DNA from: a virus
Strand: one strand, 5' to 3'
Length of the DNA stretch: 64,000 nucleotides
Virus record (IMG/VR): IMGVR_UViG_3300024983_000001
Location: 64,001 to 128,000 of that record
Part shown: one piece after another, positions 1 through 64,000 of the stretch
Numbering within the stretch: position 1 is the first letter of the stretch
Layout of the letters: every line of letters starts with the position of its first letter
Translations under genes and position numbers: made by a program
Notes under the pieces: generated by a model
Told to the model about the DNA's origin: nothing
Database searches by the model: none
What the model saw: the letters and a program-made list of their open reading frames with translations, nothing else

Positions 1-129
1 AGTAATGGCATAATTCATCAATCCCGCACGTTCACTTACACCAAGTTCATACATCTCATTGATTCCACCTGCAAGCAATCCAATTTCATTATCAATGTTA
101 TCTCTATATTCTACTTTAATGTATGGCAT
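1..129 (-). CDS. hypothetical phage protein, runs off the window edge (MPYIK...GLMNYAIT)
   Basis: ATG at 129 with GGAG RBS; open frame to position 1; not in the ORF track. Confidence 0.7.
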   Translation of the reverse strand, partial: MPYIKVEYRDNIDNEIGLLAGGINEMYELGVSERAGLMNYAIT

Positions 130-140
130 AATTCTTCTCC

Positions 141-455
141 TCAATAATGTGCGTTAATTACAAATACTTCTTCTTCAGGATGTTTATATGCACTAAATGC
201 CGCTATATAATCAGACATATCTCTCATATATAACACCCCATCGATTATTTCTGTGTTGGCTTGCTCTTCTGTTGTTAATTCATTTTCATAACCAGCAGGT
301 ACGTGGTGTCTTTCCCACAACAAAACTTTTGGTGACCACCCATGTTTTTGAAAATAAACATCTTCAATTCGTTGATATAACACAGGCATATCATCGGGTA
401 GGTTTTCCATGGCCTTTTTTAGCCCGCCCACAGTTAAACAAAATGAATCTATCAC
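141..455 (-). CDS. hypothetical protein
   Basis: ORF translationally coupled to the upstream gene. Confidence 0.7.
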   Translation of the reverse strand: MIDSFCLTVGGLKKAMENLPDDMPVLYQRIEDVYFQKHGWSPKVLLWERHHVPAGYENELTTEEQANTEIIDGVLYMRDMSDYIAAFSAYKHPEEEVFVINAHY

Positions 456-1186
456 GTTTTATTTTCCTTTATTTCGTTGTCGCGTTCTGTTTCAAGATGT
501 GAAACAAAAAAGTCGTATCTGTCCACATGATCTTCGTGTGTTTCTTTGACTAAATCAACACATCCCTTACAATACAAGGGAGAAACCTTTGACACATAAT
601 GTGTTTTATTTTTCTTGAATGGATTACCACACAATGAGCACAAATAGTGGTCACCTATGTGTCTATTACCAAACACATCACGCCGCAGTAATTGTGGTGG
701 TAGCCTATCAAGATATTCGTACAACTCGTCAAAGGTGTCGAAAATTTTTGTGCTTAATCCAAAAAGCCACCCACTAATTTTTTCCGTTTTTGGTAATGAA
801 TTAACCACAAAAACAGGAATATCATGGTTGTAAGCATATTGACATTCACTAATAGTACCAGCACCTTTTCTTACACCTTCATCGAGTAATACCACTAACG
901 CATCACTATCATTAAGAATTAATTGCAAATCAGTATAAATGAAATGCTTTCTAATGTGCATTTTACGCTGCAGTGGGTCAGTCGTATCAATTTCACGAAA
1001 GATGTTGCCATGTTTGGAAGAATAGGCAACATCCAGTGCTGTAATATCGAGTGGATAATAACCCATCTCCTTCAACTTATTGGAGCATTCGCTTCGCCAC
1101 GTCCCACCAAGTTTTCCATCTGGTGCAAACTCCATTGACCCCGAAAGGTACAAATTACCACGTTTATATTTTGGGTGGTTAATCAT
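452..1186 (-). CDS. nucleoside 2-deoxyribosyltransferase/Rcl-like N-glycosidase with C-terminal Zn ribbon
   Basis: LYLSG start, SDALVV...GAGTISE...AY...IPVFVV motifs; two CxxC. Confidence 0.6.
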   Translation of the reverse strand: MINHPKYKRGNLYLSGSMEFAPDGKLGGTWRSECSNKLKEMGYYPLDITALDVAYSSKHGNIFREIDTTDPLQRKMHIRKHFIYTDLQLILNDSDALVVLLDEGVRKGAGTISECQYAYNHDIPVFVVNSLPKTEKISGWLFGLSTKIFDTFDELYEYLDRLPPQLLRRDVFGNRHIGDHYLCSLCGNPFKKNKTHYVSKVSPLYCKGCVDLVKETHEDHVDRYDFFVSHLETERDNEIKENKT

Positions 1187-1542
1187 AGTTTTGCAATATC
1201 TCCAGTAAGTAATTCAATTTCAGCTTTATGTTTAGCAATTTGCTCTTGCAGCGAATATCTAACACGTTCCTTAGCTAAAATAACCTCAGCTTGGTGTTTG
1301 AGTTCATCGATTGATAATAGTGGTGAGTCTATAAAAATGCGTTTGACGTTATCACTTACAATAATGAGAGGTCCTTCTCTCCACCGATTTTTTATTTCCT
1401 GACCCGTTGCAAGATTTACAATAAAGTTGGCGGAATATCCTATCCGTAACGGCAAAACCTGGAAGGGTTCTCGCTCATGTTTGTTGTCATACCCCACACG
1501 AAACACATCTCCCGTAAAATAGATTATACCAAGTTCCGTCAT
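1183..1542 (-). CDS. hypothetical protein
   Basis: ORF with ATGA overlaps. Confidence 0.65.
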   Translation of the reverse strand: MTELGIIYFTGDVFRVGYDNKHEREPFQVLPLRIGYSANFIVNLATGQEIKNRWREGPLIIVSDNVKRIFIDSPLLSIDELKHQAEVILAKERVRYSLQEQIAKHKAEIELLTGDIAKL

Positions 1543-1991
1543 TTAAACTTCTCTCTCATTTCGGTCCGAACTCGCATTAAAATTAATCCGAGATTGTTTT
1601 GACCAACGCCGTCGCACACTCCCCACACCACATCACCCCAATTATTGCCCTCTTCGAGGTGGCAATCACCAGTAGCAATCAGTTTTTCGCGTAGATGAGG
1701 ATTTTGGTTGAATTTTTGATACACGATTTCGTACATGGTAGCAATCTTAATATCCGCAAATCCCTCACGAAGAGTTAAAGTTTTGCCCAACCGTTTGGTG
1801 TCGCTTGGATTTTTAATCTTTGAAATAGCAATCCGCCCTTCACGGTCATCAATTTTTGCTGCTTGATATGCGTGCTCTGAAGAGGGCCATAGTATTCCAT
1901 CCCACACAAACTCTGCTGGATAAAAATTTGATAAGTATCGATACTCGCCAAAAAATGTTAAAATAGGTTCATTATTCATAATATTCTTCAA
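1539..1991 (-). CDS. NADAR (YbiA/DUF1768) family hydrolase
   Basis: YLSNFYP, SSEHAYQAAK, KFNQNPHL...L.ATG, WGDVVWG...GQNNLG.ILM motifs. Confidence 0.9.
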   Translation of the reverse strand: MKNIMNNEPILTFFGEYRYLSNFYPAEFVWDGILWPSSEHAYQAAKIDDREGRIAISKIKNPSDTKRLGKTLTLREGFADIKIATMYEIVYQKFNQNPHLREKLIATGDCHLEEGNNWGDVVWGVCDGVGQNNLGLILMRVRTEMREKFK

Positions 1992-2227
1992 TAGATATTG
2001 TCACATGATGTTTCATCTTCAACAACATAAAAAGTTATTACCTTTACGTCATTATAACACCCACCCCGCTTTGCAATCGACTTCGCAAGGCTCAAAGCTA
2101 CTCCGTGTTTTGAGTATAGATAAGCTGATTGAAATTTTTCTGTATGACCACCATTGGCCGATAACCACATGTGTTGTCCATCATATACTGTATATCTAAC
2201 AGCCCAACGCTTAAATTTGTTTTCCAT
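1988..2227 (-). CDS. hypothetical protein
   Basis: ORF within operon. Confidence 0.55.
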   Translation of the reverse strand: MENKFKRWAVRYTVYDGQHMWLSANGGHTEKFQSAYLYSKHGVALSLAKSIAKRGGCYNDVKVITFYVVEDETSCDNIY

Positions 2228-2230
2228 ATA

Positions 2231-2458
2231 TTATTTCCACCTCGGAAAGTTGCACTGCATCAAAAGTGGACGAGGAGGCTCATTTTGTTTCATCCTGATG
2301 ATTGTGTCGGTTAATGTTTTATTTTCCTTAACAAAATGATCAACAGCAAGCATCATTGCTTCTTCCCACGTAAGAAACCCGTGCCTTGCTTGATACACAC
2401 ACATACTCAAGGCACTATTATCGTGGGACAAGTTAATTATCTGTTCTCTTGTGACCAT
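2231..2458 (-). CDS. hypothetical protein
   Basis: ORF with GAAGGAG RBS. Confidence 0.55.
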   Translation of the reverse strand: MVTREQIINLSHDNSALSMCVYQARHGFLTWEEAMMLAVDHFVKENKTLTDTIIRMKQNEPPRPLLMQCNFPRWK

Positions 2459-3045
2459 AGCTTCTTATCTCCTTCACAAAAATATCCTTTGCTGCGATGC
2501 AACGCTTCCAGCTGTACAAATTCCCACGACATGTTTGAACGAGCACGAGCCTCAAACTCACGGCGAAAATGTTCTGTATGAAAAATATAGTCTCTGTTAC
2601 AAAATGAAACTATCCAATTCATTCTACCTTCTAACCACTCTTGTTCAGTTAGGTGTGCAAACTCAGCACGAACATTATCTGTGTTCTGTTTGAATTCTTC
2701 CCACGCCGACCCCAATCCCATCAAATCAAGGTCTAATACCACTTTCGATTCGTCCAAAGACGAAATGTGTGTTTTCGTATCAAGAATGATTTGTCGAGCG
2801 ACGTGCATATCGAGACGGTTGTTATGCTCCAACCATTCCATCATTTTGTTTGCACTATCCTCTTCGTTGGTTTTCGATTGGGGATTATATACAAAATCAT
2901 GCCACCAAATAGCAGTTACTTGTGCATTTGATAAAGTAATACCTTCTTTTGTGGCATATTTAAACATGCTGGTAATGTGATCTAATGTGTGGTAATACCG
3001 ATGGGATTCAGTATAAGCATTTGTTAATTGTACAATATCAAACAT
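2437..3045 (-). CDS. HD-superfamily metal-dependent phosphohydrolase (COG4339-like)
   Basis: HRYYHTLDHI, AIWWHDFVY, NEEDSA, LDLDL, VRAEF motifs. Confidence 0.85.
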   Translation of the reverse strand: MFDIVQLTNAYTESHRYYHTLDHITSMFKYATKEGITLSNAQVTAIWWHDFVYNPQSKTNEEDSANKMMEWLEHNNRLDMHVARQIILDTKTHISSLDESKVVLDLDLMGLGSAWEEFKQNTDNVRAEFAHLTEQEWLEGRMNWIVSFCNRDYIFHTEHFRREFEARARSNMSWEFVQLEALHRSKGYFCEGDKKLWSQENR

Positions 3046-3048
3046 AAA

Positions 3049-3948
3049 TCAACTCCATCCCAACTTTGTGGTCAACACTTCAAAGAAGTTCCAAGCGGGT
3101 GTGTGTAACAACCGCACTTTATTTGGTTGTGTGTTGATTGTAAAGGTAGCAGCCTCACCACTATTATGAGTATCAAACGAACCGAACAATTGCCCATCAC
3201 CACGAATTGATACCGTTCCACCATCACGGATTCGTGCAGATACCTTAATAACGGCATCACCACCTACAATAATAGGACGAGAGGCCATCGTCATGGGTGC
3301 AACTGGTGTGATTTCTAATACATTTAATGAAGGATAAATAATCGCGCCGCCCGCGGATAAAGCGTAGGCGGTAGAACCGGTAGGAGTGGAAATAACAACA
3401 CTATTGGCACGGTGAGAACCAGCGCTCATATTGTCAACCCAAACTTCATATTCGATAGCTGAATCGGAATTGCTGTTAGCAATGGAGATCTCGTTCATTG
3501 TCGAAAACTCATAGCCTTCCGGGGTGGTTGTGAACAACATAATTCTATCTTCACGTGGAAACAAAGACGTTTTCCCCACATCAAGGATGCTGCCAAGATA
3601 ACTGTTTTTTTGCAAATCCTCAAAGGAAAAGTCAGTCAAAAATCCCACTCGTCCTGTATTAATGCCCATTACCGTTGCACCAGTTGATACCGCAATGTCA
3701 CTAGCATACAACATTGTACCATCGCCACCAATGGCCACGATAAGGGTATCCTGCGTAATGTCGCATTGGTCGGAGATGATGATCACTTGGTTTGTCGGCG
3801 ACAACAACTGATTAACACTTCTGAGCTGCTTGCGGATTTCCTTTTCCGCTTCATCGACACGTTCAACATCCTGCCCGTTTACTTTACGGACGATATATAC
3901 AGATTGAAATGCGGGCTTATTCATAATTACCTCAATTCTTACATTCAT
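3049..3948 (-). CDS. nadK: NAD(+) kinase
   Basis: GGDGT, GINTGRVGFLT, NE, STPTGSTAYALSAGG signatures. Confidence 0.92.
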   Translation of the reverse strand: MNVRIEVIMNKPAFQSVYIVRKVNGQDVERVDEAEKEIRKQLRSVNQLLSPTNQVIIISDQCDITQDTLIVAIGGDGTMLYASDIAVSTGATVMGINTGRVGFLTDFSFEDLQKNSYLGSILDVGKTSLFPREDRIMLFTTTPEGYEFSTMNEISIANSNSDSAIEYEVWVDNMSAGSHRANSVVISTPTGSTAYALSAGGAIIYPSLNVLEITPVAPMTMASRPIIVGGDAVIKVSARIRDGGTVSIRGDGQLFGSFDTHNSGEAATFTINTQPNKVRLLHTPAWNFFEVLTTKLGWS

Positions 3949-3994
3949 TAATTATGGGGTTATTGTCCAACATTTGTTTATAAAACACAACAAC

Positions 3995-4002
3995 CATAAA
4001 TA
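3995..4002 (+). promoter_or_regulatory. T4-like late promoter CATAAATA
   Basis: Upstream of virion genes; NATAAATA also at 15541(-), 21549(+), 24606(-), 25524(-), 26300(-), 26336(+), 33069(-)/33081(+), 39824(-), 41296(-), 45317(+). Confidence 0.7.
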
Positions 4003-4055
4003 TATTAAACAAGTTGCGTCTCACTATCACAACGTTCATAAAAAGGATTATAATT

Positions 4056-5126
4056 ATGTTACTCGACGGCATTACACTTACAAGCACTTCGGAAGTTCAA
4101 AACGTTCATGTTGAATCCGGCACGACTTTCCCTTTATCTCCAACTATCGGGCGTGCGTTTTATCTCACTGCCTCAGGTGGTGGTTATGATATTGGTTTTT
4201 ACATTTATAATGGCACAGATTGGATCACTGGTGATGTAACAGGGGTTTCTGTTGGTACTGGTTTAACTGGCGGCGGCGTTTCCGGCAACATCACGTTAAA
4301 CATCGACACCACCGTTATGGCAACAAAGGACTATGTAAACACTCTCGTTACAACTGGTGCTGTTTGGGTTGAGCCAATTGCAGCTAACGGTTTGGTTGGT
4401 GATAACCTTTCTACACCTCCTGGTTCTCCAGCAGTGCACGATTCGTATATTGTTTTAGCTACCGGAACCGGTGCATGGACAGGACTTGACGGACATTTGG
4501 TAGAGTGGAACGGTTCCGCTTGGGTGGATTTGGGACTTGTTACAATTGGTATGAGAATTGGTTTATCTATGGAGTCTGTTACTACTTGTACAGGTTCCTT
4601 TGTCGGACACGATAACGAAATTGTTACTATTACAGGTGTCGGCCCTCTTACGTATTCATACACAGCACTCACAGATGGTATGTCTGTTTTGGTGAACACT
4701 GCTGCATCCTATGATGCGTATCATGCTTACTTCTACCAGGGGGCTACTTCGTCTTGGGTTGAGTTCGTTGGTCCACCAGTCGTCCAAACAATTCCGTACG
4801 ATATCAGTGGTTCTATTCTCGGTAAACCAGCTGGCGGTGCTGTTGTAACACGATTTGTTGCCGTTCGTGGTTTCAGTATTCCTGCAAACTGCACAGGTAG
4901 TGTTGGTAAAGCAGCAACAGCCGCAACCAATTCGACCACCTTATCCCTTCAAAAGAATGGTGTTCAGTTTGGTACAATGGTATTTGCTGCAAGCGGAACC
5001 GTCGCTACATTTACTGCATCCAGCACATCGTTCATCGCCGGTGACATCTTTACTGTTGTTGCGCCAGGTACCGCAGATACAACATTTGGTGATGCTGAAT
5101 ACACATTCGTGTGCACATTAGCTTAA
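4056..5126 (+). CDS. virion fibre/adhesin protein with DUF2793-like domain
   Basis: Thr/Gly rich; PPGSP...YIV...GAWTG.DG...W.GSAW; start moved to the ATG after AAGGA; paralog of the next two genes. Confidence 0.75.
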   Translation: MLLDGITLTSTSEVQNVHVESGTTFPLSPTIGRAFYLTASGGGYDIGFYIYNGTDWITGDVTGVSVGTGLTGGGVSGNITLNIDTTVMATKDYVNTLVTTGAVWVEPIAANGLVGDNLSTPPGSPAVHDSYIVLATGTGAWTGLDGHLVEWNGSAWVDLGLVTIGMRIGLSMESVTTCTGSFVGHDNEIVTITGVGPLTYSYTALTDGMSVLVNTAASYDAYHAYFYQGATSSWVEFVGPPVVQTIPYDISGSILGKPAGGAVVTRFVAVRGFSIPANCTGSVGKAATAATNSTTLSLQKNGVQFGTMVFAASGTVATFTASSTSFIAGDIFTVVAPGTADTTFGDAEYTFVCTLA

Positions 5127-5154
5127 TCATCACACATTTTCAAAGAGCAGTAAT

Positions 5155-6624
5155 ATGTTATTAGATGGTGTAACTCTCGTAGCCGGTTCGGAAATACAGA
5201 ACGTTCATGTAGAATCAGGCACTACATTCCCTGTTGGACCAGCTCAAGGTAGGATGTTCTATTTAACGACCGCGAGTGGTGGTAATTCTATCGGTCTTTA
5301 TGTGTTTGATGGAACCTCGTGGATTACGGGGGACATTACAAGCTTGACAGCCGGAAGTGGTTTGACTGGAGGTGGTGTCGCGGGGGACATCAGCTTTGCT
5401 GTAGACACTTCTGTTATTGCAACCAACACGTCTGTTTCTACAGCCTTAGGTGTTGTTAGTGGTGATCTTGCTACTCACACTGCGGATGCAACAGTGCACT
5501 TGACATCTGCTCAAAACACTTTGCTAGATGGACTAAATGGTTCTTTGACGTCTGCCGAAGTTAATTATTTGGTGGGCGTAACGGGTGCTGTTCAAACACA
5601 AATCGATTCCAAAGTTGCAAAAGCTGGTGATACAATGACTGGTAATTTGGTCATGCAAGCCGAACAAACAATTACGGTACCAACACCAACTGGTGGTTTT
5701 ACTGCTTCAAATGCTGTTAATAGAGCTTATGTTGATGCTCTTGCATCAGGATTAACGTGGTTAAACCCAATCCTTGATCCAGATTTGATGGATGATAGTT
5801 TGAGTGCACCTCCTGTATCTCCTGTTGTAAATGCCGTGTATTTAATTGGCGCCACTGCATCCGGTGCTTGGACGGGTCTTGAAGGACACGCTGTATATTG
5901 GTCGGGTACTGCATGGGTTGATATTTTGGGCCGGGTTGTTGCTGTTGGTGATCGTTTTGGTGTCACTATGGAGCATGGTTCGGGTACTGAGGGTGGTAAT
6001 ATGGCTACACACCATAACGACATTGCCCAAGTTACTAACGCAACCCCAGGTTCATATGCTTATACATTTACAACACCACTTTCTGGCCAAGCCACTTTTG
6101 TAAACAATGCATCTTCACAACACTTTGGACACTCATACGTATACGATTCAGCTTCAACAGCGTGGATAGAATTTGGTGGTCCTAATGCAACCCCAGCAGG
6201 TGTTGGTTTGGGTTATACAGGTAACGTGTTGAATGTTAATTTAGGTGCAGGTGTTGCTGAGTTACCAACTGATGAAGTTGGTTTAGATTTATATTCCGCC
6301 TCCGGGTTAATGTTAACATTGGATGGTACAACTCCATCATCTGCAACTGCCGCACAACTTGCTGTAAAAGTGGATGGTACAACGTTAACTCGTTCAGCAA
6401 ATGGATTGAAGGTTGCAGATGTTGGATATAATGTTTTCACAGCAACTGCTTCACAAACCGTATTCACATTCTCCGGATTTACCAATGTGGTTGGTTCACA
6501 TCGCTTGATGGTATTTGTGAGTGGTATCAAACAATTGGAAAGTGCTTACACAGAGACTACTACAGATATTACACTATCTACTGGTCTTACTGCCGGTACA
6601 TCTGTAGAAATCTACTTTAGATAA
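5155..6624 (+). CDS. virion fibre protein with DUF2793-like domain
   Basis: N-terminus MLLDG.TL...SE.QNVHVESGTTFP shared with 4056; KAGDTMTGNL and AVNRAYVD fibre motifs. Confidence 0.8.
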   Translation: MLLDGVTLVAGSEIQNVHVESGTTFPVGPAQGRMFYLTTASGGNSIGLYVFDGTSWITGDITSLTAGSGLTGGGVAGDISFAVDTSVIATNTSVSTALGVVSGDLATHTADATVHLTSAQNTLLDGLNGSLTSAEVNYLVGVTGAVQTQIDSKVAKAGDTMTGNLVMQAEQTITVPTPTGGFTASNAVNRAYVDALASGLTWLNPILDPDLMDDSLSAPPVSPVVNAVYLIGATASGAWTGLEGHAVYWSGTAWVDILGRVVAVGDRFGVTMEHGSGTEGGNMATHHNDIAQVTNATPGSYAYTFTTPLSGQATFVNNASSQHFGHSYVYDSASTAWIEFGGPNATPAGVGLGYTGNVLNVNLGAGVAELPTDEVGLDLYSASGLMLTLDGTTPSSATAAQLAVKVDGTTLTRSANGLKVADVGYNVFTATASQTVFTFSGFTNVVGSHRLMVFVSGIKQLESAYTETTTDITLSTGLTAGTSVEIYFR

Positions 6625-6639
6625 TAGGAGAGTTTAATT

Positions 6640-7023
6640 ATGTCGTTAACAACAATTTCATTAGATGTGGTACCAGCAGCACTAAAGGCATATGATATTG
6701 CTGGCAGTACTATTGGAAAACCAGCAAATGCAGCAACCATTGCAAGGTTTGTTGCAGTCCGTCCTTTCACTTTACCAGCCAACTTAACGGGTAGCTATGC
6801 AAAAGCTGGTGTAGCATCAACAGCCGCCGCATTATTCACTATCAATAAGAACGGTTCTTCTGTTGGCAATTTTACATATGGTATTGGTTCTGCAATCGGT
6901 GCATTTACGTTTGCATCTGATGTTTCGTTTGCAGCAGGTGATGTGTTAACCGTTGTTGGTCCAGGAACTGCTGATAGTACATTGTCCGATCTTCAGTTCA
7001 CGTTTGCTGGTGTATTGGTATAA
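6640..7023 (+). CDS. small virion protein, standalone copy of the C-terminal domain of 4056..5126
   Basis: YDI.GS..GKPA..A...RFVAVR.F..PAN.TGS shared. Confidence 0.75.
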   Translation: MSLTTISLDVVPAALKAYDIAGSTIGKPANAATIARFVAVRPFTLPANLTGSYAKAGVASTAAALFTINKNGSSVGNFTYGIGSAIGAFTFASDVSFAAGDVLTVVGPGTADSTLSDLQFTFAGVLV

Positions 7024-7070
7024 AGAATTCACGCTTAGGACCGTGATATCAGTAGAGGGATACTACTGAG

Positions 7071-7096
7071 AAAATCCCCACGAAAGTGGGGATTTT
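7071..7096. terminator. bidirectional intrinsic terminator
   Basis: aaaatccccac-gaaa-gtggggatttt between convergent genes. Confidence 0.85.
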
Positions 7097-7099
7097 TGT

Positions 7100-7540
7100 T
7101 TATTGAGGTTGTACCTTACGAATAACTTTACGTGTTTTGTGATACTTTTTAACCACATGACGTTTTTTCTGTTGTTTTTCGATTTTGGGTGGCGGTTTAA
7201 GACTGTTTATACGGTCCTCTTCCATTCGTTTCATATCTTCCAGTAAGTTGTTGTAGCCCACAGTTGTACATTGATTATAAAAATTTGTATATGTGTCGGC
7301 AGGATTTTTTGTTTTAAGGTAAAAAGCTTCCTGTTTAATACGTTGAAATGGAAATGTGACCGCTACAGGTTCACCTGTAAAAGAATCAATATCCGGCAAG
7401 GTTACACCCATGTCGCGTAGAGTTGCTACACTACGTGCATATGCACCTACCTTATCACATTGAGTATCGATGTGTTGTTGTGGGAACCCAGCACATCCTG
7501 TTAGTAACACTACGATTCCAATCGATAGTAATTTTAACAT
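7100..7540 (-). CDS. lipoprotein with basic C-terminal tail
   Basis: Signal peptide with LTGC lipobox. Confidence 0.75.
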   Translation of the reverse strand: MLKLLSIGIVVLLTGCAGFPQQHIDTQCDKVGAYARSVATLRDMGVTLPDIDSFTGEPVAVTFPFQRIKQEAFYLKTKNPADTYTNFYNQCTTVGYNNLLEDMKRMEEDRINSLKPPPKIEKQQKKRHVVKKYHKTRKVIRKVQPQ

Positions 7541-7549
7541 ACAGTTCTC

Positions 7550-7891
7550 CTATTTAATTAATAATGTGTCGTTTGAGCAACACGATTTTAATTTTTCATA
7601 CACATCAGGCATGACGTTGATGCATCCATTCGTTATGGTTCTATCTCCAACATTTCCTGACATCAACCGGTCCATTCGGTGCTGCGTTGGATTTAACAAA
7701 TAAACACGATGGATTGCATACCATTCTGTGGATGTTTCTTTAAATTGTAACACATCACCACCATAACCTCGTTGTTCTGTAATAAGTTGATGAATTTGAA
7801 ATTCACCTTTTGGTGTATGTGTACCAATTAATGCTGGATAGCACGAATTAGCAAAACAAATTGTTGCTGTGATTAGATTAACTATAACCAT
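7550..7891 (-). CDS. L,D-transpeptidase (YkuD)-like protein
   Basis: TPKGEF, AIH...TNGCINV (H...GC) motif; start at ATG 7891. Confidence 0.7.
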   Translation of the reverse strand: MVIVNLITATICFANSCYPALIGTHTPKGEFQIHQLITEQRGYGGDVLQFKETSTEWYAIHRVYLLNPTQHRMDRLMSGNVGDRTITNGCINVMPDVYEKLKSCCSNDTLLIK

Positions 7892-7899
7892 AATACGAT

Positions 7900-7924
7900 A
7901 AAAAGGGGGCAACCCCCCTTTTTA
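7900..7924 (-). terminator. intrinsic terminator
   Basis: aaaaggggg-caa-cccccctttt with T run on the minus strand. Confidence 0.65.
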
Positions 7925-8317
7925 TTCTTTACCCTTCTTTACTGGAACCTCTTTATAAATCACAATTGGTACCGCCGGAACAGGCTTTTCCGTGACATGT
8001 GGTCGAATATACAAATATTCCCCCCGTCCAAGTTTTGGAGCCCAGTTGTAACTGTCACACTTCAACGTTGTTGACTCTTTCGCGCAATCAACATCGACAA
8101 CACGAGGCCAAATTGTTGCAGCAGTAGGAAATCCAGGCATGTATTGTGGAGCATGGTACATACCATCCATCACTGGTGGGGCTTGTTCTACCCCAACTTC
8201 ACCAGGAGTTCCCGAACCAAGCGGTGTGCGGACGATGCTAACATCTGTTGCTAATGCCACTTGAGAACATGCCAATGCAGCTAACAACGTCACTACCCTA
8301 ATATCTTTTGTATTCAT
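7922..8317 (-). CDS. secreted/periplasmic hypothetical protein
   Basis: Signal peptide ending ALA; AAAGGAG RBS. Confidence 0.75.
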   Translation of the reverse strand: MNTKDIRVVTLLAALACSQVALATDVSIVRTPLGSGTPGEVGVEQAPPVMDGMYHAPQYMPGFPTAATIWPRVVDVDCAKESTTLKCDSYNWAPKLGRGEYLYIRPHVTEKPVPAVPIVIYKEVPVKKGKE

Positions 8318-8345
8318 GTGCTTCTCCTTTTAGAAATAAGTCAAA

Positions 8346-9092
8346 TCACTTATCGTCTTTGGTTGGGCACTTAAAACCAGTTTCTTCAAGAGCTTCTTTG
8401 TTGAGATCATCCATACACATACGGGCCATAGCCGCAGCCTTGAATCCCATATTCCACATTTCACGGGAGTTCTTCAACATTACACAGTTTTTGTCAGACC
8501 ACGTAGAGCCGAGATTGATTCCGAATCCAGGAACTGAAATACCGCCACTAGACGAACCCATACAGGTATCATTGGAACTAGTTAATGCAGAGGCACTAAC
8601 ATCAGGTGTATTACGAATCGTTACTTTGCTGGGACTCGTAAAAGTGACATTTTGTGAGGCATTGTTGGAATTAGCGTTTGCGCCGGCGCCTACGGAACCG
8701 CCACTAACGTCACCAACTGTTGCATTGACGTCACCCACTTTGGCGGATGGAGAAAAGTTTCCGCCGCCATTACCAACAGAGGAATTTCCACTATCTTTAA
8801 CGGACGAATTACCACCCGCGACGTTACCTACCGATCCACCTGCTCCACCAATACCAACTCCCACCCCAACTCCAAAGCCGGTTGCGGTCGAACTTGAACT
8901 CGATGATGAACTTGAACTCGACGATGAACCATTGGAACCGCCATTACAACTATTGCCTTGACAATAGTGAGTGTTGGTATGAGTGTTGGTTTTGGTATCA
9001 CCATGTTTGCCGTTACCGAGGGGTTGGGTTGCGAAAGCCGAGCCGGAGACAAGCATAGCAGCTAATGCAACTGCAAGTAATGTTTTATTCAT
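8346..9092 (-). CDS. secreted Gly/Ser-rich protein with Cys-containing C-terminal domain
   Basis: MNKTLLAVALAAMLVSGSAFA signal peptide; AAAGGAGA RBS; poly-Ser tract. Confidence 0.8.
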   Translation of the reverse strand: MNKTLLAVALAAMLVSGSAFATQPLGNGKHGDTKTNTHTNTHYCQGNSCNGGSNGSSSSSSSSSSSSSTATGFGVGVGVGIGGAGGSVGNVAGGNSSVKDSGNSSVGNGGGNFSPSAKVGDVNATVGDVSGGSVGAGANANSNNASQNVTFTSPSKVTIRNTPDVSASALTSSNDTCMGSSSGGISVPGFGINLGSTWSDKNCVMLKNSREMWNMGFKAAAMARMCMDDLNKEALEETGFKCPTKDDK

Positions 9093-9124
9093 TTGTAAAT
9101 CTCCTTTAATTGAAATTAATGGAA

Positions 9125-9218
9125 GACTCACGGTAATTCCCGCTGCCATTGAAGTTACTCTTTAGGCCGGTGAACTTTGTGCCCCAGTCTTTCGAACTGG
9201 TATACCCTTTACATGTAT
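9125..9218 (-). ncRNA. c-di-GMP-I (GEMM) riboswitch aptamer
   Basis: Minus strand reads AAAGGGUAUACCAGUUCGAAAGACUGGGGCACAAAGUUCACCGGCCUAAAG...AUGGCAGCGGGAAUUACCG, matching the GEMM-I layout (GAAA tetraloop, CCUAA receptor, GYAGCGG, UUACC). Confidence 0.88.
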
Positions 9219-9267
9219 TCTTCTTGTTTTACTTACCCTTTCGCGGAATGCAAAAGGACAATATTAA

Positions 9268-9298
9268 TATTGTATTTCCAATATCTTAAAAAGTCAAC
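9268..9298 (-). promoter_or_regulatory. sigma70-like promoter of the riboswitch leader
   Basis: TTGACT-N17-TACAAT. Confidence 0.7.
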
Positions 9299-9854
9299 AG
9301 TCTATAATTGACCACATCTCACTGCTAATATAACTCAACAATTGCTGGAATCTGTTTTCTTTTTGTAGATTAAAAACAGGAATTTTGTAGTCGTCAGCAA
9401 TTCGTATTGCTTGTCCAGTCCCACCCGTACCAACAGTTGTTTGTGATCCTTGTTCCACACCATCTTGTGTCCAACACACAACTAGTTTAACAGGGTCATT
9501 GAGATTGGGACCCAGTACTTGATACCCATTGCGTGCCATAAGTTTTCGTGCAAATGGTGGCAATATTTTCCAAGTGGGGTGATATTTTTCAGCTAAATCA
9601 AACGCTTCATCTGTAAGGTTATATAAAGAAGAGGTACTATTGTTAAATCCTCTTGATGGCAGATATATTTCTTTATTCCCACCAAATTGGTCATATGCAA
9701 TCTCAAACGCCAGGTCGGCGCCGTCGGCGCCACCTGATCGCAACACCCAATTTCTTTTTGCTAACAAAGAAGAAATAGCAATAATCTGTTTAGTTGCGTG
9801 TGGAGGTGTAGAACGACTACCTATTCCAGCAAAACTTATAACACCGTTACTCAT
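9294..9854 (-). CDS. DprA/Smf-like (SLOG fold) protein
   Basis: FAGIGSRSTP, LRSGGADGAD.AFE, ARN..QVLG, GGTGQAIRIA. Confidence 0.8.
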   Translation of the reverse strand: MSNGVISFAGIGSRSTPPHATKQIIAISSLLAKRNWVLRSGGADGADLAFEIAYDQFGGNKEIYLPSRGFNNSTSSLYNLTDEAFDLAEKYHPTWKILPPFARKLMARNGYQVLGPNLNDPVKLVVCWTQDGVEQGSQTTVGTGGTGQAIRIADDYKIPVFNLQKENRFQQLLSYISSEMWSIIDC

Positions 9855-10053
9855 TTTACTACCCTTACGCCAATATCAAAATCACATTCTGTGCAATAAA
9901 CGTGACCTTTCGTTCTCACGAGAGAATCATATCCATGAATAGGACAACAAAACAGGTCATGCCGCAGGTTTTCGTCCAATGGATATTGTGCTTCAGAGTA
10001 TGGATACCCACAATCAGGACACTCCATGCGCATGCTTATTCTGTTACACATAA

Positions 10054-11025
10054 TTAATCTTCGATATAAACGTGATCGATGTGGTGTAGAACAAACAACA
10101 ACATAATACTCGATACCAACATCAACAGAGGATTGAACAGCCAACACACAAACGGAATAGAAAGATAATAGCTCCTCATACCAAGACTATAATAAGCGCC
10201 ACCCCTATTAAGAACTCGTGACACATAATCACTGTCGATATACGGCGATTTACAGTTGACCAAATAACCTACGTGGTTGAACATTCGTACGGACAAAGTG
10301 AACATAAAGAAGGCGGTAAATAACGTGAACAACAACGGCCCAACCTTGAAAGCATGTAACGCTGAATGTTGAGACGAAACTGCAATTGCATCTGATACTG
10401 TGCCAAAGTGTGAAATGTTCAACACTCCAATTATCAACAAGATTGCTGTAGATGCTAAAAATGTCGCAGCCATTGTTGAATTTCGTAGTGTTTGCACTGC
10501 CAACACCTCAAAGTTATCGTGTGACATAATGGACCGAACCCACGCGGAACGGGCTTGAGTGGTAATAGTTTGGAAAGTTGAATATGATGGGTCTTTACGA
10601 GTTCGGACATAAACCACTATATGATATCCAGCTAACAAAACAATACTAATGGAAAATAAAATTAGGTTACGATAGTGTCCCCACACTACATCAATAACTG
10701 TTTTCTGATGCCGCTCAAACGTAATGACGGGTGGGGGCTGATTTTTACTTTTCATTAGAGTTTGAGCATATTCGCTGCCATTTTTAGCAGCAAGGCCAAT
10801 CCATTTATCCGCCATCACAGCGTCGGGTTTGAGACCATATTCACCACTTTGATATGCCAAACCAAGCATTAACTGTCCTTTTCGATCGCCACTATCCGCA
10901 AGATTTTGCAAAACTGCCAGGTCAGATTTGTTAATATCAGCTTGATTTCTAGGTTCGAAAATATAAGCGGCTGTAATTACAGCAATCATTACAGCAATGA
11001 ATGATAGAGTTTTAAGATGTTTCAT
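10054..11025 (-). CDS. Sel1-repeat plus DUF599 membrane protein
   Basis: GQLMLGLAY..G...AAKNG repeat; LAVQTLRN..MAATFLAST, GMRSYY motifs. Confidence 0.8.
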   Translation of the reverse strand: MKHLKTLSFIAVMIAVITAAYIFEPRNQADINKSDLAVLQNLADSGDRKGQLMLGLAYQSGEYGLKPDAVMADKWIGLAAKNGSEYAQTLMKSKNQPPPVITFERHQKTVIDVVWGHYRNLILFSISIVLLAGYHIVVYVRTRKDPSYSTFQTITTQARSAWVRSIMSHDNFEVLAVQTLRNSTMAATFLASTAILLIIGVLNISHFGTVSDAIAVSSQHSALHAFKVGPLLFTLFTAFFMFTLSVRMFNHVGYLVNCKSPYIDSDYVSRVLNRGGAYYSLGMRSYYLSIPFVCWLFNPLLMLVSSIMLLFVLHHIDHVYIED

Positions 11026-11052
11026 TTTTTATCCTTTGTGTGTTTATTTTGG

Positions 11053-11358
11053 TTATTTTAAATCGTTCCAATTAACACGCACAAGCACGATGTGTAAATC
11101 CGGGCGAAATTGTGATGCCATTTTCATTAATGGTTCGTCGTTAATGAAATACAATGTTACTGGTGAGTGTGATGGGAATTTTGTAAGAACACACACAAAA
11201 TCTACGGTATCCGCAATCACCACTCTCTTAGCGTCGTGTAACTCCAACATGGATGTATTTTCCATAGTGTCGAACACAACTTTTGGTCCATCTGTCCACT
11301 GTTTAAATGTGGATGGAGTGTAATCAATTGTTTTAATAATCGTAAGCAGTTCATCCAT
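11053..11358 (-). CDS. hypothetical protein
   Basis: ORF within operon. Confidence 0.55.
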   Translation of the reverse strand: MDELLTIIKTIDYTPSTFKQWTDGPKVVFDTMENTSMLELHDAKRVVIADTVDFVCVLTKFPSHSPVTLYFINDEPLMKMASQFRPDLHIVLVRVNWNDLK

Positions 11359-11780
11359 TATTTTTCACCTTTAGTCCAATATGAGTATGGAATGTAATCG
11401 ATATTTTGGTAATTGTAGTGGCCTCTGATATATTGTCGGTTGTACTCATTTACAGTTTCTTGGTCTAACCGCGGATCATTAATGTGAGTGTTCAGTAGCT
11501 CCGCAATATGTATTCGTATTTGACGCAATTCGCGCATTTTGCGGGTATACTTGGGATTACCGTGTTCTTGTGTACCTCTATTCCGAGCATCCGCCAACTT
11601 TTTACGATAAATTTTATGCTCACGCAATTGTTCCTCTGTCATTCCCGATTTTTGCATCAAACGCCGCAATTCCTTAGCCTCTTCCTTATTCGGAATATGT
11701 TTACCTGTTACAGTTGCAGCATAAAACTTTTTTGCGGTAAGAAAACTGTCTTGTTCATCCATTTTAGTACTCCTTAACAT
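11358..11780 (-). CDS. basic hypothetical protein
   Basis: ORF; start may be 11762 after AAGGAG. Confidence 0.6.
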   Translation of the reverse strand: MLRSTKMDEQDSFLTAKKFYAATVTGKHIPNKEEAKELRRLMQKSGMTEEQLREHKIYRKKLADARNRGTQEHGNPKYTRKMRELRQIRIHIAELLNTHINDPRLDQETVNEYNRQYIRGHYNYQNIDYIPYSYWTKGEK

Positions 11781-11807
11781 GCAACAGCATATGCTGTCTG
11801 TGTTCTC

Positions 11808-12035
11808 TCACAAAATTCCCCAATATGTGTCAATTTTTTCAATAATATCACGAGCCTTATCAACATTAGAGTTGTGCATCAAATCGATTGTGACTCGTCG
11901 AGGATTGGTTCCTCCACCCACTCTATAACCATTCTCCGACAAAGCTTTGGTGGCCCGCATCGCCTGGAACTCATCTTTCACAAGGAAATCGTGCTCACCC
12001 CAGCCACTTTCGTGTACTTCTTCAAATATTATCAT
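11808..12035 (-). CDS. hypothetical protein
   Basis: Start re-assigned to the ATG after GAGG. Confidence 0.55.
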   Translation of the reverse strand: MIIFEEVHESGWGEHDFLVKDEFQAMRATKALSENGYRVGGGTNPRRVTIDLMHNSNVDKARDIIEKIDTYWGIL

Positions 12036-12045
12036 TAAGTTATCC

Positions 12046-12279
12046 TCACCACGCAACAGCATATGCCGTCCACGACCCATCAGCATTTTGTTCAGTTTCC
12101 CAACCCACTCGACGATTGCCACAATCACAACGCCTATCATCACCATCCCATCCTTGACAGTCATTGCCACCGTCCCAAACATCAGCACAGTTCCAACCAG
12201 AAAATTCAATGTATACTTCTTCTGCACATGCTTGCATACCAGCAGCAATTGCCTCTTCTTCAGTTAAACCATGATACAT
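12046..12279 (-). CDS. small Cys-rich acidic protein
   Basis: C.GWDG.DRRC.CGNRRV motif; AAGGA RBS. Confidence 0.65.
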   Translation of the reverse strand: MYHGLTEEEAIAAGMQACAEEVYIEFSGWNCADVWDGGNDCQGWDGDDRRCDCGNRRVGWETEQNADGSWTAYAVAW

Positions 12280-12290
12280 GTTAACATCCT

Positions 12291-12473
12291 TTATAAATAA
12301 ACATCAGACACAGATTCACTTATAACTTCATCATCTAACAGCACCTTTACGGTTGTTTCGATACGCTGTGTATCAAAATAAAGGTCTGCAGACCCGCGCA
12401 TCACGCTGTTAATCTCAATTTTCAGGTTGTTGCGAAGATATTCTATTACCTCGATAGCTTCAGAACTCAACAT
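12291..12473 (-). CDS. hypothetical protein
   Basis: GAGG RBS. Confidence 0.55.
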   Translation of the reverse strand: MLSSEAIEVIEYLRNNLKIEINSVMRGSADLYFDTQRIETTVKVLLDDEVISESVSDVYL

Positions 12474-12535
12474 AACTAATTCCTCACATTTGATTTATGA
12501 AATCAATTATACCCACATTCACACTCATAGGCAAC

Positions 12536-12561
12536 AAAAAACCACCCGAAGGTGGTTTTTT
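12536..12561 (-). terminator. intrinsic terminator after NAMPT
   Basis: aaaaaaccacc-cgaa-ggtggtttttt. Confidence 0.85.
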
Positions 12562-12575
12562 GATGGTTTAGTTAA

Positions 12576-13949
12576 TTACATAGTGCTGTTTGCTCGCACT
12601 TCATCGAACGTATATTCCCTAACAATTTTTCCATTAACGAATACAGTTTCAAGTGCATCAACCACTCCAGGTGTTTCAATGTCAGAAAAATACCCACCAT
12701 CTTCACTCTTATACAGAGTAACACGCCCCTTCTTCGACCGCTTGCCAACATCGGTAACAGGATCCTTATACACATCAACCCAGTTTCCATCAATGCACGC
12801 TGCAGACGTTTTCATCGCAAATTTCAAAGTGTCGCGGTTTACCTGTTGAAGCAGTGCTCCACCCATACCAAAAGCAACGTTGTCAGCACTATATCCAGCA
12901 AACTTCAATGTACGAAGAATCGATTTAATGCTACCCTCATTGATTCCATCGCCCTGAATAACACGTACTACCGGATTAAGAACTTTATATCCCTTCTCAT
13001 TCACTGTTGATCCAAATGCAGCATCAAGTGCTCGGACAACCTCACACACGACCGAAGCAGGATCACCACTATCGGGGCGAATAACAACAGTAGCACCACT
13101 ATCAAGCACTTCTTGTTTCAGTTCTTTACCCCACAGATTTGTGACGGCATTGAGAATGTCGTACGAATCACTAACAGCCGCAAACATCTTGCCTTTGCCA
13201 CCAAACTGTTTAATCATGTTGCGGTAAGCATCAACCTCGTTTTTACGACCCCACGACGTGTAGGAGCTGTGTTCACCAGCCGGAATCGAGTAACCAGGCA
13301 TACCAATTGCATTGTAATATTTCTGTGCAAAACGAATACCCGATACAGTGTCCGACCCCATAAAGTTGACCAAGTGGGCAGCGCCGCCAATACCAGCACT
13401 TTCAAAGGAACTAACGCCACGGGCGCCAAAATCATGCAGTTTGAACGACAGACCTGCAGGATCACCAGTCTCTTCTAATGCTGCACGAATCACTTGCTTG
13501 ATGCTCCAACTATTGGTAGCAACAGTCGTACCATACCATACAGCACGAAGAATTGCAGGCTCGATATACGACGTCAGCCAGAAACATTTGTCGTCAGTGT
13601 TTTCAACGGTAACAAGTACGTTTTTTGTACCGAGGACCATACCTTCAGGAACGGCACGGACAACAAGAGGTAGATAACCAGCGTATTTGTCCACAATATA
13701 CTGCCATCCGGCTCGGTTAAACGGTTCACCGTGAGCAGCGAAGAATTCATCAGCTTCTTCAATCATCTCTTGAGTGACGGGCTTTGTCAGATATTCCTTT
13801 AAGAAAATTTGAAGACCGAACATAACGGTTTTGTCATATTCGCCGCCTCGAGACTCAATGTAAGAGAACACTTTGGTGGTATTGGGTGGATATTGAAGAA
13901 AGTGTGATGCTTTGTATGAATCAGTATTAAGAATAATGTTTGTTTCCAT
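12576..13949 (-). CDS. nadV: nicotinamide phosphoribosyltransferase (NAMPT)
   Basis: TDSYKASH, LHDFGARG, PAGEHS, IRPDSGDP, IQGDG, FGMGGALLQ. Confidence 0.95.
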   Translation of the reverse strand: METNIILNTDSYKASHFLQYPPNTTKVFSYIESRGGEYDKTVMFGLQIFLKEYLTKPVTQEMIEEADEFFAAHGEPFNRAGWQYIVDKYAGYLPLVVRAVPEGMVLGTKNVLVTVENTDDKCFWLTSYIEPAILRAVWYGTTVATNSWSIKQVIRAALEETGDPAGLSFKLHDFGARGVSSFESAGIGGAAHLVNFMGSDTVSGIRFAQKYYNAIGMPGYSIPAGEHSSYTSWGRKNEVDAYRNMIKQFGGKGKMFAAVSDSYDILNAVTNLWGKELKQEVLDSGATVVIRPDSGDPASVVCEVVRALDAAFGSTVNEKGYKVLNPVVRVIQGDGINEGSIKSILRTLKFAGYSADNVAFGMGGALLQQVNRDTLKFAMKTSAACIDGNWVDVYKDPVTDVGKRSKKGRVTLYKSEDGGYFSDIETPGVVDALETVFVNGKIVREYTFDEVRANSTM

Positions 13950-13996
13950 GATAAAACTCCTTTATCAAAAATTATACAAACCGTCTATCAGTTTGT
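13949..13996 (-). promoter_or_regulatory. two-hairpin RNA leader, copy 1 (GAUAGAC loop plus RBS hairpin)
   Basis: ACAAACU-GAUAGAC-GGUUUGU; UGAUAAA-GGAGU-UUUAUCA. Confidence 0.8.
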
Positions 13997-14011
13997 TTGG
14001 TACTACAAAAA

Positions 14012-14257
14012 TTAACGAGAACGGTCCACCGGACTCGCTTGTTTAATTGTTGCTGTGATTCCACTGAACGTCGGATCGCCAGGGCCACGATCATACATAT
14101 CGTACGAACGCATTGTTGCGTTAAATTTGATGTCAATATCAGACAGGCTTACGTCGATATTATATTTGTCGCGAAGTAAATTGAAGACAGCTTCTTGGAC
14201 GAGCTTGTGTGCATCAGCCTCCGAGAAATCAAACGTCATCTTGGTATTAATATTCAT
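14012..14257 (-). CDS. hypothetical protein carrying the NAD-gene leader
   Basis: AAGGAG RBS; own promoter at 14316-14345. Confidence 0.7.
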   Translation of the reverse strand: MNINTKMTFDFSEADAHKLVQEAVFNLLRDKYNIDVSLSDIDIKFNATMRSYDMYDRGPGDPTFSGITATIKQASPVDRSR

Positions 14258-14304
14258 GTTAAGCTCCTTAACAAGTTATGAAGGTGAAGGGTCTGTCCCT
14301 TCAC
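14257..14304 (-). promoter_or_regulatory. two-hairpin RNA leader, copy 2
   Basis: GUGAAGG-GACAGAC-CCUUCAC; UGUUAA-GGAGC-UUAACA. Confidence 0.8.
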
Positions 14305-14352
14305 ATGTTATTTAATATTATAACTAATAAAATATATAAGTCAACACTTATT

Positions 14353-14511
14353 TTAAGCGTAAGTATCAATTCGACCTTTTGGTACTGGTTTCTTTTTCAC
14401 ATCAGGATCATTTTCCGTCTTAACAATTCGTTTAACTGGCTGAACCTTTGTTGTTGACGATTTGTCTAACAACTTTGTGATGGGTGAAACAAATATTTCT
14501 CTTAACAACAT
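14353..14511 (-). CDS. small basic protein (MLLREIF...)
   Basis: AAGGA RBS before ATG 14511. Confidence 0.5.
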   Translation of the reverse strand: MLLREIFVSPITKLLDKSSTTKVQPVKRIVKTENDPDVKKKPVPKGRIDTYA

Positions 14512-14555
14512 ATAATTCCTTTGTGATTGTGTATCTTTATATTTACACAAATAGA

Positions 14556-14909
14556 TCAAAGTTCACTTAACTGACGGTCAATATCAGCGATTTGTTCGAG
14601 CAAATCTCGTTTTTGCTTTTCAAGTTTGGTACGTTCCCAAACTTCATCAGGCTTCGAAATTTTAATCAGTTCAAAATCTCCGCCTGCCCCCCATTGCCAA
14701 AAACGTTCCATTTCTACGGCCATATCGATAATGTCGCCTAGACGACCTTCAAAATAGCCAAGTGATGGTTGATAGTGCGGTCCGTGAAGATCACAATTGG
14801 GATCTTCCCCCTTAACATGCCACAATCCATAGTCATCAAGATCATATTTTTGCAGCAACTGCCGATAATTCCACGAAACAATATATTTGTCTTTTGCTTT
14901 TGAGTCCAT
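14556..14909 (-). CDS. hypothetical phage protein (GEDPNCD...FWQWGAGG) carrying the NAD-gene leader
   Basis: AGGAGG RBS; promoter at 14959-14988. Confidence 0.75.
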   Translation of the reverse strand: MDSKAKDKYIVSWNYRQLLQKYDLDDYGLWHVKGEDPNCDLHGPHYQPSLGYFEGRLGDIIDMAVEMERFWQWGAGGDFELIKISKPDEVWERTKLEKQKRDLLEQIADIDRQLSEL

Positions 14910-14958
14910 AAGGAAATCCTCCTAATGATTTGAATGATTAACGTCTATCGTTAATCAT
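14909..14958 (-). promoter_or_regulatory. two-hairpin RNA leader, copy 3
   Basis: AUGAUUAAC-GAUAGAC-GUUAAUCAU; AGGA-GGAUU-UCCU. Confidence 0.78.
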
Positions 14959-14983
14959 AATAATACACTAATACTTATTTATG

Positions 14984-15508
14984 TCAACTATTTTTGAAAC
15001 TTCCTATTAACATTTGTGTTTTAACAACACCTGGGGACACTTCCCTCGTGTAGTGGAATCCGTCTGGATCCAATTCCAATATTTTTTGGCCGAGGATTCG
15101 TTCTGCTTGAGTGTTAGGTATTGGTTTGCCACCTAAATTCAACATTACCTTTTCCAAATTGCCGCTAAACTCACCCCACGATTTGTTTCCTGTGATATCA
15201 TCCGAAAGAATGGCCTTCAACGCATTTTTTCCATCTCTCGTATCGTTATGAAAAACTAATCGAACTTTATGCCCACTACTATTACGATAGATTACTCCAG
15301 CAACGATTTTACCATCAATAAACGACGCCTTCCATACTCCAGGTGTATTGATTAAATTGTCTAAATTTGCACCACTTAATCCCATTCCCGAACCATATTT
15401 GTCGTATGTATTTTGCAATAACTGCCATACATAACTGGCATAACGCTTTCGTTGGGTAGGTGTTACAAGATTTACAAAGTTCTCACACAGAATTTCGTAT
15501 ATTTTCAT
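14984..15508 (-). CDS. late protein, putative internal head protein
   Basis: Late promoter at 15541; N-terminus MKIYEILCE. Confidence 0.7.
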   Translation of the reverse strand: MKIYEILCENFVNLVTPTQRKRYASYVWQLLQNTYDKYGSGMGLSGANLDNLINTPGVWKASFIDGKIVAGVIYRNSSGHKVRLVFHNDTRDGKNALKAILSDDITGNKSWGEFSGNLEKVMLNLGGKPIPNTQAERILGQKILELDPDGFHYTREVSPGVVKTQMLIGSFKNS

Positions 15509-15543
15509 GTGGCATTTACCTAATATTGATTTAATATCAATAT

Positions 15544-15750
15544 TTATGACATCATGTCTGTCAAATCTCGTCCGTTTAAATAAGTAATCAAAAAATCGTG
15601 AAGATTGTATGTGACACCATCATACCCAAGGATAATATCAGGTGGTATGACTGATTCAACGACCACCATACCAGTGTTTAACATCCAAAATGCAGGGTCT
15701 CTAGGTGCAAGTTTGATTATATCTCCCGCATTAATAATAACTTCATACAT
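15544..15750 (-). CDS. hypothetical protein
   Basis: ORF within operon. Confidence 0.5.
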   Translation of the reverse strand: MYEVIINAGDIIKLAPRDPAFWMLNTGMVVVESVIPPDIILGYDGVTYNLHDFLITYLNGRDLTDMMS

Positions 15751-16303
15751 TTTTATAAACTAAATCATTCATGATGTGATGTACAGTGTCCACATTTTTT
15801 CCGTATACATTATCAACTTCGAAGAAAGGTACGCCTGTATCAATCAATAATGCTCTCAAATCCTTATCAATTTGAATAGCCTCATTCTCATCTTGATTTC
15901 TACCAACCGTTTCATACGGAACCCCCCGTCGAATAAGAACGTTGATGTTGTTGTATGAATTGTATGTGTCCATTACATAATCAAAAAATGATGGGGGGAA
16001 ATCCTCTGGCATATACATAAACCCCAACAACAACGAAGTGTCAGCAACAATATAATCTACTTGACCCACCAAACGTCTAAACCTGTTATTTTGTTTACTG
16101 AAAATATAATCTTGTTCCGTCAACATATGATGACGACCTTCAAAGGTATAATCTTTTGCAACTTCGGGTACATACTCAACCTTCCCTTTTTGGGCTAGCG
16201 ACATATAGTAAGCGAGACCAAGTGCAGTAGTGGATTTACCAACGCCGGGTCCACCCAACATATTGATTATAGTAACGTCTTTGTTATTCGAATATGGTAA
16301 CAT
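15743..16303 (-). CDS. P-loop kinase/ATPase (NadR-kinase-like, AAA_28)
   Basis: GGPGVGKST Walker A; VPEVAK; GRNQDE.EA. Confidence 0.75.
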   Translation of the reverse strand: MLPYSNNKDVTIINMLGGPGVGKSTTALGLAYYMSLAQKGKVEYVPEVAKDYTFEGRHHMLTEQDYIFSKQNNRFRRLVGQVDYIVADTSLLLGFMYMPEDFPPSFFDYVMDTYNSYNNINVLIRRGVPYETVGRNQDENEAIQIDKDLRALLIDTGVPFFEVDNVYGKNVDTVHHIMNDLVYKNV

Positions 16304-16314
16304 TTCATCTTCCT

Positions 16315-16524
16315 TTATAAGTTGTGCATTTGCTTGTCGTAATAATATCGCGCAAAATCACAAATCTCCGCTGCTTGTTGTTTTGTACATATGATAACAC
16401 GTGTACACGGATCGGTAATTAGTTGTTGATCCATCAACCATTTAATCATTCCGGAATTAGGATCCGCACATATACCAATATGCACAGAGTCCAAATCGTT
16501 TAGTTCGGTGGGGATGTTGTTCAT
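16315..16524 (-). CDS. hypothetical protein
   Basis: ORF within operon. Confidence 0.5.
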   Translation of the reverse strand: MNNIPTELNDLDSVHIGICADPNSGMIKWLMDQQLITDPCTRVIICTKQQAAEICDFARYYYDKQMHNL

Positions 16525-16886
16525 GGCATCATTGGCGAAGGTACTTCACCTCTCGTAACGCACGGCAAGTTGGAAACATCGGGATTTACACTTGTAAACA
16601 CTTCTTCCCCGTCTTTGGCTGCAAACAATGCGGTATTGTTATCAAGACTGTATATGGTCCAGCCACCTGAAACCATTTGCCAACCAGTCAGTTTATCTTC
16701 GGGTCCAACATCAGGAAATTTAACCAACAAAACATATTTGTCTCCAGATGATGGATTGTGAATACCCCAGCATGCTTTTTCAGAGCGTGCGTAATAATCT
16801 AGTGCTGCTTTTGCATACACCAATCCCGTACTAAAAGAATCATCCTTTGATGCGCCCTGTGACGACGTATCTTCCTTTTTGCGCAA
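16521..16886 (-). CDS. hypothetical protein (start uncertain)
   Basis: ORF within operon. Confidence 0.5.
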   Translation of the reverse strand: MRKKEDTSSQGASKDDSFSTGLVYAKAALDYYARSEKACWGIHNPSSGDKYVLLVKFPDVGPEDKLTGWQMVSGGWTIYSLDNNTALFAAKDGEEVFTSVNPDVSNLPCVTRGEVPSPMMP

Positions 16887-16950
16887 CCCAACAACATTAA
16901 CGTCATTAGTGCAGAAACTATCATATGTTTTTTCACAACAAACTCCTCAA

Positions 16951-17361
16951 TTAGTGATTAATAACATAACAGCGCGACAACAAAGCCATGATAACTTTGT
17001 TGTTATAATCTCCACAACGACCATTAACTAATTCGGTTGGGGTAACCCATTGAACGTTAATATCTCGTTCCATTTGAGAGGCTGCTTCCGATTCGACGGT
17101 ATGAACGTATCTAAATGTTGTTACGTGATAGCCTCCATCATCAACACCTTCATACAACTGAATCAATTGTCCACGTTGTGTAACCAATCCAGTTTCTTCC
17201 TGTAATTCTCGTATTGCTGCATCAATAGGTTTTTCGTTGTCTTCAAGTTTTCCACCGGGAAGACCAAAAACATTGTATTCACCCCTAACAGATGCGGCAA
17301 GAATCTTACCTTCTCTGTTAAAGACTACTACACATGCAGCATTACGAGTTTCACCATTCAT
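16951..17361 (-). CDS. Nudix hydrolase
   Basis: GGKLEDNEKPIDAAIRELQEETGL Nudix box. Confidence 0.9.
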   Translation of the reverse strand: MNGETRNAACVVVFNREGKILAASVRGEYNVFGLPGGKLEDNEKPIDAAIRELQEETGLVTQRGQLIQLYEGVDDGGYHVTTFRYVHTVESEAASQMERDINVQWVTPTELVNGRCGDYNNKVIMALLSRCYVINH

Positions 17362-18389
17362 TAAATTTGCCCAAGAAAATATTGAATTATGTGATAATGA
17401 TCCTCAAAACATTTCGATTCGTCAAGCTCATTTAATGGAATCCACTTTGCTTTTTCAGCATCATCATTACCTTTAACTTTTGGAAGGTCACCGGCCGGTA
17501 GCTCAATGAGGTACGCATGTGTGATTGTGCGCCCACGAAGAGACCTGTTGGGTGTATCAAACACATGAGATGTTTTGACACTACCACGGAGAACTGCCTC
17601 CGGTACTTTAATTTTAGTTTCCTCGCGAAGTTCACGAATTGCCGCGTCAAGCAGCCGTTCGTTTTGATTAACAAATCCACCCGGCAATGCACCAAGTCCA
17701 CGACCTGGGGCGGCTCGACGTTTAATCATCAGTACATGTCCGGACTGAACAACAACAGCATCAACAGTAACAAAAGTTGGAGCATACGGTGCCCTATCCC
17801 ATGAGTTTTTGTAGGCTTGAATATAAAAATATTCTTCCACGAGTACATAAAATCCTGGCGTTTTCATCCAATCAACGATATAGCTCTCGACAGCTTTTGA
17901 AACGGTTGGGTACACATGTTGTTTAACAGCAAACATTTCTTCGCGAATTTGTGTGGCATTTATACCTTGAAAATTAGGTACTTCAACAACACTCCATTGT
18001 GGAAACAGCTTTAGATAAAAGCTACTTTCGTCTTTACTGTGACCAATAATACCTATTTTGTGAGGGTTGGGTACGGCTATATAATCATCTTCTGCAATAA
18101 CACTATCAATAGTGTTTTGAATATCACGAACCCACTTTTGGTCATTGTATGGTTTATCTTTAGCCGCGACAACAACATAATTGGTATGTGAGGACCCCAT
18201 CGCAGCAAGAATCATTTGCTTGCGCTCGACAAAATTCCATGGGTTTTTAATGGTTCGTGGTTGGTTAGTAGAACCAACCACGACAATGACTTTTTCGGCC
18301 ATTTCACACGCCTGTTTGAGCACTGCTTCGTGACCATTGTGAAACGGTGAAAAACGACCGATATAAATTAGATAATTAAACTTTTTCAT
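17361..18389 (-). CDS. nadM: bifunctional NMN adenylyltransferase/ADP-ribose pyrophosphatase (NadM-Nudix)
   Basis: GRFSPFHNGH (HxGH), KNPW, NATQIRE; C-terminal Nudix box and FEDHYHII. Confidence 0.95.
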   Translation of the reverse strand: MKKFNYLIYIGRFSPFHNGHEAVLKQACEMAEKVIVVVGSTNQPRTIKNPWNFVERKQMILAAMGSSHTNYVVVAAKDKPYNDQKWVRDIQNTIDSVIAEDDYIAVPNPHKIGIIGHSKDESSFYLKLFPQWSVVEVPNFQGINATQIREEMFAVKQHVYPTVSKAVESYIVDWMKTPGFYVLVEEYFYIQAYKNSWDRAPYAPTFVTVDAVVVQSGHVLMIKRRAAPGRGLGALPGGFVNQNERLLDAAIRELREETKIKVPEAVLRGSVKTSHVFDTPNRSLRGRTITHAYLIELPAGDLPKVKGNDDAEKAKWIPLNELDESKCFEDHYHIIQYFLGQI

Positions 18390-18437
18390 AATAGAGCTCC
18401 TCTATCAAAATTGTAATACGAAGTCTATCTTCGTATT
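18389..18437 (-). promoter_or_regulatory. two-hairpin RNA leader, copy 4
   Basis: AAUACGAA-GAUAGAC-UUCGUAUU; UGAUAGA-GGAGC-UCUAUUA. Confidence 0.8.
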
Positions 18438-18493
18438 TTATTACTACAAATATTACATCATAATTATATTACACTAAACCATTAATGTCAACT

Positions 18494-18880
18494 TCAGTGT
18501 TCAAGCCACTGCCAGTCTGTTGTGTTATGAAAATTACCATCAAAACAATGTTTAACTTCGTGACCAAGCGTCATCATACTTTCGGGTGTGTCGTCAGAAT
18601 ATACATAACACACATTATCTTTCCACCCATAACACCCCAAGGCTCCTGGAATGGGAAAGATAAAACCAATAACTCTTGAACACACAACTGGAATATCATC
18701 CTCTTTAACACGAATCCACCGTATTATGACGGGTGCATTTTTATCCATTTGTTCTGGTGTTTGTTTACTACCTCTTATAATAAGGTACTTGGAATCAAAA
18801 GAGTCGCAGTCACCTTTACCTGCAAAGATGACTGCGACTATGATGAATACTGTTAGTAATGTTACTTTTACATAATCCAT
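18494..18880 (-). CDS. membrane-anchored zincin-like protein
   Basis: N-terminal TM segment; HEVKHC.DG.FH (HExxH). Confidence 0.6.
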   Translation of the reverse strand: MDYVKVTLLTVFIIVAVIFAGKGDCDSFDSKYLIIRGSKQTPEQMDKNAPVIIRWIRVKEDDIPVVCSRVIGFIFPIPGALGCYGWKDNVCYVYSDDTPESMMTLGHEVKHCFDGNFHNTTDWQWLEH

Positions 18881-18933
18881 GTTGTTCTCCCCACCCCAAA
18901 TACGTATTTAGGGTAAGGGAGAATGATTATGGA

Positions 18934-19494
18934 TTATCGTAGTTTTACAGGACTCGACTCTTTACCAGTTTTGAATGCGTTGTCGGCATAATCGTTGGTA
19001 ATAGCCTTGTACTTTTCGAGGTCGATACGGGGATATCCAGCAAAACGCATCCACATACCCTTCCACACATAACCAAGATTGGTGCTATATGCACGTTTGG
19101 CATCAATCAAGCGAGTTTGAGACATTTTAAATTCATCACGACCAGCTTCAACAATTTGTTGAATTTTGCGATAAAGTTGCGCATCAACAGTAGGGTTCTG
19201 TTCTTTCAGCCACTGAAACGTTGCCTTGCTGCCATCAGCACCATAACGACCACTCAATGCTGCTGTGACCACTTCCTTCAAGTCATCTTTCATCATAGTG
19301 GGGACTTGGGCTGCTTCTTGCACCTTTTGGGTGTATTGAGCAAGGATGTTCTGGTTGTTTTCCCAAATTGCCTTGATCTCATTTTCTGCGGTGTTACCGT
19401 AATTGGCACTGCTAATATATGACGCAACTGCTATAAATATAATTGAGACGATTACACCAACAATCGACATAGTTGTTACGGTTTTTGAATTCAT
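18934..19494 (-). CDS. LemA-like membrane-anchored coiled-coil protein
   Basis: N-terminal TM segment; W.NNQN.L, EQNP, EAGR..F...Q pattern. Confidence 0.65.
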   Translation of the reverse strand: MNSKTVTTMSIVGVIVSIIFIAVASYISSANYGNTAENEIKAIWENNQNILAQYTQKVQEAAQVPTMMKDDLKEVVTAALSGRYGADGSKATFQWLKEQNPTVDAQLYRKIQQIVEAGRDEFKMSQTRLIDAKRAYSTNLGYVWKGMWMRFAGYPRIDLEKYKAITNDYADNAFKTGKESSPVKLR

Positions 19495-19565
19495 TATAAA
19501 TCTCCAAGAGGTTGAAATTAACTACACAATAACTATACAATAACAAAAACAAAGAGTCAACAATC

Positions 19566-20330
19566 GTGCCAAGAAAAAATACAATAAACGATATTCAAAG
19601 TAAGTTAGACACTAAATGGGGTAAGAACAATTATGTGTGTCGCACATACACAAATCTCGATGTTGAGGCATTGTTTTATTGTACGTTACACAATGAAGAA
19701 TTTTTATGTATCCCAAAAAATGCTTTTTGGGGTAAAAACATTTCTCCTGGTTGTAACAAATGTAATCTAAAGAACAAACGACAATCACACGCATTTACAA
19801 CACAGGAGTTTATCTTTCAGGCCAATAAGGTACATTCAAACAAGTACAATTATTCCGACGTTGTTTATATAAATGCGCACACAAAAGTAAAGATTGGTTG
19901 TGAGAAACATGGTCCCTTTTTCCAATTACCAAATAACCACACGTCACACAAGCAAGGATGTCCGGTTTGTAAGTGTTCTAAAGGAGAGACAATCATTGAA
20001 AGTTGGTTGTCGTTGAATAATATTCCATATATCCGTCAAAAAACTTTTAATGGATGTGTCAATAAACGACAATTAAAATTTGATTTCTATATACCATCTC
20101 ACAATCTCTGTATTGAGTTTGATGGTGAGCAACATAGTTTAGTTGGCAAATTCACCAAACACAAAGACAAAGCCCAACAACTATTTGATTATATACAAAG
20201 TAATGATCGCACCAAAAATGATTACTGTAATCAAAATAATATTGGAATGTTACGAATTCCATATACAGAAATTCGTAACATATTCAAAATTCTTGACGAT
20301 CACTTCAATATCTTCCGTAACGACCTCTGA
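19566..20330 (+). mobile_element. free-standing homing endonuclease (Zn-ribbon repeats plus Vsr/PD-(D/E)XK-like domain)
   Basis: H..KY.YS.V.Y.NAHTKV.I.C..HG, GCP.C, FDFYIP...CIEFDGEQH; AT-rich and antisense to flanking genes. Confidence 0.8.
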
Positions 20331-21411
20331 AACGACTACGTTGTGAAATGATGCTGTTACTCGTTAAATCAACATCATAAAACTTAAAGAATACCGATAA
20401 ACCAATACTACCAAAAATAGCAATTGCAATAGCAATGTAGAGTACCCAATCAGGTGGCATAATCTCTTCATCAAGATACTTGAAATCCCGCATATGTTTC
20501 CGCGCAAAAGATTTGGCTACATTACTACCAATAACACTCAATACTTGTTGTTCATTAACTGTTTTCAAGTCCAATAACGCATCACGAAGTTGTACTTTAA
20601 ACAGCTGATTGTCTGTCCAACTAACAACACGAGCCCACTCGATGTTGGGATAATTCGGGGTACCAAGAATTACAACAACATCATTCTTTTTAGCACCTTG
20701 CCATTTACCTTGTAAAGCATACTCGTAGGTTGGGTCATTAACGTTAGTGATTACCACAATAACATTCACTTGTTTTGCCGGACCAAGTTCACGTAACATC
20801 AACGCAAGATCATAATTCCAACGCTTGAGGTCAGGAACATTTACACCAACAGGTAATACACGGTCGAGGTATTGGTAATCATACACTCCAGTTGGATAAG
20901 GAGGAACAGATGATCCCCACTTACTCAACGCCTGTTGGTTGTGATTAAACAGACTTTCAGGAACAGCCTTCACATAGTTAGTAAAGGAGTGTTCGAGAGC
21001 TACTGGCTGGCCAGGCTTAACCGCAGTCCAACGAGGAGGTTCATCAGAACCACGGCGGTCAATACGATTAATGGTAAAATCACCAGCTGTGCTATGTACG
21101 TCCCAATCCCAATCATTGGTGTGTTCGTAACAAATATCACAACTCGTTCCGTTTTTTGTTGAGCGACAGTGACAGGAATAGGAATGTGAGCAAGGAACGC
21201 TGTTTTGTTCTTTACTTGTAACTTGACCATTCCATATTTCCGTATCAGCTGTTTGCGAATTCTTTCCAAGAAACCAAATTGCTGACACAATAATAACAAT
21301 AAGAAACACGTTGAGGAACATTTCCTGCCACGTGACATCAGAGTTCCACAAACGTTTAGCAATCCACGGCCAGATAAGAGGGAAAGCAAGAAGAATTAAA
21401 AAGTTTTCCAT
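20305..21411 (-). CDS. membrane protein with periplasmic TPM-like domain (probable LemA partner)
   Basis: Two N-terminal and one C-terminal TM; Cys cluster; W.GAKKNDVVV; start re-assigned to 21411. Confidence 0.7.
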   Translation of the reverse strand: MENFLILLAFPLIWPWIAKRLWNSDVTWQEMFLNVFLIVIIVSAIWFLGKNSQTADTEIWNGQVTSKEQNSVPCSHSYSCHCRSTKNGTSCDICYEHTNDWDWDVHSTAGDFTINRIDRRGSDEPPRWTAVKPGQPVALEHSFTNYVKAVPESLFNHNQQALSKWGSSVPPYPTGVYDYQYLDRVLPVGVNVPDLKRWNYDLALMLRELGPAKQVNVIVVITNVNDPTYEYALQGKWQGAKKNDVVVILGTPNYPNIEWARVVSWTDNQLFKVQLRDALLDLKTVNEQQVLSVIGSNVAKSFARKHMRDFKYLDEEIMPPDWVLYIAIAIAIFGSIGLSVFFKFYDVDLTSNSIISQRSRFRGRYGRY

Positions 21412-21584
21412 AAGGGGACCTTTAAGTTTAATGAATTCACATTCTACATTATTCTTAATAAAGGTCAACAAATTTGTGTGTTGACATATTTGCAGTTTTG
21501 GTGTAATTATATCAAATATTGTCAATCTCGAAACATTTAAAATGTTCCCATAAATACATACAAAAATTGAGAGGAACATGTAAA

Positions 21585-22301
21585 ATGACGAAACCAATTA
21601 TTGTGGGTGAACGAAGAAACAATCTTGAATTTGTTCACAAATTCAAAGATGGTTCTTACACAAAATATAAATGTTTGTGTTTGGATTGTGGTAGAGATAC
21701 AATAATACATGCTAATAATTTTGGTAAAAACAAAAATTGTGGTTGTACGAAAAAAAACCGTAGCAGAAAGGTGGGTGATGTTAAGAACGGACTTACTATT
21801 ATAGAAAAGTTGTATAAAGGGAACGTTGTTACCAAACTAAAGTGTTATTGTTCACATTGTGGTAACAACGCGGCAATTATTCCATATACTATGTTTGGAA
21901 GACAACAGAGTTGTGGTTGTTTTGATGTAAGAACACATAAAAATCATCCAAACTTTAAAGGATATGAAGGTATCTATAGTGAAATGTGGAAACAGTTACA
22001 TTCCAATGCAACGAAACGAAATTTGGAATTTACCATAACGATCGAATATGCGTGGCAGTTGTTTATAATGCAAAACAAAAAATGTGCATTGAGTGGGATA
22101 GAAATACAAATGTGGCCTGGTTCACATTATTTAGAACGTAGTAAGGGTACCGCCAGCCTGGATAGAATAGATAATAAATTAGGATATGTTGTTGGCAATG
22201 TTCAGTGGGTACACAAAGATGTAAATAGGATGAAATCGGACTTCTTGCAAAGTGAGTTCATAACATGGTGTATAAGGATAGCAAAAAATGAGAATAATTG
22301 A
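21585..22301 (+). mobile_element. HNH-type homing endonuclease
   Basis: C.C..CG...CGC repeats; SLDRIDN..GY..GNVQWVH..VN.MK; GAGG RBS. Confidence 0.8.
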
Positions 22302-23538
22302 AGATGTAAAATTAGATTTTTCAGATGTGTTGTTGTTACCAAAAAGATCCTCTTTAACTTCTCGTAATGAAGTTAATCTGGAACGTGTTTTTAAATTTAA
22401 ACATTCCAATAATATTTTATCCGCGATCGGGATTATCGCCGCCAATATGGACGGCACCGGTACGTTTAGTATGGCAAAAAAATTGGCCGAACAAAAAATG
22501 CTAACATCATTACATAAACACCACGATGTTGATGAATTGGTGCAGTTTTTTACAGCAAATGAAGCCATACTTCCTTATATATTTTATTCAATTGGTGCAA
22601 ATGAGAGAGATGTGAATAAAATGAAACTCACGTATTCAAAATTGGGGTCTACTCCCACGAACATTACCATTGATGTGGCAAACGGATATGCTGAATCCTT
22701 TATACGTTTCGTGAGCGAAATACGTGATTTGTATCCTGATGCAGTAATTATGGCGGGCAATTGTGTTACGCCGGAGCTGGCCGAACAATTAATACTGTCG
22801 GGGGCTGATATAGTAAAGACCGGTATAGGGAGTGGGGGGCAGTGCACAACACGAATTGTTGCAGGTGTAGGTTATCCACAATTATCTGCTGTTATCGAAA
22901 CTTCTGATGCGGTTCATGGGCTTGGTGGACATTTGTGTAGTGACGGTGGATGCGTTGTTCCTGGTGATGTGGCAAAGGCATTTGGTGCTGGCGCGGATTT
23001 TGTAATGTTGGGGAGTATGTTAAGTGGTCATGATGAGTCCGAGGGTGATATTGAAGGTGTAACAATACGCTATGTTGGTACCTCTGTAAACAAGGCGGTT
23101 AATTCCCAGCAAGCAAACTATACTTATTTGGTAAAAAACAGCACATCTGGAATACTAGTGCCGGTTTCTGAGGCAGATATAGATAATCTCTCACGCTGTA
23201 CCAAAACATCAGATTCACTATATCAGAAGTATAAACAGTTGTTCGAAATAACCATTCCTGCTGACCCAAAGATGGTTTTTTATGGAATGAGCTCCAAAAC
23301 AGCACAAGATAAACATAATGGGGGTGTTGCTGATTACCGCGCAAGTGAGGGGCGAACAACATTAGTGCCTTATAAAGGCCCTGTACAAAACACAATGCAG
23401 CAGATTTTGGGTGGTATTAGAAGTGCTTGTACATATTGTGGGGCTAGAACGCTAAAGGAACTACCCAAACGAGCAACCTTTGTGAAAATTAACAGAACCC
23501 ACAACACAGCATTTGAAAATAATACCATATCGTATTAG
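22288..23538 (+). CDS. guaC: GMP reductase with an internal insertion of about 65 aa
   Basis: KLDFSDVLL.PKRSSL.SR, AANMD, IDVANGY, GIG.G..CTTR, FYGMSS, YRASEG. Confidence 0.93.
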   Translation: MRIIEDVKLDFSDVLLLPKRSSLTSRNEVNLERVFKFKHSNNILSAIGIIAANMDGTGTFSMAKKLAEQKMLTSLHKHHDVDELVQFFTANEAILPYIFYSIGANERDVNKMKLTYSKLGSTPTNITIDVANGYAESFIRFVSEIRDLYPDAVIMAGNCVTPELAEQLILSGADIVKTGIGSGGQCTTRIVAGVGYPQLSAVIETSDAVHGLGGHLCSDGGCVVPGDVAKAFGAGADFVMLGSMLSGHDESEGDIEGVTIRYVGTSVNKAVNSQQANYTYLVKNSTSGILVPVSEADIDNLSRCTKTSDSLYQKYKQLFEITIPADPKMVFYGMSSKTAQDKHNGGVADYRASEGRTTLVPYKGPVQNTMQQILGGIRSACTYCGARTLKELPKRATFVKINRTHNTAFENNTISY

Positions 23539-23549
23539 GGTGATAGCAA

Positions 23550-23750
23550 ATGAGTTTGACTCTTAAAGAAATAGTACAAAAACTGCAAGGTGCGTGTCGC
23601 ACAGAGGACGAAATGATAGCATATGAGATTGGTTTTGCTCATGGTTATGATATGAGTCCAAAAGAAACAGAACTAACACCTCATCATATACAAGAAGCGT
23701 ATAATGAAGGATATGAACGAGGATACAGCAAAGGTGGTCCTCATATTTAA
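23550..23750 (+). CDS. hypothetical protein
   Basis: ORF within operon. Confidence 0.55.
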   Translation: MSLTLKEIVQKLQGACRTEDEMIAYEIGFAHGYDMSPKETELTPHHIQEAYNEGYERGYSKGGPHI

Positions 23751-23761
23751 AGGAGTGAAAT

Positions 23762-24088
23762 GTGGCGACAATAGAAAGAGTGTTGATAATTGATTTCTTG
23801 GATTTGCCAAGAGAACAACAGGAAGAAATTCAAGGCTTTGAAGCATTTGGTAATGATAGGGTTTTGAATTATACATCAGAGATGGCACCTACAGGAAATG
23901 AATTATGGTCCGATATTCTATCCCATCAGGCGATTGAGTCGTATTGGGAAGATCAATCAGCAACTAATAACTATAAAGGCACTCTACCCGAGTTCATTGT
24001 AGATTACGGGTTAACATTTGATGTTTGGTTGTTGGCTCAAGATTTTGATCTTGCTGTAACAAAAATACTTGTACAAATTTGTTGGTAA
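23762..24088 (+). CDS. hypothetical protein
   Basis: AAGGAG RBS. Confidence 0.6.
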   Translation: MATIERVLIIDFLDLPREQQEEIQGFEAFGNDRVLNYTSEMAPTGNELWSDILSHQAIESYWEDQSATNNYKGTLPEFIVDYGLTFDVWLLAQDFDLAVTKILVQICW

Positions 24089-24089
24089 T

Positions 24090-24114
24090 AAAAAGGGGCC
24101 ATTGGCCCCTTTTT
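24090..24114. terminator. bidirectional terminator
   Basis: aaaaggggcc-att-ggcccctttt between convergent genes. Confidence 0.85.
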
Positions 24115-24580
24115 AACTTCTATACTTGATTCCTTCTTTCTTCTTAATCAATCCATATGCAGCTTTAACAACACCCTTATGTAAGGGACGGCCGGTTGCA
24201 ACATATTCATCAATGGTCATCCATTTAGTAGCACCAGTTTCAAAATGTGGATCTCCAAAATCATCAGGGTTTGCGATTTTACACACATAGAAGAAATTCT
24301 TTTTAAGAAACTCTCCCAAATACCACAACTTCATGATGTTGCTCTCACGAAGCCCCAATTCTTCACTACCTTCACGCAATGCTGCTTCCTTTGCATTTTC
24401 ACCTGGATCAATTCTTCCTTTACAGCACTGGAAATCGGCGCCGCCGAAGCGTGGGTCCGACGGCAGCATAAAGTACATTTGGACTTCACCATCCTTGATG
24501 TAGTACGGAATTATGCCTGCTCTTGATATGCCATCTGATAAGAATCTAGATTGTTCATTTATGATATCATCTACTTTCAT
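24113..24580 (-). CDS. late Nudix hydrolase with a capsid-targeting-like N-terminus
   Basis: KGRIDPGENAKEAALREGSEELGL; late promoter at 24606; MKVDDIINE. Confidence 0.85.
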   Translation of the reverse strand: MKVDDIINEQSRFLSDGISRAGIIPYYIKDGEVQMYFMLPSDPRFGGADFQCCKGRIDPGENAKEAALREGSEELGLRESNIMKLWYLGEFLKKNFFYVCKIANPDDFGDPHFETGATKWMTIDEYVATGRPLHKGVVKAAYGLIKKKEGIKYRS

Positions 24581-24678
24581 GTTATTCTCTTATAATCGTT
24601 TAAGATATTTATACAAGTGTATCTTACACTTTAACCGAAGTTATATCAACATGATTGTTTAGCATCGTAAAGGATACG

Positions 24679-24924
24679 TTATAAAGCCAATTCAGCCTTT
24701 CTTAAAGGGCGTCTAATTGTGTAGGTTACGCCTCTGTTGTATTTTTCATTCCATTCACCAAATGCTTTGACGGCTGGTTTTTTCAAATCACTCGTAGCAA
24801 AGATTTTTTGTTTATCACCTGTTGTTGTATGAGTTACAGCACCCATGGCTTTAACAGCACGAGACCATTCACTAAAGTCATCGTATTCTTTTGCAACACC
24901 CTCAAATAGTTCGTCAAGTTTCAT
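24679..24924 (-). CDS. putative internal head protein
   Basis: N-terminus MKLDELFE. Confidence 0.6.
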   Translation of the reverse strand: MKLDELFEGVAKEYDDFSEWSRAVKAMGAVTHTTTGDKQKIFATSDLKKPAVKAFGEWNEKYNRGVTYTIRRPLRKAELAL

Positions 24925-24926
24925 AC

Positions 24927-25499
24927 TTATGCTCCATCCAATTCGTTAGCAATGTCTAATTCATATGCACGATTCTTCCAACCACGCGCAAACACTGCAA
25001 GTTTAGGATTGTTTGCAATCAATCTTTGATAAAAACCATATTGTTCATCACAAATGTTGTTTAACAACAACTGCTCTGTATCATCAGTACAAGCATTAAG
25101 TGTGTGAATGGAAGCAGGACCCAACACTCCATCAACCGTTAAACGTAGGCTAAAAGCCTTATTTAGTGCAGTTTGTGTGATAATATGTGCACGCTTAGCA
25201 CCCATGTTAACGGACATATCAAATATTTTAGTGGCCACAGTTTGGTCGTCAATGTTTCCATAATGAAATTTATCCCACCAAAAGGTTTGGTACACCTTTT
25301 TGGCATCATCAATGGTCATGTTTTTGATATCTTCAGCATCAACATCCCCATCCCCATCAAAATCACCAACTTCGGGATGATCTACAAGAAATCTCAAACT
25401 CACCCCGTAGTTGGTAGCACCTCCTGGATCATTAGGATTATTAACCCAACCACCCTCTTGTTTTAAAATAAATGGTATTGCTTTATCAAACGTAGCCAT
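24927..25499 (-). CDS. glycoside hydrolase family 108 endolysin with peptidoglycan-binding domain
   Basis: EGGW.N.PNDPGGATNYGV; DG..GP; F.RGW.NR. Confidence 0.92.
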   Translation of the reverse strand: MATFDKAIPFILKQEGGWVNNPNDPGGATNYGVSLRFLVDHPEVGDFDGDGDVDAEDIKNMTIDDAKKVYQTFWWDKFHYGNIDDQTVATKIFDMSVNMGAKRAHIITQTALNKAFSLRLTVDGVLGPASIHTLNACTDDTEQLLLNNICDEQYGFYQRLIANNPKLAVFARGWKNRAYELDIANELDGA

Positions 25500-25546
25500 A
25501 ATAATATCTCCTATAATATGAACTATTTATATGACACCAATGATTA

Positions 25547-25574
25547 AAAAAGCCATCTCGAAAGATGGCTTTTC
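25547..25574 (-). terminator. intrinsic terminator
   Basis: aaaagccatct-cgaa-agatggcttt. Confidence 0.8.
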
Positions 25575-25589
25575 TTTTCTGGGCTAATA

Positions 25590-26264
25590 TTACTTAGCTT
25601 TAACTTGAGAGAACTTTTTGCCCACTACCTTTGCAGATTTAACAGCACCTCTCATTTTTGCAACATAAGCTTTTGCAGAAATTGCATCTTTAAACACCTC
25701 GATGTTCTTAACAGGTACCTTTTCTGTGAAACATTCGGTAATAACCAAATACACATCAGCATCCTGTTCACCTTCAACAACGATTTCGTGGGAAGGAACA
25801 CCAGCGATTTGACGATACTGCTCAAGAGACTCTTCAACTTCCTTGGAAGCTTTCTTAACAGCCTTCTTCTCTTCTTTTTTGTCTTCTTTGTCAATTTTTG
25901 CCTCTTCGCTCTTGCTTAATTTAGTTCCCATTTTAGCAAGTTCTTTTTCGGCAGGTGAAAGATCATCTTCATCTTCATAAGCCTCAACAATAGTGTCGAT
26001 TTCTTCATCCGAATATTCAACACCTTCGTGTGCCATCTTTTTCCACATAACGGAAGCAGCTACCTTTTCACCAGCTTCTTTAGAACCATATCGTTTTGTT
26101 GCTTTGGCAGCAATTTTTGCAAAATTTTTACCTTTACCACCAATGTCTTCACCTTTTTTTGCAGCTTTGACGACAGTGGATTTTTCACCTTTGGACATCC
26201 CAGCTGATGGTGCAGCTTCTTCAACCGTAATGCCTGCAATTCTTCTAATTTCGTTCAAGTCCAT
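25590..26264 (-). CDS. Lys/Glu-rich putative internal/prohead core protein
   Basis: RRIAGI and RQIAGV repeats; late-type promoter at 26300. Confidence 0.7.
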   Translation of the reverse strand: MDLNEIRRIAGITVEEAAPSAGMSKGEKSTVVKAAKKGEDIGGKGKNFAKIAAKATKRYGSKEAGEKVAASVMWKKMAHEGVEYSDEEIDTIVEAYEDEDDLSPAEKELAKMGTKLSKSEEAKIDKEDKKEEKKAVKKASKEVEESLEQYRQIAGVPSHEIVVEGEQDADVYLVITECFTEKVPVKNIEVFKDAISAKAYVAKMRGAVKSAKVVGKKFSQVKAK

Positions 26265-26375
26265 GTTATATCTCCTTTGATAATGATGACCAATAAATGT
26301 ATTTATCGTGTAGGCGACAACGAGTTGCGATTTCGTATAAATAATTTATGAATCATTCACCAAAGGACTATAAAC

Positions 26376-28700
26376 ATGCCACCACTTATTGTATTGCAAC
26401 CATATATCCAAGCACAACAAACGTACCTATCACAACACAGCTTGCGCTTTAACAGTAATGATCTTTCTTATATGTCAAGAGCATTTGCTCCAAGCGGAAC
26501 AACTGCTACGTTTTCTTTTTGGATTAAACGCTCTGCACTTGGTACCACACAATCACCATTTGGTTGGTCAAATGGCTCAACTGTGTCTTTTAATATCCTG
26601 TTTAACACAAGTGACCAATTAGACCTTGCTAGTTATTCATCTGCGTACAACGCAAGAAAATTAACCAATCGAGTTTTTCGTGACGTTTCCAGTTGGTATC
26701 ACATCGTTTGTGTAGTTGATACAACTAATGCAACGGCAGCAGACCGAATGAGGGTATATGTAAATGGTGTAAGAGAAACCTCCTTTTCTGCCTCCGTTGA
26801 CCCATCACAAAATCTATCAACAGCTTTATCGTCAAACGTAACTTGGGGTATTGGTGGAACAACTGGTGTAAACATCAATTATATAAATGGATACTTGTCA
26901 GAGTTTAACTTCATCGACGGTCAAGCTTTGACGCCATCAAATTTTGGCGTAACCGATTTTGCAACTGGACAGTGGAAGCCCATAACATACACAGGTACTT
27001 ACGGCACCAGTGGTTTCTATCTACCATTTAATGATGGTACGTCAACAACCACACTTGGTTACGACAGAAGTGGTAATGCTAATAATTGGACATTGACAAA
27101 CTTCAGTATTGTCCCTGGCGTCAATAACGACTGGTATCAAGACACACCAACAAATAATTTTTGTACACTGAATCCTCTGCAACAGGGAACATACGCCCCA
27201 ACTATCAGCAATGGTGGTCTAAACGCTTCGGGTACATACGGCCAAGCTAATGCGACAATGGCTGTTAGTACAGGCAAGTGGTATTTTGAATATGTAGCGA
27301 CAAGTATTGGAGCTCAACTCGCGGGTGTTGGTATTGAGGCAGGACCTGTAACTAGCCCAAATATTCAAAGCTCTGTTGCTTATAGCTACACGAATAACGG
27401 TAATAAGTTTGTTCGTGCTTCAAACACCACATATGGTGCAACTTGGACAACCAACGACATCATTGGAGTTGCTTTTGATTTGGATAACCATACAATTGAG
27501 TTCTTTAAGAATGGTGTATCACAAGGCGTTGCTGCTTCCGACATTACCACCGGATTGTATTATTCACCAACAACTGGTGCTGGGGGCACCGCTGGCACTA
27601 ATGTGTTCTATATAAACTTCGGTCAACGTGCATTTGTGTATACCCCACCAACAGGATTTAAACCGTTGTGTACAAGTAACCTTTCTACACCAACAATTGT
27701 ACAAGGTAATATTCACTTTGATGTTAAGACGTACGTTGGTAACGGAACATCAAATTCAGTAACTGGGTTAAACTTTCAACCGGATCTTGTATGGGGTAAG
27801 TCAAGAAGCTTTGTTCAATCTAACGGTTTGTATGATTCAGTAAGAGGTGTACAAAAAGCCTTATATTCAGATTTGAATTACGCCGAAACGACAGATGTTA
27901 ATGCTTTAACAAGTTTCAATACCGATGGCTTTTCACTGGGTAGTTCAGCTAGCCTTAACCAAAACAGCTCAACATATGTTACGTGGAATTGGAAAGCTGG
28001 CGGAGCGGCAGTAACTAATACAGATGGTGCTATAACATCTCAGGTTAGCGCAAACACAACTGCGGGGTTTTCTATTGTTACATTTACAGGTAATGGTGCC
28101 ACCAGTACCTCAGTCGGCCATGGCCTGGGCGCCGCACCAAAACTATATATGATCGCACCAAGAAGTACAACGGGTGGTTTTGCTATGGTACACACACTTG
28201 TGGATGGAACTGTGGATTATATGTTTTTAAACTCGCCAAATGCCAACGGAAACGCTACACAAACTGTTCCAACATCAACAACATTCAATGTTCGTGCGGA
28301 TGCTGCTGAGAATGCAACAGGTAGACTTAACGTGGTTTACTGTTTCGCAGAAGTTGCTGGTTTTTCTAAGTTTGGTAAATACACCGGTAATGGTAATGCT
28401 AATGGACCATTTATTTACTGTGGATTTAAACCAAAATACTTACTGGTGAAAAGAGCGGACGCGTCTGCGCACTGGTACGTAACTGATGGCGGTCGCGATA
28501 CCATCAACGAAGTTCAGACATTCTTATATCCAAGTTTGTCCAACGCTGAATCTATTGGTACGGCTGGCTCATACAGGGAAGACTTCCTATCCAATGGATT
28601 TAAAGTAAGAGGTACTGGTGCTGATATTAACGCATCGGGGGGTACATACATCTTCATGGCCTTTGCAGAAAGCCCGTTTGTGTATAGTAATGCAAGATAA
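26376..28700 (+). CDS. LamG/SPRY-domain tail fibre or adhesin
   Basis: FRDVSSWYHIV, GKWYFE, IGVAFDLD, NFGQR.F...PPTGF, FQPDLVW, AGFSIV. Confidence 0.88.
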   Translation: MPPLIVLQPYIQAQQTYLSQHSLRFNSNDLSYMSRAFAPSGTTATFSFWIKRSALGTTQSPFGWSNGSTVSFNILFNTSDQLDLASYSSAYNARKLTNRVFRDVSSWYHIVCVVDTTNATAADRMRVYVNGVRETSFSASVDPSQNLSTALSSNVTWGIGGTTGVNINYINGYLSEFNFIDGQALTPSNFGVTDFATGQWKPITYTGTYGTSGFYLPFNDGTSTTTLGYDRSGNANNWTLTNFSIVPGVNNDWYQDTPTNNFCTLNPLQQGTYAPTISNGGLNASGTYGQANATMAVSTGKWYFEYVATSIGAQLAGVGIEAGPVTSPNIQSSVAYSYTNNGNKFVRASNTTYGATWTTNDIIGVAFDLDNHTIEFFKNGVSQGVAASDITTGLYYSPTTGAGGTAGTNVFYINFGQRAFVYTPPTGFKPLCTSNLSTPTIVQGNIHFDVKTYVGNGTSNSVTGLNFQPDLVWGKSRSFVQSNGLYDSVRGVQKALYSDLNYAETTDVNALTSFNTDGFSLGSSASLNQNSSTYVTWNWKAGGAAVTNTDGAITSQVSANTTAGFSIVTFTGNGATSTSVGHGLGAAPKLYMIAPRSTTGGFAMVHTLVDGTVDYMFLNSPNANGNATQTVPTSTTFNVRADAAENATGRLNVVYCFAEVAGFSKFGKYTGNGNANGPFIYCGFKPKYLLVKRADASAHWYVTDGGRDTINEVQTFLYPSLSNAESIGTAGSYREDFLSNGFKVRGTGADINASGGTYIFMAFAESPFVYSNAR

Positions 28701-28771
28701 ATCGTTTTAAAGAAACGCGCCGCCCCTTTGTGATATATACGATATAACATATATTACAAAGGAGTGAGTAC

Positions 28772-29410
28772 ATGAACGAAATAACAGAATTAACAATCGA
28801 AGACTCAGACAATATTCTTAAAGAATTGGAGGATGCTTTCTTTGATATTCCATTCGATAATTCAGCGTTTCAGACAGAAAATTTTATTATTGCTGCTCAA
28901 ATTACTCCTGAACGGGCATACCGTGCTATTGGTCTTCGTATGAGTGAAAAACTACGTGCATTAAATGAAGCCAAATACAGCCGCATGAAGGAAGATATTG
29001 ATATCGAGGAGTTGCGTGAAAAACTAACTCTACCTGATGTGAGTAAATGGGACAAACGAAGAGCTGAAGTTGATATTCAATACAAACTGGAAAACAGGCA
29101 GTTTTCAAATAAATTAATAAACGATGCACTCGCTGAGCTATCAATATTATACAAACATTTTAAGGCATTGCCAAAATTCACAAGAGAACAGTTTGAACAG
29201 GGTGAAAAACTTCATTTTGAACAAAAATTACAACGACAATTAATCGGTGTTAGTGGTGCAAGAGAATCTCTCGCAAACATGACAGATGATATTAGGGCGA
29301 TTGTATCATACGAACATAATGTTGCTGCACTCTCATCAGCTCCCACAACCGATGAATTACGTGACTGTCTCACGGATATCAATCTCATCGTTGCCCAAGA
29401 GCAAAAATAA
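28772..29410 (+). CDS. helical hypothetical phage protein
   Basis: AAGGAG RBS; follows the fibre gene. Confidence 0.75.
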   Translation: MNEITELTIEDSDNILKELEDAFFDIPFDNSAFQTENFIIAAQITPERAYRAIGLRMSEKLRALNEAKYSRMKEDIDIEELREKLTLPDVSKWDKRRAEVDIQYKLENRQFSNKLINDALAELSILYKHFKALPKFTREQFEQGEKLHFEQKLQRQLIGVSGARESLANMTDDIRAIVSYEHNVAALSSAPTTDELRDCLTDINLIVAQEQK

Positions 29411-29422
29411 TGTTGTGATGTA

Positions 29423-30340
29423 ATGGAGCAAAAACCAAAAAGAACAGGTGGTCGACCACGTGGTGAGTTTGTTTCGTTTGAAGAAGCTCGTGAATGGGTC
29501 AGTCGCCTCAAATTAAAAAATTATAAGGAATGGTTAAAATATGCAAAGCGTAGGGTTCCTCGTGGCAAACGAAAAGGACTAAAATATAAACCCAAGATTA
29601 TTCCTGCAAATCCCCAATGCTATTACAAGGATGAATGGATAAGTGATGCCCACTTCTTGGGTCACGTACCGTATATGTCTTACGAAGATGCTAAAAGATT
29701 TGCCACAAATATGCAATTCAGAAATGTTGTTGAGTGGCATGATTGGCATGTATCCGCCAAACCCGAAAACATACCACGAGACCCTGCCGTATTTTATAAA
29801 GAGTGGGAGTCGTGGGGTGTATTTTTAGGAACAGGAAATGTTAGCAGTAGTGTGCAACATAAAAATTATAGACCTTATCTTGAAGCGTTGAAATATGTGC
29901 ACACACTGAATCTATCAAGTGAAATGGAATATAGGGAGTGGCACAAAACGCACAATATCACAGACTTGCCTGTGCTACCCCAAGCAACTTACAAAGATTG
30001 GGAAGGTTGGCCAAAGTTTCTTGGAAAGGATATTACATCAAAGGTTGAAGGACATACTGTGGATGTGAGTGTGCTTGTTATTACTCAACACCAAGGATTT
30101 CCAAGCAATGTATATGAAATACGTATTGATAGGGGTGGGAAGAGTTCGGTATTAAGTAAACAGAAAGAAAACCAGTTTAGAATCATTAAAATTTACAAGA
30201 ATGAAGCGGATAAACAAGTCCAAATACAAAGACTCATATCATCGTGTGGGTCGCCTTGGTGGGAAGGTAATAATATGTTTTTAATTCAAAACATTCACCA
30301 ATTGTTGTTTGATTTGGATAATCTGTTGCTTTGGGCTTAA
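29423..30340 (+). CDS. repeat-containing putative DNA-binding protein (phage-integrase-repeat-like)
   Basis: Three repeats of F/Y.EA......L....EW...IP..P...Y...W..W..FLG. Confidence 0.65.
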   Translation: MEQKPKRTGGRPRGEFVSFEEAREWVSRLKLKNYKEWLKYAKRRVPRGKRKGLKYKPKIIPANPQCYYKDEWISDAHFLGHVPYMSYEDAKRFATNMQFRNVVEWHDWHVSAKPENIPRDPAVFYKEWESWGVFLGTGNVSSSVQHKNYRPYLEALKYVHTLNLSSEMEYREWHKTHNITDLPVLPQATYKDWEGWPKFLGKDITSKVEGHTVDVSVLVITQHQGFPSNVYEIRIDRGGKSSVLSKQKENQFRIIKIYKNEADKQVQIQRLISSCGSPWWEGNNMFLIQNIHQLLFDLDNLLLWA

Positions 30341-31131
30341 ATAGCTTTGTTTTCAGCAATCTGTCGAGCCTTGATGGCATCAGTGATGCGTGTTTTGCTG
30401 TTTTTTGAATCCAATAAAATGATGGTTAATGTGTGTGTTGCAGTTTTAACTTTCATAACAAGGCACTTACCAGCTTCCTTTATATACCCAGTCTTCGACA
30501 CAACAATATCCCACTTACCGTCCTTAACTAACTTGTTTGTATTGTTGAACATTGAAGGTTTGTCACCAACCACCACTTCATAATGTTTGGTTGTAGTAAA
30601 ATCCCGTATTACGTCGTATTTAGATGCAGCATTTACCATTTTTGCCAAATCAACAGCTGTTGATTTATTGTGGTGAGTTAATCCTGTCGGGTCACTAAAA
30701 GTGGTGTTTTTCATTCCTAGTAATTTGCTTTTACTATTCATTCTATCAACAAATTCAACAACACCCCCAGGATAGGTACGAGCTAACGCGTGAGCGGCAC
30801 GATTGTCTGAGGACATCAAAGCAAGACGCAGAATTTCATTTCTGGGAAGAGTTGTGCCCACAACTAGTCGTGAGGATGAATGTCGAAGCATATCCACATC
30901 GTCTTCAGTAATTGAAATTTCTTCATCCATTGGTAAATCTGCATCAAGAACAACCATTGCTGTCATCAGCTTTGTAATCGATGCGATTGGACGAACAACA
31001 TTAGCATTTTTTGCGATTAGTTGTTTGTTGTTCTCAGTTGTTACCAACACGGTTGCCGTTTGCATAGCATAGCTTGTGGTGGATACTGCTCCACACCACA
31101 AACAAAGGCATAACAGAAAGATTTTATTCAC
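30337..31131 (-). CDS. pbpG: D-alanyl-D-alanine endopeptidase (PBP7-like, peptidase S11)
   Basis: SITK (SxxK), SDN and KTG motifs; signal peptide. Confidence 0.9.
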   Translation of the reverse strand: MNKIFLLCLCLWCGAVSTTSYAMQTATVLVTTENNKQLIAKNANVVRPIASITKLMTAMVVLDADLPMDEEISITEDDVDMLRHSSSRLVVGTTLPRNEILRLALMSSDNRAAHALARTYPGGVVEFVDRMNSKSKLLGMKNTTFSDPTGLTHHNKSTAVDLAKMVNAASKYDVIRDFTTTKHYEVVVGDKPSMFNNTNKLVKDGKWDIVVSKTGYIKEAGKCLVMKVKTATHTLTIILLDSKNSKTRITDAIKARQIAENKAI

Positions 31132-31330
31132 CGGCTATAACTCGTGTCTTTTTAACACGCACGAAATGGACAAAACCAATGCTGATAATGATGAAAAATA
31201 AAGTTTCGCACACGAACCCAGCGTACATCAACATTAAATTTGGGTGGGCAATATAACTAGCCAGCAATATATTGTCAAGTGTTAAACAAGCAATCGCAAT
31301 TGCTAGAATCGTCTCCAGCTTCGTTAACAT
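31124..31330 (-). CDS. small 2-TM membrane protein
   Basis: Hydrophobic; AGGAG RBS. Confidence 0.55.
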   Translation of the reverse strand: MLTKLETILAIAIACLTLDNILLASYIAHPNLMLMYAGFVCETLFFIIISIGFVHFVRVKKTRVIAGE

Positions 31331-31391
31331 GTATGTCTCCTATAAGTGAATACTATATGAATTATAGTACAAAACTCTTAATGGGTCAACG

Positions 31392-32210
31392 TTACAATTT
31401 TAGTGTTAAACATTTGGCTGCACCACCAGATTTCATAAACTCTGATAAATCAACCTCAATCACCTTGAATCCAATATTATTCAATCGATTTTTTAGATTA
31501 TCAGACGCTTTATTGAGTATAATTGTGTTGCCAATGTTGACAGCATTGCATGCAAACATAGTAGCATCCTCTTCTGTTACGGGGATGGAGTGACCATTGT
31601 AATAACTCACAATCTTGTTCTGACTCTGTTCACTAAATGCTTTCGGAAAATACAAAACAAAACCATTATTAATTGGACAGAAACATGTATCCAAATGGTA
31701 AAAACGAGCGTCTGTTAACTCCAATAAGTTGGTTGACATTTGATGTTGGTGTAGTGTACTTGTAACGAAGGTCCCAGCACCTTGTGTGCTTCTAAATCCG
31801 TGACCCACCCACGCCATATCATCTTCACCTGTTAAACAATCACCCGCACCCTCAAAAGTAAGAGGAGAAGGTGGAATAATGGTAGTGAACCCATTGTTCG
31901 CAAACCATTTTTCAAAGTGTGCTTCTTCACCCTTACGCTGAACGTTTCTAAAGGTGGATGTGATAGCATATTTTACATTTTTATCATCAAACACATATGC
32001 AGCATTTGCTGTAAATACCATATCAGGTAGTTCGTCTACAGGTTCAACAAGTTTGATATTAGCACGCTTCGCTATTTCTTCTGCTAAACAATTCCACTGT
32101 CTTGTTGCCAATGACTTGTCAACAGACCCTATATTACCCGACATCCACGGGTTGATTTCGTATGATACTGCGAAATATTTGGGTTCACACATTAGTATAG
32201 TATCTGTCAT
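31392..32210 (-). CDS. amidinotransferase/dimethylargininase (pentein) family enzyme
   Basis: YEINPWM, PDMVFTANA, FEGAGD, FYHLDTCFCP, GGAAKCLT. Confidence 0.9.
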   Translation of the reverse strand: MTDTILMCEPKYFAVSYEINPWMSGNIGSVDKSLATRQWNCLAEEIAKRANIKLVEPVDELPDMVFTANAAYVFDDKNVKYAITSTFRNVQRKGEEAHFEKWFANNGFTTIIPPSPLTFEGAGDCLTGEDDMAWVGHGFRSTQGAGTFVTSTLHQHQMSTNLLELTDARFYHLDTCFCPINNGFVLYFPKAFSEQSQNKIVSYYNGHSIPVTEEDATMFACNAVNIGNTIILNKASDNLKNRLNNIGFKVIEVDLSEFMKSGGAAKCLTLKL

Positions 32211-32269
32211 AATAGCTTTCCTTTATAATGTTATTATATATCATAAAATAATAACGAGTGTTTCAAAAT

Positions 32270-32294
32270 AAAACCGCAACGAATTGCGGTTTTA
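32270..32294 (-). terminator. intrinsic terminator
   Basis: aaaaccgcaa-cgaa-ttgcggtttt. Confidence 0.8.
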
Positions 32295-32318
32295 TTTTGT
32301 GTAATGTAATAAACAAAA

Positions 32319-32831
32319 TTACTGTCTGACGCTATGACTTTGGTGAAGTGTCCAATTATTAAAGTACATATTGTAACCTTCTGTGGAGGGACAAATCAGA
32401 GCATTCTCACCATTCCTATGTTCTGCGCTGTAAGTAAAATTGAAAGAACCCGTTTCGAATATATCACCATCAACTAAAACAACTTTGTTGTGTGCAATCG
32501 CATGTTTCGAATCCACCCAAACCGGAATACCTGCGGCCATTACAGTCTGCATTTGTCCTCCACGTGCTGTGGGTTGGGAACGGTCTAATACAATATTAAC
32601 ATCAACACCACGTTGTTTCGCTGCAATTAGAGCATTTGCAATAGGTTTAGATGTAAAGGAATATGCTAAAACATGGATTTTTGTGTGTGCACCATCGATT
32701 AATTTAACAATAGCCTTTTCTGCGCCGCCATCAGGAGAAAAATGTACTTCACACGGTCCATTAACTTGAAAATTTGCTGCATTTACAACTGAAGAAACTA
32801 AGAATGTTACTAAAAACAATACTTTATTCAT
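32319..32831 (-). CDS. secreted PLD-family endonuclease (Nuc-like)
   Basis: Signal peptide; FSP.GG, AYSFTS, HNKVVLVD...TGSFNFT. Confidence 0.88.
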   Translation of the reverse strand: MNKVLFLVTFLVSSVVNAANFQVNGPCEVHFSPDGGAEKAIVKLIDGAHTKIHVLAYSFTSKPIANALIAAKQRGVDVNIVLDRSQPTARGGQMQTVMAAGIPVWVDSKHAIAHNKVVLVDGDIFETGSFNFTYSAEHRNGENALICPSTEGYNMYFNNWTLHQSHSVRQ

Positions 32832-33037
32832 TGCTTATTACCTTTTGTTAAAATATCAACAGCCAACTTGTCTAAATCGGACCGCGAATTAATTTGTTCA
32901 ATTTTAAAATTATACTGCTGTGTGTCTTCTTGAGACAACGATAGGACGAATTCTTTTAGAATTCTCTTTTTGGCACGAATAGACGTTTGTTGAAACACCA
33001 AATTTAACGATTTGTTGTTATGCAAGTGAACATTCAT
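32828..33037 (-). CDS. hypothetical protein
   Basis: Late promoter at 33069. Confidence 0.55.
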   Translation of the reverse strand: MNVHLHNNKSLNLVFQQTSIRAKKRILKEFVLSLSQEDTQQYNFKIEQINSRSDLDKLAVDILTKGNKQ

Positions 33038-33106
33038 TTTTGTATCCTTTTATGTTATATAACAGTTCTATTTATGTTAACATAAATAGTTTCAAAGGAA
33101 AAAATT

Positions 33107-33322
33107 ATGAAAGTGTGCGAACTTCACCTTATTGAGAGCGATAATAATTTTGATGCCCAGAATTCGCTGGACCATCAAGCAGCTCCTATAAAAATTTCAT
33201 CCATGTATGATAAACACGATTTTGGTAAAAATGTCAAGACATCTACTGTTAAAGTTCTTGTAAAAAATACAAAGACGGGAAAAGTTTACGGAGCTAGAAC
33301 TATTGTTCAACGAGATATTTAA
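33107..33322 (+). CDS. late small protein (MKVCELHLIE)
   Basis: Late promoter at 33081; AAGGA RBS. Confidence 0.6.
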   Translation: MKVCELHLIESDNNFDAQNSLDHQAAPIKISSMYDKHDFGKNVKTSTVKVLVKNTKTGKVYGARTIVQRDI

Positions 33323-34567
33323 TTCTGTAGTTTGCGTAGGATTAAACTAATGTCGTGCCACCAATCTGCTTCAATCTGAAACTCTATTGAGACACCATTT
33401 TCATAAGCAGTACCACCCGGATCGCCCCAGTTCTCGTCAAGTTCGTTGCAAAAATTTTGATAACTTTCTTCAATCACCATACAAAAGTTGATTAGCCCAT
33501 TGATTAATTCGCGATCAGGTTCTTTTCGATTTGCTTCATCAATAGCGGCTTGTGCCAATTTCTGTATTTGTTTTAACTCGTTAATCATTTTATTATATCC
33601 TATAATACGTTTGCATCCTAATACAACGTAACGCGTTCAAATATTTGAGATATTTTGCGTCATTTCTGTGCACAATTCTATAACGCTTCCACAAAATAAC
33701 CCCGCCAATGGCTGTTAGTTGTTTTTCGGTCACTGCACCACCAACCATTCCTTTATTTGGTTAACAACATGAACCAATTCATCTTTAGCTTCTGCTTCAT
33801 TCCTACCAAGACCTTCGATATAAATGTTAGCATATCCCATATTTGTAGACACCCCAAACGTAGCGGTTGCTCGCACACTTTGATATTTGTCCTTTTTATC
33901 ATCTTCGTATGTAATGTTCATTATTCAATCCGATATGGGTCAGATGCAACCATATACCAATCAGGAGCGGCAGCTTCTGTGTTACTAGCATTGAACTCCT
34001 CTTGGAATTTATAAGCTTCATCCGCACTATTAAAAATCTTAGTTTCGTCGCGCCGACTTCCCCAACCACGCTCATATTCCATGATATCTACAGCAAATCT
34101 CATTTTGTGCTCCTTTTTGGGTAATTACAAATTGTGTTCGTTTGTGTCAATTTCAACATTATACTCACGCAACAACTTCAATTTACATCCAACAACAACT
34201 TCAATTTCTTCTATACTGAAAAAGATATTATTTTCATCCATCGGAAGCTTTGCAATATGTAACCAACCAGTATCCTCCTCCCAAATATATAAACCACGTT
34301 TAGGATCATCAATCCGACAGTAAACATATGCTTTAACAAAATTCACGATAACAACCACCGCAAAATATACAAAACACCCCATGTTACCAACAAATAACCC
34401 GAAATGTTATACAATCGCGTCATCAAAGGCGAAAAAATGCGGGGATCGTTTTCAAAACGAGCATGAATTATAGCTACCATACCTACGAGGCAAGGTACCG
34501 CTAAAACCGTTACCACTAGGTGTGTTACCGATTCCAGTAGATTTATAATTAAAGTTACGAAGTGCAT
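33319..34567 (-). other. run of small hypothetical genes (33319..33588, 33730..33921, 33921..34103 and others)
   Basis: Coupled short ORFs on the minus strand. Confidence 0.55.
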
Positions 34568-34576
34568 TTTTAACTT

Positions 34577-35377
34577 TCAGAGTGGATATGCGGCGTAATT
34601 ATACAACGTCACAATAATTTTTTCAACATCATGATCATAAAATCCACTCGAGTTAATTGTATTAAATTCAATTACCTTCACTTCACCATTAACAAGAGCT
34701 AAATCCATCACACAACATGGAGACGGAAGCCATTTGTTAGCAAATTCTTGAGCTTGTTTGATAACACTTGGGTTGGTCTCGTGTTCCTTTTTCAACTGGC
34801 CCATCATCCGATACATGCTACCATCAACGATTTTACCTCCCACAATAAACCAGCGCCATTCAGCTGAAATATTTTGTGGTTCCGCAACTACTATTTGAGT
34901 ATCGGGTGCAAGTTGATATGTACCCGATGATGCGCATTCCATAGCATCTGTAAGCCAATCAGCAGCCTCACCAGCCTCAATAACTTGACCAGAAAACGTT
35001 TTCAGATCTTCAGTGGGGCGTATAAACCACAAAGATTTCGGACTAACATTCCTGAAATTGTCAACAGCATCCTTTACTGAAAGTATCATACCTCTACCAT
35101 TAAGCATATCATCACGATTGTCGTTCCACACATCAGCTCTGAATGTGTTGGGGTCAAAGTATTGACCTAACCAACCACGTTCATACGTTTCCATCGTGAA
35201 CGTGGTTGAACCATACGGCAAATAATCAACACCCGTTAGGGGGTGATCGGAAACAATTTCTCATGTAAATGGAATAATGCTCACATATTCATGTGGAATT
35301 CCATTTTTCAACACCGCTTGATTTATAGCTTCCAACGAGTTTTCATTTAAAAGATTCTGTTGAACAATAAGTTTCAT
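34577..35377 (-). pseudogene. ATP-grasp (DUF4343-like) protein interrupted by an in-frame TGA at codon 39
   Basis: MKLIVQ...IIPFT*EIVSD...LPYGST; FIRP.EDLK.FSG, EWRWFIV, D.A....KVIEFN.INSSGFY. Confidence 0.75.
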
Positions 35378-35378
35378 A

Positions 35379-36746
35379 TCAAGTTCCTATCTTTGTTAGG
35401 TACTCCAAAAATGTCCGGACCGCAAATCCAGTACCACCAGGACCATTAACTCCAAATCCTTTCTCAACAAACGCAGGACCAGCAATATCCAAATGTAGAT
35501 ACTTTTGTTTATTTTTCTTTTTGAGAGCATTAGTCAAGAACAAACCTGCTTTTTGACATCCCATATTAGAAGTTCCTGTGTTCGATAGGTCAGCGATAGA
35601 ATCATCAACACCATCCATCATGTATTTGTGAAAGGCGGCATCCATGAATACTTCACCCGCCTTATCACCAAACTTTTTAATTACCTTTTTCATATTATCA
35701 TTGAAACCCACCATACCACACGCTTCGTCACCAAATTGATATACGGCTGCGCCAGTTAATGTAGCTAAAGTGTAATATTCATCGGCGTGCGCATCAAGTT
35801 CTTGAGCAAGACAGATGTTATCAAACAAAACGATACGACCTTCAGCATCGGTGTTCTTTACATGAACGGTCTTTCCATTTTTCATGGTGATGATGTCATC
35901 GGGTTTATAAGCAGAACCATCAATCATGTTTTCTGCAATACACATATAAGCCGTGACTTTTACATCAAGTCCCAGTTCTTCAACAGCTTTAACAATTCCC
36001 CAAACGGTCATAGCACCAGCTTTGTCAGCTTTCATTGTGGTCATGCTTGTACCGGGTTTAATTGAAAGTCCACCGCTGTCATAAGTCAGCCCCTTCCCAA
36101 TCAAAACAATGTGTTTATTAGCCGTTGGCGGGTTGTATGTTAAACGAATTGTTTTTGCTTCATGACGAGATGCCCGGTTAACAGCAAGGTGACCATTCAT
36201 TTCCATATTTGCGAGTTCGTTCTGACCGAAAACTTCCACTTCAACATCTGTGAATTCAAAACTTTCACGGACAGCTTCTTCAATGGTTTCAGAATGTGCA
36301 TCTTCAGGTGAAGTATTAACCCAATCACGCACCATTTTTTGTGCTTCGGTATAAACTTTTGCTGTAACAAGACATTCTGCCACTTCAGCTGACCCACTAA
36401 TAACAATCTTTTTGAGGGTAATAGGTTTAACTTCAGACTTATATTTGTCAAATACATAATCACCCAGCAACATCCCCTCAAGGAATTGTCTACATTTATC
36501 AGGTAAAGTCATGACAACACTACCAGCTTTCTGTTCACGTAAATAACGAATTAACACAAATCCAAGCGTTCTCCACCCATCCGTGTCTTTGACACCTTTT
36601 GTCCCAACATAAACAGTTTTGTTATTCATATAAATTTGACTATCCTTCCCCTCAAATTTTGAATAAGGCGCATCTTTAAGGGGACTACCTGTAAACACAA
36701 CAGTAAGTTTGGTTTTGCTTGGGTAATTTTCGTATAAAATTCTCAT
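35379..36746 (-). CDS. pepA: leucyl aminopeptidase (M17)
   Basis: GKGLTYDSGGLSIKP, MK.D, NTDAEGR, ATLTGA, HLDIAGP. Confidence 0.92.
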   Translation of the reverse strand: MRILYENYPSKTKLTVVFTGSPLKDAPYSKFEGKDSQIYMNNKTVYVGTKGVKDTDGWRTLGFVLIRYLREQKAGSVVMTLPDKCRQFLEGMLLGDYVFDKYKSEVKPITLKKIVISGSAEVAECLVTAKVYTEAQKMVRDWVNTSPEDAHSETIEEAVRESFEFTDVEVEVFGQNELANMEMNGHLAVNRASRHEAKTIRLTYNPPTANKHIVLIGKGLTYDSGGLSIKPGTSMTTMKADKAGAMTVWGIVKAVEELGLDVKVTAYMCIAENMIDGSAYKPDDIITMKNGKTVHVKNTDAEGRIVLFDNICLAQELDAHADEYYTLATLTGAAVYQFGDEACGMVGFNDNMKKVIKKFGDKAGEVFMDAAFHKYMMDGVDDSIADLSNTGTSNMGCQKAGLFLTNALKKKNKQKYLHLDIAGPAFVEKGFGVNGPGGTGFAVRTFLEYLTKIGT

Positions 36747-36760
36747 GGTTATCCTTTATT

Positions 36761-38566
36761 TTAAATAGTATGTAAGGTGCGTAGTTTTGCTTTGTTGCAG
36801 TGAACGCAGCGTTTTTCTTGATAAAGATAATATCCAACAACTATACTATCTTGAAGTAATGAACCGTGACGTATATCTTTCCACCCACTCCAAGAGTGAA
36901 TTCCTAACCAACAGAAACTGAATGTAATACCACTATTTTCGCTCTCATTTGTATTGAGTTGAGAATCTTCAGACATTATCGTGCTCCAACTACTGCTTCA
37001 AACTCTTTAACCAAACTGTCGTGATTTTCTATTGTAGTAACAACCCACCATTCTCTTGATGGAGATGTGTGGTCATCATTATCAAAACGATATCCAACAA
37101 CAGTGCATTCATCACGTCGTTCGATGCTAAAAACATTCATTGCTCGCATATCCATTTTAACTAATGCTGCTTCAGTTTGTTTTTTGAACCGTTCTGTAAG
37201 TTTATCACACTCTTCACGTGCCACTTTCAACAACATCTCCAGCTCATCCACTCGGAACGACAATTGACGATTCGTTTGCACCGTTTCCTCGTATTGTTTT
37301 TTATTAATCCACATACACTTCTCCTTATACTAATTTGTAAGCACCATCAACCTTATAATGAACTTCATATATCAAATCTTCTTCTGTCCGCTTCTTGTTT
37401 AAATCATCACACATCGATACAAGAGTCAATCTATCCTCAGATATTGCAATTGGTGAGCGATGTTCAGCATCAAAATCACCATAATGTACTTTCACTAAAA
37501 TGTAAGCCTTGCGTGCCATGTTAATTCTCCCACGTTAAAATATTCACTCGTGCCAATATTTCCACAAATACTGCCAACGATACATCTTTTTAGTTTTCGG
37601 ATAACGGTTTGAGTAGATATGATATCGACGACGTTCAGTATCCCACCCATAACCCCCCAACCACTTTCGTGGTTCAAAAATTAATGTTGCACCTTGATCA
37701 TCTGCATCTTTACCGAATCCATACACAACACCCCACGAGGGATCCACAAAACGATACATATATCGAGGTCCACGGAGGTGTTTTTTAGCCCAGGTTGCAT
37801 CACGAGGTCCATGCGGGCGTTTTAATAAATGTCTTTTTGCTTTTTGTTTAAGCGTACTACCACCATGATGTATTTTCATAATGAACTCAACTTCATATCT
37901 ATTCTATGTGCTCTATTTCTATTAATAACAAGTTTCATATATCCCTTTGGATACGTAGCGATATTCAACTCAAGTTTTTTACTAAACTCGTCACGTTTGA
38001 GAATGACAACAAACCAAAACCAATCCACAAAACCAACCGCTCTTATTTCTCTCCACCATTTCATCTTATGATGTCCTTTTGCAAGGGCAGTCGTTTCGGT
38101 AACACTCATGGCCAAGAGGATATATGTGGCACGTGCCGCACGCAAATTGATTAGTTTCGTTTTCTGTAGTCCTCTTGTTGATAAGAGAATAATCTTCCGG
38201 ACCTCGACAAGCAATGCATGTCTTGTTGGTTGGTGAATTAGGGCACTTGCAAATTGGACATATCCACCCATAATATTCTTGTGTCATAACTTAATCTCTC
38301 AATTAAATGTAATAATAACCATCAATGATGTCATCAGCATTGGCTTTTCTGCGGTACTCAACCTTATCCTCATTTGAGGGATGAACAACTCCACTAAAGT
38401 CGTACCATTCATCACCCAATTTGGCTTCCTCACGAACACTTTGGATATATCGAACTTCCCACAACCTAACAGCAAGGTCAATTCCGAAATCACTAACATC
38501 AGCGGCATATTGTAAACTTTGTTCTTCGGTCATAATAAACTGACTCCTCCAACATTTATATGTCAT
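36761..38566 (-). other. operon of small hypothetical genes (36761..36976, 36976..37314, 37325..37519, 37544..37879, 38066..38287, 38303..38566)
   Basis: Coupled short ORFs with RBSs. Confidence 0.6.
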
Positions 38567-38599
38567 TTAAGTATACGGTATTATACAATGAAGGTAAAC

Positions 38600-38635
38600 A
38601 AAAAGAGAGGGACATTGAATGTCCCTCTCTTTTTC
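38600..38635 (-). terminator. intrinsic terminator
   Basis: aaaagagagggacat-tga-atgtccctctctttt. Confidence 0.85.
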
Positions 38636-38649
38636 ACAATTCCTGAATA

Positions 38650-38853
38650 TTATCGAGTTGTTGAATATGCAGGTGTAGTATCAGTTATATTTCCTGTAAT
38701 AACATAAACAGTTTGTGAATAAGGAGGTGTAGCATCTGCCTTATTCATTGTTAGTGTATATACAGTTTGTGAATAAGCAGGTGTATTATCACTTATTGTG
38801 CCAGTTACCGCATCATGTAACGATGGATTGTAAGGTTGTGTGCATATTAACAT
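38650..38853 (-). CDS. small virion protein with D.TP.YSQTVY repeats
   Basis: Three internal repeats; N-terminus MLICTQPY. Confidence 0.65.
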   Translation of the reverse strand: MLICTQPYNPSLHDAVTGTISDNTPAYSQTVYTLTMNKADATPPYSQTVYVITGNITDTTPAYSTTR

Positions 38854-38855
38854 GA

Positions 38856-39344
38856 TTAGAATGTAGAGAAGTAATCCATCGAGATCAAGAAGTTTGATAT
38901 CTTGAATGGCGATCCAGAAACCACATCAACTACCCCAAGTTCAATATCACCACCCAACCCTGTTCCTGTTATTGTGCCAATAAGTTGAGACTGCACTGCA
39001 AAACTCAACGAACTAGAATCTTTTGCTCCACTATATAACCAAAACCAACTTGCTGTTCCTGATTGTGTGGCGCTTGAATATGCACCAGCGGTATCAATTT
39101 TAATATTGTTGTTTTGATATACCACAGATGCTGCTGAAGATAATGGAATGGTTACTAAAACATCAGTGCTTCTGCTAGTTGATGCTGTTAGTGTAGAAAA
39201 ATCAGTAGGAATGGTTCCCTTCATGATTTTTAAAGTACCCGAACCGTAATTACCAGCAAGGTTCCCGTATGTAGATGATAGCCCATCAATGAGTGAGTTT
39301 GCTAGTCTATAAGTTGTAATCGAAGATAAAATAATTGATGGCAT
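38856..39344 (-). CDS. virion structural protein
   Basis: G..P, A..SGTASWF, G.GGD motifs; paralog of the next gene. Confidence 0.7.
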   Translation of the reverse strand: MPSIILSSITTYRLANSLIDGLSSTYGNLAGNYGSGTLKIMKGTIPTDFSTLTASTSRSTDVLVTIPLSSAASVVYQNNNIKIDTAGAYSSATQSGTASWFWLYSGAKDSSSLSFAVQSQLIGTITGTGLGGDIELGVVDVVSGSPFKISNFLISMDYFSTF

Positions 39345-39355
39345 AACTGTTTCCT

Positions 39356-39796
39356 TTAGAATGTAATATTAAAGTTAACAGGAATAACCGACAAACCTGT
39401 TGTGATGTTAAGTGTGTTCAACTGGAGCAAACCATTACTATTAGTCAATGAGGGCACACCAATTATATACTCCGATGTTGTTCCTGTCGTAAACGATGTT
39501 GGACCATAACACATTACTACCCATGTTGCTGTTCCGGTTCCGGTAGCATTGGTTGCAGATGGAAGAGTATTACCAAAAGACACAGTATTATTTGAGCGAG
39601 ACAAATTAAAACTTGTCCACCCAACTAACAACTGGCTTGCGTATGCAGATAAATCAAAGGCTGTGTTCCACACAGTAGAACTAGGCATTGTTCCCGAATA
39701 CACCATTAACCTCACGCTCGTTGATGCAGATACATAGTTAGTAATTAAACCAACCGCTTTTAAATCTTTCCAGATTATATTTGTTTGAATAGCCAT
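39356..39796 (-). CDS. virion structural protein
   Basis: YSGTMP, ATGTGTATW; late promoter at 39824. Confidence 0.7.
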   Translation of the reverse strand: MAIQTNIIWKDLKAVGLITNYVSASTSVRLMVYSGTMPSSTVWNTAFDLSAYASQLLVGWTSFNLSRSNNTVSFGNTLPSATNATGTGTATWVVMCYGPTSFTTGTTSEYIIGVPSLTNSNGLLQLNTLNITTGLSVIPVNFNITF

Positions 39797-39849
39797 TATA
39801 AATTCCCTCAAATGTTATATAGATATTTATAAAAATAAACGGTTTGTTT

Positions 39850-40776
39850 TTATAATGACCCTATTTGGGCACTTGGTGATCCACCTCTTGCTGTGCTCAA
39901 TGATGTTGATAACGTCGAGGATGTTTCATTGCTAAACAACAATGCATCAACCGATGCGACGTATGATGATGTTGCATAACCACCAGCAATATATCCCGAC
40001 AATGTGCTATTAACTGCACTACCGTAGGTCCGAATGGTAGATAATGTTGCGGAGATTGCTGCAAGCGTTTCTGTGTTGAACGTTAATGCGTTAATTTGAG
40101 TATATTTTGTTCCACCCGAATAACCACCCGCACTATAACCTTTTGTGGAGCTATTAAAACCTGCTTGCTGAGATTGGATCGATGGTAATGTTGCTGCCAA
40201 CGTTGCAGTGGTTTCTCCTGCAAACGTTAAAGCAGTAATTGCTGAAAATTGGAATCCTGCTGCATTCTCACCACCAAGCACGTACCCTTTTAATGAACTC
40301 TGGGCCGCCGCTGAGCACAGGCGAGCTGTTGCAACAGATGCTGCAATCCCGCGATCTGTGTCATTCGAAAAATTGATTCCGTCGATGCTACTCAAGTTAC
40401 TTGTTGAATAACCACTAGCAAAATATCCATACAATGAGCTATTCAATCCAGCACCATCTCTTCTGAATGTTGACAAAACAGCTGAAAGAACCGAATCTGT
40501 TTGTGTGTTAAAAACAAATTTATCAATTTGTTGGAGTGAGGCAGAGGATGTTCCAACCCGACCACCAGCAAAATATCCCGCCGATGCACTATTAACTCCC
40601 ATTGCACCCAATGTTGCGGTAACTGATGCAGCAGTAATAGAAACAGTATCATTGGAGAAGTCTAACTGGTCTATTGTTCCTGTTGATGTGATTCCTGTCC
40701 AACCCGATGCAAAAAAACCTGCACTTGCTGGAAATGTAAATGTTACCTTATATGGTTGTGTTACGATTAATGGCAT
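39850..40776 (-). CDS. beta-propeller (Kelch-like) virion protein
   Basis: About six repeats of NS...GY.AGG.....I..L.F..ET....ATL...R. Confidence 0.8.
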   Translation of the reverse strand: MPLIVTQPYKVTFTFPASAGFFASGWTGITSTGTIDQLDFSNDTVSITAASVTATLGAMGVNSASAGYFAGGRVGTSSASLQQIDKFVFNTQTDSVLSAVLSTFRRDGAGLNSSLYGYFASGYSTSNLSSIDGINFSNDTDRGIAASVATARLCSAAAQSSLKGYVLGGENAAGFQFSAITALTFAGETTATLAATLPSIQSQQAGFNSSTKGYSAGGYSGGTKYTQINALTFNTETLAAISATLSTIRTYGSAVNSTLSGYIAGGYATSSYVASVDALLFSNETSSTLSTSLSTARGGSPSAQIGSL

Positions 40777-40800
40777 GATGTTTTCCTTAAATAAATTATA

Positions 40801-41272
40801 TTAAACTGCAAGCGTTAGAGTTTCATTTGTAAATCCATTTGGTGGCGTTAATCCTGACCACGATTTCACAGACGTCCACAACGCCCCATTATCTGAATAT
40901 TGAAGGGTAAAAGCTGTTGGTGAGGCCGTTCCAAACAACACAGTCGAATACCAAATAATTTCTGCAACCGTCACAGGAAGCAAGAAATGATACCCAATCC
41001 ATTGCCCGACCGTAGAACCATTACTAATCCATCCATCATTTGATGTATTGTTGTTAACTGCTCTATCAGGAGTAAATGTACTGTAATAAGATGACGCTAT
41101 TGCTGTTTGTTCCCCCAGTCGTCTGATCTGGACCCCCAACTGTTCCATTAAACGCCAAATCTCCAAACAAGATTCCTGACCCAGAACCACTAAATGCATC
41201 AATATAAAGCCTCCAGTACGAATGAAGTAATGATGTGCTCTGTGAATAAGTTGGTAAGATGACAAATGGCAT
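40801..41272 (-). pseudogene. F5/8-discoidin-like adhesin frameshifted by a 4-bp duplication
   Basis: YWRLYI N-part and ASS...AV...WIGYHF...P..F.LQYSD...W C-part lie in different frames; TGTT duplicated at 41104-41111. Confidence 0.75.
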
Positions 41273-41372
41273 AATTTTCTCCATAGACTATATTATATTT
41301 ATGCTCGTTGACCCCTTCCCCATTTAATACGATAATACTAACTCCCATTAACCCTTATAAGGAACAACCCAA

Positions 41373-41597
41373 ATGGCTAAGTTTTATTCTATTGTTGTAG
41401 TGATGAAATCAGGAAGAACGCTCGTTGGTCAATTAAAGCCATATAACGAAGGAATGGTAGAGCATTACCGTAGGACATTCAAACTCATCGAAACCCACAT
41501 ATCGTATAATATTACAACTGTAGATGGAGAGGAGACATATTTTCTTATTGATAATATGGAAAGTATAGCTATTAAGATAACGGAAAAAGATGAGTAA
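41373..41597 (+). CDS. hypothetical protein
   Basis: Promoter at 41307; AAGGA RBS. Confidence 0.65.
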   Translation: MAKFYSIVVVMKSGRTLVGQLKPYNEGMVEHYRRTFKLIETHISYNITTVDGEETYFLIDNMESIAIKITEKDE

Positions 41598-41928
41598 CGA
41601 TTAGTAACGGTGTTCGGTGATAGCCGTTAATATCGTCCTGTATAACTATGTGATAATACGGGGATATTTTGGGGGGATTTAGGCCCGTGGAAACCCGCGA
41701 GAATAGTGGGTGTAAAATTGGAATAAAGGTAAAAAATTTATAACGTGCATATAGGGTCAACATTATGCCCCGAGGATACGGGGCATAATGTTGGCAATCC
41801 AAAATTATTCCCCCAAAATCATCCAAAATTATACCCTATTTCCACAATAGTGTCAACTGTTACCCTAAAACAGTGCCCCACTATTTCTGCGGAATTCATC
41901 ATTTTCTCCCTTAGGCGCTTAACAATTT

Positions 41929-42150
41929 TTATCCAAAATACAGCATTGTCAGTCCCAATATCATGATTGGTGGTATTGATTGTGTTTCTGTTACCCAAAT
42001 TGACAGTACATCCTTGACTGTCATCTCCTTATACTCTAGTGAACTCTTGGTCCAACGGTACAGAATAGTTGTACCCAATATTTGTATGTATAGTAGGCAG
42101 AACACTACCAATAGTGCTCCACCCGCTTGGATGAATGTTAGGTTACCCAT
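41929..42150 (-). CDS. small membrane protein
   Basis: Two hydrophobic segments. Confidence 0.5.
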   Translation of the reverse strand: MGNLTFIQAGGALLVVFCLLYIQILGTTILYRWTKSSLEYKEMTVKDVLSIWVTETQSIPPIMILGLTMLYFG

Positions 42151-42560
42151 TATTGACCTTTTCCAATATATCCCACATCGAGCTTCTGTAGTTTAATATA
42201 GAATAGTTTATAAGCCATATCAGCAAATTCGTTTAATACATTCTCACCAACATTGAGGCATAGTTGATAGACCCCAAACGAACTTGCTATGTGAGATAGA
42301 TAATCACTGATGATATTATGTTTACGCACAGTGTGTTCGCGTGCAAGTAACATCGACTCCATGCATTGTTCACGAATGATATAGATTTGTTCATCAGTTA
42401 GTCCATATTTGGAAAGGCGGGAAGTGACGACGGTTGCATTGAACTTTGGTAGTCGGAGGGTATCATGACCCCAGAACCAATTGTTGAATTTGTCCATGAG
42501 AGTTAGTTTAGAATTCCCCCAAACAATATCGACAATATCCTGTGCATTAGATGAAAGCAT
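42150..42560 (-). CDS. hypothetical protein
   Basis: Promoter at 42593-42621. Confidence 0.6.
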   Translation of the reverse strand: MLSSNAQDIVDIVWGNSKLTLMDKFNNWFWGHDTLRLPKFNATVVTSRLSKYGLTDEQIYIIREQCMESMLLAREHTVRKHNIISDYLSHIASSFGVYQLCLNVGENVLNEFADMAYKLFYIKLQKLDVGYIGKGQ

Positions 42561-42627
42561 TTTGGGTTACCAATTGAATTGTAATGATGAGTATTATACA
42601 GGATAGTTGAGAAATGTCAACTGGATA

Positions 42628-42754
42628 TTACTAGTAAAGTTAAAGGCGGGGACGGTGCGGTGGGGTTTTGAAAGTTGGGGACGGGATGACCCAAAATGGT
42701 ATTAGGGTCAAATTACTAGTAATACGATATAGGGTCATATTACTAGTAATAGGG
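42628..42754. repeat. TTACTAGTAA palindrome x3 with a 27-bp-period TAGGGTCAWATTACTAGTAAT repeat
   Basis: Palindromes at 42628, 42713, 42740; a further copy at 59061. Confidence 0.75.
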
Positions 42755-43237
42755 TTACTCTCGGTTGTGGTTGACCACATAGAACTCCGATAAGTCATCC
42801 TCTAGGAAGATGTGTTCACGCTTATCGGGAGCGTTGCCTGCTGAATAGAAGTCAATCAGTTCAGCCTTACGCTTATGTTTTTCCATTCCTCGAACAATCT
42901 TTTCGTAATAGTCGGGGAGAATTGTTTCAACAAACTGTGCCCCAATTGTGAGCGTTTCTTGGGCGATGTTGTCAGTCTCCTGTGATGGAGTCATAACAGC
43001 ATTGGTTCTGTTTGTGTTGAGTTCTAAGGTACCCTGGGGAGTGGTAGGTTGGGCAGTTGTTAAATCAACTCCTGTACAATCGTACTCATGAACCCACAAC
43101 ATCTCAATAAAGAGTTGGAGAGATTGGTCCAAAGTTACCTCGGGGAATTCTTCCACGTGGAATGCGTGTATAAACAACAATCCAGCCCACTGTTCATGCG
43201 TAAAATAATCTAAATAATTTTTGTAAAATTCGCTCAA
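42755..43237 (-). CDS. acidic hypothetical protein
   Basis: TTG start after GGAGG. Confidence 0.65.
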   Translation of the reverse strand: MSEFYKNYLDYFTHEQWAGLLFIHAFHVEEFPEVTLDQSLQLFIEMLWVHEYDCTGVDLTTAQPTTPQGTLELNTNRTNAVMTPSQETDNIAQETLTIGAQFVETILPDYYEKIVRGMEKHKRKAELIDFYSAGNAPDKREHIFLEDDLSEFYVVNHNRE

Positions 43238-44238
43238 AATCGACCTCCACTGTTTCTGCGGGTTTTCACGGCATCTAAACCCTTGTTTTTACAGGGATTT
43301 TCCAAAATTCTGGAAATTTTAACCCCACTGTTTGTGCGGGTTTCCACTGCATTGTAACTCCTTGATACCAAAAGGAAATTATTGACCCTAACACCGCATG
43401 AATAGTGGTGTGTACCACTATCCGCACCGCATGTTTATTGGGTTTTAACCCTATTTTTTCAGGGTCAAACCGCGCGTTTGGGTAACAAAACACCCACTAT
43501 TCATGCGGGTTTTACGGGATTTTGGACAGCAAAAATCCCTGTAACTTCAAGTATTTATACACGAAGCTATCCCCCGCACCAATAGTGCGATTCAACGGTG
43601 AATTAAACCTTACAAATCAATAGGTTACATCGGTCTAAACCCTATAAAAACACGGAGTCTCATACTATAATTTTCTCATTATTTGGGGTCAAAGTCAACG
43701 ATTTTCCAAAATTGTTTTTTCCATACAGCATATTATACCAATAGTCAACAGGAAAATTTTCTTACTACAATTTTGGATAGAAGACAACAGTCCAAACCCA
43801 AAATTATTTTATCGTGAATTGAGCCGCACTATATGTGGGATTTGGTCAATGTTGGGAACCGTCTAGAATCGTCTAGGAACGGTTGAAGGAAGGTTTGGGT
43901 AGTGATGAGTGGGGGACGATTTTGGTCGGCTTATAAACGGTTACGAGAACGTTATCCGCTGCCGCCGTCCACCCCCCTCTGTTCGACAATTTCATTATAC
44001 AGAATTGGGGTCAAAGGTCAACAGTTAGGGTCAAAAAGTTTGGATTATTTTAAGGTGTGTACCTACTTCGAATCCCCATAGTTCCCCCACCCCTCCACTC
44101 TTCCACAAAATTTGTGCGGCCGCACATCTCTCGTAGTTTTGGTTCTTGGGGCCGAAGGCTCACACTCTTACGGTGGATCGCCTCAGATTGTTGCTGTTTG
44201 AAACTGTGAGGCTATTGTCTCACAGTTGGGGTAAGATG

Positions 44239-47200
44239 TCAACGATCGGCGGGCCAGACAAGATGTCCAGCTTTTGTGAACACCATCCCCGTACACCTCA
44301 CTATTGCGTTATCGGGTTTGGCAGCATTCCACTTATCGAGATGTTCTGCCATCGTATCAGAATGGCTGGTGAACTGGTATGGGAGATAATAATCCCCCAC
44401 CCAGTATTCAGTTTTCCAGAAAGGAATATTGGGTCCGTCTTCGAACGGATCAATCCACGTATTCATTTGTAGTTCTTGCGAATATGATCCCACAGGTCCT
44501 GGCAGGAGTCGGCATGTTCGAGGATGTAATCAGCAACATCATCCACCCAACCATCCTCATCGTACAGTTCCTCGATCCCAATTTTGTTTGCGAGTTCGAG
44601 AAGATTGTAGGTTAACAGAATCGACATTCCGTCGAGGAAAGAAAGTGTTTGCTCGTCAGTGACATTTGCGTCCGCCCAATCGTACTTGTCGTCTTTGTCG
44701 GTTTCATCCATTGGTAGGGTGTAACGAGCCTGATTGATAACATGGTCTTTTGTACCTTGCCTACAACGGCAGCGATGAGCTGCGTAACTTGATCAGATGA
44801 CATTCTTGTTTCCTTTAATCATATTCGGGGTGAGGAACTGCAGGACCTTTGTAAAATGGATTGGGATACCACGCATCACGATCGGAGAGAATCCAAGCGT
44901 GATCTGGATTATCGCGTCCAACATAATGAGCCCATTCTCTATCAGCTTCTGCTTCGGATGCCAGATAAGTCTCTTCGTAATAATCGTCAAACATTTTTCA
45001 CTCCATTGCTGCAGAATGGTCAGTTTACAACAATTGGGTTAAAGGTCAACCAATCAATCTTGTTTTGCAACCTGATGGTCCAGGCAGGCGATGAGATCGT
45101 CTCTGATGCGTTCCAGCTCTTCCACACTGGCTTGGAGGAATTTGGCCGAGATGCGATTTGGCATCAATTCTGAGTTTGCCCACGCAGCTGCAACAGCACG
45201 TTTTTGCTCGATCGTTCTTTCGAGGTTATCGATGATGGTTTCAATATTCATTAATATGTCTCCGTTTAATTAGGGTAAACTATCTCACGGTTTGTTGAAA
45301 AGGTCAACACACCTAACATAAATACATGAAACAATTGGAGGCTGTATGAAACTAAAAGACATTTTGAAAGAAGGACGCGACGATTATGTTGGCGTCGAAT
45401 TTGAATGGGAAGACCCATCAAACGAATACGAACCACATATGATTGATATCACACTTCGTGTGAGAGAGACAACGGATTGTTACGGAACTGGGGACAGCCC
45501 AGCGTGTTATGACGTAGACGTTGATTCAGCTGTGTTCAAAGAGAACGGTCAACCGTTCAACATGAAGTTGTTGACTCCCAAAGAACGTAAGTGGATCGAA
45601 CAACAGGCGATTGAAAAGTTCAACCGCTAACACGCCCTACTGGTTGGTTAGGCTGTTGAGCTTCCAAAGCTTTTGCTGTCAACCGATCCAACGTGTGTAG
45701 TGTTTGGAAGTAGATGATGAGTTCCATTGGAAGGCCGAAATATCGGCCTTCCGTTATTACACGCCCGTAGCCCGCAGCGTCTGGCTCAGTTACGAACTTC
45801 AGATCCATGTTTAGTGCACCCAAACAATGTAGTGGATGAAAATGAAATCGATCAGGAGTGCTTCAATAATCACAAAAATGAATGCACTTCCACCCCCAGC
45901 TTTCGTGTCGTTTACGGGTGCAAAACATATGGCACCTGCAACAAGGGACAAAAATAACCAAATGATTGCCTTTAATATGAAGGTGCCCACTGCACTAACA
46001 CTGATAATCATTTGAGGTTGTCCTGTTGTTTGTGGAGATCAACGATCTGACGGATCAGTTCGTTGTAACTTGCTGAACCAATCCCCCTACGCTCTGTATG
46101 AATAAGGCACACATCATCCGGCTCGTCACGAAACATGTAGCAGTGTCCACCTTCCGGGCGGGCTTTGTGACCACACATTTCGCAGTTGTTGGGATTGCTC
46201 ATATCACCTCCGTTATAAAATTGGCGTTACACTCGTTCACCGAGTAATGCTCCACTAGATGTGGAGCACCGCCGAAACTGTTAGGACAACAACACCACAC
46301 GCCGAACATCAGCGTCTTCGTCAGAGTCGTTGTCATCGGCAACTTTATCCATGTTGTGATAATCGGAGTAGGTCACTTCTTTCATGCGTACCTTCTCCAC
46401 ATCTTCAGCAACGGTTGTCTTCCAATAATCACCGTAGTTGTAAGCAAACTTGACTTCCATTTCAGGGTTGAAGTGCTGCAGTTGTTCAATCAGTTGTGCA
46501 ACTTTCATTTGTTCGCTCCTTGTTTAACTGAAGGCCACTATATCGTAGTTGGGGTCAAAAGTCAACGACTGTCTTTATGGCAAGGGCACTCGGGATCTTT
46601 GATCTCTTGCATCTCTTCCCACCAACCAGCATCACTCATGCCACCGAAGGTGAAATACTCTTGTTGCTGACCACACTTGAGGCAGAAGCGCCGAAAAGGA
46701 TTCCGTTCATCCCTCCGGTACTTGGATTTGAACAAATTCAAAAGCCAGTCAATCATTTTGACTTCCGTACATCTTTGGTTTGAGCAGCAAGAAGCACTGC
46801 AAGCAGATTAGATCGTGCTTCACACGCTTCGAGAAGCTCTTTGGCTTCATCATCATCGACAAATTCATCTGCAGCGGCGAATCGGTCAGCGTTGTTGACT
46901 TCAATCAACTCGTTAATGATTTCGTCGAGCTGTGTGCTCGTGAGATTCACCGTAATGAGATCATCTTCAGGCTCATTGAGCAGCCCAAAGTATTCGGCCG
47001 CAGCATATGCTGCATCTTCGGGCAGCTCATACATAAGACCATCCCCACCATGGTTGATAGCGTCTTCGTCAGCATCAGTATCCACAAAAAACCAACCTTC
47101 GTTGAGATCCTTGCTGGTTACGATGATATGGTTGCGGTCGAGCGCTTCAAAAATATCAACTGCTTTGGTCATTTGGTTTCCTTTGGAAGGCGGTTATAAT

Positions 47201-47423
47201 CAAAACAAAATCGTTTGAATGCCAGGTAACCCTCGATGAAGTTACGGCGATATTCCTTTTGGTGCACATACATCTTGCGCCCATTAGGTTGTACAAAGAA
47301 GCATTTGCGGTAGATTCTCATCGTTTGTTCCGCGAACGTCAACGCTCCTTCAAGCCCATCACGATTGAACACAAATTCCAATCGAGCTTGTTCGACACCA
47401 TAACGGTTGGGCAGAGTAGTCAT
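44239..47423 (-). other. early small-gene cassettes (44463..44711, 45054..45251, 46008..46202, 46281..46508, 46562..46756, 46753..47172, 47169..47423 and others)
   Basis: Short ORFs with RBSs behind the repeated promoter. Confidence 0.65.
45346..45630 (+). CDS. late protein (MKLKDILKE), putative internal head protein
   Basis: CATAAATA at 45317; GGAGG RBS; antisense to its neighbours. Confidence 0.75.
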   Translation: MKLKDILKEGRDDYVGVEFEWEDPSNEYEPHMIDITLRVRETTDCYGTGDSPACYDVDVDSAVFKENGQPFNMKLLTPKERKWIEQQAIEKFNR

Positions 47424-47479
47424 CTATTTCTCCTAATTCAGAAATCACATCATACATTAAATTGGGGAAAAGTCAACAA

Positions 47480-47731
47480 CTACAGGATCCTGTCCAACAT
47501 TTTAATGCGAGGAGGTGCATCATGCTGCGATTGGCACGAGACACAATACTCACACTTCATCTGTTTGTTGATGGCGAATTGCCGCCTGGCTTCCGGAATT
47601 TCATCTCCGCACGCTCGGCAATGTGTCAGCACCTGGCCGATCAACATTGCTTGTGAAGCACGAACACCATTTTCCGCAAAGATGAGCGCGTGCTCACTCT
47701 CTGCATCCGGATTACCAATATATCCACTCAT
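47480..47731 (-). CDS. DksA/TraR C4 zinc-finger protein
   Basis: C..CG.EIPEARR......C.YCV.CQ. Confidence 0.85.
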   Translation of the reverse strand: MSGYIGNPDAESEHALIFAENGVRASQAMLIGQVLTHCRACGDEIPEARRQFAINKQMKCEYCVSCQSQHDAPPRIKMLDRIL

Positions 47732-47787
47732 GTTTCAGTCACACCAAAATTACAGGAACCTCATTCTAACAGATGACTGTTACAAAG

Positions 47788-48612
47788 TCAACTGTAGCCA
47801 CCCCCATTACCAGGCAAGCCCCAGTTGGATCGCTTCATCGTCGCATTGATACGCGTCTGCGCCTGCTCAATAATTGGCGATTTGTTTTCAGCAGGTTTCG
47901 GCTCAGCTTCGACCATATAGAACGCGTCGCGAGCAACGGACAGAGTGTCAAGAGCCGATTGAAGCGAATTCATCCAATCACGCTCGCCATCGCAGCAATC
48001 ATCGCCGTGTTGTTTGCTTTGAGAAGCGATATGTCGCTTCAGATGGTTGATTTGACGATACAGCTCACCAGTTGTATCTTCGAGTTGCGTCAGGGATAGG
48101 AACACAGGCACTTTATACATTTTAGTGCACCGACATCGTATCGTTATCGATGTAGAACGCTTTATCACTCGGTTCCGCTAAAGTTACCACATCACTGTTT
48201 GATTGTCCTGTGTGGACATATACCACACTCGGGATTTGATAGATATCATCCATTCCCATCATTTGAAACAGGTCGTCTGTCGAATCGTCACGCATTATAA
48301 CACCTCCACTTTGGATTGATGAACCACAAATGTGTAGAGCATCCGTTGTTTTGGATTGCCCGATTTGAAACCAATGAAACCATTTTCGAGAAAGTCTTTT
48401 TCGATTACGTTCAACTGGCATGCTTGGTTGTGACATTTTACAGCATCGAAAGCAATGTCTTCTACCATAAACAATTGATCCATCGAAGCCTCGAAGGGGG
48501 TGGATTTGCAGAACATTCCGTTCGCTGTCTCCACCAAGGTGAGAAGGAACCCTTTGGTTCCTGCTTTAACACTGAATGCACGCATCTTGTTTCCGGTATT
48601 CGTTGTTGACAA
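47788..48612 (-). other. three small early genes
   Basis: Coupled ORFs behind the promoter at 48617-48646. Confidence 0.55.
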
Positions 48613-48646
48613 TGCTTATTATACCCAAAAGAGAACGAAGGTCAAC

Positions 48647-48674
48647 AAAAAAGCCGACATGATGTCGGCTTTTT
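48647..48674 (-). terminator. intrinsic terminator
   Basis: aaaaaagccgaca-tga-tgtcggcttttt. Confidence 0.85.
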
Positions 48675-48692
48675 AACCAGGCGAGGAACGAA

Positions 48693-48971
48693 TTACATCC
48701 GTTTACCTTTGGGCTCTGCAACCACATAGTCGGGTAGTGCATCGAGCATGTTCTTCGAACGAGTCGTCAGCGCACCAGATTTGGCCATTTCGCGAATTTC
48801 ACGGTTCAGGCGCAGAATTGCCACACGGGCACCCTTGCGGGATTTGTACAGCTTGGCATCTTCGGTGAAGCTGGTCACTTCCGACGGGCTGGTACCAGCC
48901 ATCAGGTTGCCGTGAACGGTCTTACCGTTGATTTTGAACTGCTTCGAATTTGCATTCTTGATAACAAACAT
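48693..48971 (-). CDS. small basic protein
   Basis: AAGGAG RBS; own promoter and terminator. Confidence 0.75.
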   Translation of the reverse strand: MFVIKNANSKQFKINGKTVHGNLMAGTSPSEVTSFTEDAKLYKSRKGARVAILRLNREIREMAKSGALTTRSKNMLDALPDYVVAEPKGKRM

Positions 48972-49039
48972 GTTGATTCTCCTTACAAAGTTTAACTACG
49001 GAAAAAAACATCTCACTACAAAAAACATTATACCCAATT

Positions 49040-49396
49040 TTAAGTCAATGTCAACCCTGTTGCAGCAAAAAACATCTTCTTGTTACGCACAGCTTGTTCA
49101 TATACAGCATCTTCAAGTGCTGTTGACAACTGTAACTCGTCCGTTGCTTCAATCGGTAAAGACCAAATCAACATAGAGAAGTCCTCGTCTGTAATCACTT
49201 CGGACTCACGAATCGGATTGTTGACGTAGTTGAGGTAAACACCCCCACTCGGTTCCGCTCCAAAGACAAGCAGTTTGATACCAACTTGCCCAGGAAGCGT
49301 TCCCCACAATTCGATGTCAACATGAACCGAATCTGTTCGAAGAGTGTTCCGCTTGATACGGATCTTACTCTTCTTCGTGTTGACAACAGTTTTCAT
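49040..49396 (-). CDS. hypothetical protein
   Basis: ORF within operon. Confidence 0.55.
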   Translation of the reverse strand: MKTVVNTKKSKIRIKRNTLRTDSVHVDIELWGTLPGQVGIKLLVFGAEPSGGVYLNYVNNPIRESEVITDEDFSMLIWSLPIEATDELQLSTALEDAVYEQAVRNKKMFFAATGLTLT

Positions 49397-49397
49397 G

Positions 49398-49808
49398 TTA
49401 CCGCGTAAAAGCGTACACAACCAAACCAGTCAGGACAACGCATCCGACCATGAAAAACTTTGCGAGTTCTTTGTACTTCTTTTTGCTGGCGGTTTGCAAG
49501 CGAAGATCCCACATCGTTTTGAAAATCATGCCTTCGTACATCATCATCACAGTACCAGGATCTTGCGTGGCACGTTCCAGTTGTGCAAACTGGGTACAAA
49601 GTTCCGTTGCCATGTTGTATTTTTCAGGCAAGTTGTGGTCATCTTTGAGATCGAGCTCTTTGAGAGTACCAACATTGCCATCATAATGATCCATCGAAGC
49701 AGCGATCTGCAACAAGCGGTTGACATTTGGATAGACATAGTCTCCATCCAGACGATCACCGTTGTCATCTTCGTAGTCTTCGTCGTAATTTTCGTCAGCG
49801 TAGCTCAT
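49398..49808 (-). CDS. acidic protein with C-terminal TM anchor
   Basis: AAGGA RBS; hydrophobic tail. Confidence 0.7.
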   Translation of the reverse strand: MSYADENYDEDYEDDNGDRLDGDYVYPNVNRLLQIAASMDHYDGNVGTLKELDLKDDHNLPEKYNMATELCTQFAQLERATQDPGTVMMMYEGMIFKTMWDLRLQTASKKKYKELAKFFMVGCVVLTGLVVYAFTR

Positions 49809-49861
49809 GTATATTTCCTTTTAACCGTTTGAAATGGGTGGGATTTCTCCCACCCAACTAA

Positions 49862-50956
49862 TCAGCTCAACTTGCCGAAAAACGCAACTTCAGGGTCACT
49901 GAAAGACGACACAATCGGCGCATTTACATCGGTGCGATTCAGACGCGCATTACGCTTGTCACCATCAAACACCAGCGAATTGGCCATCTTTTGAAGCGCA
50001 GTATTGCTGGACGTTGCGACTTCTTTGGTGTGAGAGAACATCTCAGTCACCAGATTCCACGCGTCAAACAAGCTCAGGTGACCTGCGAGTTGAGCACCCA
50101 GATTTTTGTCTTCAAACGCACTCGCTTTGTAGTGGTTGTGAAGATGAATCTCCGGATTCGCGATATTGTTGATATTGCGCAGCGTTTTGCGAGTTTCCTC
50201 GAGTTTATCGAGAGAACCGAAGTCAACAACATCCAGCTCAAGCAGACGGTTTTCTGCGTGGTTTGCAACCAGTTGCAGTTCCGCAACACTTGCGTGTTCA
50301 CGACCCATCTGGCGAAGACGCGCAGAAACAGTAGCGTTCACTTTGTTCTGGATTTGACGCGAAGCGATTTCCAAGTGCTCTTCCCAACGGTTAACGACGG
50401 GGATACGCGCGTTGAAGATATCGTTCGAACCAACCATACCATTCGTGCAAATCAAGCGAACCAGCTCAAAAACACCACGTACGTACTGATGGTAGGGATT
50501 CCAGTCATAGTGCAGGTTAGACGTGAATGCGCCACCTTCTTGGTAACCTTCAACCTGAATGTCCTGCTGATTCCAGCGATTCGACAGGATGATTCCGCCA
50601 GGAGTAGTGGTCGAACCGAAACGACGTTTGGTCGATTCGTGAACACCGATGTTTTCCATCAGCGCATCAATGTTGGCATCAGAGTGAACGAAGCCGTTGT
50701 ATTGAGCGTCACGGAAGTCGATCAGCTGTTCGTTGATGAAGAAGAAACTACCGCCGTTCAGACGAGCCTGCAGATCTGCGGGAGACATCGTCTCAAGTGC
50801 CTTGGACACACGCGAGTTCTTGTCGAAGGTGTGTTGATGATCACCAACAAACACGCGAGCTTGATGATGAACACGACGCTTGGAATCGGTCGTTTCGACC
50901 ACTTCCAGTTTGACTTTGGCGTCACGAATCATGTCATACTTAAATTCTTTTTCCAT
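49862..50956 (-). CDS. DUF932-like protein
   Basis: RLICTNGM motif; terminal SLFDAWNLVTE..SH. Confidence 0.7.
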   Translation of the reverse strand: MEKEFKYDMIRDAKVKLEVVETTDSKRRVHHQARVFVGDHQHTFDKNSRVSKALETMSPADLQARLNGGSFFFINEQLIDFRDAQYNGFVHSDANIDALMENIGVHESTKRRFGSTTTPGGIILSNRWNQQDIQVEGYQEGGAFTSNLHYDWNPYHQYVRGVFELVRLICTNGMVGSNDIFNARIPVVNRWEEHLEIASRQIQNKVNATVSARLRQMGREHASVAELQLVANHAENRLLELDVVDFGSLDKLEETRKTLRNINNIANPEIHLHNHYKASAFEDKNLGAQLAGHLSLFDAWNLVTEMFSHTKEVATSSNTALQKMANSLVFDGDKRNARLNRTDVNAPIVSSFSDPEVAFFGKLS

Positions 50957-51106
50957 TTTGCTTTCCTTTAATTGAGTAGATGAAGTATTGTCTGACTTTT
51001 AGGTAATAAGGTCAACAACTTTTTGCAAATGTTTGGTTGTTTACTTGTGTACCGTTTTGCCCGACAACAGAGATCATTATACGCAGTTAGGGTAAAAGGT
51101 CAACAG

Positions 51107-51617
51107 TTAAATTTGAAATGTGGCGCGAATTTCTTCTTCGCCCATTTCACCCAAACGGTCACCGAGCCATTCGTACGGATCGCCAGTTCGGGCCTTTGCC
51201 GTGCCATAAGGCATTTCGTCACAAAAGTGCTCGAACACTTTGCTATACAAGTCAGCAGAAAGGTCTGCATTATCTTCAGCAAAGGCGATAAGTTGATCAA
51301 CTTCAATCGGTTGCAGCTGGTTGTTATACTTCATGTTTAATCCTTTATTTATACGAGAAAATGCATGATCTACCAATTGGGTCAAAGAGTCAACAGTAGG
51401 TTTCTTTTAATGCAGGATCACTCTCTACTACATATCTTGTGATCATTGCAACCAGCTGTTCGGCACGGTCGTCACAAGCACCTTTCAAACCAACCGATGC
51501 CATTCCTTGACGGATATCAAAGAATGCGTCGTTGATTACGTCGCCGATGTGTTTATCAGTCTCACGTAAAGTCTCATAAACATCGTGCCATTTTTTGTCA
51601 GCTGGTGTAAGGCTCAT
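51107..51617 (-). other. two small early genes (51107..51334, 51390..51617)
   Basis: ORFs with RBSs. Confidence 0.6.
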
Positions 51618-51652
51618 TTTGTGTACCCTCTTTTGTTGTTGGTGTCAACAAA

Positions 51653-52837
51653 TTAAATCATGTCGTGAATCATTGCATCATCAACAAAACTGTTGTCAGT
51701 ATCGTTAAAACGTGCACGCAATTTCTTCATCCACCGTTGTTCAATCAGCGTCAAGACTTCGCTGGAAGCCGCATGTTTCTTGGCTTCTTCAACAGTCATC
51801 ATCGACACGTTGACAGATTCGGTGTCTTTGTAAATCTTTTCTTGCTTCAACGAATCCTTACGGAAAATTCCCTTCGAAGTCAAGTATTTCAACAGACGAC
51901 GAACAGATTCTTCTTGTTGCATCGTTTTTGCTTGCTTAGTCAAGCCCAAAAGCCACGCGAGTGTTTGGGTAAACGTCATGCCGATGTCAAAAGTAGCCTT
52001 GATTTCTTTGGGCAATTTCGGCAAGTTGACAGTTTTGAGCTGAATCATCAGTTTCGGTAGTTGAAGTGGCTGAATCACCTCATAACCAAACGCATCCGCC
52101 AGTTCATTTCCCGCAGCGAGTGCGAAGTTCAGCGTCACACCCATAATGCGATCAACTTCGGCAAAGTTCGACGACAGACCAGTGTTTTCATCTGCCGCAT
52201 CTTTCTTGGTCGAACCACCCATTTTTGAGCCGAGATTCTTCCAGATCGGCGCGGTGATTGCAAACTCACCGTTTGATGCAGTATATGCAATACAAATTCG
52301 GCTTTCGGTCAACGGCGCAGTAAATGCGACATAATTCAGGTGAATTGCATCAACGGTAACAGCACGAAACTTGCCGGTCGGATCAAGCTTTTCGCCCGCA
52401 GTAATTGCGGTTTGAGCGTCCGTTTGCTTGAAACCGTAAATGTATGAACCATCAAAATACCACTGTTTGTTGGTATTTTCCACTTGACTTTTGAGAATGG
52501 TTTGCATGTTGCGTTCCATCGTGACAAGCCATTCACGATTGCCAAACACACCATCAGTAACACGAGTGTTAATGAGCGATTTTTCGATGGCGATCACTTT
52601 GCCATCATACTTCATCAACGCACCTTCATGCGGCTTCATAAACCGCGACATTTTGTATTTCACTTGAAACATGCGAGCGATTGCCATCGGAATGTCAACA
52701 CGCTTGAACACTTCTTTGCCTTTGATTTGACTGGCTTCTTCATCAAGAAGAGTAAGGCTGCCACCAAGAGCAGTCGAAACTGCTTTGATTTTGACACGCT
52801 CAAACGTGATGAGAGAAGAATCGAATTTGTTCAACAT
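51653..52837 (-). CDS. hypothetical protein, 394 aa
   Basis: Long ORF with its own promoter at 52870. Confidence 0.8.
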   Translation of the reverse strand: MLNKFDSSLITFERVKIKAVSTALGGSLTLLDEEASQIKGKEVFKRVDIPMAIARMFQVKYKMSRFMKPHEGALMKYDGKVIAIEKSLINTRVTDGVFGNREWLVTMERNMQTILKSQVENTNKQWYFDGSYIYGFKQTDAQTAITAGEKLDPTGKFRAVTVDAIHLNYVAFTAPLTESRICIAYTASNGEFAITAPIWKNLGSKMGGSTKKDAADENTGLSSNFAEVDRIMGVTLNFALAAGNELADAFGYEVIQPLQLPKLMIQLKTVNLPKLPKEIKATFDIGMTFTQTLAWLLGLTKQAKTMQQEESVRRLLKYLTSKGIFRKDSLKQEKIYKDTESVNVSMMTVEEAKKHAASSEVLTLIEQRWMKKLRARFNDTDNSFVDDAMIHDMI

Positions 52838-52901
52838 TTATTTGTTCCCGTTCGTTAACTGATGAAGATCATTATACAGATATTAGGGTCAAAGTCAACA
52901 G

Positions 52902-54161
52902 TTATTTGGGTTCAATTTCCACGAAAGTGAACACATCGTCGATGTAATCTTCGTCGCTGATTACTGCAAAAAACGTTTCATTATCAGCATCACAATAAAA
53001 GCGAGACATTTCGTTGTCGTCGATGATTTGTGCCAAATTGTCCACGTCGTCACGAACAGTAACTTGATCAGCACCAACAAAGGCACTGTCGTCAACATAA
53101 TTGACAACGAATCGTGTGAGCGAATCTTTCACACTGTCATCTTCGTCAACAATAACAATGCCGATGTAACCAATGCAGAGGCTATCCCAAGGACCAATGT
53201 TGGAAAATGCAGCGAATGCGCGTTGTTTAAACATGGTAGTTCCTTAAAGTTGTTTGCATGTAGTAATCATACTACAATTAGGGTAAAAGTCAACGGTTTG
53301 GTAAAACCATTAGGACCTGTCCCGGTAGTCGTAATAGACCGCGAATGTGGTGGCGTCCTTTTTCAAACAGGTGGATTGCCCAACCCACCCTTTACGGCGA
53401 GGTCCACGGTACACCACACGGACACGCATCCCTGAGTTTAAGCATTGGTTGGCCCGATGGATGATATTCAGATTTTCTTCAGTAACCGGAATACCTTTTG
53501 CAATGGCATTCTCAGTAGGTGGGGCTTTGTGTTTGGCAAGCAGAATTAGCGTTTCGGGCGCTTCTTCCCACAAATCATGCAGATCGTTGACGTACATGTT
53601 ATTCGTCTTTCATGAAATATTCGCCAATGAGGAATTTGGCTCTATTGATGGTCATACGAGCTTCGTCTTCCAAACCTCTCGATAGTTCCTCTTGTGCATC
53701 CGAGAGCACACTCAGAATTACCATGGCTGGTCCTGCAGACATGAAAGTGAACGAATCTTCAACGGACATTTTGAATTCGTTGGGGTTGCACCCATAGCAC
53801 AACATGTTGAAATCAACAACCTCGTCATCCATTTCTTTCTCCACGAATTAACTATGGTGCAGCATCACCCCAATTGACGTGAAAGTCAACTGATTTAGTG
53901 TAGTACTGGCATATTTCCTTCGGGAGTGATGTGAACAACCCACCACTCTCCAAGCATGGGGTTGTTGGTAATCCAAAAACCATCGAACGGTGTTAGCCAT
54001 TCACGGAACGATTCTTCCGTAGCAGTCAACACCGTTACTTCGCCTCGAGCCACAAGACTGCCGTTGTCGTCGTAGATAGATTCGGTTCCGAATGAAGTAG
54101 CAACCTCCACCGATTCAGGAATCGGGTGCATATCGGGTGTAACCAACATAATTACATGCAT
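52902..54161 (-). other. small early genes (52902..53234, 53310..53597, 53599..53844, 53895..54161)
   Basis: ORFs behind repeated promoters. Confidence 0.65.
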
Positions 54162-54170
54162 GATTTTTCC

Positions 54171-54668
54171 TTACTTGTTAACAAGACCGTTTTTTTCATC
54201 TACCATGTGTTGGAAGATGGTATCGAGGAGACTGTGAGATGTTGGTTCGAGTGCAATACCAGCATACGAATTGATGCGGTCGATATATGCCAGCATTGAG
54301 TCGTGACGTTTATCATCACCTTGCGCCCAATCATCATTTTCAGCAGCTCCGCGGAAAATGGCTTTGTCATCATCGGACATCGTGCCACCATAACACATAA
54401 TCATTTCGCCGAGCACTTGGATGGCGATCTCTCGGTCAAAATCACCAAATACACCATCACCTGCCATCATGTCGGCAAGAATCTTTTTGTACTCACCTTT
54501 TTTGAGTTTGTCGGCAACGATGACGTTAAGACGCGCCTCTTCCTCGTCTGCACTCGAATCATCGTCACATTCGTTGACCTCCACCCCTTCGAGAAGAGCT
54601 TCACGAATAACGTATTCGAGATCCATGGGCTCATCGCCCTCCATTACACCAGTTCCCCACCAACCCAT
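54171..54668 (-). CDS. acidic protein with DUF4259-like N-terminus
   Basis: MGWWGTGVMEGD..MD; AAGGAG RBS. Confidence 0.65.
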   Translation of the reverse strand: MGWWGTGVMEGDEPMDLEYVIREALLEGVEVNECDDDSSADEEEARLNVIVADKLKKGEYKKILADMMAGDGVFGDFDREIAIQVLGEMIMCYGGTMSDDDKAIFRGAAENDDWAQGDDKRHDSMLAYIDRINSYAGIALEPTSHSLLDTIFQHMVDEKNGLVNK

Positions 54669-54731
54669 GTCAATCTCCTTTGTTAATCGATGCGGCCACA
54701 TTACCCCAAAGTGGGGTAAGGGTCAACAGAA

Positions 54732-55886
54732 TTATGCACGCATACTGATGATTTCATTTGCAGAACCCATCGTTGCCACCCCAAAACTTGCGGTTTCTTC
54801 GGTGGTATAATCGAACTGCTCTTCCAACCACACACCATTTTTGCGATACACCAGTTTATGCAGTTCGGGCGTACCAACAATCACTGTAGTATCAAGGTTG
54901 TAGCCCGACAACGGATTAATCAGTTCCCAAACGCGACAATCTGAATCAGGTCGAGCAGCACGTCCGATAACTTGGTTCAATTGAGGATAAGAACCGAATT
55001 GACGACCAAGTACCACACTTTCACAATTCGCTACGTCAACACCCTCGTTGATTTTGTTGCAGTTGACAACGAATTGGTATTTGCCTTGCGAAAAATCGTT
55101 GAGAATTCGATCCAATTCACGTTCGGTCTGCCCGAGAATTGCGATTGCTGAATAGCCTTTATCACGCAGATATTCAGCGATGATACCAACTTCACGTTTT
55201 GTGCGCACAAACACCATCGTTTGACCCATTTGATCTGCGTACGAATCAAACATGTCACGCAAAATGCGCGTCTTGTCTTTTTCGGGTGCATCAACAAAGC
55301 TGTAAAGCTGCGTAGGTGCGAGATAACCTTCTGCAACCGCTTGTTCACGCGAAATCGGTGCCACGATTTCTTCGAATTTGATCAGACAGCCATCTGCACG
55401 ATCGGGGGTTGCGGTGAGACCGATAATCGGCATGTCACCAATCTGTTCAAGTTGGTATTGAATCGACATCATCGCTTCGTGGTGAGCCTCGTCAATACAG
55501 GTAATGTCCCAACCTTCATCCAGCAGTTCTTGCGGGATATCGCTGAATGCAGATTGAATGATGATATCGACGCCATCAGCGGCAGCATACGTGGCTTCTG
55601 CTTGCGACAGAAGGCGGTGTTTGTGCGCAATAAACATCAGACGCAGATTGCGACCTTTTACACCAAGAGCTTCACGGACTCGCGGCGAATTGAAGATCAT
55701 ACCAGAAGTCAACGTCTTACCAGCACCAGTCGGAAGCACCACGAGAATGCGCTTCTTGCCATCTTCAAGTGCTTGTTCAACTTGATTTCGTGCGGCAACT
55801 TGATACCAACGTACTTGTTTTTCACCATACAGCTCGATTTCATCAACAGCAACTTCTTGTACGTCGTTTTGAATTTCTTCGTTCAT
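54732..55886 (-). CDS. SF2 DExH helicase (ResIII/UvsW-like)
   Basis: LPTGAGKT, DEAHH, GLTATP.R.D, EGVD, Q.IGRA.R. Confidence 0.92.
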   Translation of the reverse strand: MNEEIQNDVQEVAVDEIELYGEKQVRWYQVAARNQVEQALEDGKKRILVVLPTGAGKTLTSGMIFNSPRVREALGVKGRNLRLMFIAHKHRLLSQAEATYAAADGVDIIIQSAFSDIPQELLDEGWDITCIDEAHHEAMMSIQYQLEQIGDMPIIGLTATPDRADGCLIKFEEIVAPISREQAVAEGYLAPTQLYSFVDAPEKDKTRILRDMFDSYADQMGQTMVFVRTKREVGIIAEYLRDKGYSAIAILGQTERELDRILNDFSQGKYQFVVNCNKINEGVDVANCESVVLGRQFGSYPQLNQVIGRAARPDSDCRVWELINPLSGYNLDTTVIVGTPELHKLVYRKNGVWLEEQFDYTTEETASFGVATMGSANEIISMRA

Positions 55887-55967
55887 TTCAATGCTCTCGT
55901 GTTGTTAACCAATGAAGATCATTATACAGATATTAGGGTCAAAGTCAACAATTTTTCAATTTATTTC

Positions 55968-57983
55968 CTACAACAGCTCTACACGAAACCCATTGCGTTC
56001 TGCGAGGTCGTGCCTGTACCGATCAAAATCGACCCAGTTGCCACAATTGTCCCGCAGAACCCATCGCCAGGCAACAGGATTGCCGTTGGGTGTCAACCCA
56101 TCTTCACGAGCCATAACAAACCCATCATCGGTTCGATATTCGTTATCTTCAACTATGCATTTGAGTAAGGGATTCATACTGTCCTTTCAGAAACCAGAAT
56201 CAAACATATCGTTGACAATCCAGACACGAAGCGTTTCCCATTCATTCAGTTCATTTTTGATGGAACGCTTGATGTCATCAGATGCTTTTGATGCTGAACT
56301 GGCGCGAATCATGAGATCGTTGATGTGTTCTTCAACAAGGTCCTTAATTGCGCGAGCGTGTTGTGAAGTGCAATTCAGTTGCACTGTTCTGTTTTCTTTG
56401 AGGCTTGAACCTGGCATCAAAATCATTTCTTGCTCCTTTGTAAGAAATGTCATTATCCACAATTGGGTCAAAATGTCAACAACTATTATTGCACCCCAAT
56501 AGTTGTCCCATAGCTCGCCGTGGGGCTTCCCAGCTTTCGCTCTCTGCAACGTGGTTGGTTACCGTCAAAGTAGGGTCACTATATCACGAGTGACCCTAAA
56601 TGTCAACGATTACGTGAGACCCCAATCGTGTTTACCAGCCATCCGTTCTTTGAGTGCTTGTGACATGTTGTCAACTTCAATACCCAAAGAATCTTCTTCA
56701 TCGATATTTGCCCTGATATCAACCGCGATATTTTGTGCATATTGGGGGTCATATTCTGTCAACATGTCGAGAAGTTCTTGTGAACGAATCTTACAATCGT
56801 TCACATGGCACATGGTATTCTTTCCCACTCTGTAGGTTATTCCCATCTCAAAATCCACTTGATGGCTTTCTTGCGGGAACCTTTCGTCGTATTCATTGAT
56901 AATGATCGTGTCATTAAAACCAAACAGGTCGACCCGAACCAACATACCGTATTCGAGCAGCAGAACATTGAGTCCAGTTTTGAGGCATTTCCCGTCGTTA
57001 TGAATCACAATTTTGTCCTTTTGTTTTATCGAGTGGGAGTCGGAATGGAAGTAAAAAATCCAACGTCGGCCGATTCGAAATTCGCTACCTCGCTCGGAAG
57101 GTCCACGTACTCGTCGAAGTTGTCAGTGAAAGAGCGGAGCGTTGCTTGGGCTTCATTTTCAATCACTTCCTGATCTTCAAGAGAAGGATCGTAGTCCACG
57201 ACAAGTGCCACAGTAAAAATCATCGTCATCCGTTTCATGTCATTTTCCTTTTCAAAAATCCACTTTTATTCATCCAGGTATTGATCGATTGCGGCCATAA
57301 TCTTACCAGCTTGGTCGCGTGTCAGACCACAAATCACCTGCCGTTGCCAACCGTTCGTGGTCAATTCGATTGTAACACGACGTGGATTAACATCGTCCGG
57401 TCGCACCCTGACGTCGAATTTTTCGATGCTGCGTTGCTTGTAATAAGCATCATTATCCGAGCTCATTCCGCACCTCCGTGTAATTTTGCAGCGATCGATT
57501 CTTTCCATTCGGAAATGTTCAGGTCACTGATCCAGTTGAAGATCGCTTCGAGTGCCCCAGGATTATCCTGGAGAAAATCATCCATGTCAGAATAACCGAT
57601 AGCGTTGATAACTTTGGTGATATTCCTTACGCCGCGAGCTCCTTCCAGGGAATAGAGCTTTTCCTGGTCGATGTATTCGTTAAGCAATTCGCCGAGGTCT
57701 TTGTCTTCGATGTCGATCGCCATTTCTGTTCCTTTGTTTGACGGTGAAGACATTATCCACCATTTAGGGTAATAGTCAACGACTATTTGATTTCCGCCTG
57801 CTTATAATTAGCACACTTTTTGGCCATCCAAATAGGATCAAAGTTGAATGGGTAAAAGAACCACCCGTTTCGAATTCCATGTGGATTGCCAGTCATTTCA
57901 GGGTCAGGATTGTCACATTGGATATGTGCGTCACCCGGAATGCTGCGTTTGAATTCACAACTATAACAGTTTTTGGAGTTCAT
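55968..57983 (-). other. small early genes (55968..56177, 56187..56453, 56610..57008, 57026..57238, 57463..57723, 57783..57983)
   Basis: ORFs behind repeated promoters. Confidence 0.6.
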
Positions 57984-58009
57984 GGTATGCTCACAGAGAG
58001 TTGAAACAA

Positions 58010-58168
58010 TTACTCGTCAAAATCTTTTGAAATTCTGATAGCTTCGTCGTAACCTTCCCAGTTGTCAACGCCAGCTGCTTCGAGTGCTGACAGAAAATCA
58101 GAATCTTTCATCAAAGATTCGTATTCATCTTTGGTCAGCGTGACCGAACCATCTTCGTGTTCTACCAT
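58010..58168 (-). CDS. small phage protein (LEAAGVDNWEGY motif)
   Basis: 52 aa; GAGGAG RBS; below the ORF-track cutoff. Confidence 0.7.
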   Translation of the reverse strand: MVEHEDGSVTLTKDEYESLMKDSDFLSALEAAGVDNWEGYDEAIRISKDFDE

Positions 58169-58190
58169 TTACTTCTCCTCAATCAAGTGG

Positions 58191-58267
<77 letters not shown>

Positions 58268-58436
58268 AGAATTTAATCAAGTGTCATGAAATCGTCGTTG
58301 ATATCAACAAACGCATTGAACGACTCGTTGCATTCGGGACAAGTAATAATTATGTCCAGTTTGTTTTCATCATGAGCTGCTTCCGTGACAGTCATATCAA
58401 GAGATACAACTATTTCGCCACCACACTGAGGACATT

Positions 58437-58784
58437 TCATTTGTCAGTTCCTTCAAATTTTTTACGAAGAGCTTCATAGGTTTTGCGTTCCTGTTCCAGG
58501 AGGCGTGCGGCGACTGCTTGGCGCTGCCGCTCTCGTTCAGCTTCTTTGCGTACTGCAATACCTTCAATATACTCTGAAACGGTAGTTGTGTCAACTTCTG
58601 TTTCAACGACTTCGAAAGTAACAACCACACTGTCTTTGTATGCGCTTGTATTACCCAATTGATTTAGATGGCTGGTAACGTGGCCACGATTGCGCCAGAT
58701 TTTTCCCTTCTTGGTAAACTGAGGATACATGCCACCCGTCGAGAACAACCCATCACCGCGGCGAATTTTATAAATGGTTTCCAT
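58437..58784 (-). CDS. hypothetical protein
   Basis: Start re-assigned to METIYKIRR. Confidence 0.6.
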   Translation of the reverse strand: METIYKIRRGDGLFSTGGMYPQFTKKGKIWRNRGHVTSHLNQLGNTSAYKDSVVVTFEVVETEVDTTTVSEYIEGIAVRKEAERERQRQAVAARLLEQERKTYEALRKKFEGTDK

Positions 58785-58794
58785 TCCTAGTAAT

Positions 58795-59049
58795 TTACTC
58801 CGCAATACCTTCAGTGTAGACGATTTGTTTTGCCGACTCAAGTTGCTGTACTCGCAAGATGACATCGCTTCCATTGACCGGCAACACAATGGTGTTATCG
58901 GGGTATTGCATTGACAGCTTGAGCCCCTCTTCCAGCCGCTCGGTATCGGCTCGCGTAAACAGCTCATCGGGCGACAGGGGATCGGACATGTAGTCAACGC
59001 CTGTTGCTGTTCGAATCGCCCACTTGACTTGATAGATAGCCTTATTCAT
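58795..59049 (-). CDS. hypothetical protein
   Basis: AAGGAG RBS. Confidence 0.65.
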   Translation of the reverse strand: MNKAIYQVKWAIRTATGVDYMSDPLSPDELFTRADTERLEEGLKLSMQYPDNTIVLPVNGSDVILRVQQLESAKQIVYTEGIAE

Positions 59050-59082
59050 TTCTTGTCTCCTTACTAGTAAATTACAACCGCC

Positions 59083-59697
59083 TTACTTGGCGGCCGCAAC
59101 ACCCTTCTTCATGTTATACAGGTAGGTAGTGGCACCCGACTTCGACATATCGAGCTGGTTCATGAACAGAGCGATGATCTCTTGGTTCGACTTACCAACA
59201 TTGGCATCATAGATCGCTCGAGCAGCGTGTTGTTTAGCACCCTTCTTCGGTTTGATGATCTTGGTACCAATGAAAGTACGGCCGATCTTGATGTCTTCGA
59301 CAGGCACAGTATCATCATAGCCTTTGGGGCCGATGTAGTTACCATCTTCATCGAAATCAGATTTTGCCAGTTGTGAATAGTGGTCGGGATGAAGCCAAGG
59401 GAAATTCACAAAGAATTTCGAGGTCAATCCACGAGCCGTTTTCAGCACATCTTCAGCACCGAATGCGGTTCCTGCTGCATTCAGTTTGATCGCTTCGACA
59501 ATCATGTAGCGGAACAGAATCTCCGCTTCCTTGTCAAATTCGGTTTTGGTTTCGATACCGAACATGTCTTTGATGAGGTTTTCAAAACGATTCTTCGACC
59601 ACTTCTTTTCAGAAAAGGAGTTCGCAAAATGACCAGCTGCAGTCACCGAACGGACATCGAAGTTTTGTTGTGCCAGGTTTTCAATGATTTGGTTCAT
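59083..59697 (-). CDS. early protein with C-terminal HTH-like domain
   Basis: FMNQLDMSKSGATTYLYN shared with the SprT protein. Confidence 0.75.
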   Translation of the reverse strand: MNQIIENLAQQNFDVRSVTAAGHFANSFSEKKWSKNRFENLIKDMFGIETKTEFDKEAEILFRYMIVEAIKLNAAGTAFGAEDVLKTARGLTSKFFVNFPWLHPDHYSQLAKSDFDEDGNYIGPKGYDDTVPVEDIKIGRTFIGTKIIKPKKGAKQHAARAIYDANVGKSNQEIIALFMNQLDMSKSGATTYLYNMKKGVAAAK

Positions 59698-59768
59698 TTT
59701 GATCTGTCCTTATGTGTTGTCAGTCAATGAAGGCTATTATACCGATTTGGACTAAAAGGTCAACGGTT

Positions 59769-60280
59769 TTAAACAGGCTCGTTGATATATTTGTACACTC
59801 CGTAAGCTACGTTCGGATCCGTTTGAGCCTTTTGAAGGGCATCACGAGCTTCCCTGGCTCGATCTTTGTGATACCACACACCCTGGCCTTGCCATTGAGA
59901 CACCCATCGCTCGCCAGTGTTACGATCTACACCACAAATGATGTACATGTTCATTTAATGCTCCCGTATTTCTCCGTAAGACGAGCAAGTTCTGCGCGTT
60001 CACGTTCTTCGATTTTTTGCTGATTGATAACCCAACTACCCACACGTGCTTCATATTCGCTATCAGTTTCCGGACGATGAACATTCACGTTAAACGAATA
60101 AGTATCTTCCCACGCCGTGTGTTGTCCATAATCAAAACGCACCGTATCACCATGGCGTTCAATGAGATTTTGACACAGCTCGAGTAAGTTGGTTACTTTA
60201 CCATCAAGGTCGTAACAACTATAATTATCAACCTTCTCAGTAATCGTCAGCCGAGGCGGAGTTTTAACTTTTTTGCTCAT
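59769..60280 (-). other. two small genes (59769..59954, 59951..60280)
   Basis: Coupled ORFs. Confidence 0.65.
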
Positions 60281-60339
60281 ATTGTGTCCTTTGTTTTTAA
60301 TAAAGGTATGGTAATCCCGTTTGACCCAAACGTCAACAA

Positions 60340-61125
60340 CTATTTGGTCAAATTGTAGTAGTACGTACGAGCCCCAGCCTGTGTCATATCAAGCTGGCTC
60401 ATGAACGCTTCAACAACAGTTTTCTGGGATGCATTGTGCATTGATGCAAGGATGCCACGAGCACGCTCAATTTTAGTGCCGTTGGTGGATGCAACGGCTT
60501 TCTTTTTCACGACAGGTGTAGGTGCCGGTTTTACGACCATGCTGTTGATACTATTAGCCGAAACCAAAACTTGCTTACACACCCTACACGTATAACGCGC
60601 ATTGAACAGAGAAATCTTGTTATGCACCTTTGCACCAACCTTGTGGTGACCAACCCCACAACCACATGAGTAGTTGAATTTCTTAAAGGTTTTTTCAACC
60701 TTGGAGTTAGTGACGTCATAACTGTGGCATCGCGTAATATCTTTCACGCCCAAAACGCGCATAATTTCCTGCCAATACCGACCATGTACATCACGTTTGG
60801 TGCGCTTCCATCTACCAGTTCGAGACATAACGATGTCGGTTTCATGTGCCTGGGGATAAATTTTGTCGCAGGCCAAGTGTGCAAGTTCGTGCGGAACGGT
60901 GCGTGCCAAAAAAACATCAACGTTTTCATTCAACAACACAGCATTGTAATTGACAGTCCATTTGCGGTAATCTGCCCTGCCGCCTGTAGTACCACGTAGT
61001 GTGTACAGAACTTTCGGCATTTCAAGTTCAACGCCATAGTGTTTTTCGAGTTTCGCAATACCTTCCAGCAGAATCTTGTTGATTCGGGTATACAGGTCGT
61101 ATGACACCACTTGCTTGTTGTTCAT
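60340..61125 (-). CDS. SprT-like zinc metalloprotease with C-terminal HTH-like domain
   Basis: VPHELAHL, HG..W...M, Y.C.C, Y.C..C. Confidence 0.88.
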   Translation of the reverse strand: MNNKQVVSYDLYTRINKILLEGIAKLEKHYGVELEMPKVLYTLRGTTGGRADYRKWTVNYNAVLLNENVDVFLARTVPHELAHLACDKIYPQAHETDIVMSRTGRWKRTKRDVHGRYWQEIMRVLGVKDITRCHSYDVTNSKVEKTFKKFNYSCGCGVGHHKVGAKVHNKISLFNARYTCRVCKQVLVSANSINSMVVKPAPTPVVKKKAVASTNGTKIERARGILASMHNASQKTVVEAFMSQLDMTQAGARTYYYNLTK

Positions 61126-61237
61126 GCTTGATCTCCGTTGTTGATAGAGATCATTATCCACATTTGGGTTAAAAGGTCAACTGTTGACATTACCCAAATT
61201 GTTTGTATAATGGCTTTAAATAATTGAAAGGATTAAA

Positions 61238-61393
61238 ATGAAATATCTCGTTACTTTTGTGGGAGTAGTTTCGTGGTTAGCGGGTGTGGTATTGGCAAAA
61301 GCTGGCTGGCTATCTGCCGCAGCATTCGTGATGCCGGTATATGCCTGGTACCTTGTCGTTGCAAAGGTTATGGCACATTTAGGTTGGGCGTAA
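61238..61393 (+). CDS. small 2-TM membrane protein
   Basis: 51 aa, hydrophobic; AAGGA RBS; promoter at 61183. Confidence 0.65.
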   Translation: MKYLVTFVGVVSWLAGVVLAKAGWLSAAAFVMPVYAWYLVVAKVMAHLGWA

Positions 61394-61394
61394 A

Positions 61395-61871
61395 ATGAAA
61401 CCAGTGAAAGTATTTTGGGACTTGGAAGAAACGTGCATCACATCATGGGATGAGGGTTTACTTTGCAACGTCTCGAAGCTGCGTAAATGGGTGGCTGACA
61501 ATCATGTGACCGAGGTTACTGTATTCTCTGCAGCGGTGTATGATGAGCGCGATAAGGAAGTTTTTAACAGAGACTTCAAACAAATGCTCGAGAGTGCATT
61601 TGGTGTAACGGTTGTTGATTGCTTGACTTACGATGACGTTCGCCGGGTGGTGTGTAAAGAGCACCGCATGCAACTCGATCTACACGAATTTATCTCATTG
61701 TGGGGTAAGCAACGTGGCTTCCACGATTACTGTATGGCGACAATGACTGATTGCATAGCTGTGCTTGTTGATGATTGTGTTGGCGACATGACTACCGTGT
61801 TCCATGACAAGAATTTGACGGTTGAGCTTGTGCGGATGGCATTCGGCAAACTACCCAGAAATGTGTGTTGA
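61395..61871 (+). CDS. HAD-like protein
   Basis: VFWDLEET; LVDD. Confidence 0.6.
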   Translation: MKPVKVFWDLEETCITSWDEGLLCNVSKLRKWVADNHVTEVTVFSAAVYDERDKEVFNRDFKQMLESAFGVTVVDCLTYDDVRRVVCKEHRMQLDLHEFISLWGKQRGFHDYCMATMTDCIAVLVDDCVGDMTTVFHDKNLTVELVRMAFGKLPRNVC

Positions 61872-61921
61872 CCTAAATTATTTTTGTTGTACAATAGGGT
61901 CAAGTTAAATAAGGATTCATC

Positions 61922-62358
61922 ATGGAACCAAATGCCGATGAAGCAACGAAAGTGTTTGCAGAACTAGATAGAGTTAATGAAATCATGCTCGACAAAGAGG
62001 TTCTTAGGATAGTTAGATCCAATGCCGGCAAAACAGGGAAAGCTGTCATGAAAATTCTGCAAAAGGAATTGCCCGATGTTTCGATACAGGAGTTGGTTGA
62101 ATCGGTCAACAGGTTGTTGGAAGCTACAAAATGAAGACCTCCGATTTTGAACAAGCTGTCGCCGACACGCCCAACTATGTGGCGGTGTTTGCTATCGTCA
62201 ACGCAACGGCTATGCCTGATTGGTTGCAACCGTATGCAGCCCCAGGCGACGAGCTAATTTGGCGCCCGTGGGAGAATTCGTTTTACCACGTAGCTTCTCG
62301 AAAGCTTATTGATGTTGCGCCTTCGTACGTTAAATTCGTTGAGTATCGCCAAATCTAG
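61922..62358 (+). other. two small genes (61922..62134, 62131..62358)
   Basis: Coupled ORFs behind the promoter at 61867. Confidence 0.6.
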
Positions 62359-62420
62359 GCGTTGACTTTTGACCCTAATGTTGTATAATGACTTCACCGT
62401 CAAACAACGAAGGAAGTAAC

Positions 62421-63026
62421 ATGAGATTGTATGAGATCGAAGAAGAATCCAAATGGCACATTCAGCTCAAAGAGATTGAAAACGCTGAAGATGCAGGTGA
62501 TGAGTTCTTCACCGAAGATGAGTTGAAGGAAACTTTAGGTGTGAGTTATATTAGCACTTATTCGGCTACGATCAAAAGTAATGCAATCATCGAAGTCCTT
62601 CAGTCACTGAAGGCTGAAATGAAACAAAAGGTAAAGAAATCAATCATCATTGAAGATGATGAGTTTGTTGACTTTCTTCAAGATCGTGGCATTGCTGTTT
62701 CGGATTATGTGAAAGGACTTCGTCGGGTTGGTAACCGCTTGTCTTTGCATGAAAAAACTGAACGCAAAGTTGCGAAAAAAAGTGATGCTCAATCGTTGAT
62801 TTCATTGGGATTTGCTGCCTTGAACAAAGGTGTCAAATACAACATTGACGTGAAATATGCATACGAAGATTATGCAAGTGTTATTCGAATCCTGCAGAAA
62901 CTGGTAACTTGGGAACAAATGGTGGAACATGCAAATGGTGTTTCTTATGAATATGAAGGTTGGAGGAATGCTCTTGACTTCATGAAACAAGTGTGGGATG
63001 AGCCTGATATGTTTCAAAAAGATTGA
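62421..63026 (+). CDS. hypothetical protein
   Basis: AAGGA RBS; promoter at 62361. Confidence 0.75.
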   Translation: MRLYEIEEESKWHIQLKEIENAEDAGDEFFTEDELKETLGVSYISTYSATIKSNAIIEVLQSLKAEMKQKVKKSIIIEDDEFVDFLQDRGIAVSDYVKGLRRVGNRLSLHEKTERKVAKKSDAQSLISLGFAALNKGVKYNIDVKYAYEDYASVIRILQKLVTWEQMVEHANGVSYEYEGWRNALDFMKQVWDEPDMFQKD

Positions 63027-63112
63027 CCCTAATTGTTGACTTACTGCAAAAAACCTGTAGAATAGTCTTTGTTGTGAGAGCAACACCACCTAACTAAACG
63101 GAGATTTACAAA

Positions 63113-63691
63113 ATGGCAAACGATCTGATGACTGCAATGACGACTGATGTGAATGTGGGTATGGACGAAGTCGTTTCTGTGTTTGTTTCGAAATATGAAG
63201 ATGGTCTTTTCCTGAAGAAAGATGAACTTTCGGCAAAAATCAAAACTGCCAAACGTGATATTGATGATCTGCAGAAGGCTGTTGTGGCTTCGGTTGATCA
63301 GGATCAGTATGAAACCACCATTCCTGTGGTTGGTCTGTTCACCAAAGTGACTGGTGTGGATGTGAAGTGGGAAGGTACGTATCAAAACAAAAAGCCTGTC
63401 ATTCAAGTGAATGTTGGTGTGTTTGATGAAAAAAGTGAACGTGACTATGCCTCTTTCACCAAAACCTTTTTGTTCGACATTGCCAAAGAAGATGTTTCGT
63501 TGAACAATTCTTTGAAACAAGAATTGGAAGGTTTGAATGCTGAATTGGTCGAAGTGATGGGACAGATCAAATCTGTTGGTCGCAAAGAACGTCAGATTCG
63601 TGGCAAAATCAGCGAAATGAAACTGGAACAGAGTGGTTATTCTGGTCTGTTGGAAAATCCTGAAATGTTGAAGTTGGTTCAACTGAACTAA
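63113..63691 (+). CDS. coiled-coil hypothetical protein
   Basis: GGAG RBS; terminator at 63704-63730. Confidence 0.8.
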   Translation: MANDLMTAMTTDVNVGMDEVVSVFVSKYEDGLFLKKDELSAKIKTAKRDIDDLQKAVVASVDQDQYETTIPVVGLFTKVTGVDVKWEGTYQNKKPVIQVNVGVFDEKSERDYASFTKTFLFDIAKEDVSLNNSLKQELEGLNAELVEVMGQIKSVGRKERQIRGKISEMKLEQSGYSGLLENPEMLKLVQLN

Positions 63692-63792
63692 AGGAAAAGG
63701 AAGGAGGAGAGAAATCTCCTCTTTTCTTTTAACCGGTTGACTTTTGACCCAATAGTTGTATAATAACTTCACGGTCACAAATGGAGCAAGAC

Positions 63793-64000
63793 ATGTGGTA
63801 CATCATGAAGGGCTATCACTACGACGCCAAGAAAGTGTCAATCGCTGACATTATCAAGGAAGAGCGTGGTAACTTCTCAATCATCATCTGTCAGCGTGAG
63901 TCTGGCTACGACAAAATGACTCCCACCTTTCTCATTTCACACGGCAACGAAATGGATGAGGAACTTGGTGCAACGCGTTATACCCAAGATACTGGCAATG
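63793..64000 (+). CDS. hypothetical protein, truncated by the window end
   Basis: Promoter at 63736; GGAG RBS; open frame to the end. Confidence 0.65.
   Translation, partial: MWYIMKGYHYDAKKVSIADIIKEERGNFSIIICQRESGYDKMTPTFLISHGNEMDEELGATRYTQDTGN

Follow-up and report, generated by a model that had tools for sequence, protein, structure and literature searches.

The element in the 5' leader of gpA and gpB, two adjacent genes for exported proteins in a jumbo phage, is on the evidence of its sequence a phage-borne c-di-GMP-I riboswitch, and the best explanation of our results, which we hold with moderate confidence, is that it is functional and acts as a translational ON switch. The stretch analysed, here called the window, comprises 64,000 nucleotides and lies in a 257-kb viral record that is ~78% complete. 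Riboswitches are considered rare in phages, and what is new here is a c-di-GMP-I aptamer of textbook quality in a jumbo phage of Gram-negative setting in which no lysogeny genes were found, together with a conserved PAS-GGDEF cyclase encoded by the same riboswitch-bearing phage.

A c-di-GMP-I aptamer in a phage leader

The leader and its elements, all on the minus strand, are as follows.

9269..9297, minus strand: sigma70-like promoter, TTGACT (9297..9292), 17 nt, TACAAT (9274..9269)
9238..9259, minus strand: 5'-terminal leader hairpin, CCUUUUGC-AUUCC-GCGAAAGG, seen in minimum-free-energy folds
9212..9223, minus strand: candidate 5' strand of a long P1, GAAGA (9223..9219) and CAUG (9215..9212)
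9129..9216, minus strand: c-di-GMP-I (GEMM-I) aptamer, from Rfam RF01051, custom model R1 and the invariant columns of alignment A6
9206, 9204, 9181, 9180, 9178 and 9133, minus strand: equivalents of Vc2 positions G20, U22, C44, A45, A47 and C92
9095..9131, minus strand: expression platform hairpin, 5' arm GUGAGUCUUCC (9131..9121) pairing with the Shine-Dalgarno (SD) region GGAGAUUUAC

Comparison of the entire window with all 4227 Rfam families gave a full-length match to RF01051 (model positions 1-87 of 87) at 9216..9129 on the minus strand (57.5 bits, gathering score 35, E-value 1.3e-8); the custom model R1 gave 68 bits. The same match was returned as a single copy when the entire 257-kb record was scanned. 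The original prediction had placed an aptamer with GEMM-I hallmarks at 9125-9218 and had staked it on the Rfam threshold, and the match bears out both, with c-di-GMP-I also being the best model within its clan. In the cmscan alignment P2 is a hairpin with a GAAA tetraloop, CCAGUUCGAAAGACUGG, and P3 is a hairpin with a receptor-like internal loop (CCUAAA...AUGG), the two being connected through the conserved ACGCAAAG-type junction that marks the class. Likewise characteristic of the class, the aptamer lies in sense orientation in the 5' leader and is followed by an SD hairpin and then by the ATG at 9092.

The sole helix pair off consensus in the cmscan alignment is a U-A pair, altered on both strands. 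We placed Vc2 numbering on the columns of A6, an alignment of 16 aptamers, where the first of these columns is C in the other 15 sequences and U in the window (9204), and its partner is G in 15 and A in the window (9180); this is the site of C22-G45 in Vc2 and agrees with the compensatory pair that had been claimed. The window has the equivalents of G20 (9206), A47 (9178) and C92 (9133) as well as the interhelical-pair C (9181), each in a column invariant across A6. The first three have been described as ligand contacts (PMC4744006, PMC5888326), and the interhelical pair is C44-G83 in Vc2 numbering (PMC4744006). Position 9206 is G, as is its counterpart in all 16 aligned aptamers. In GEMM-Ib, the 3'3'-cGAMP-selective variant, A replaces G at position 20. 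Since position 20 is G, cGAMP specificity was rejected and the expected ligand is c-di-GMP, as had been predicted from the same nucleotide.

The element shares with Vc2 and Vc1 of Vibrio cholerae (RF01051) the two-hairpin aptamer, the GAAA tetraloop, G20/A47/C92, the interhelical C-G pair and the location in a 5' leader. It differs in being phage-encoded, in having U22-A45 for C22-G45, in its unrelated downstream genes, and in its platform, a compact hairpin that lies 0-3 nt past the aptamer and sequesters the SD. As a published precedent in phages we found only riboswitches of the same class in the genomes of Clostridioides difficile prophages (Sudarsan et al. 2008, via PMC5473149), in line with what had been claimed. 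The C. difficile phages are temperate, are ~50 kb in size and have a Gram-positive host, whereas the phage analysed here is at least 257 kb (exact proteins recur on a 346-kb contig), has no integrase found, has cassette relatives in Comamonadaceae and encodes a GGDEF protein itself. The glutamine riboswitches of lytic marine phages (Melnitz, Mosig and cyanophages; PMC9004378, PMC5473149) are similar in that virulent phages use them to control phage genes and not host metabolism, but they belong to another class, their ligand is a metabolite and not a second messenger, and no ligand-making phage enzyme has been described for them. The phage had been called lytic: no integrase or resolvase (neither tyrosine integrase nor serine recombinase) was found in the ~78% complete record, and this is consistent with the label but, at that completeness, no proof of it.

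A cassette of exported proteins

Downstream of the leader lie two exported proteins and a terminator, followed by two further genes.

8346..9092, minus strand: gpA, 248 aa, from the list of open reading frames; Sec signal peptide, N-terminus MNKTLLAVALAAMLVSGSAFA-TQ (predicted cleavage before TQ)
7922..8317, minus strand: gpB, 131 aa, from the list of open reading frames; Sec signal peptide ...SQVALA-TD (predicted cleavage before TD)
7900..7918, minus strand: intrinsic terminator, GGGGG-GTTG-CCCCC-TTTTT, bidirectional, 3 nt past the gpB stop codon
7550..7891, minus strand: YkuD-like (L,D-transpeptidase-like) protein, 113 aa, beyond the terminator
7100..7540, minus strand: lipoprotein, 146 aa, lipobox LLTGC, from the list of open reading frames

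This arrangement matches the Gly/Ser-rich exported protein, second exported protein and terminator of the original prediction, with the signal peptides of gpA and gpB judged by eye; the terminator scan also listed the palindrome on the plus strand. One half of gpA is of low complexity and rich in Gly and Ser; the protein also has a Cys pair (HYCQGNSC) and, at aa ~150-244, a conserved C-terminal domain with four Cys (alignments A3 and A5), and its residues 138-244 match phrog_20531 with an E-value of 1e-15. We found 606 homologues of gpA and 177 of gpB, which is always immediately downstream of a gpA-type gene and has the conserved motifs LGSGTPG, HAPQYMPGxPTAA and WPRVVDVxC...C.GYNW.P.LGRGEY (alignment A1). 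Neither protein belongs to a named family in Pfam, NCBIfam or PHROGs, neither matched in profile searches of PDB sequences, and the ESM Atlas returned unnamed viral clusters only. The UniRef name 'DUF4189', carried by one homologue, was not reproduced by Pfam and was discarded. Structure prediction of both proteins, which had been proposed as a check, produced no recognisable fold: the AlphaFold2 model of the gpA C-terminal domain was poor (pLDDT 53), and that of gpB, beta-rich with a pLDDT of 72.5, had no fold match (best Foldseek E-value 0.67, best VIA-align Z 2.7).

The YkuD-like protein matches phrog_38499 with an E-value of 1e-41 and has the invariant motifs AIHR...GCIN (alignment A7), but its match to Pfam YkuD (PF03734) is below threshold at 16.8 bits against a cut-off of 23.4 (E-value 0.011), and its top three PDB profile matches, all to B. 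subtilis YkuD, are weak (E-value 0.12). Its gene comes after gpB in most phage loci. The lipoprotein has no family match in Pfam, NCBIfam or PHROGs, and its motif C.KV..YAR is common to the gene after the YkuD-like gene in two related viral contigs, L053 and L055. Because gpA and gpB are without a recognisable family or fold, their description as surface or matrix proteins is a guess, for which the sole support comes from the signal peptides, a low-complexity partner in related loci and the weakly matching YkuD-like neighbour.

The two genes do not stand alone; they are part of a larger, conserved envelope cassette of 4-5 genes (low-complexity secreted protein, gpA, gpB, YkuD-like protein and lipoprotein) that is usually without a riboswitch and that was found in many jumbo-phage contigs and in Comamonadaceae. 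The aptamer is present in 5 of 28 phage cassettes, in none of 40 bacterial loci and, with the custom model, in none of 80 metagenomic cassette loci, many on short contigs; as most homologous cassettes are without it, control by c-di-GMP is not an inherent property of the module. Four viral contigs besides the window have an aptamer at the equivalent place ahead of the homologous cassette: L055, L053 and L056 (Rfam scores of 64.2, 58.2 and 34.9 bits, respectively) and L060, for which the custom model gave 35.1 bits and which has the U-A variant in common with the window. Before the aptamer-less cassettes no other regulatory RNA was found at the Rfam gathering threshold or at E-values up to 5.

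A specific DNA pattern for the aptamer matched only L053 and L055 in IMG/VR and nothing in JGI metagenomes. Single-protein scans of IMG/VR for relatives of the locus likewise gave nothing; the cassette relatives there came from alignment-based scans. Among isolated phages neither megablast of the locus nor tblastn of gpB gave a match, and tblastn of gpA gave matches to the C-terminal domain only, in Pelagibacter and Ralstonia phages.

In 26 of the 40 bacterial loci a regulator with REC and LuxR-HTH domains, the architecture of CsgD and VpsT, adjoins the cassette, recalling curli-type loci with a divergent CsgD/VpsT-type regulator, and the first cassette protein is, as in those loci, a secreted low-complexity protein. 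The resemblance is organisational only: no curlin family was among Pfam matches up to an E-value of 1, and neither CsgG nor CsgF was seen. As a ligand-controlled switch, the riboswitch would give an experimental handle on this uncharacterised cassette, which occurs in dozens of jumbo-phage contigs as well as in Comamonadaceae, by revealing when the phage calls for the cassette proteins.

The expression platform and the direction of control

The promoter-like site, at the place where a promoter had been predicted (9268-9298), has 10 of 12 matches in a consensus scan, which speaks to consensus only, and it overlaps the 3' end of the upstream DprA-like gene (9854..9294). The L055 and L053 leaders have TTGACA/TTGCCA-17-TATACT at the equivalent relative place (alignment A2). 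A start near 9262 would give a leader of ~170 nt up to the ATG (9092..9090), the length originally estimated. The 5'-terminal hairpin may stabilise the mRNA; in L055 and L053 its place is taken by an unrelated hairpin.

The SD of gpA, GGAG (9104..9101), lies inside the platform hairpin, which has a local folding energy of -12.0 kcal/mol and is present in the whole-leader minimum-free-energy fold (z -3.15). No U-tract follows this hairpin and no terminator follows the aptamer, so control by transcription termination was rejected and, with an aptamer followed by an SD-burying hairpin, control is probably translational. All five aptamer leaders have an SD-burying hairpin, formed from differing sequences (L055, L053, L056 and L060 are analogous to the window), and a terminator in none. 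The candidate 5' strand of P1 can pair with a 3' strand, CGUG...UCUUC, that is also the anti-SD arm.

In the mechanism that we propose, the bicistronic gpA-gpB operon is probably transcribed by the host sigma70 RNA polymerase, and the aptamer would bind c-di-GMP via the standard G20/A47/C92 pocket. In ligand-free leaders the hairpin directly 3' of the aptamer would pair the gpA SD with the anti-SD arm, which would double as the 3' strand of a long P1 that encloses the aptamer; c-di-GMP binding would stabilise P1 and draw the anti-SD arm away from the SD, so that gpA, and together with it gpB, could be translated. The product would be a Sec-exported envelope module, part of the larger cassette, and the c-di-GMP would come from the host pool or, making the circuit phage-internal, from the phage cyclase described below. 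In the add adenine riboswitch of Vibrio vulnificus, a translational ON switch, the 3' strand of P1 is the anti-SD and ligand-stabilised P1 frees the SD. The logic proposed for the window leader would be the same with a different aptamer class, although its statistical support is weak.

As to the direction of the switch, ON is weakly favoured. When the SD was forced to be unpaired, the best fold of the window, L055, L053 and L056 leaders paired the anti-SD arm with a segment 5' of the aptamer in a helix that encloses it, at a cost of 2.7-7.9 kcal/mol in these constrained folds. Aptamers of this class bind c-di-GMP very tightly, and the binding energy could cover that cost. Duplexes between upstream segment and anti-SD arm had a mean of -7.8 kcal/mol for cognate and -5.1 kcal/mol for non-cognate pairs, but their complementarity was not significant against composition-preserving shuffles (fractions 0.44, 0.08, 0.16 and 0.08). 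Because these shuffle and swap controls gave the P1-extension model marginal support, ON is a weak preference.

An OFF switch, which we consider unlikely, would work through the 3' strand and loop of P2: in ligand-free leaders its AAGACU would pair with AGUCUU of the anti-SD arm and leave the SD free, and ligand would lock the aptamer, release the arm and let the SD hairpin close, so that only cells low in c-di-GMP (motile or planktonic) would make the secreted proteins. Several features point this way, since the SD hairpin is the minimum-free-energy state alongside folded P2/P3 in every leader, the best fold of L060 contains P1 and the SD hairpin together, and the 6-nt complementarity changes jointly between the window (GACU/AGUC) and L055 (GAUU/AAUC, within AAGAUU and AAUCUU; alignments A2 and A4). 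However, that co-variation may just mirror the co-variation of P2's own stem, L056 and L060 show no such complementarity, and the constrained folds never chose the P2/anti-SD pairing but the P1 extension instead. For secreted, adhesin-like proteins, c-di-GMP riboswitches are more often of the ON type, which we counted against OFF. Switches of both kinds are known in the class, Cd1 being OFF and Vc1 being ON, the latter for the secreted, surface-related GbpA (PMC4744006). That the aptamer is a decaying or neutral passenger, gained with flanking DNA and left with no regulatory role, would fit the majority of cassettes that do without it and the scores of L056 and L060 close to or under the Rfam threshold; it is nonetheless most improbable, as the binding-site nucleotides are all intact, the one changed stem pair is changed on both sides, and position, orientation and SD-sequestering platform are kept in five sequence-divergent leaders.

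A phage cyclase and the source of the ligand

The same record encodes a predicted cyclase outside the window.

L166:1096-2019: PAS-GGDEF diguanylate cyclase, Pfam GGDEF PF00990

It scores 143.1 bits against a cut-off of 23.8 for PF00990, carries RLGGDEF at residue 216, preceded at a distance of five residues by RDQD (RxxD), and matches over its full length the solved PAS/LOV-GGDEF cyclase 8c05 with an E-value of 5e-31. Host contamination as the source of the gene was rejected, as its GC content equals that of the phage, phage genes flank it on both sides and the record has not been classified as a provirus. Identical copies of the protein are encoded on 9 contigs, the longest of 346,032 bp, and gpB gives the same figures; orthologues of the same length occur at 50-69% identity, one of them on a 343-kb contig, while a single-protein scan of IMG/VR for cyclase relatives found none. 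In the canonical DxDxFKxxND motif the phage cyclase has Gly for Lys, and this residue is Gly or Ser throughout the phage clade and Lys or Arg in bacterial relatives (alignment A8 and PDB alignments), with the Asp, Asn, GH and GD positions conserved.

As the same phage encodes this conserved cyclase, the ligand may be phage-made. In a self-contained circuit, possible but in our view doubtful, the phage cyclase would raise the c-di-GMP level of the infected cell, perhaps triggered by something that its PAS domain senses, and the phage riboswitch would read that signal and time translation of the secreted, envelope-remodelling module. The module might, for example, anchor proteins to peptidoglycan via the YkuD-like enzyme, exclude superinfecting phages, make cells aggregate or set the time of lysis. 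If cyclase and riboswitch are so linked, the virus would have the enzyme that writes a bacterial second messenger as well as an RNA that reads it, and would take over the writing and reading of the main bacterial motile-to-sessile signal.

There is a reasonable though less than even case that the riboswitch reads the host c-di-GMP pool only and that the phage PAS-GGDEF protein is unrelated to it, serving, for example, to manipulate host motility or receptors, or being catalytically altered. The ~138 kb between cyclase gene and riboswitch and the replaced Lys of the FK motif in the entire phage clade favour this, as does G008, a cassette-bearing phage without the aptamer that yet has a GGDEF protein, so that cyclase and riboswitch are not strictly coupled; c-di-GMP-I riboswitches are moreover common in the likely host order (68 of 151 genomes), which indicates that hosts use the signal. 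Weighing on the other side, c-di-GMP from whatever source within the infected cell would reach so tight a receptor, and the aptamer is the sole receptor found among the types searched, with no EAL, HD_5 or PilZ domain in the record. Another cyclic dinucleotide, 3'3'-cGAMP or a defence-system signal, is a very remote candidate for the ligand: GEMM-I variants with changed specificity are known (GEMM-Ib with A20, and the GGC and UAU variants in Rfam) and phages do encounter CBASS-type signals, but G, A and C at the G20, A47 and C92 equivalents are the c-di-GMP signature and c-di-GMP-I itself leads its Rfam clan. The suggestion that the phage reads the sessile or biofilm state of its host and alters surface or matrix proteins is only one possibility, qualified by a ligand that may be phage-made, by a switch that may be ON or OFF, by proteins of no recognisable family or fold and by a wider cassette that usually does without a riboswitch. 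The tail-fibre-like protein matches phages of many aquatic hosts and is uninformative on the host. The leader is short and modular and could serve as a compact translational c-di-GMP sensor.

The aptamer and its leader

Using all Rfam families to scan the whole window, we detected two matches above threshold, a tRNA-Met and a full-length c-di-GMP-I aptamer (9216..9129, minus strand; 57.5 bits against a threshold of 35, E 1.3e-8), the latter being present as a single copy in the 257,054-bp IMG/VR viral record, whose bases 64001-128000 form the window. We then examined this element in an alignment (A6) of 16 aptamers, in which the window is compared with four phage relatives and twelve bacterial sequences, with the later-found L060 copy left out. 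The columns for G20, A47, C92 and the interhelical C, residues with described roles (PMC4744006, PMC5888326), were invariant and fall at 9206, 9178, 9133 and 9181 in the window, respectively. A single helix pair sets the window apart from the other 15 sequences, which have C/G where it has U (9204) and A (9180), confirming the compensatory change reported in the original prediction. At the level of sequence, the element conforms in all respects to the c-di-GMP-I family. The cGAMP-selective variant carries A at position 20, and because the window has G there, this variant was excluded on sequence grounds.

The following features were located around the aptamer:

9297..9269, minus strand, sigma70-like promoter TTGACT-17-TACAAT, from a sequence scan
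9259..9238, minus strand, small 5' hairpin in the leader
9131..9095, minus strand, platform hairpin in which GUGAGUCUUCC pairs with the Shine-Dalgarno (SD) region
9104..9101, minus strand, SD GGAG within the platform hairpin
9092, minus strand, start codon of gpA, after the platform hairpin
7918..7900, minus strand, GC-rich terminator 3' of the gpB stop codon

The two downstream genes, gpA and gpB, encode proteins of 248 and 131 aa, each predicted to start with a Sec signal peptide of the classic type that closes with AxA. The arrangement first proposed, a c-di-GMP-I aptamer with promoter, leader, two exported proteins and terminator, was therefore borne out by the sequence. The platform hairpin folds locally at -12 kcal/mol and is retained when the entire leader is folded to its most favourable structure (z -3.15). 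No U-tract follows it in the leader sequence, so control would be expected at translation initiation rather than termination.

Direction of the switch

Three points are firm: the aptamer, an SD-sequestering hairpin beside it that is kept in five leaders of differing sequence, and the lack of a terminator. The interpretation originally offered is supported in part, its c-di-GMP-I identification being right. The ON or OFF direction is less certain. With the SD constrained to be unpaired, four of the five leaders folded best into a structure in which the anti-SD arm pairs with sequence 5' of the aptamer, so that a long P1 encloses the aptamer; this SD-open structure lies 2.7-7.9 kcal/mol above the closed state. 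A ligand-stabilised long P1 would take the anti-SD arm and free the SD, giving a translational ON design, and the binding energy of c-di-GMP could cover the cost of opening. From these folding models, we consider it somewhat probable that c-di-GMP turns translation ON. Shuffled upstream segments matched the real pairing strength in 8-44% of trials, making this control marginal, and cognate upstream/anti-SD pairs reached -7.8 kcal/mol vs -5.1 kcal/mol for non-cognate pairs, an advantage seen on average only. An OFF switch, with the 3' strand of P2 pairing with the anti-SD arm, would fit the divergent viral leader L060, where P1 and the SD hairpin occur together and are compatible, but the preference of the SD-open folds for P1 extension in four of five leaders speaks against it and we regard it as rather unlikely; the small remainder falls to a logic that is neither ON nor OFF.

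The downstream cassette and its association with the aptamer

Homologues of the C-terminal four-Cys domain of gpA and of gpB number in the hundreds, and family, PDB and structure searches returned no family, fold or name for either protein. We fetched 40 bacterial cassette loci (mostly Comamonadaceae: Polaromonas, Variovorax, Comamonas) and 27 from IMG/VR, and in every locus showing both, the gpA-type and gpB genes were direct neighbours with a constant order. The usual cassette has five genes, the last often present:

Gene 1, secreted protein of ~250 aa, almost solely A, G, S and T
Gene 2, gpA-type protein
Gene 3, gpB
Gene 4, ~120 aa, weakly similar to YkuD (L,D-transpeptidase), AIHR...GCIN motifs invariant
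Gene 5, often, lipoprotein

In the window genes 1 and 2 appear fused as one shorter protein, with comparable fusions in L047, L051, L059 and L062, and two genes lie past the gpB terminator:

7891..7550, minus strand, YkuD-like gene
7540..7100, minus strand, lipoprotein gene

In the viral loci L053 and L055, gpB is immediately followed by the YkuD-like gene, and no terminator separates them. Viral cassette contigs resemble pieces of 350-390 kb genomes, two being near-complete (385 and 350 kb). Among 151 sampled genomes of the order containing Comamonas, gpB was found in the seed genome only, so the cassette occurs sporadically among bacteria. A REC plus LuxR-HTH regulator, of like architecture to CsgD/VpsT, was a conserved neighbour in 26 of the 40 bacterial, Comamonadaceae-dominated loci (L013:649-1443, L019:676-1506, L038:606-1400 and 23 others) and in no viral locus. 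Four Variovorax loci (L032, L033, L035, L036) carry tandem C4 antisense RNA pairs (RF01695) of the P1/P7-phage type ~600-1000 nt downstream of gpB, a hint that the cassette copies on these chromosomes have prophage-like DNA next to them. A bacterial MAG locus has an ordinary SAH riboswitch (L005:6155-6236, plus strand) not related to the cassette.

Rfam placed an aptamer before the cassette in other viral records, L055 (64.2 bits), L053 (58.2) and L056 (34.9). The divergent L060 copy (1519-1604, plus strand), which precedes the cassette and shares the U22-A45 variant of the window, scored 35.1 bits with a custom model built from A6 and was missed by Rfam even at E up to 5. No aptamer was detected in any of the 40 bacterial loci using Rfam and the custom model, in the remaining viral cassette loci even at permissive thresholds, or using the custom model in 80 metagenomic cassette loci, many on short contigs. 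In a gpA+gpB tree the window clustered with L053 and L055 (support 85/70) and L056 was placed elsewhere, so at least two gains or losses of the aptamer are needed. As 68 of the 151 genomes contain c-di-GMP-I riboswitches, a bacterial donor and a host using c-di-GMP are plausible.

The phage and its predicted diguanylate cyclase

Neighbouring genes are phage-like (tail-fibre-like proteins, DprA-like, nicotinamide phosphoribosyltransferase, helicase, virion structural proteins). Neither a tyrosine integrase nor a serine recombinase was found in the record (78% complete by CheckV estimate), which is consistent with, and does not prove, the lytic lifestyle in the original prediction. The exact gpB and cyclase proteins each occur on nine contigs, the longest of 346,032 bp, which makes a full genome size of about 346 kb probable. 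The phage also encodes, two genes upstream of the operon with the riboswitch, a membrane protein of the DUF599 family (10054-11025, minus strand; Pfam 176 bits) that has an additional region at its N-terminus, and an NAD salvage module (12576-18389, minus strand) combines nicotinamide phosphoribosyltransferase (phrog_448) with an NMNAT-Nudix-like cytidyltransferase (phrog_395).

Searching the record for c-di-GMP enzymes gave a single GGDEF protein, outside the window at record positions 211,395-212,318 (G000:C1; L166:1096-2019), and no EAL, HD_5 or PilZ domain. This 307-aa protein (Pfam GGDEF 143 bits, PAS_9 60 bits) retains an intact RLGGDEF, with RxxD located five residues before it, and its whole length can be aligned to a sensor cyclase of solved structure (E 5e-31); it is predicted to be a PAS-GGDEF diguanylate cyclase. 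The Lys of DxDxFKxxND is Gly here, and Gly or Ser across its phage clade. Its gene has 41.8% GC vs 41.2% for the window and is directly followed by dCTP-deaminase-like and exonuclease genes, and orthologues of equal length share 50-69% identity, one being on a 343-kb contig. The 350-kb viral record G008, a second jumbo phage with the cassette, lacks the aptamer; its membrane-anchored GGDEF protein (L167:1474-2607, minus strand) has all motifs in canonical form.

Published phage c-di-GMP-I riboswitches are those of two C. difficile prophages (PMC5473149); glutamine riboswitches, with a different ligand, are likewise known in lytic phages (PMC9004378). Our literature search found no paper that describes a jumbo phage carrying a c-di-GMP riboswitch, nor one in which any phage combines this type of riboswitch with a cyclase. 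The window element adds to a known class in an unusual setting, that of a jumbo phage, an envelope cassette and a phage-encoded cyclase. A strict pattern scan identified GEMM-I-like cores on 34 IMG/VR contigs, with other genes around them, so copies carried by phages are rare in raw data without being unique; among 31 other matching records GGDEF was present in two, both classed as proviruses. Candidate additional phage-borne instances include L168, L169, L178, L188, L195 and L197, where a 221-aa protein (MAAGLSPMAVLS...) is encoded ~130 nt downstream of the core, and phages of 145-150 kb (L175, L183, L187), where it precedes a 289-aa membrane or secreted protein.

Follow-up and report, generated by a model that had tools for sequence, protein, structure and literature searches.

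What is the small RNA leader that recurs before four genes of a phage NAD-rebuilding cluster, and which molecule reads it? The cluster lies in a window of 64,000 nucleotides (positions 64,001 to 128,000 of the IMG/VR record IMGVR_UViG_3300024983_000001) of a 257-kb phage. NAD metabolism has few known controls at the RNA level, and no description of the regulation of the phage NARP2 counter-defence pathway was found in the literature. In this work, we analysed the architecture of the leader, its distribution among phages and bacteria, and the proteins and ligands that might bind it.

Four leader copies in the NAD-rebuilding cluster

The four genes and their leaders are all encoded on the minus strand, at the places given in the first-pass annotation. 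The first of them, nadM-Nudix (17361..18389, 342 aa), encodes an NMN adenylyltransferase / ADP-ribose pyrophosphatase that is also the candidate reader discussed below. Its operon follows a putative sigma70-like promoter (18463..18491) recognised by a 12/12 consensus match only. The nadM leader is composed of hairpin 1 (18415..18437; 9 bp including a G-C closing pair, loop AUAGA) and hairpin 2 (18389..18407; 7 bp, loop GGAGC), whose 3' arm reaches the A of the AUG. Two further genes, i.e. a stand-alone Nudix hydrolase abutting nadM (16951..17361) and an AAA_28 (NadR-kinase-like) ORF (15743..16303), have no leader of their own.

The second copy precedes a 117-aa ORF (14556..14909; phrog_33851), with hairpin 1 at 14934..14958 (10 bp, loop AUAGA) and hairpin 2 at 14907..14927 (4 bp, a U-U mismatch and 3 bp with the AUG, loop GGAUU). 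A homologue of this ORF opens a nadM operon that carries the same leader at locus L038, and a similar ORF does likewise at L003. A putative sigma70-like promoter (14960..14987) has its -10 hexamer ending 1 nt before hairpin 1; a transcript started there would retain only about 5 bp of the hairpin 1 stem. The third copy, located behind the putative sigma70-like promoter of the 81-aa ORF-nadV unit (14317..14344), includes hairpin 1 (14284..14304; 8 bp, loop ACAGA) and hairpin 2 (14257..14273; 6 bp, loop GGAGC, extending to the A of the AUG); in a related strain its first loop is AUAGA and one A-U pair is changed to G-U. The corresponding 81-aa ORF (14012..14257) is directly upstream of nadV, and the atlas search assigned no function to this ORF or to the 117-aa one. 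The fourth copy is intergenic, after the 81-aa ORF, and comprises hairpin 1 (13976..13996; 8 bp, one of them U-G, loop AUAGA) and hairpin 2 (13949..13967; 7 bp, loop GGAGU, to the A of the AUG). It precedes nadV (12576..13949, 457 aa; phrog_448), a nicotinamide phosphoribosyltransferase with Pfam domains PF04095 and PF18127. Both enzyme identities initially proposed were confirmed, that of NadM-Nudix by PF01467 and PF00293, by its match to PDB 2qjo (E 1.8e-98) and by structure comparison (TM 0.93).

The sequence GAYAGAC occurs 34 times in the whole phage genome; four sites, all of them in the NAD cluster, are flanked by stems of 7-9 bp, versus 0.06 expected by chance genome-wide, and the other 30 by at most 2 bp. 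It had been described as a constant loop and is indeed shared by all copies, but its first G and last C form an invariant closing pair, leaving a pentaloop AYAGA. The fixed spacing reported between loop and start codon was recovered in the four copies, with 33 nt from the loop end to the AUG (i.e. a coordinate difference of 34), as was the GGA(G/U)Y pentaloop of hairpin 2 over the ribosome-binding site (RBS). GGA is present at Shine-Dalgarno distance in 337 phage genes; a stem of at least 4 bp accompanies it in just 13 of them, the longest two being those of nadM and nadV. The sequence UUUGUAGUA, noted earlier as common to the nadM and nadV upstream regions, does exist in both but is offset by 1 nt between them; as its core was present in only 5 of 119 leader instances, it was rejected as a part of the motif.

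Structure and distribution of the leader

Base pairing was assessed on 102 leaders chosen by protein homology and loop sequence only. Over seven stem positions, 99, 96, 88, 79, 83, 80 and 73 % of the leaders could pair, versus 36-43 % when the arms were slid, and double-sided changes were found at 13 of 14 pairs. G-U pairs on the mRNA strand outnumbered A-C combinations (57 vs 14), and the stem arms are free in sequence while the loop is fixed and asymmetric. The distance from hairpin to AUG is tight (29-41 nt) and that from the -10 box is loose (1 to 46 nt). Covariation, one-strand G-U bias and unconserved arms agree with the earlier view of an RNA element rather than a DNA palindrome, and comparative sequence data show a bipartite element of about 55 nt in the mRNA, i.e. 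a structured cis-acting RNA at the translation start. This structure overlaps the initiation region of nadM itself and of NAD-pathway genes. Hairpin 2 is weak, with a median of about -4 kcal/mol. A pseudoknot between loop 1 and the RBS was rejected: in nadM and nadV loop 1 seems able to pair with the RBS arm, but this does not hold generally (a 5-nt complementary run in only 29 of 119 instances).

The same leader was found before nadM, nadV, nadA and the first genes of nadM operons at more than 100 distinct phage and bacterial loci, which upholds the association with NAD genes elsewhere that had been set as a check; as far as comparative sequence data show, these genes constitute the NAD-gene regulon of the motif. 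Whole-genome model scans returned only 1-4 matches each, at NAD genes; as these scans scored part of the candidates and missed variant loops, leaders were also read directly. The motif is present at nadA of nadA-nadM operons in genomes without a nadV match, and is kept at nadV even where nadM sits elsewhere in the genome. Loop 1 takes the forms AUAGA, AGAGA, GUGGA and GGAGU as well as hexaloops and tetraloops, and the leader of Synechocystis nadM, whose product is PDB 2qjo, carries a variant of the motif. GGAGU-type loops occupy both hairpins in Alphaproteobacteria, as would be expected of two half-sites.

No Rfam 15 family was detected in the region at gathering score (best E 0.46-0.55, well below the gathering scores), and NAD+-I and NAD+-II gave no match even at E 10, in line with the initial impression of an element distinct from both. 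The literature within reach, with few of the subscription journals and incomplete supplementary material of motif surveys, contained no description of the motif. It is thus uncatalogued, i.e. without an Rfam family or a paper that we could find.

Candidate readers of the leader

The presence of the leader follows that of NadM-Nudix. The nadV leader bears the motif in 101 of 131 genomes encoding NadM-Nudix and in 0 of 29 lacking it, these 29 including three complete phage records, phage Mx1 (whose match is an NMNAT domain only) and several incomplete MAGs scored as nadM-less. The NadM-Nudix-less genomes are scattered over the NadV tree, several of them sister to motif-bearing rows. A tree-aware test retained six well-supported independent pairs, 4.3 in the same direction and 0 in the opposite one (p 0.125, too few pairs for significance). 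In 30 of the 131 NadM-bearing genomes nadV is without the motif, and some NadM-Nudix lineages lack it altogether. The nadM and nadV leaders share their loop class in 70 of 70 genomes and over seven classes, assigned after the data were seen, though their stems differ. Such concordance could also arise if a leader were duplicated and its stem then drifted. In one Burkholderiales lineage the loops disagree (AUAUA at nadA, GUGGA at nadV). By loop class, the trees of NadM and NadV did not tell the two proteins apart as readers.

The motif being found only where NadM-Nudix is encoded, this enzyme probably binds the leader, and we put at about 0.6 the probability that the leader is an autogenous translational operator bound by NadM-Nudix. 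The protein has no known RNA-binding domain, and no RNA complex was present among its top structural matches. Eight basic residues of its Nudix domain (K223, R225, R255, K259, K261, K304, K306 and K313) are enriched in motif-associated NadM, with a mean of 6.4-7.7 of the 8 kept in the two largest groups vs 2.6; these positions were picked after the fact and gave p 1 in an independent-pairs test against the motif, and they are a lead only.

The first-pass annotation had suggested that the leader senses NAD+, NMN or ADP-ribose, directly or through a protein. An NAD-linked RNA at the translation start was indeed recovered; direct sensing is not the leading reading. A minimal riboswitch would dock its two loops as in guanidine-II, bind NAD+, NMN, ADP-ribose or PRPP, and open or close the RBS. 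The guanidine-II (mini-ykkC) architecture consists of two short hairpins whose loops are conserved, joined by a variable linker, with the second hairpin at the RBS (PMC7266159), and the present leader has the same layout before genes almost exclusively of NAD synthesis, both de novo and salvage. Its loops are, however, purine-rich pentaloops rather than identical tetraloops, they precede NAD genes and have no Rfam match. The longest complementary run between loops 1 and 2 is 0-2 nt in all 119 instances, with almost zero mutual information, so that loop-loop pairing and guanidine-II-like kissing hairpins were both rejected, non-canonical docking aside. NAD+-I (nadA motif) and NAD+-II (pnuC motif) are likewise cis RNAs before NAD genes, the latter also involving the RBS (PMC7749635), but occur in other genes and taxa (Acidobacteria nadA and Streptococcus pnuC, respectively). 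Unlike them, the motif has no conserved internal loop or pseudoknot. Membership of NAD+-II (P1/P1a, conserved internal loop, RBS pseudoknot) was rejected because the motif is two plain hairpins, and that of NAD+-I (tandem aptamers fitting the nadA motif model) for want of an Rfam match. Direct sensing is further disfavoured because only about 5 loop nucleotides are conserved, the widely varying loop 1 drifts in step within a genome, and presence tracks NadM-Nudix; a metabolite sensor gives no reason for absence at 29 of 29 nadV without that enzyme. We therefore consider the riboswitch unlikely.

Slightly less probable is an operator or translation-tuning structure that is inherited with a nadM-nadV cassette and read by a host factor of general function (ribosomal protein S1, a standby site, CsrA or another conserved RNA-binding protein). 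The leader, linked in cis to its genes, moves with them, yet the motif at nadV persists when nadM is located elsewhere, and a general factor should have other targets than the few NAD genes found per genome. CsrA sites carry GGA in a hairpin loop at the Shine-Dalgarno, within an ANGGAN hexaloop. Hairpin 2 recalls this arrangement, but the loop register differs and loop 1 mostly lacks GGA. A CsrA/RsmA operator was rejected, since PF02599 was found neither in the phage nor in any of 5 motif-bearing bacteria. NrtR (PF21906) was not found in 3 of 5 motif-bearing genomes or in the phage, and neither of these two proteins, both put forward earlier as possible readers, is required, as the motif persists in genomes that lack one or the other.

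We give little credence to an mRNA processing or stability signal, i.e. a 5' stabiliser or a hairpin recognised by a nuclease or a pyrophosphatase (possibly the Nudix domain itself). RNA 5' ends are acted on by other members of the Nudix family, and several copies start only a few nt from the predicted transcription start; copies that lie internally, between two cistrons, as does that of phage nadV, are nevertheless equally conserved, and spacing follows the AUG rather than the 5' end.

A DNA-level element (an NrtR-like operator, a cruciform or a PeSL-type promoter cassette) is already largely refuted: three of the four phage copies do lie behind sigma70-like promoters, in one case no more than 1 nt from the -10 box, but promoter distance is not fixed, stems are free, the loop is asymmetric and G-U bias is one-stranded. 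NrtR binds a 21-bp DNA palindrome via a winged helix and is released from its operator by ADP-ribose (PMC2330246). Its regulon overlaps the present one (nadM-nadV, nadA) and its Nudix domain is related to that of NadM, but the protein is absent from the phage and some motif-bearing bacteria. An NrtR box (GT-N7-AC palindrome plus nrtR) was rejected given the unconserved arms and the lack of PF21906 in the phage and in bacterial genomes G012 and G037. In Synechocystis the NrtR-type site and the hairpins appear side by side: a GT-N7-AC sequence (the NrtR site according to PMC2330246) overlaps the -10 region and lies apart from the hairpins, on their upstream side. PeSL cassettes are repeats that combine a terminator with a promoter and precede unrelated genes in the hyperplastic regions of T4-like phages (PMC4122927), and were rejected as the present hairpins lie downstream of the promoter, target NAD genes and also occur in bacterial chromosomes.

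Proposed mechanism and significance

In this layout, a purine-rich pentaloop caps a first hairpin of 8 bp; a single-stranded linker of 20-30 nt, free in sequence, leads to a second hairpin of 6 bp, whose loop holds the Shine-Dalgarno GGA and in which the bases are paired as far as the AUG. We infer that an oligomeric NadM-Nudix would grip both loops and clamp the weak hairpin 2, blocking initiation of nadM, nadV, nadA and operon-leading genes, with negative feedback on a PRPP-consuming pathway as the outcome. More speculatively, and by analogy with the NrtR Nudix domain, ligands of NadM-Nudix might tune occupancy, e.g. NAD+ favouring binding and ADP-ribose release; in the phage, repression would be lifted when host defences cleave NAD+. 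NARP2 overproduces NAD+ at a cost in PRPP (10.1101/2024.02.11.579819), which provides a rationale for limiting the pathway. The fuller proposal is more tentative than that of binding, at somewhat below even odds: NadM-Nudix may moonlight as a sequence-specific RNA-binding repressor of the nadM/nadV/nadA regulon in phages and bacteria, its NAD+/ADP-ribose sites serving as the sensor, so that NARP2 would rise only when defences destroy NAD+.

The E. coli thrS operator has two hairpins beside the RBS and is bound autogenously by the enzyme. As there, and as with the Bacillus PyrR binding loop, a metabolic enzyme or its homologue would read stem-loops of its own pathway, and the adjoining pair of hairpins recalls thrS in particular. 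Unlike these systems, the motif shows no sequence or Rfam match to them, involves a different protein fold, and lacks evident tRNA mimicry or a terminator/antiterminator pair; NadM-Nudix is a candidate reader.

The role of the motif is not specific to anti-defence, because it also precedes chromosomal nadA, nadM and nadV. It represents a widespread and easily scored candidate regulator that points to one reader, and test systems are at hand, i.e. Synechocystis PCC 6803 and the cultured phages LucasX, RTH11, RpAliso, B23 and BUCT-ZZ01. Were the leader a riboswitch instead, it would constitute a new and very small class. If NadM-Nudix does bind the leader, an enzyme with a structure available since 2008 would turn out to have a second, so far unrecognised function, and control of NAD homeostasis by NrtR would be joined by a post-transcriptional layer.

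The NAD gene cluster and its four leaders

The phage contig around the window (257 kb, 41% GC, with an estimated completeness of about 78%) occurs in bioreactor and wastewater metagenomes. Its NAD cluster lies on the minus strand and encodes NadM-Nudix (17361-18389), NadV/NAMPT (12576-13949), a second Nudix protein, an AAA_28 kinase-like protein and two small unknown ORFs. NAMPT plus NMNAT constitute the NARP2 pathway (10.1101/2024.02.11.579819), and the predicted NadM structure matched PDB 2qjo (TM 0.93). The AAA_28 ORF (15743-16303, minus), located within the nadM transcription unit, is similar to the NadR kinase domain and could add nicotinamide riboside salvage. A further nucleotide-metabolism gene near the cluster belongs to the IMPDH/GMP reductase family (22288-23538, plus; PF00478), and two ORFs on the strand opposite to their neighbours (19566-20330 and 21519-22301, plus) appear homing endonuclease-like by eye. 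In a related strain (run X7), a 90-nt stretch at 16814-16905 is swapped for 91 different bases. Elsewhere in the window, a c-di-GMP-I riboswitch (9129-9216, minus; RF01051, 57.5 bits) lies downstream of a sigma70-like promoter and upstream of an ORF (8346-9092) whose 248-aa product is rich in Ser and Gly, begins like a signal peptide and has no Pfam match; c-di-GMP control of a phage gene is unusual.

The first-pass annotation had reported a leader shared by nadM-Nudix, nadV and the two small ORFs (117 and 81 aa), and its four copies of hairpin 1 were borne out: among the 34 GAYAGAC sites of the phage genome, four carry stems of 7-9 bp (0.06 expected by chance), the remainder having at most 2 bp, and an AUG follows 33 nt downstream in 4/4 stemmed copies. 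GAYAGAC itself was correctly read, but not as a 7-nt loop, since folding gives a pentaloop AYAGA with a G-C closing pair. Folding also agreed with the annotated hairpin 2, placing the Shine-Dalgarno GGA inside the loop and extending the 3' arm to the start codon; such second hairpins are uncommon in this phage (13/337 genes), the longest being those of nadM and nadV. A sigma70-like promoter was found upstream of three copies; the fourth, at nadV, is intercistronic. The related strain shows two leader differences, one towards the consensus loop AUAGA and the other converting an A-U pair to G-U. The UUUGUAGUA stretch showed no conservation elsewhere. The two small ORFs are likely to be passengers, or remnants left by rearranged operons, as a homologue of the 117-aa ORF leads a nadM operon with the same leader at another collected locus (L038).

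A widespread RNA at NAD genes

Loci of nadM and nadV homologues were gathered from IMG/VR and GTDB, yielding 119 distinct motif instances (nadV 55, nadM 48, nadA 1, small ORFs 15). To avoid circularity, 102 leaders were picked by protein homology and loop sequence alone; their seven flanking positions pair in 99-73% of cases, versus 36-43% when slid. In a 72-sequence alignment, descriptive because it was picked for stems, 91% of cells are paired and 13/14 pairs show double changes. G-U outnumbers A-C on the mRNA strand (57 vs 14), and loop-to-AUG spacing is tight (29-41 nt) whereas that from the -10 box to the motif is loose (1-46 nt). Taken together, these sequence patterns indicate that the motif is an RNA acting at translation initiation, in line with the earlier preference for RNA over a DNA palindrome. 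No Rfam family matches it and no description was found within the searchable literature; the motif is an uncatalogued cis-regulatory RNA.

Covariance-model scanning of the phage genome returned these four places only, and whole-genome scans elsewhere gave one or two matches per genome, at NAD genes, distant second matches being nadM. Viral contigs were also scanned twice by motif pattern, using no gene information, which gave mostly chance matches; requiring a hairpin 2 of at least 4 bp and an AUG at 28-35 nt left 27 matches, and every one of these lies in front of nadM (9), nadV (9) or a small ORF (9, of which seven have nadM within the same locus). The motif also precedes nadA, in one phage and in nadA-nadM operons of Burkholderiales, and, as a third copy in its genome, one SPFH/Band 7 gene directly following nadV (L413:1555-2580, in the genome of locus L106). 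The canonical motif occurs in cultured phages LucasX, RTH11, RpAliso, B23 and BUCT-ZZ01, and variant loops with unchanged geometry in BF, RaK2, EJP2, BcepSauron, Ahp1 and RsoM2USA. In five phage nadM leaders (L004, L068, L071, L072, L079), hairpin 1 is separated from the ribosome-site hairpin by an additional, third hairpin, and one 771-aa phage NadV (L067:6986-9301) carries an insertion with a weak intein match (E 0.011). At four loci (L114, L125, L126, L148), a conserved DNA palindrome with GTGGCA/TGCCAC arms, a candidate transcription-factor box, is found at the nadM and nadV promoters, upstream of the RNA motif. In Synechocystis (genome G554), nadM, whose product is identical to PDB 2qjo, has a two-hairpin variant (L526:1440-1494; loops GGGGA and GGAGU) just downstream of the -10 box, and the -10 region is overlapped by a GT-N7-AC sequence; two layers of control, by DNA and by RNA, may be stacked there.

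Association with NadM-Nudix

Among 50 bacterial genomes with nadV, the motif was found in 0/15 lacking NadM-Nudix, whereas the model matches in 24 of the 35 possessing it, with variants in more. Ten more nadV-only genomes came from an independent set of 301 Burkholderiales genomes (motif at nadV in 0/10), which also contained nadM-only genomes retaining the motif at nadA. In this order, nadA-nadM-Nudix operons without nadV are recurrent (L472-L496), and several such genomes hold a second NadM-Nudix paralogue that has no leader and lacks the basic residue set described below (L516-L521). The motif is likewise missing from three complete phage records that encode nadV but not NadM-Nudix, and from Mx1. 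Pooled over nadV leaders only, the motif is present in 101/131 genomes with NadM-Nudix versus 0/29 without, the latter occupying many separate positions in the NadV tree, often adjoining motif-bearing rows. Tree correction left only six well-supported independent pairs (4.3 in the same direction, 0 opposite, p 0.125), so that the association is consistent in direction in an underpowered test.

NadV, CsrA and NrtR are each absent from some motif-bearing genomes, leaving NadM-Nudix as the sole tested protein common to them, except for one 9.9-kb fragment. Moreover, loop classes (seven, defined post hoc) agree between nadM and nadV leaders in 70/70 genomes although their stems differ, as expected if both leaders co-evolve with one protein; one Burkholderiales lineage is discordant. 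Within the Nudix domain, a set of basic residues parallels motif presence but failed the tree test.

A probable enzyme-bound operator

The structure, position and regulon of the motif and its co-occurrence with NadM-Nudix are shown by sequence comparison. A guanidine-II-like riboswitch is a possible reading of its two hairpins, but the two loops are unable to pair and vary widely, and the NadM dependence would be left unexplained. The motif is probably an enzyme-bound translational operator. NadM-Nudix is an oligomer and would bind both loops; once bound, it would stabilise hairpin 2, which is weak alone (median -4 kcal/mol), and so repress initiation. Negative feedback would be sensible, as NARP2 overproduces NAD+, spends PRPP and was toxic when cloned in E. 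coli (10.1101/2024.02.11.579819). In NrtR, whose Nudix domain is related to that of NadM, ADP-ribose brings about release from DNA (PMC2330246); by analogy, it might free the RNA once defences cleave NAD+.
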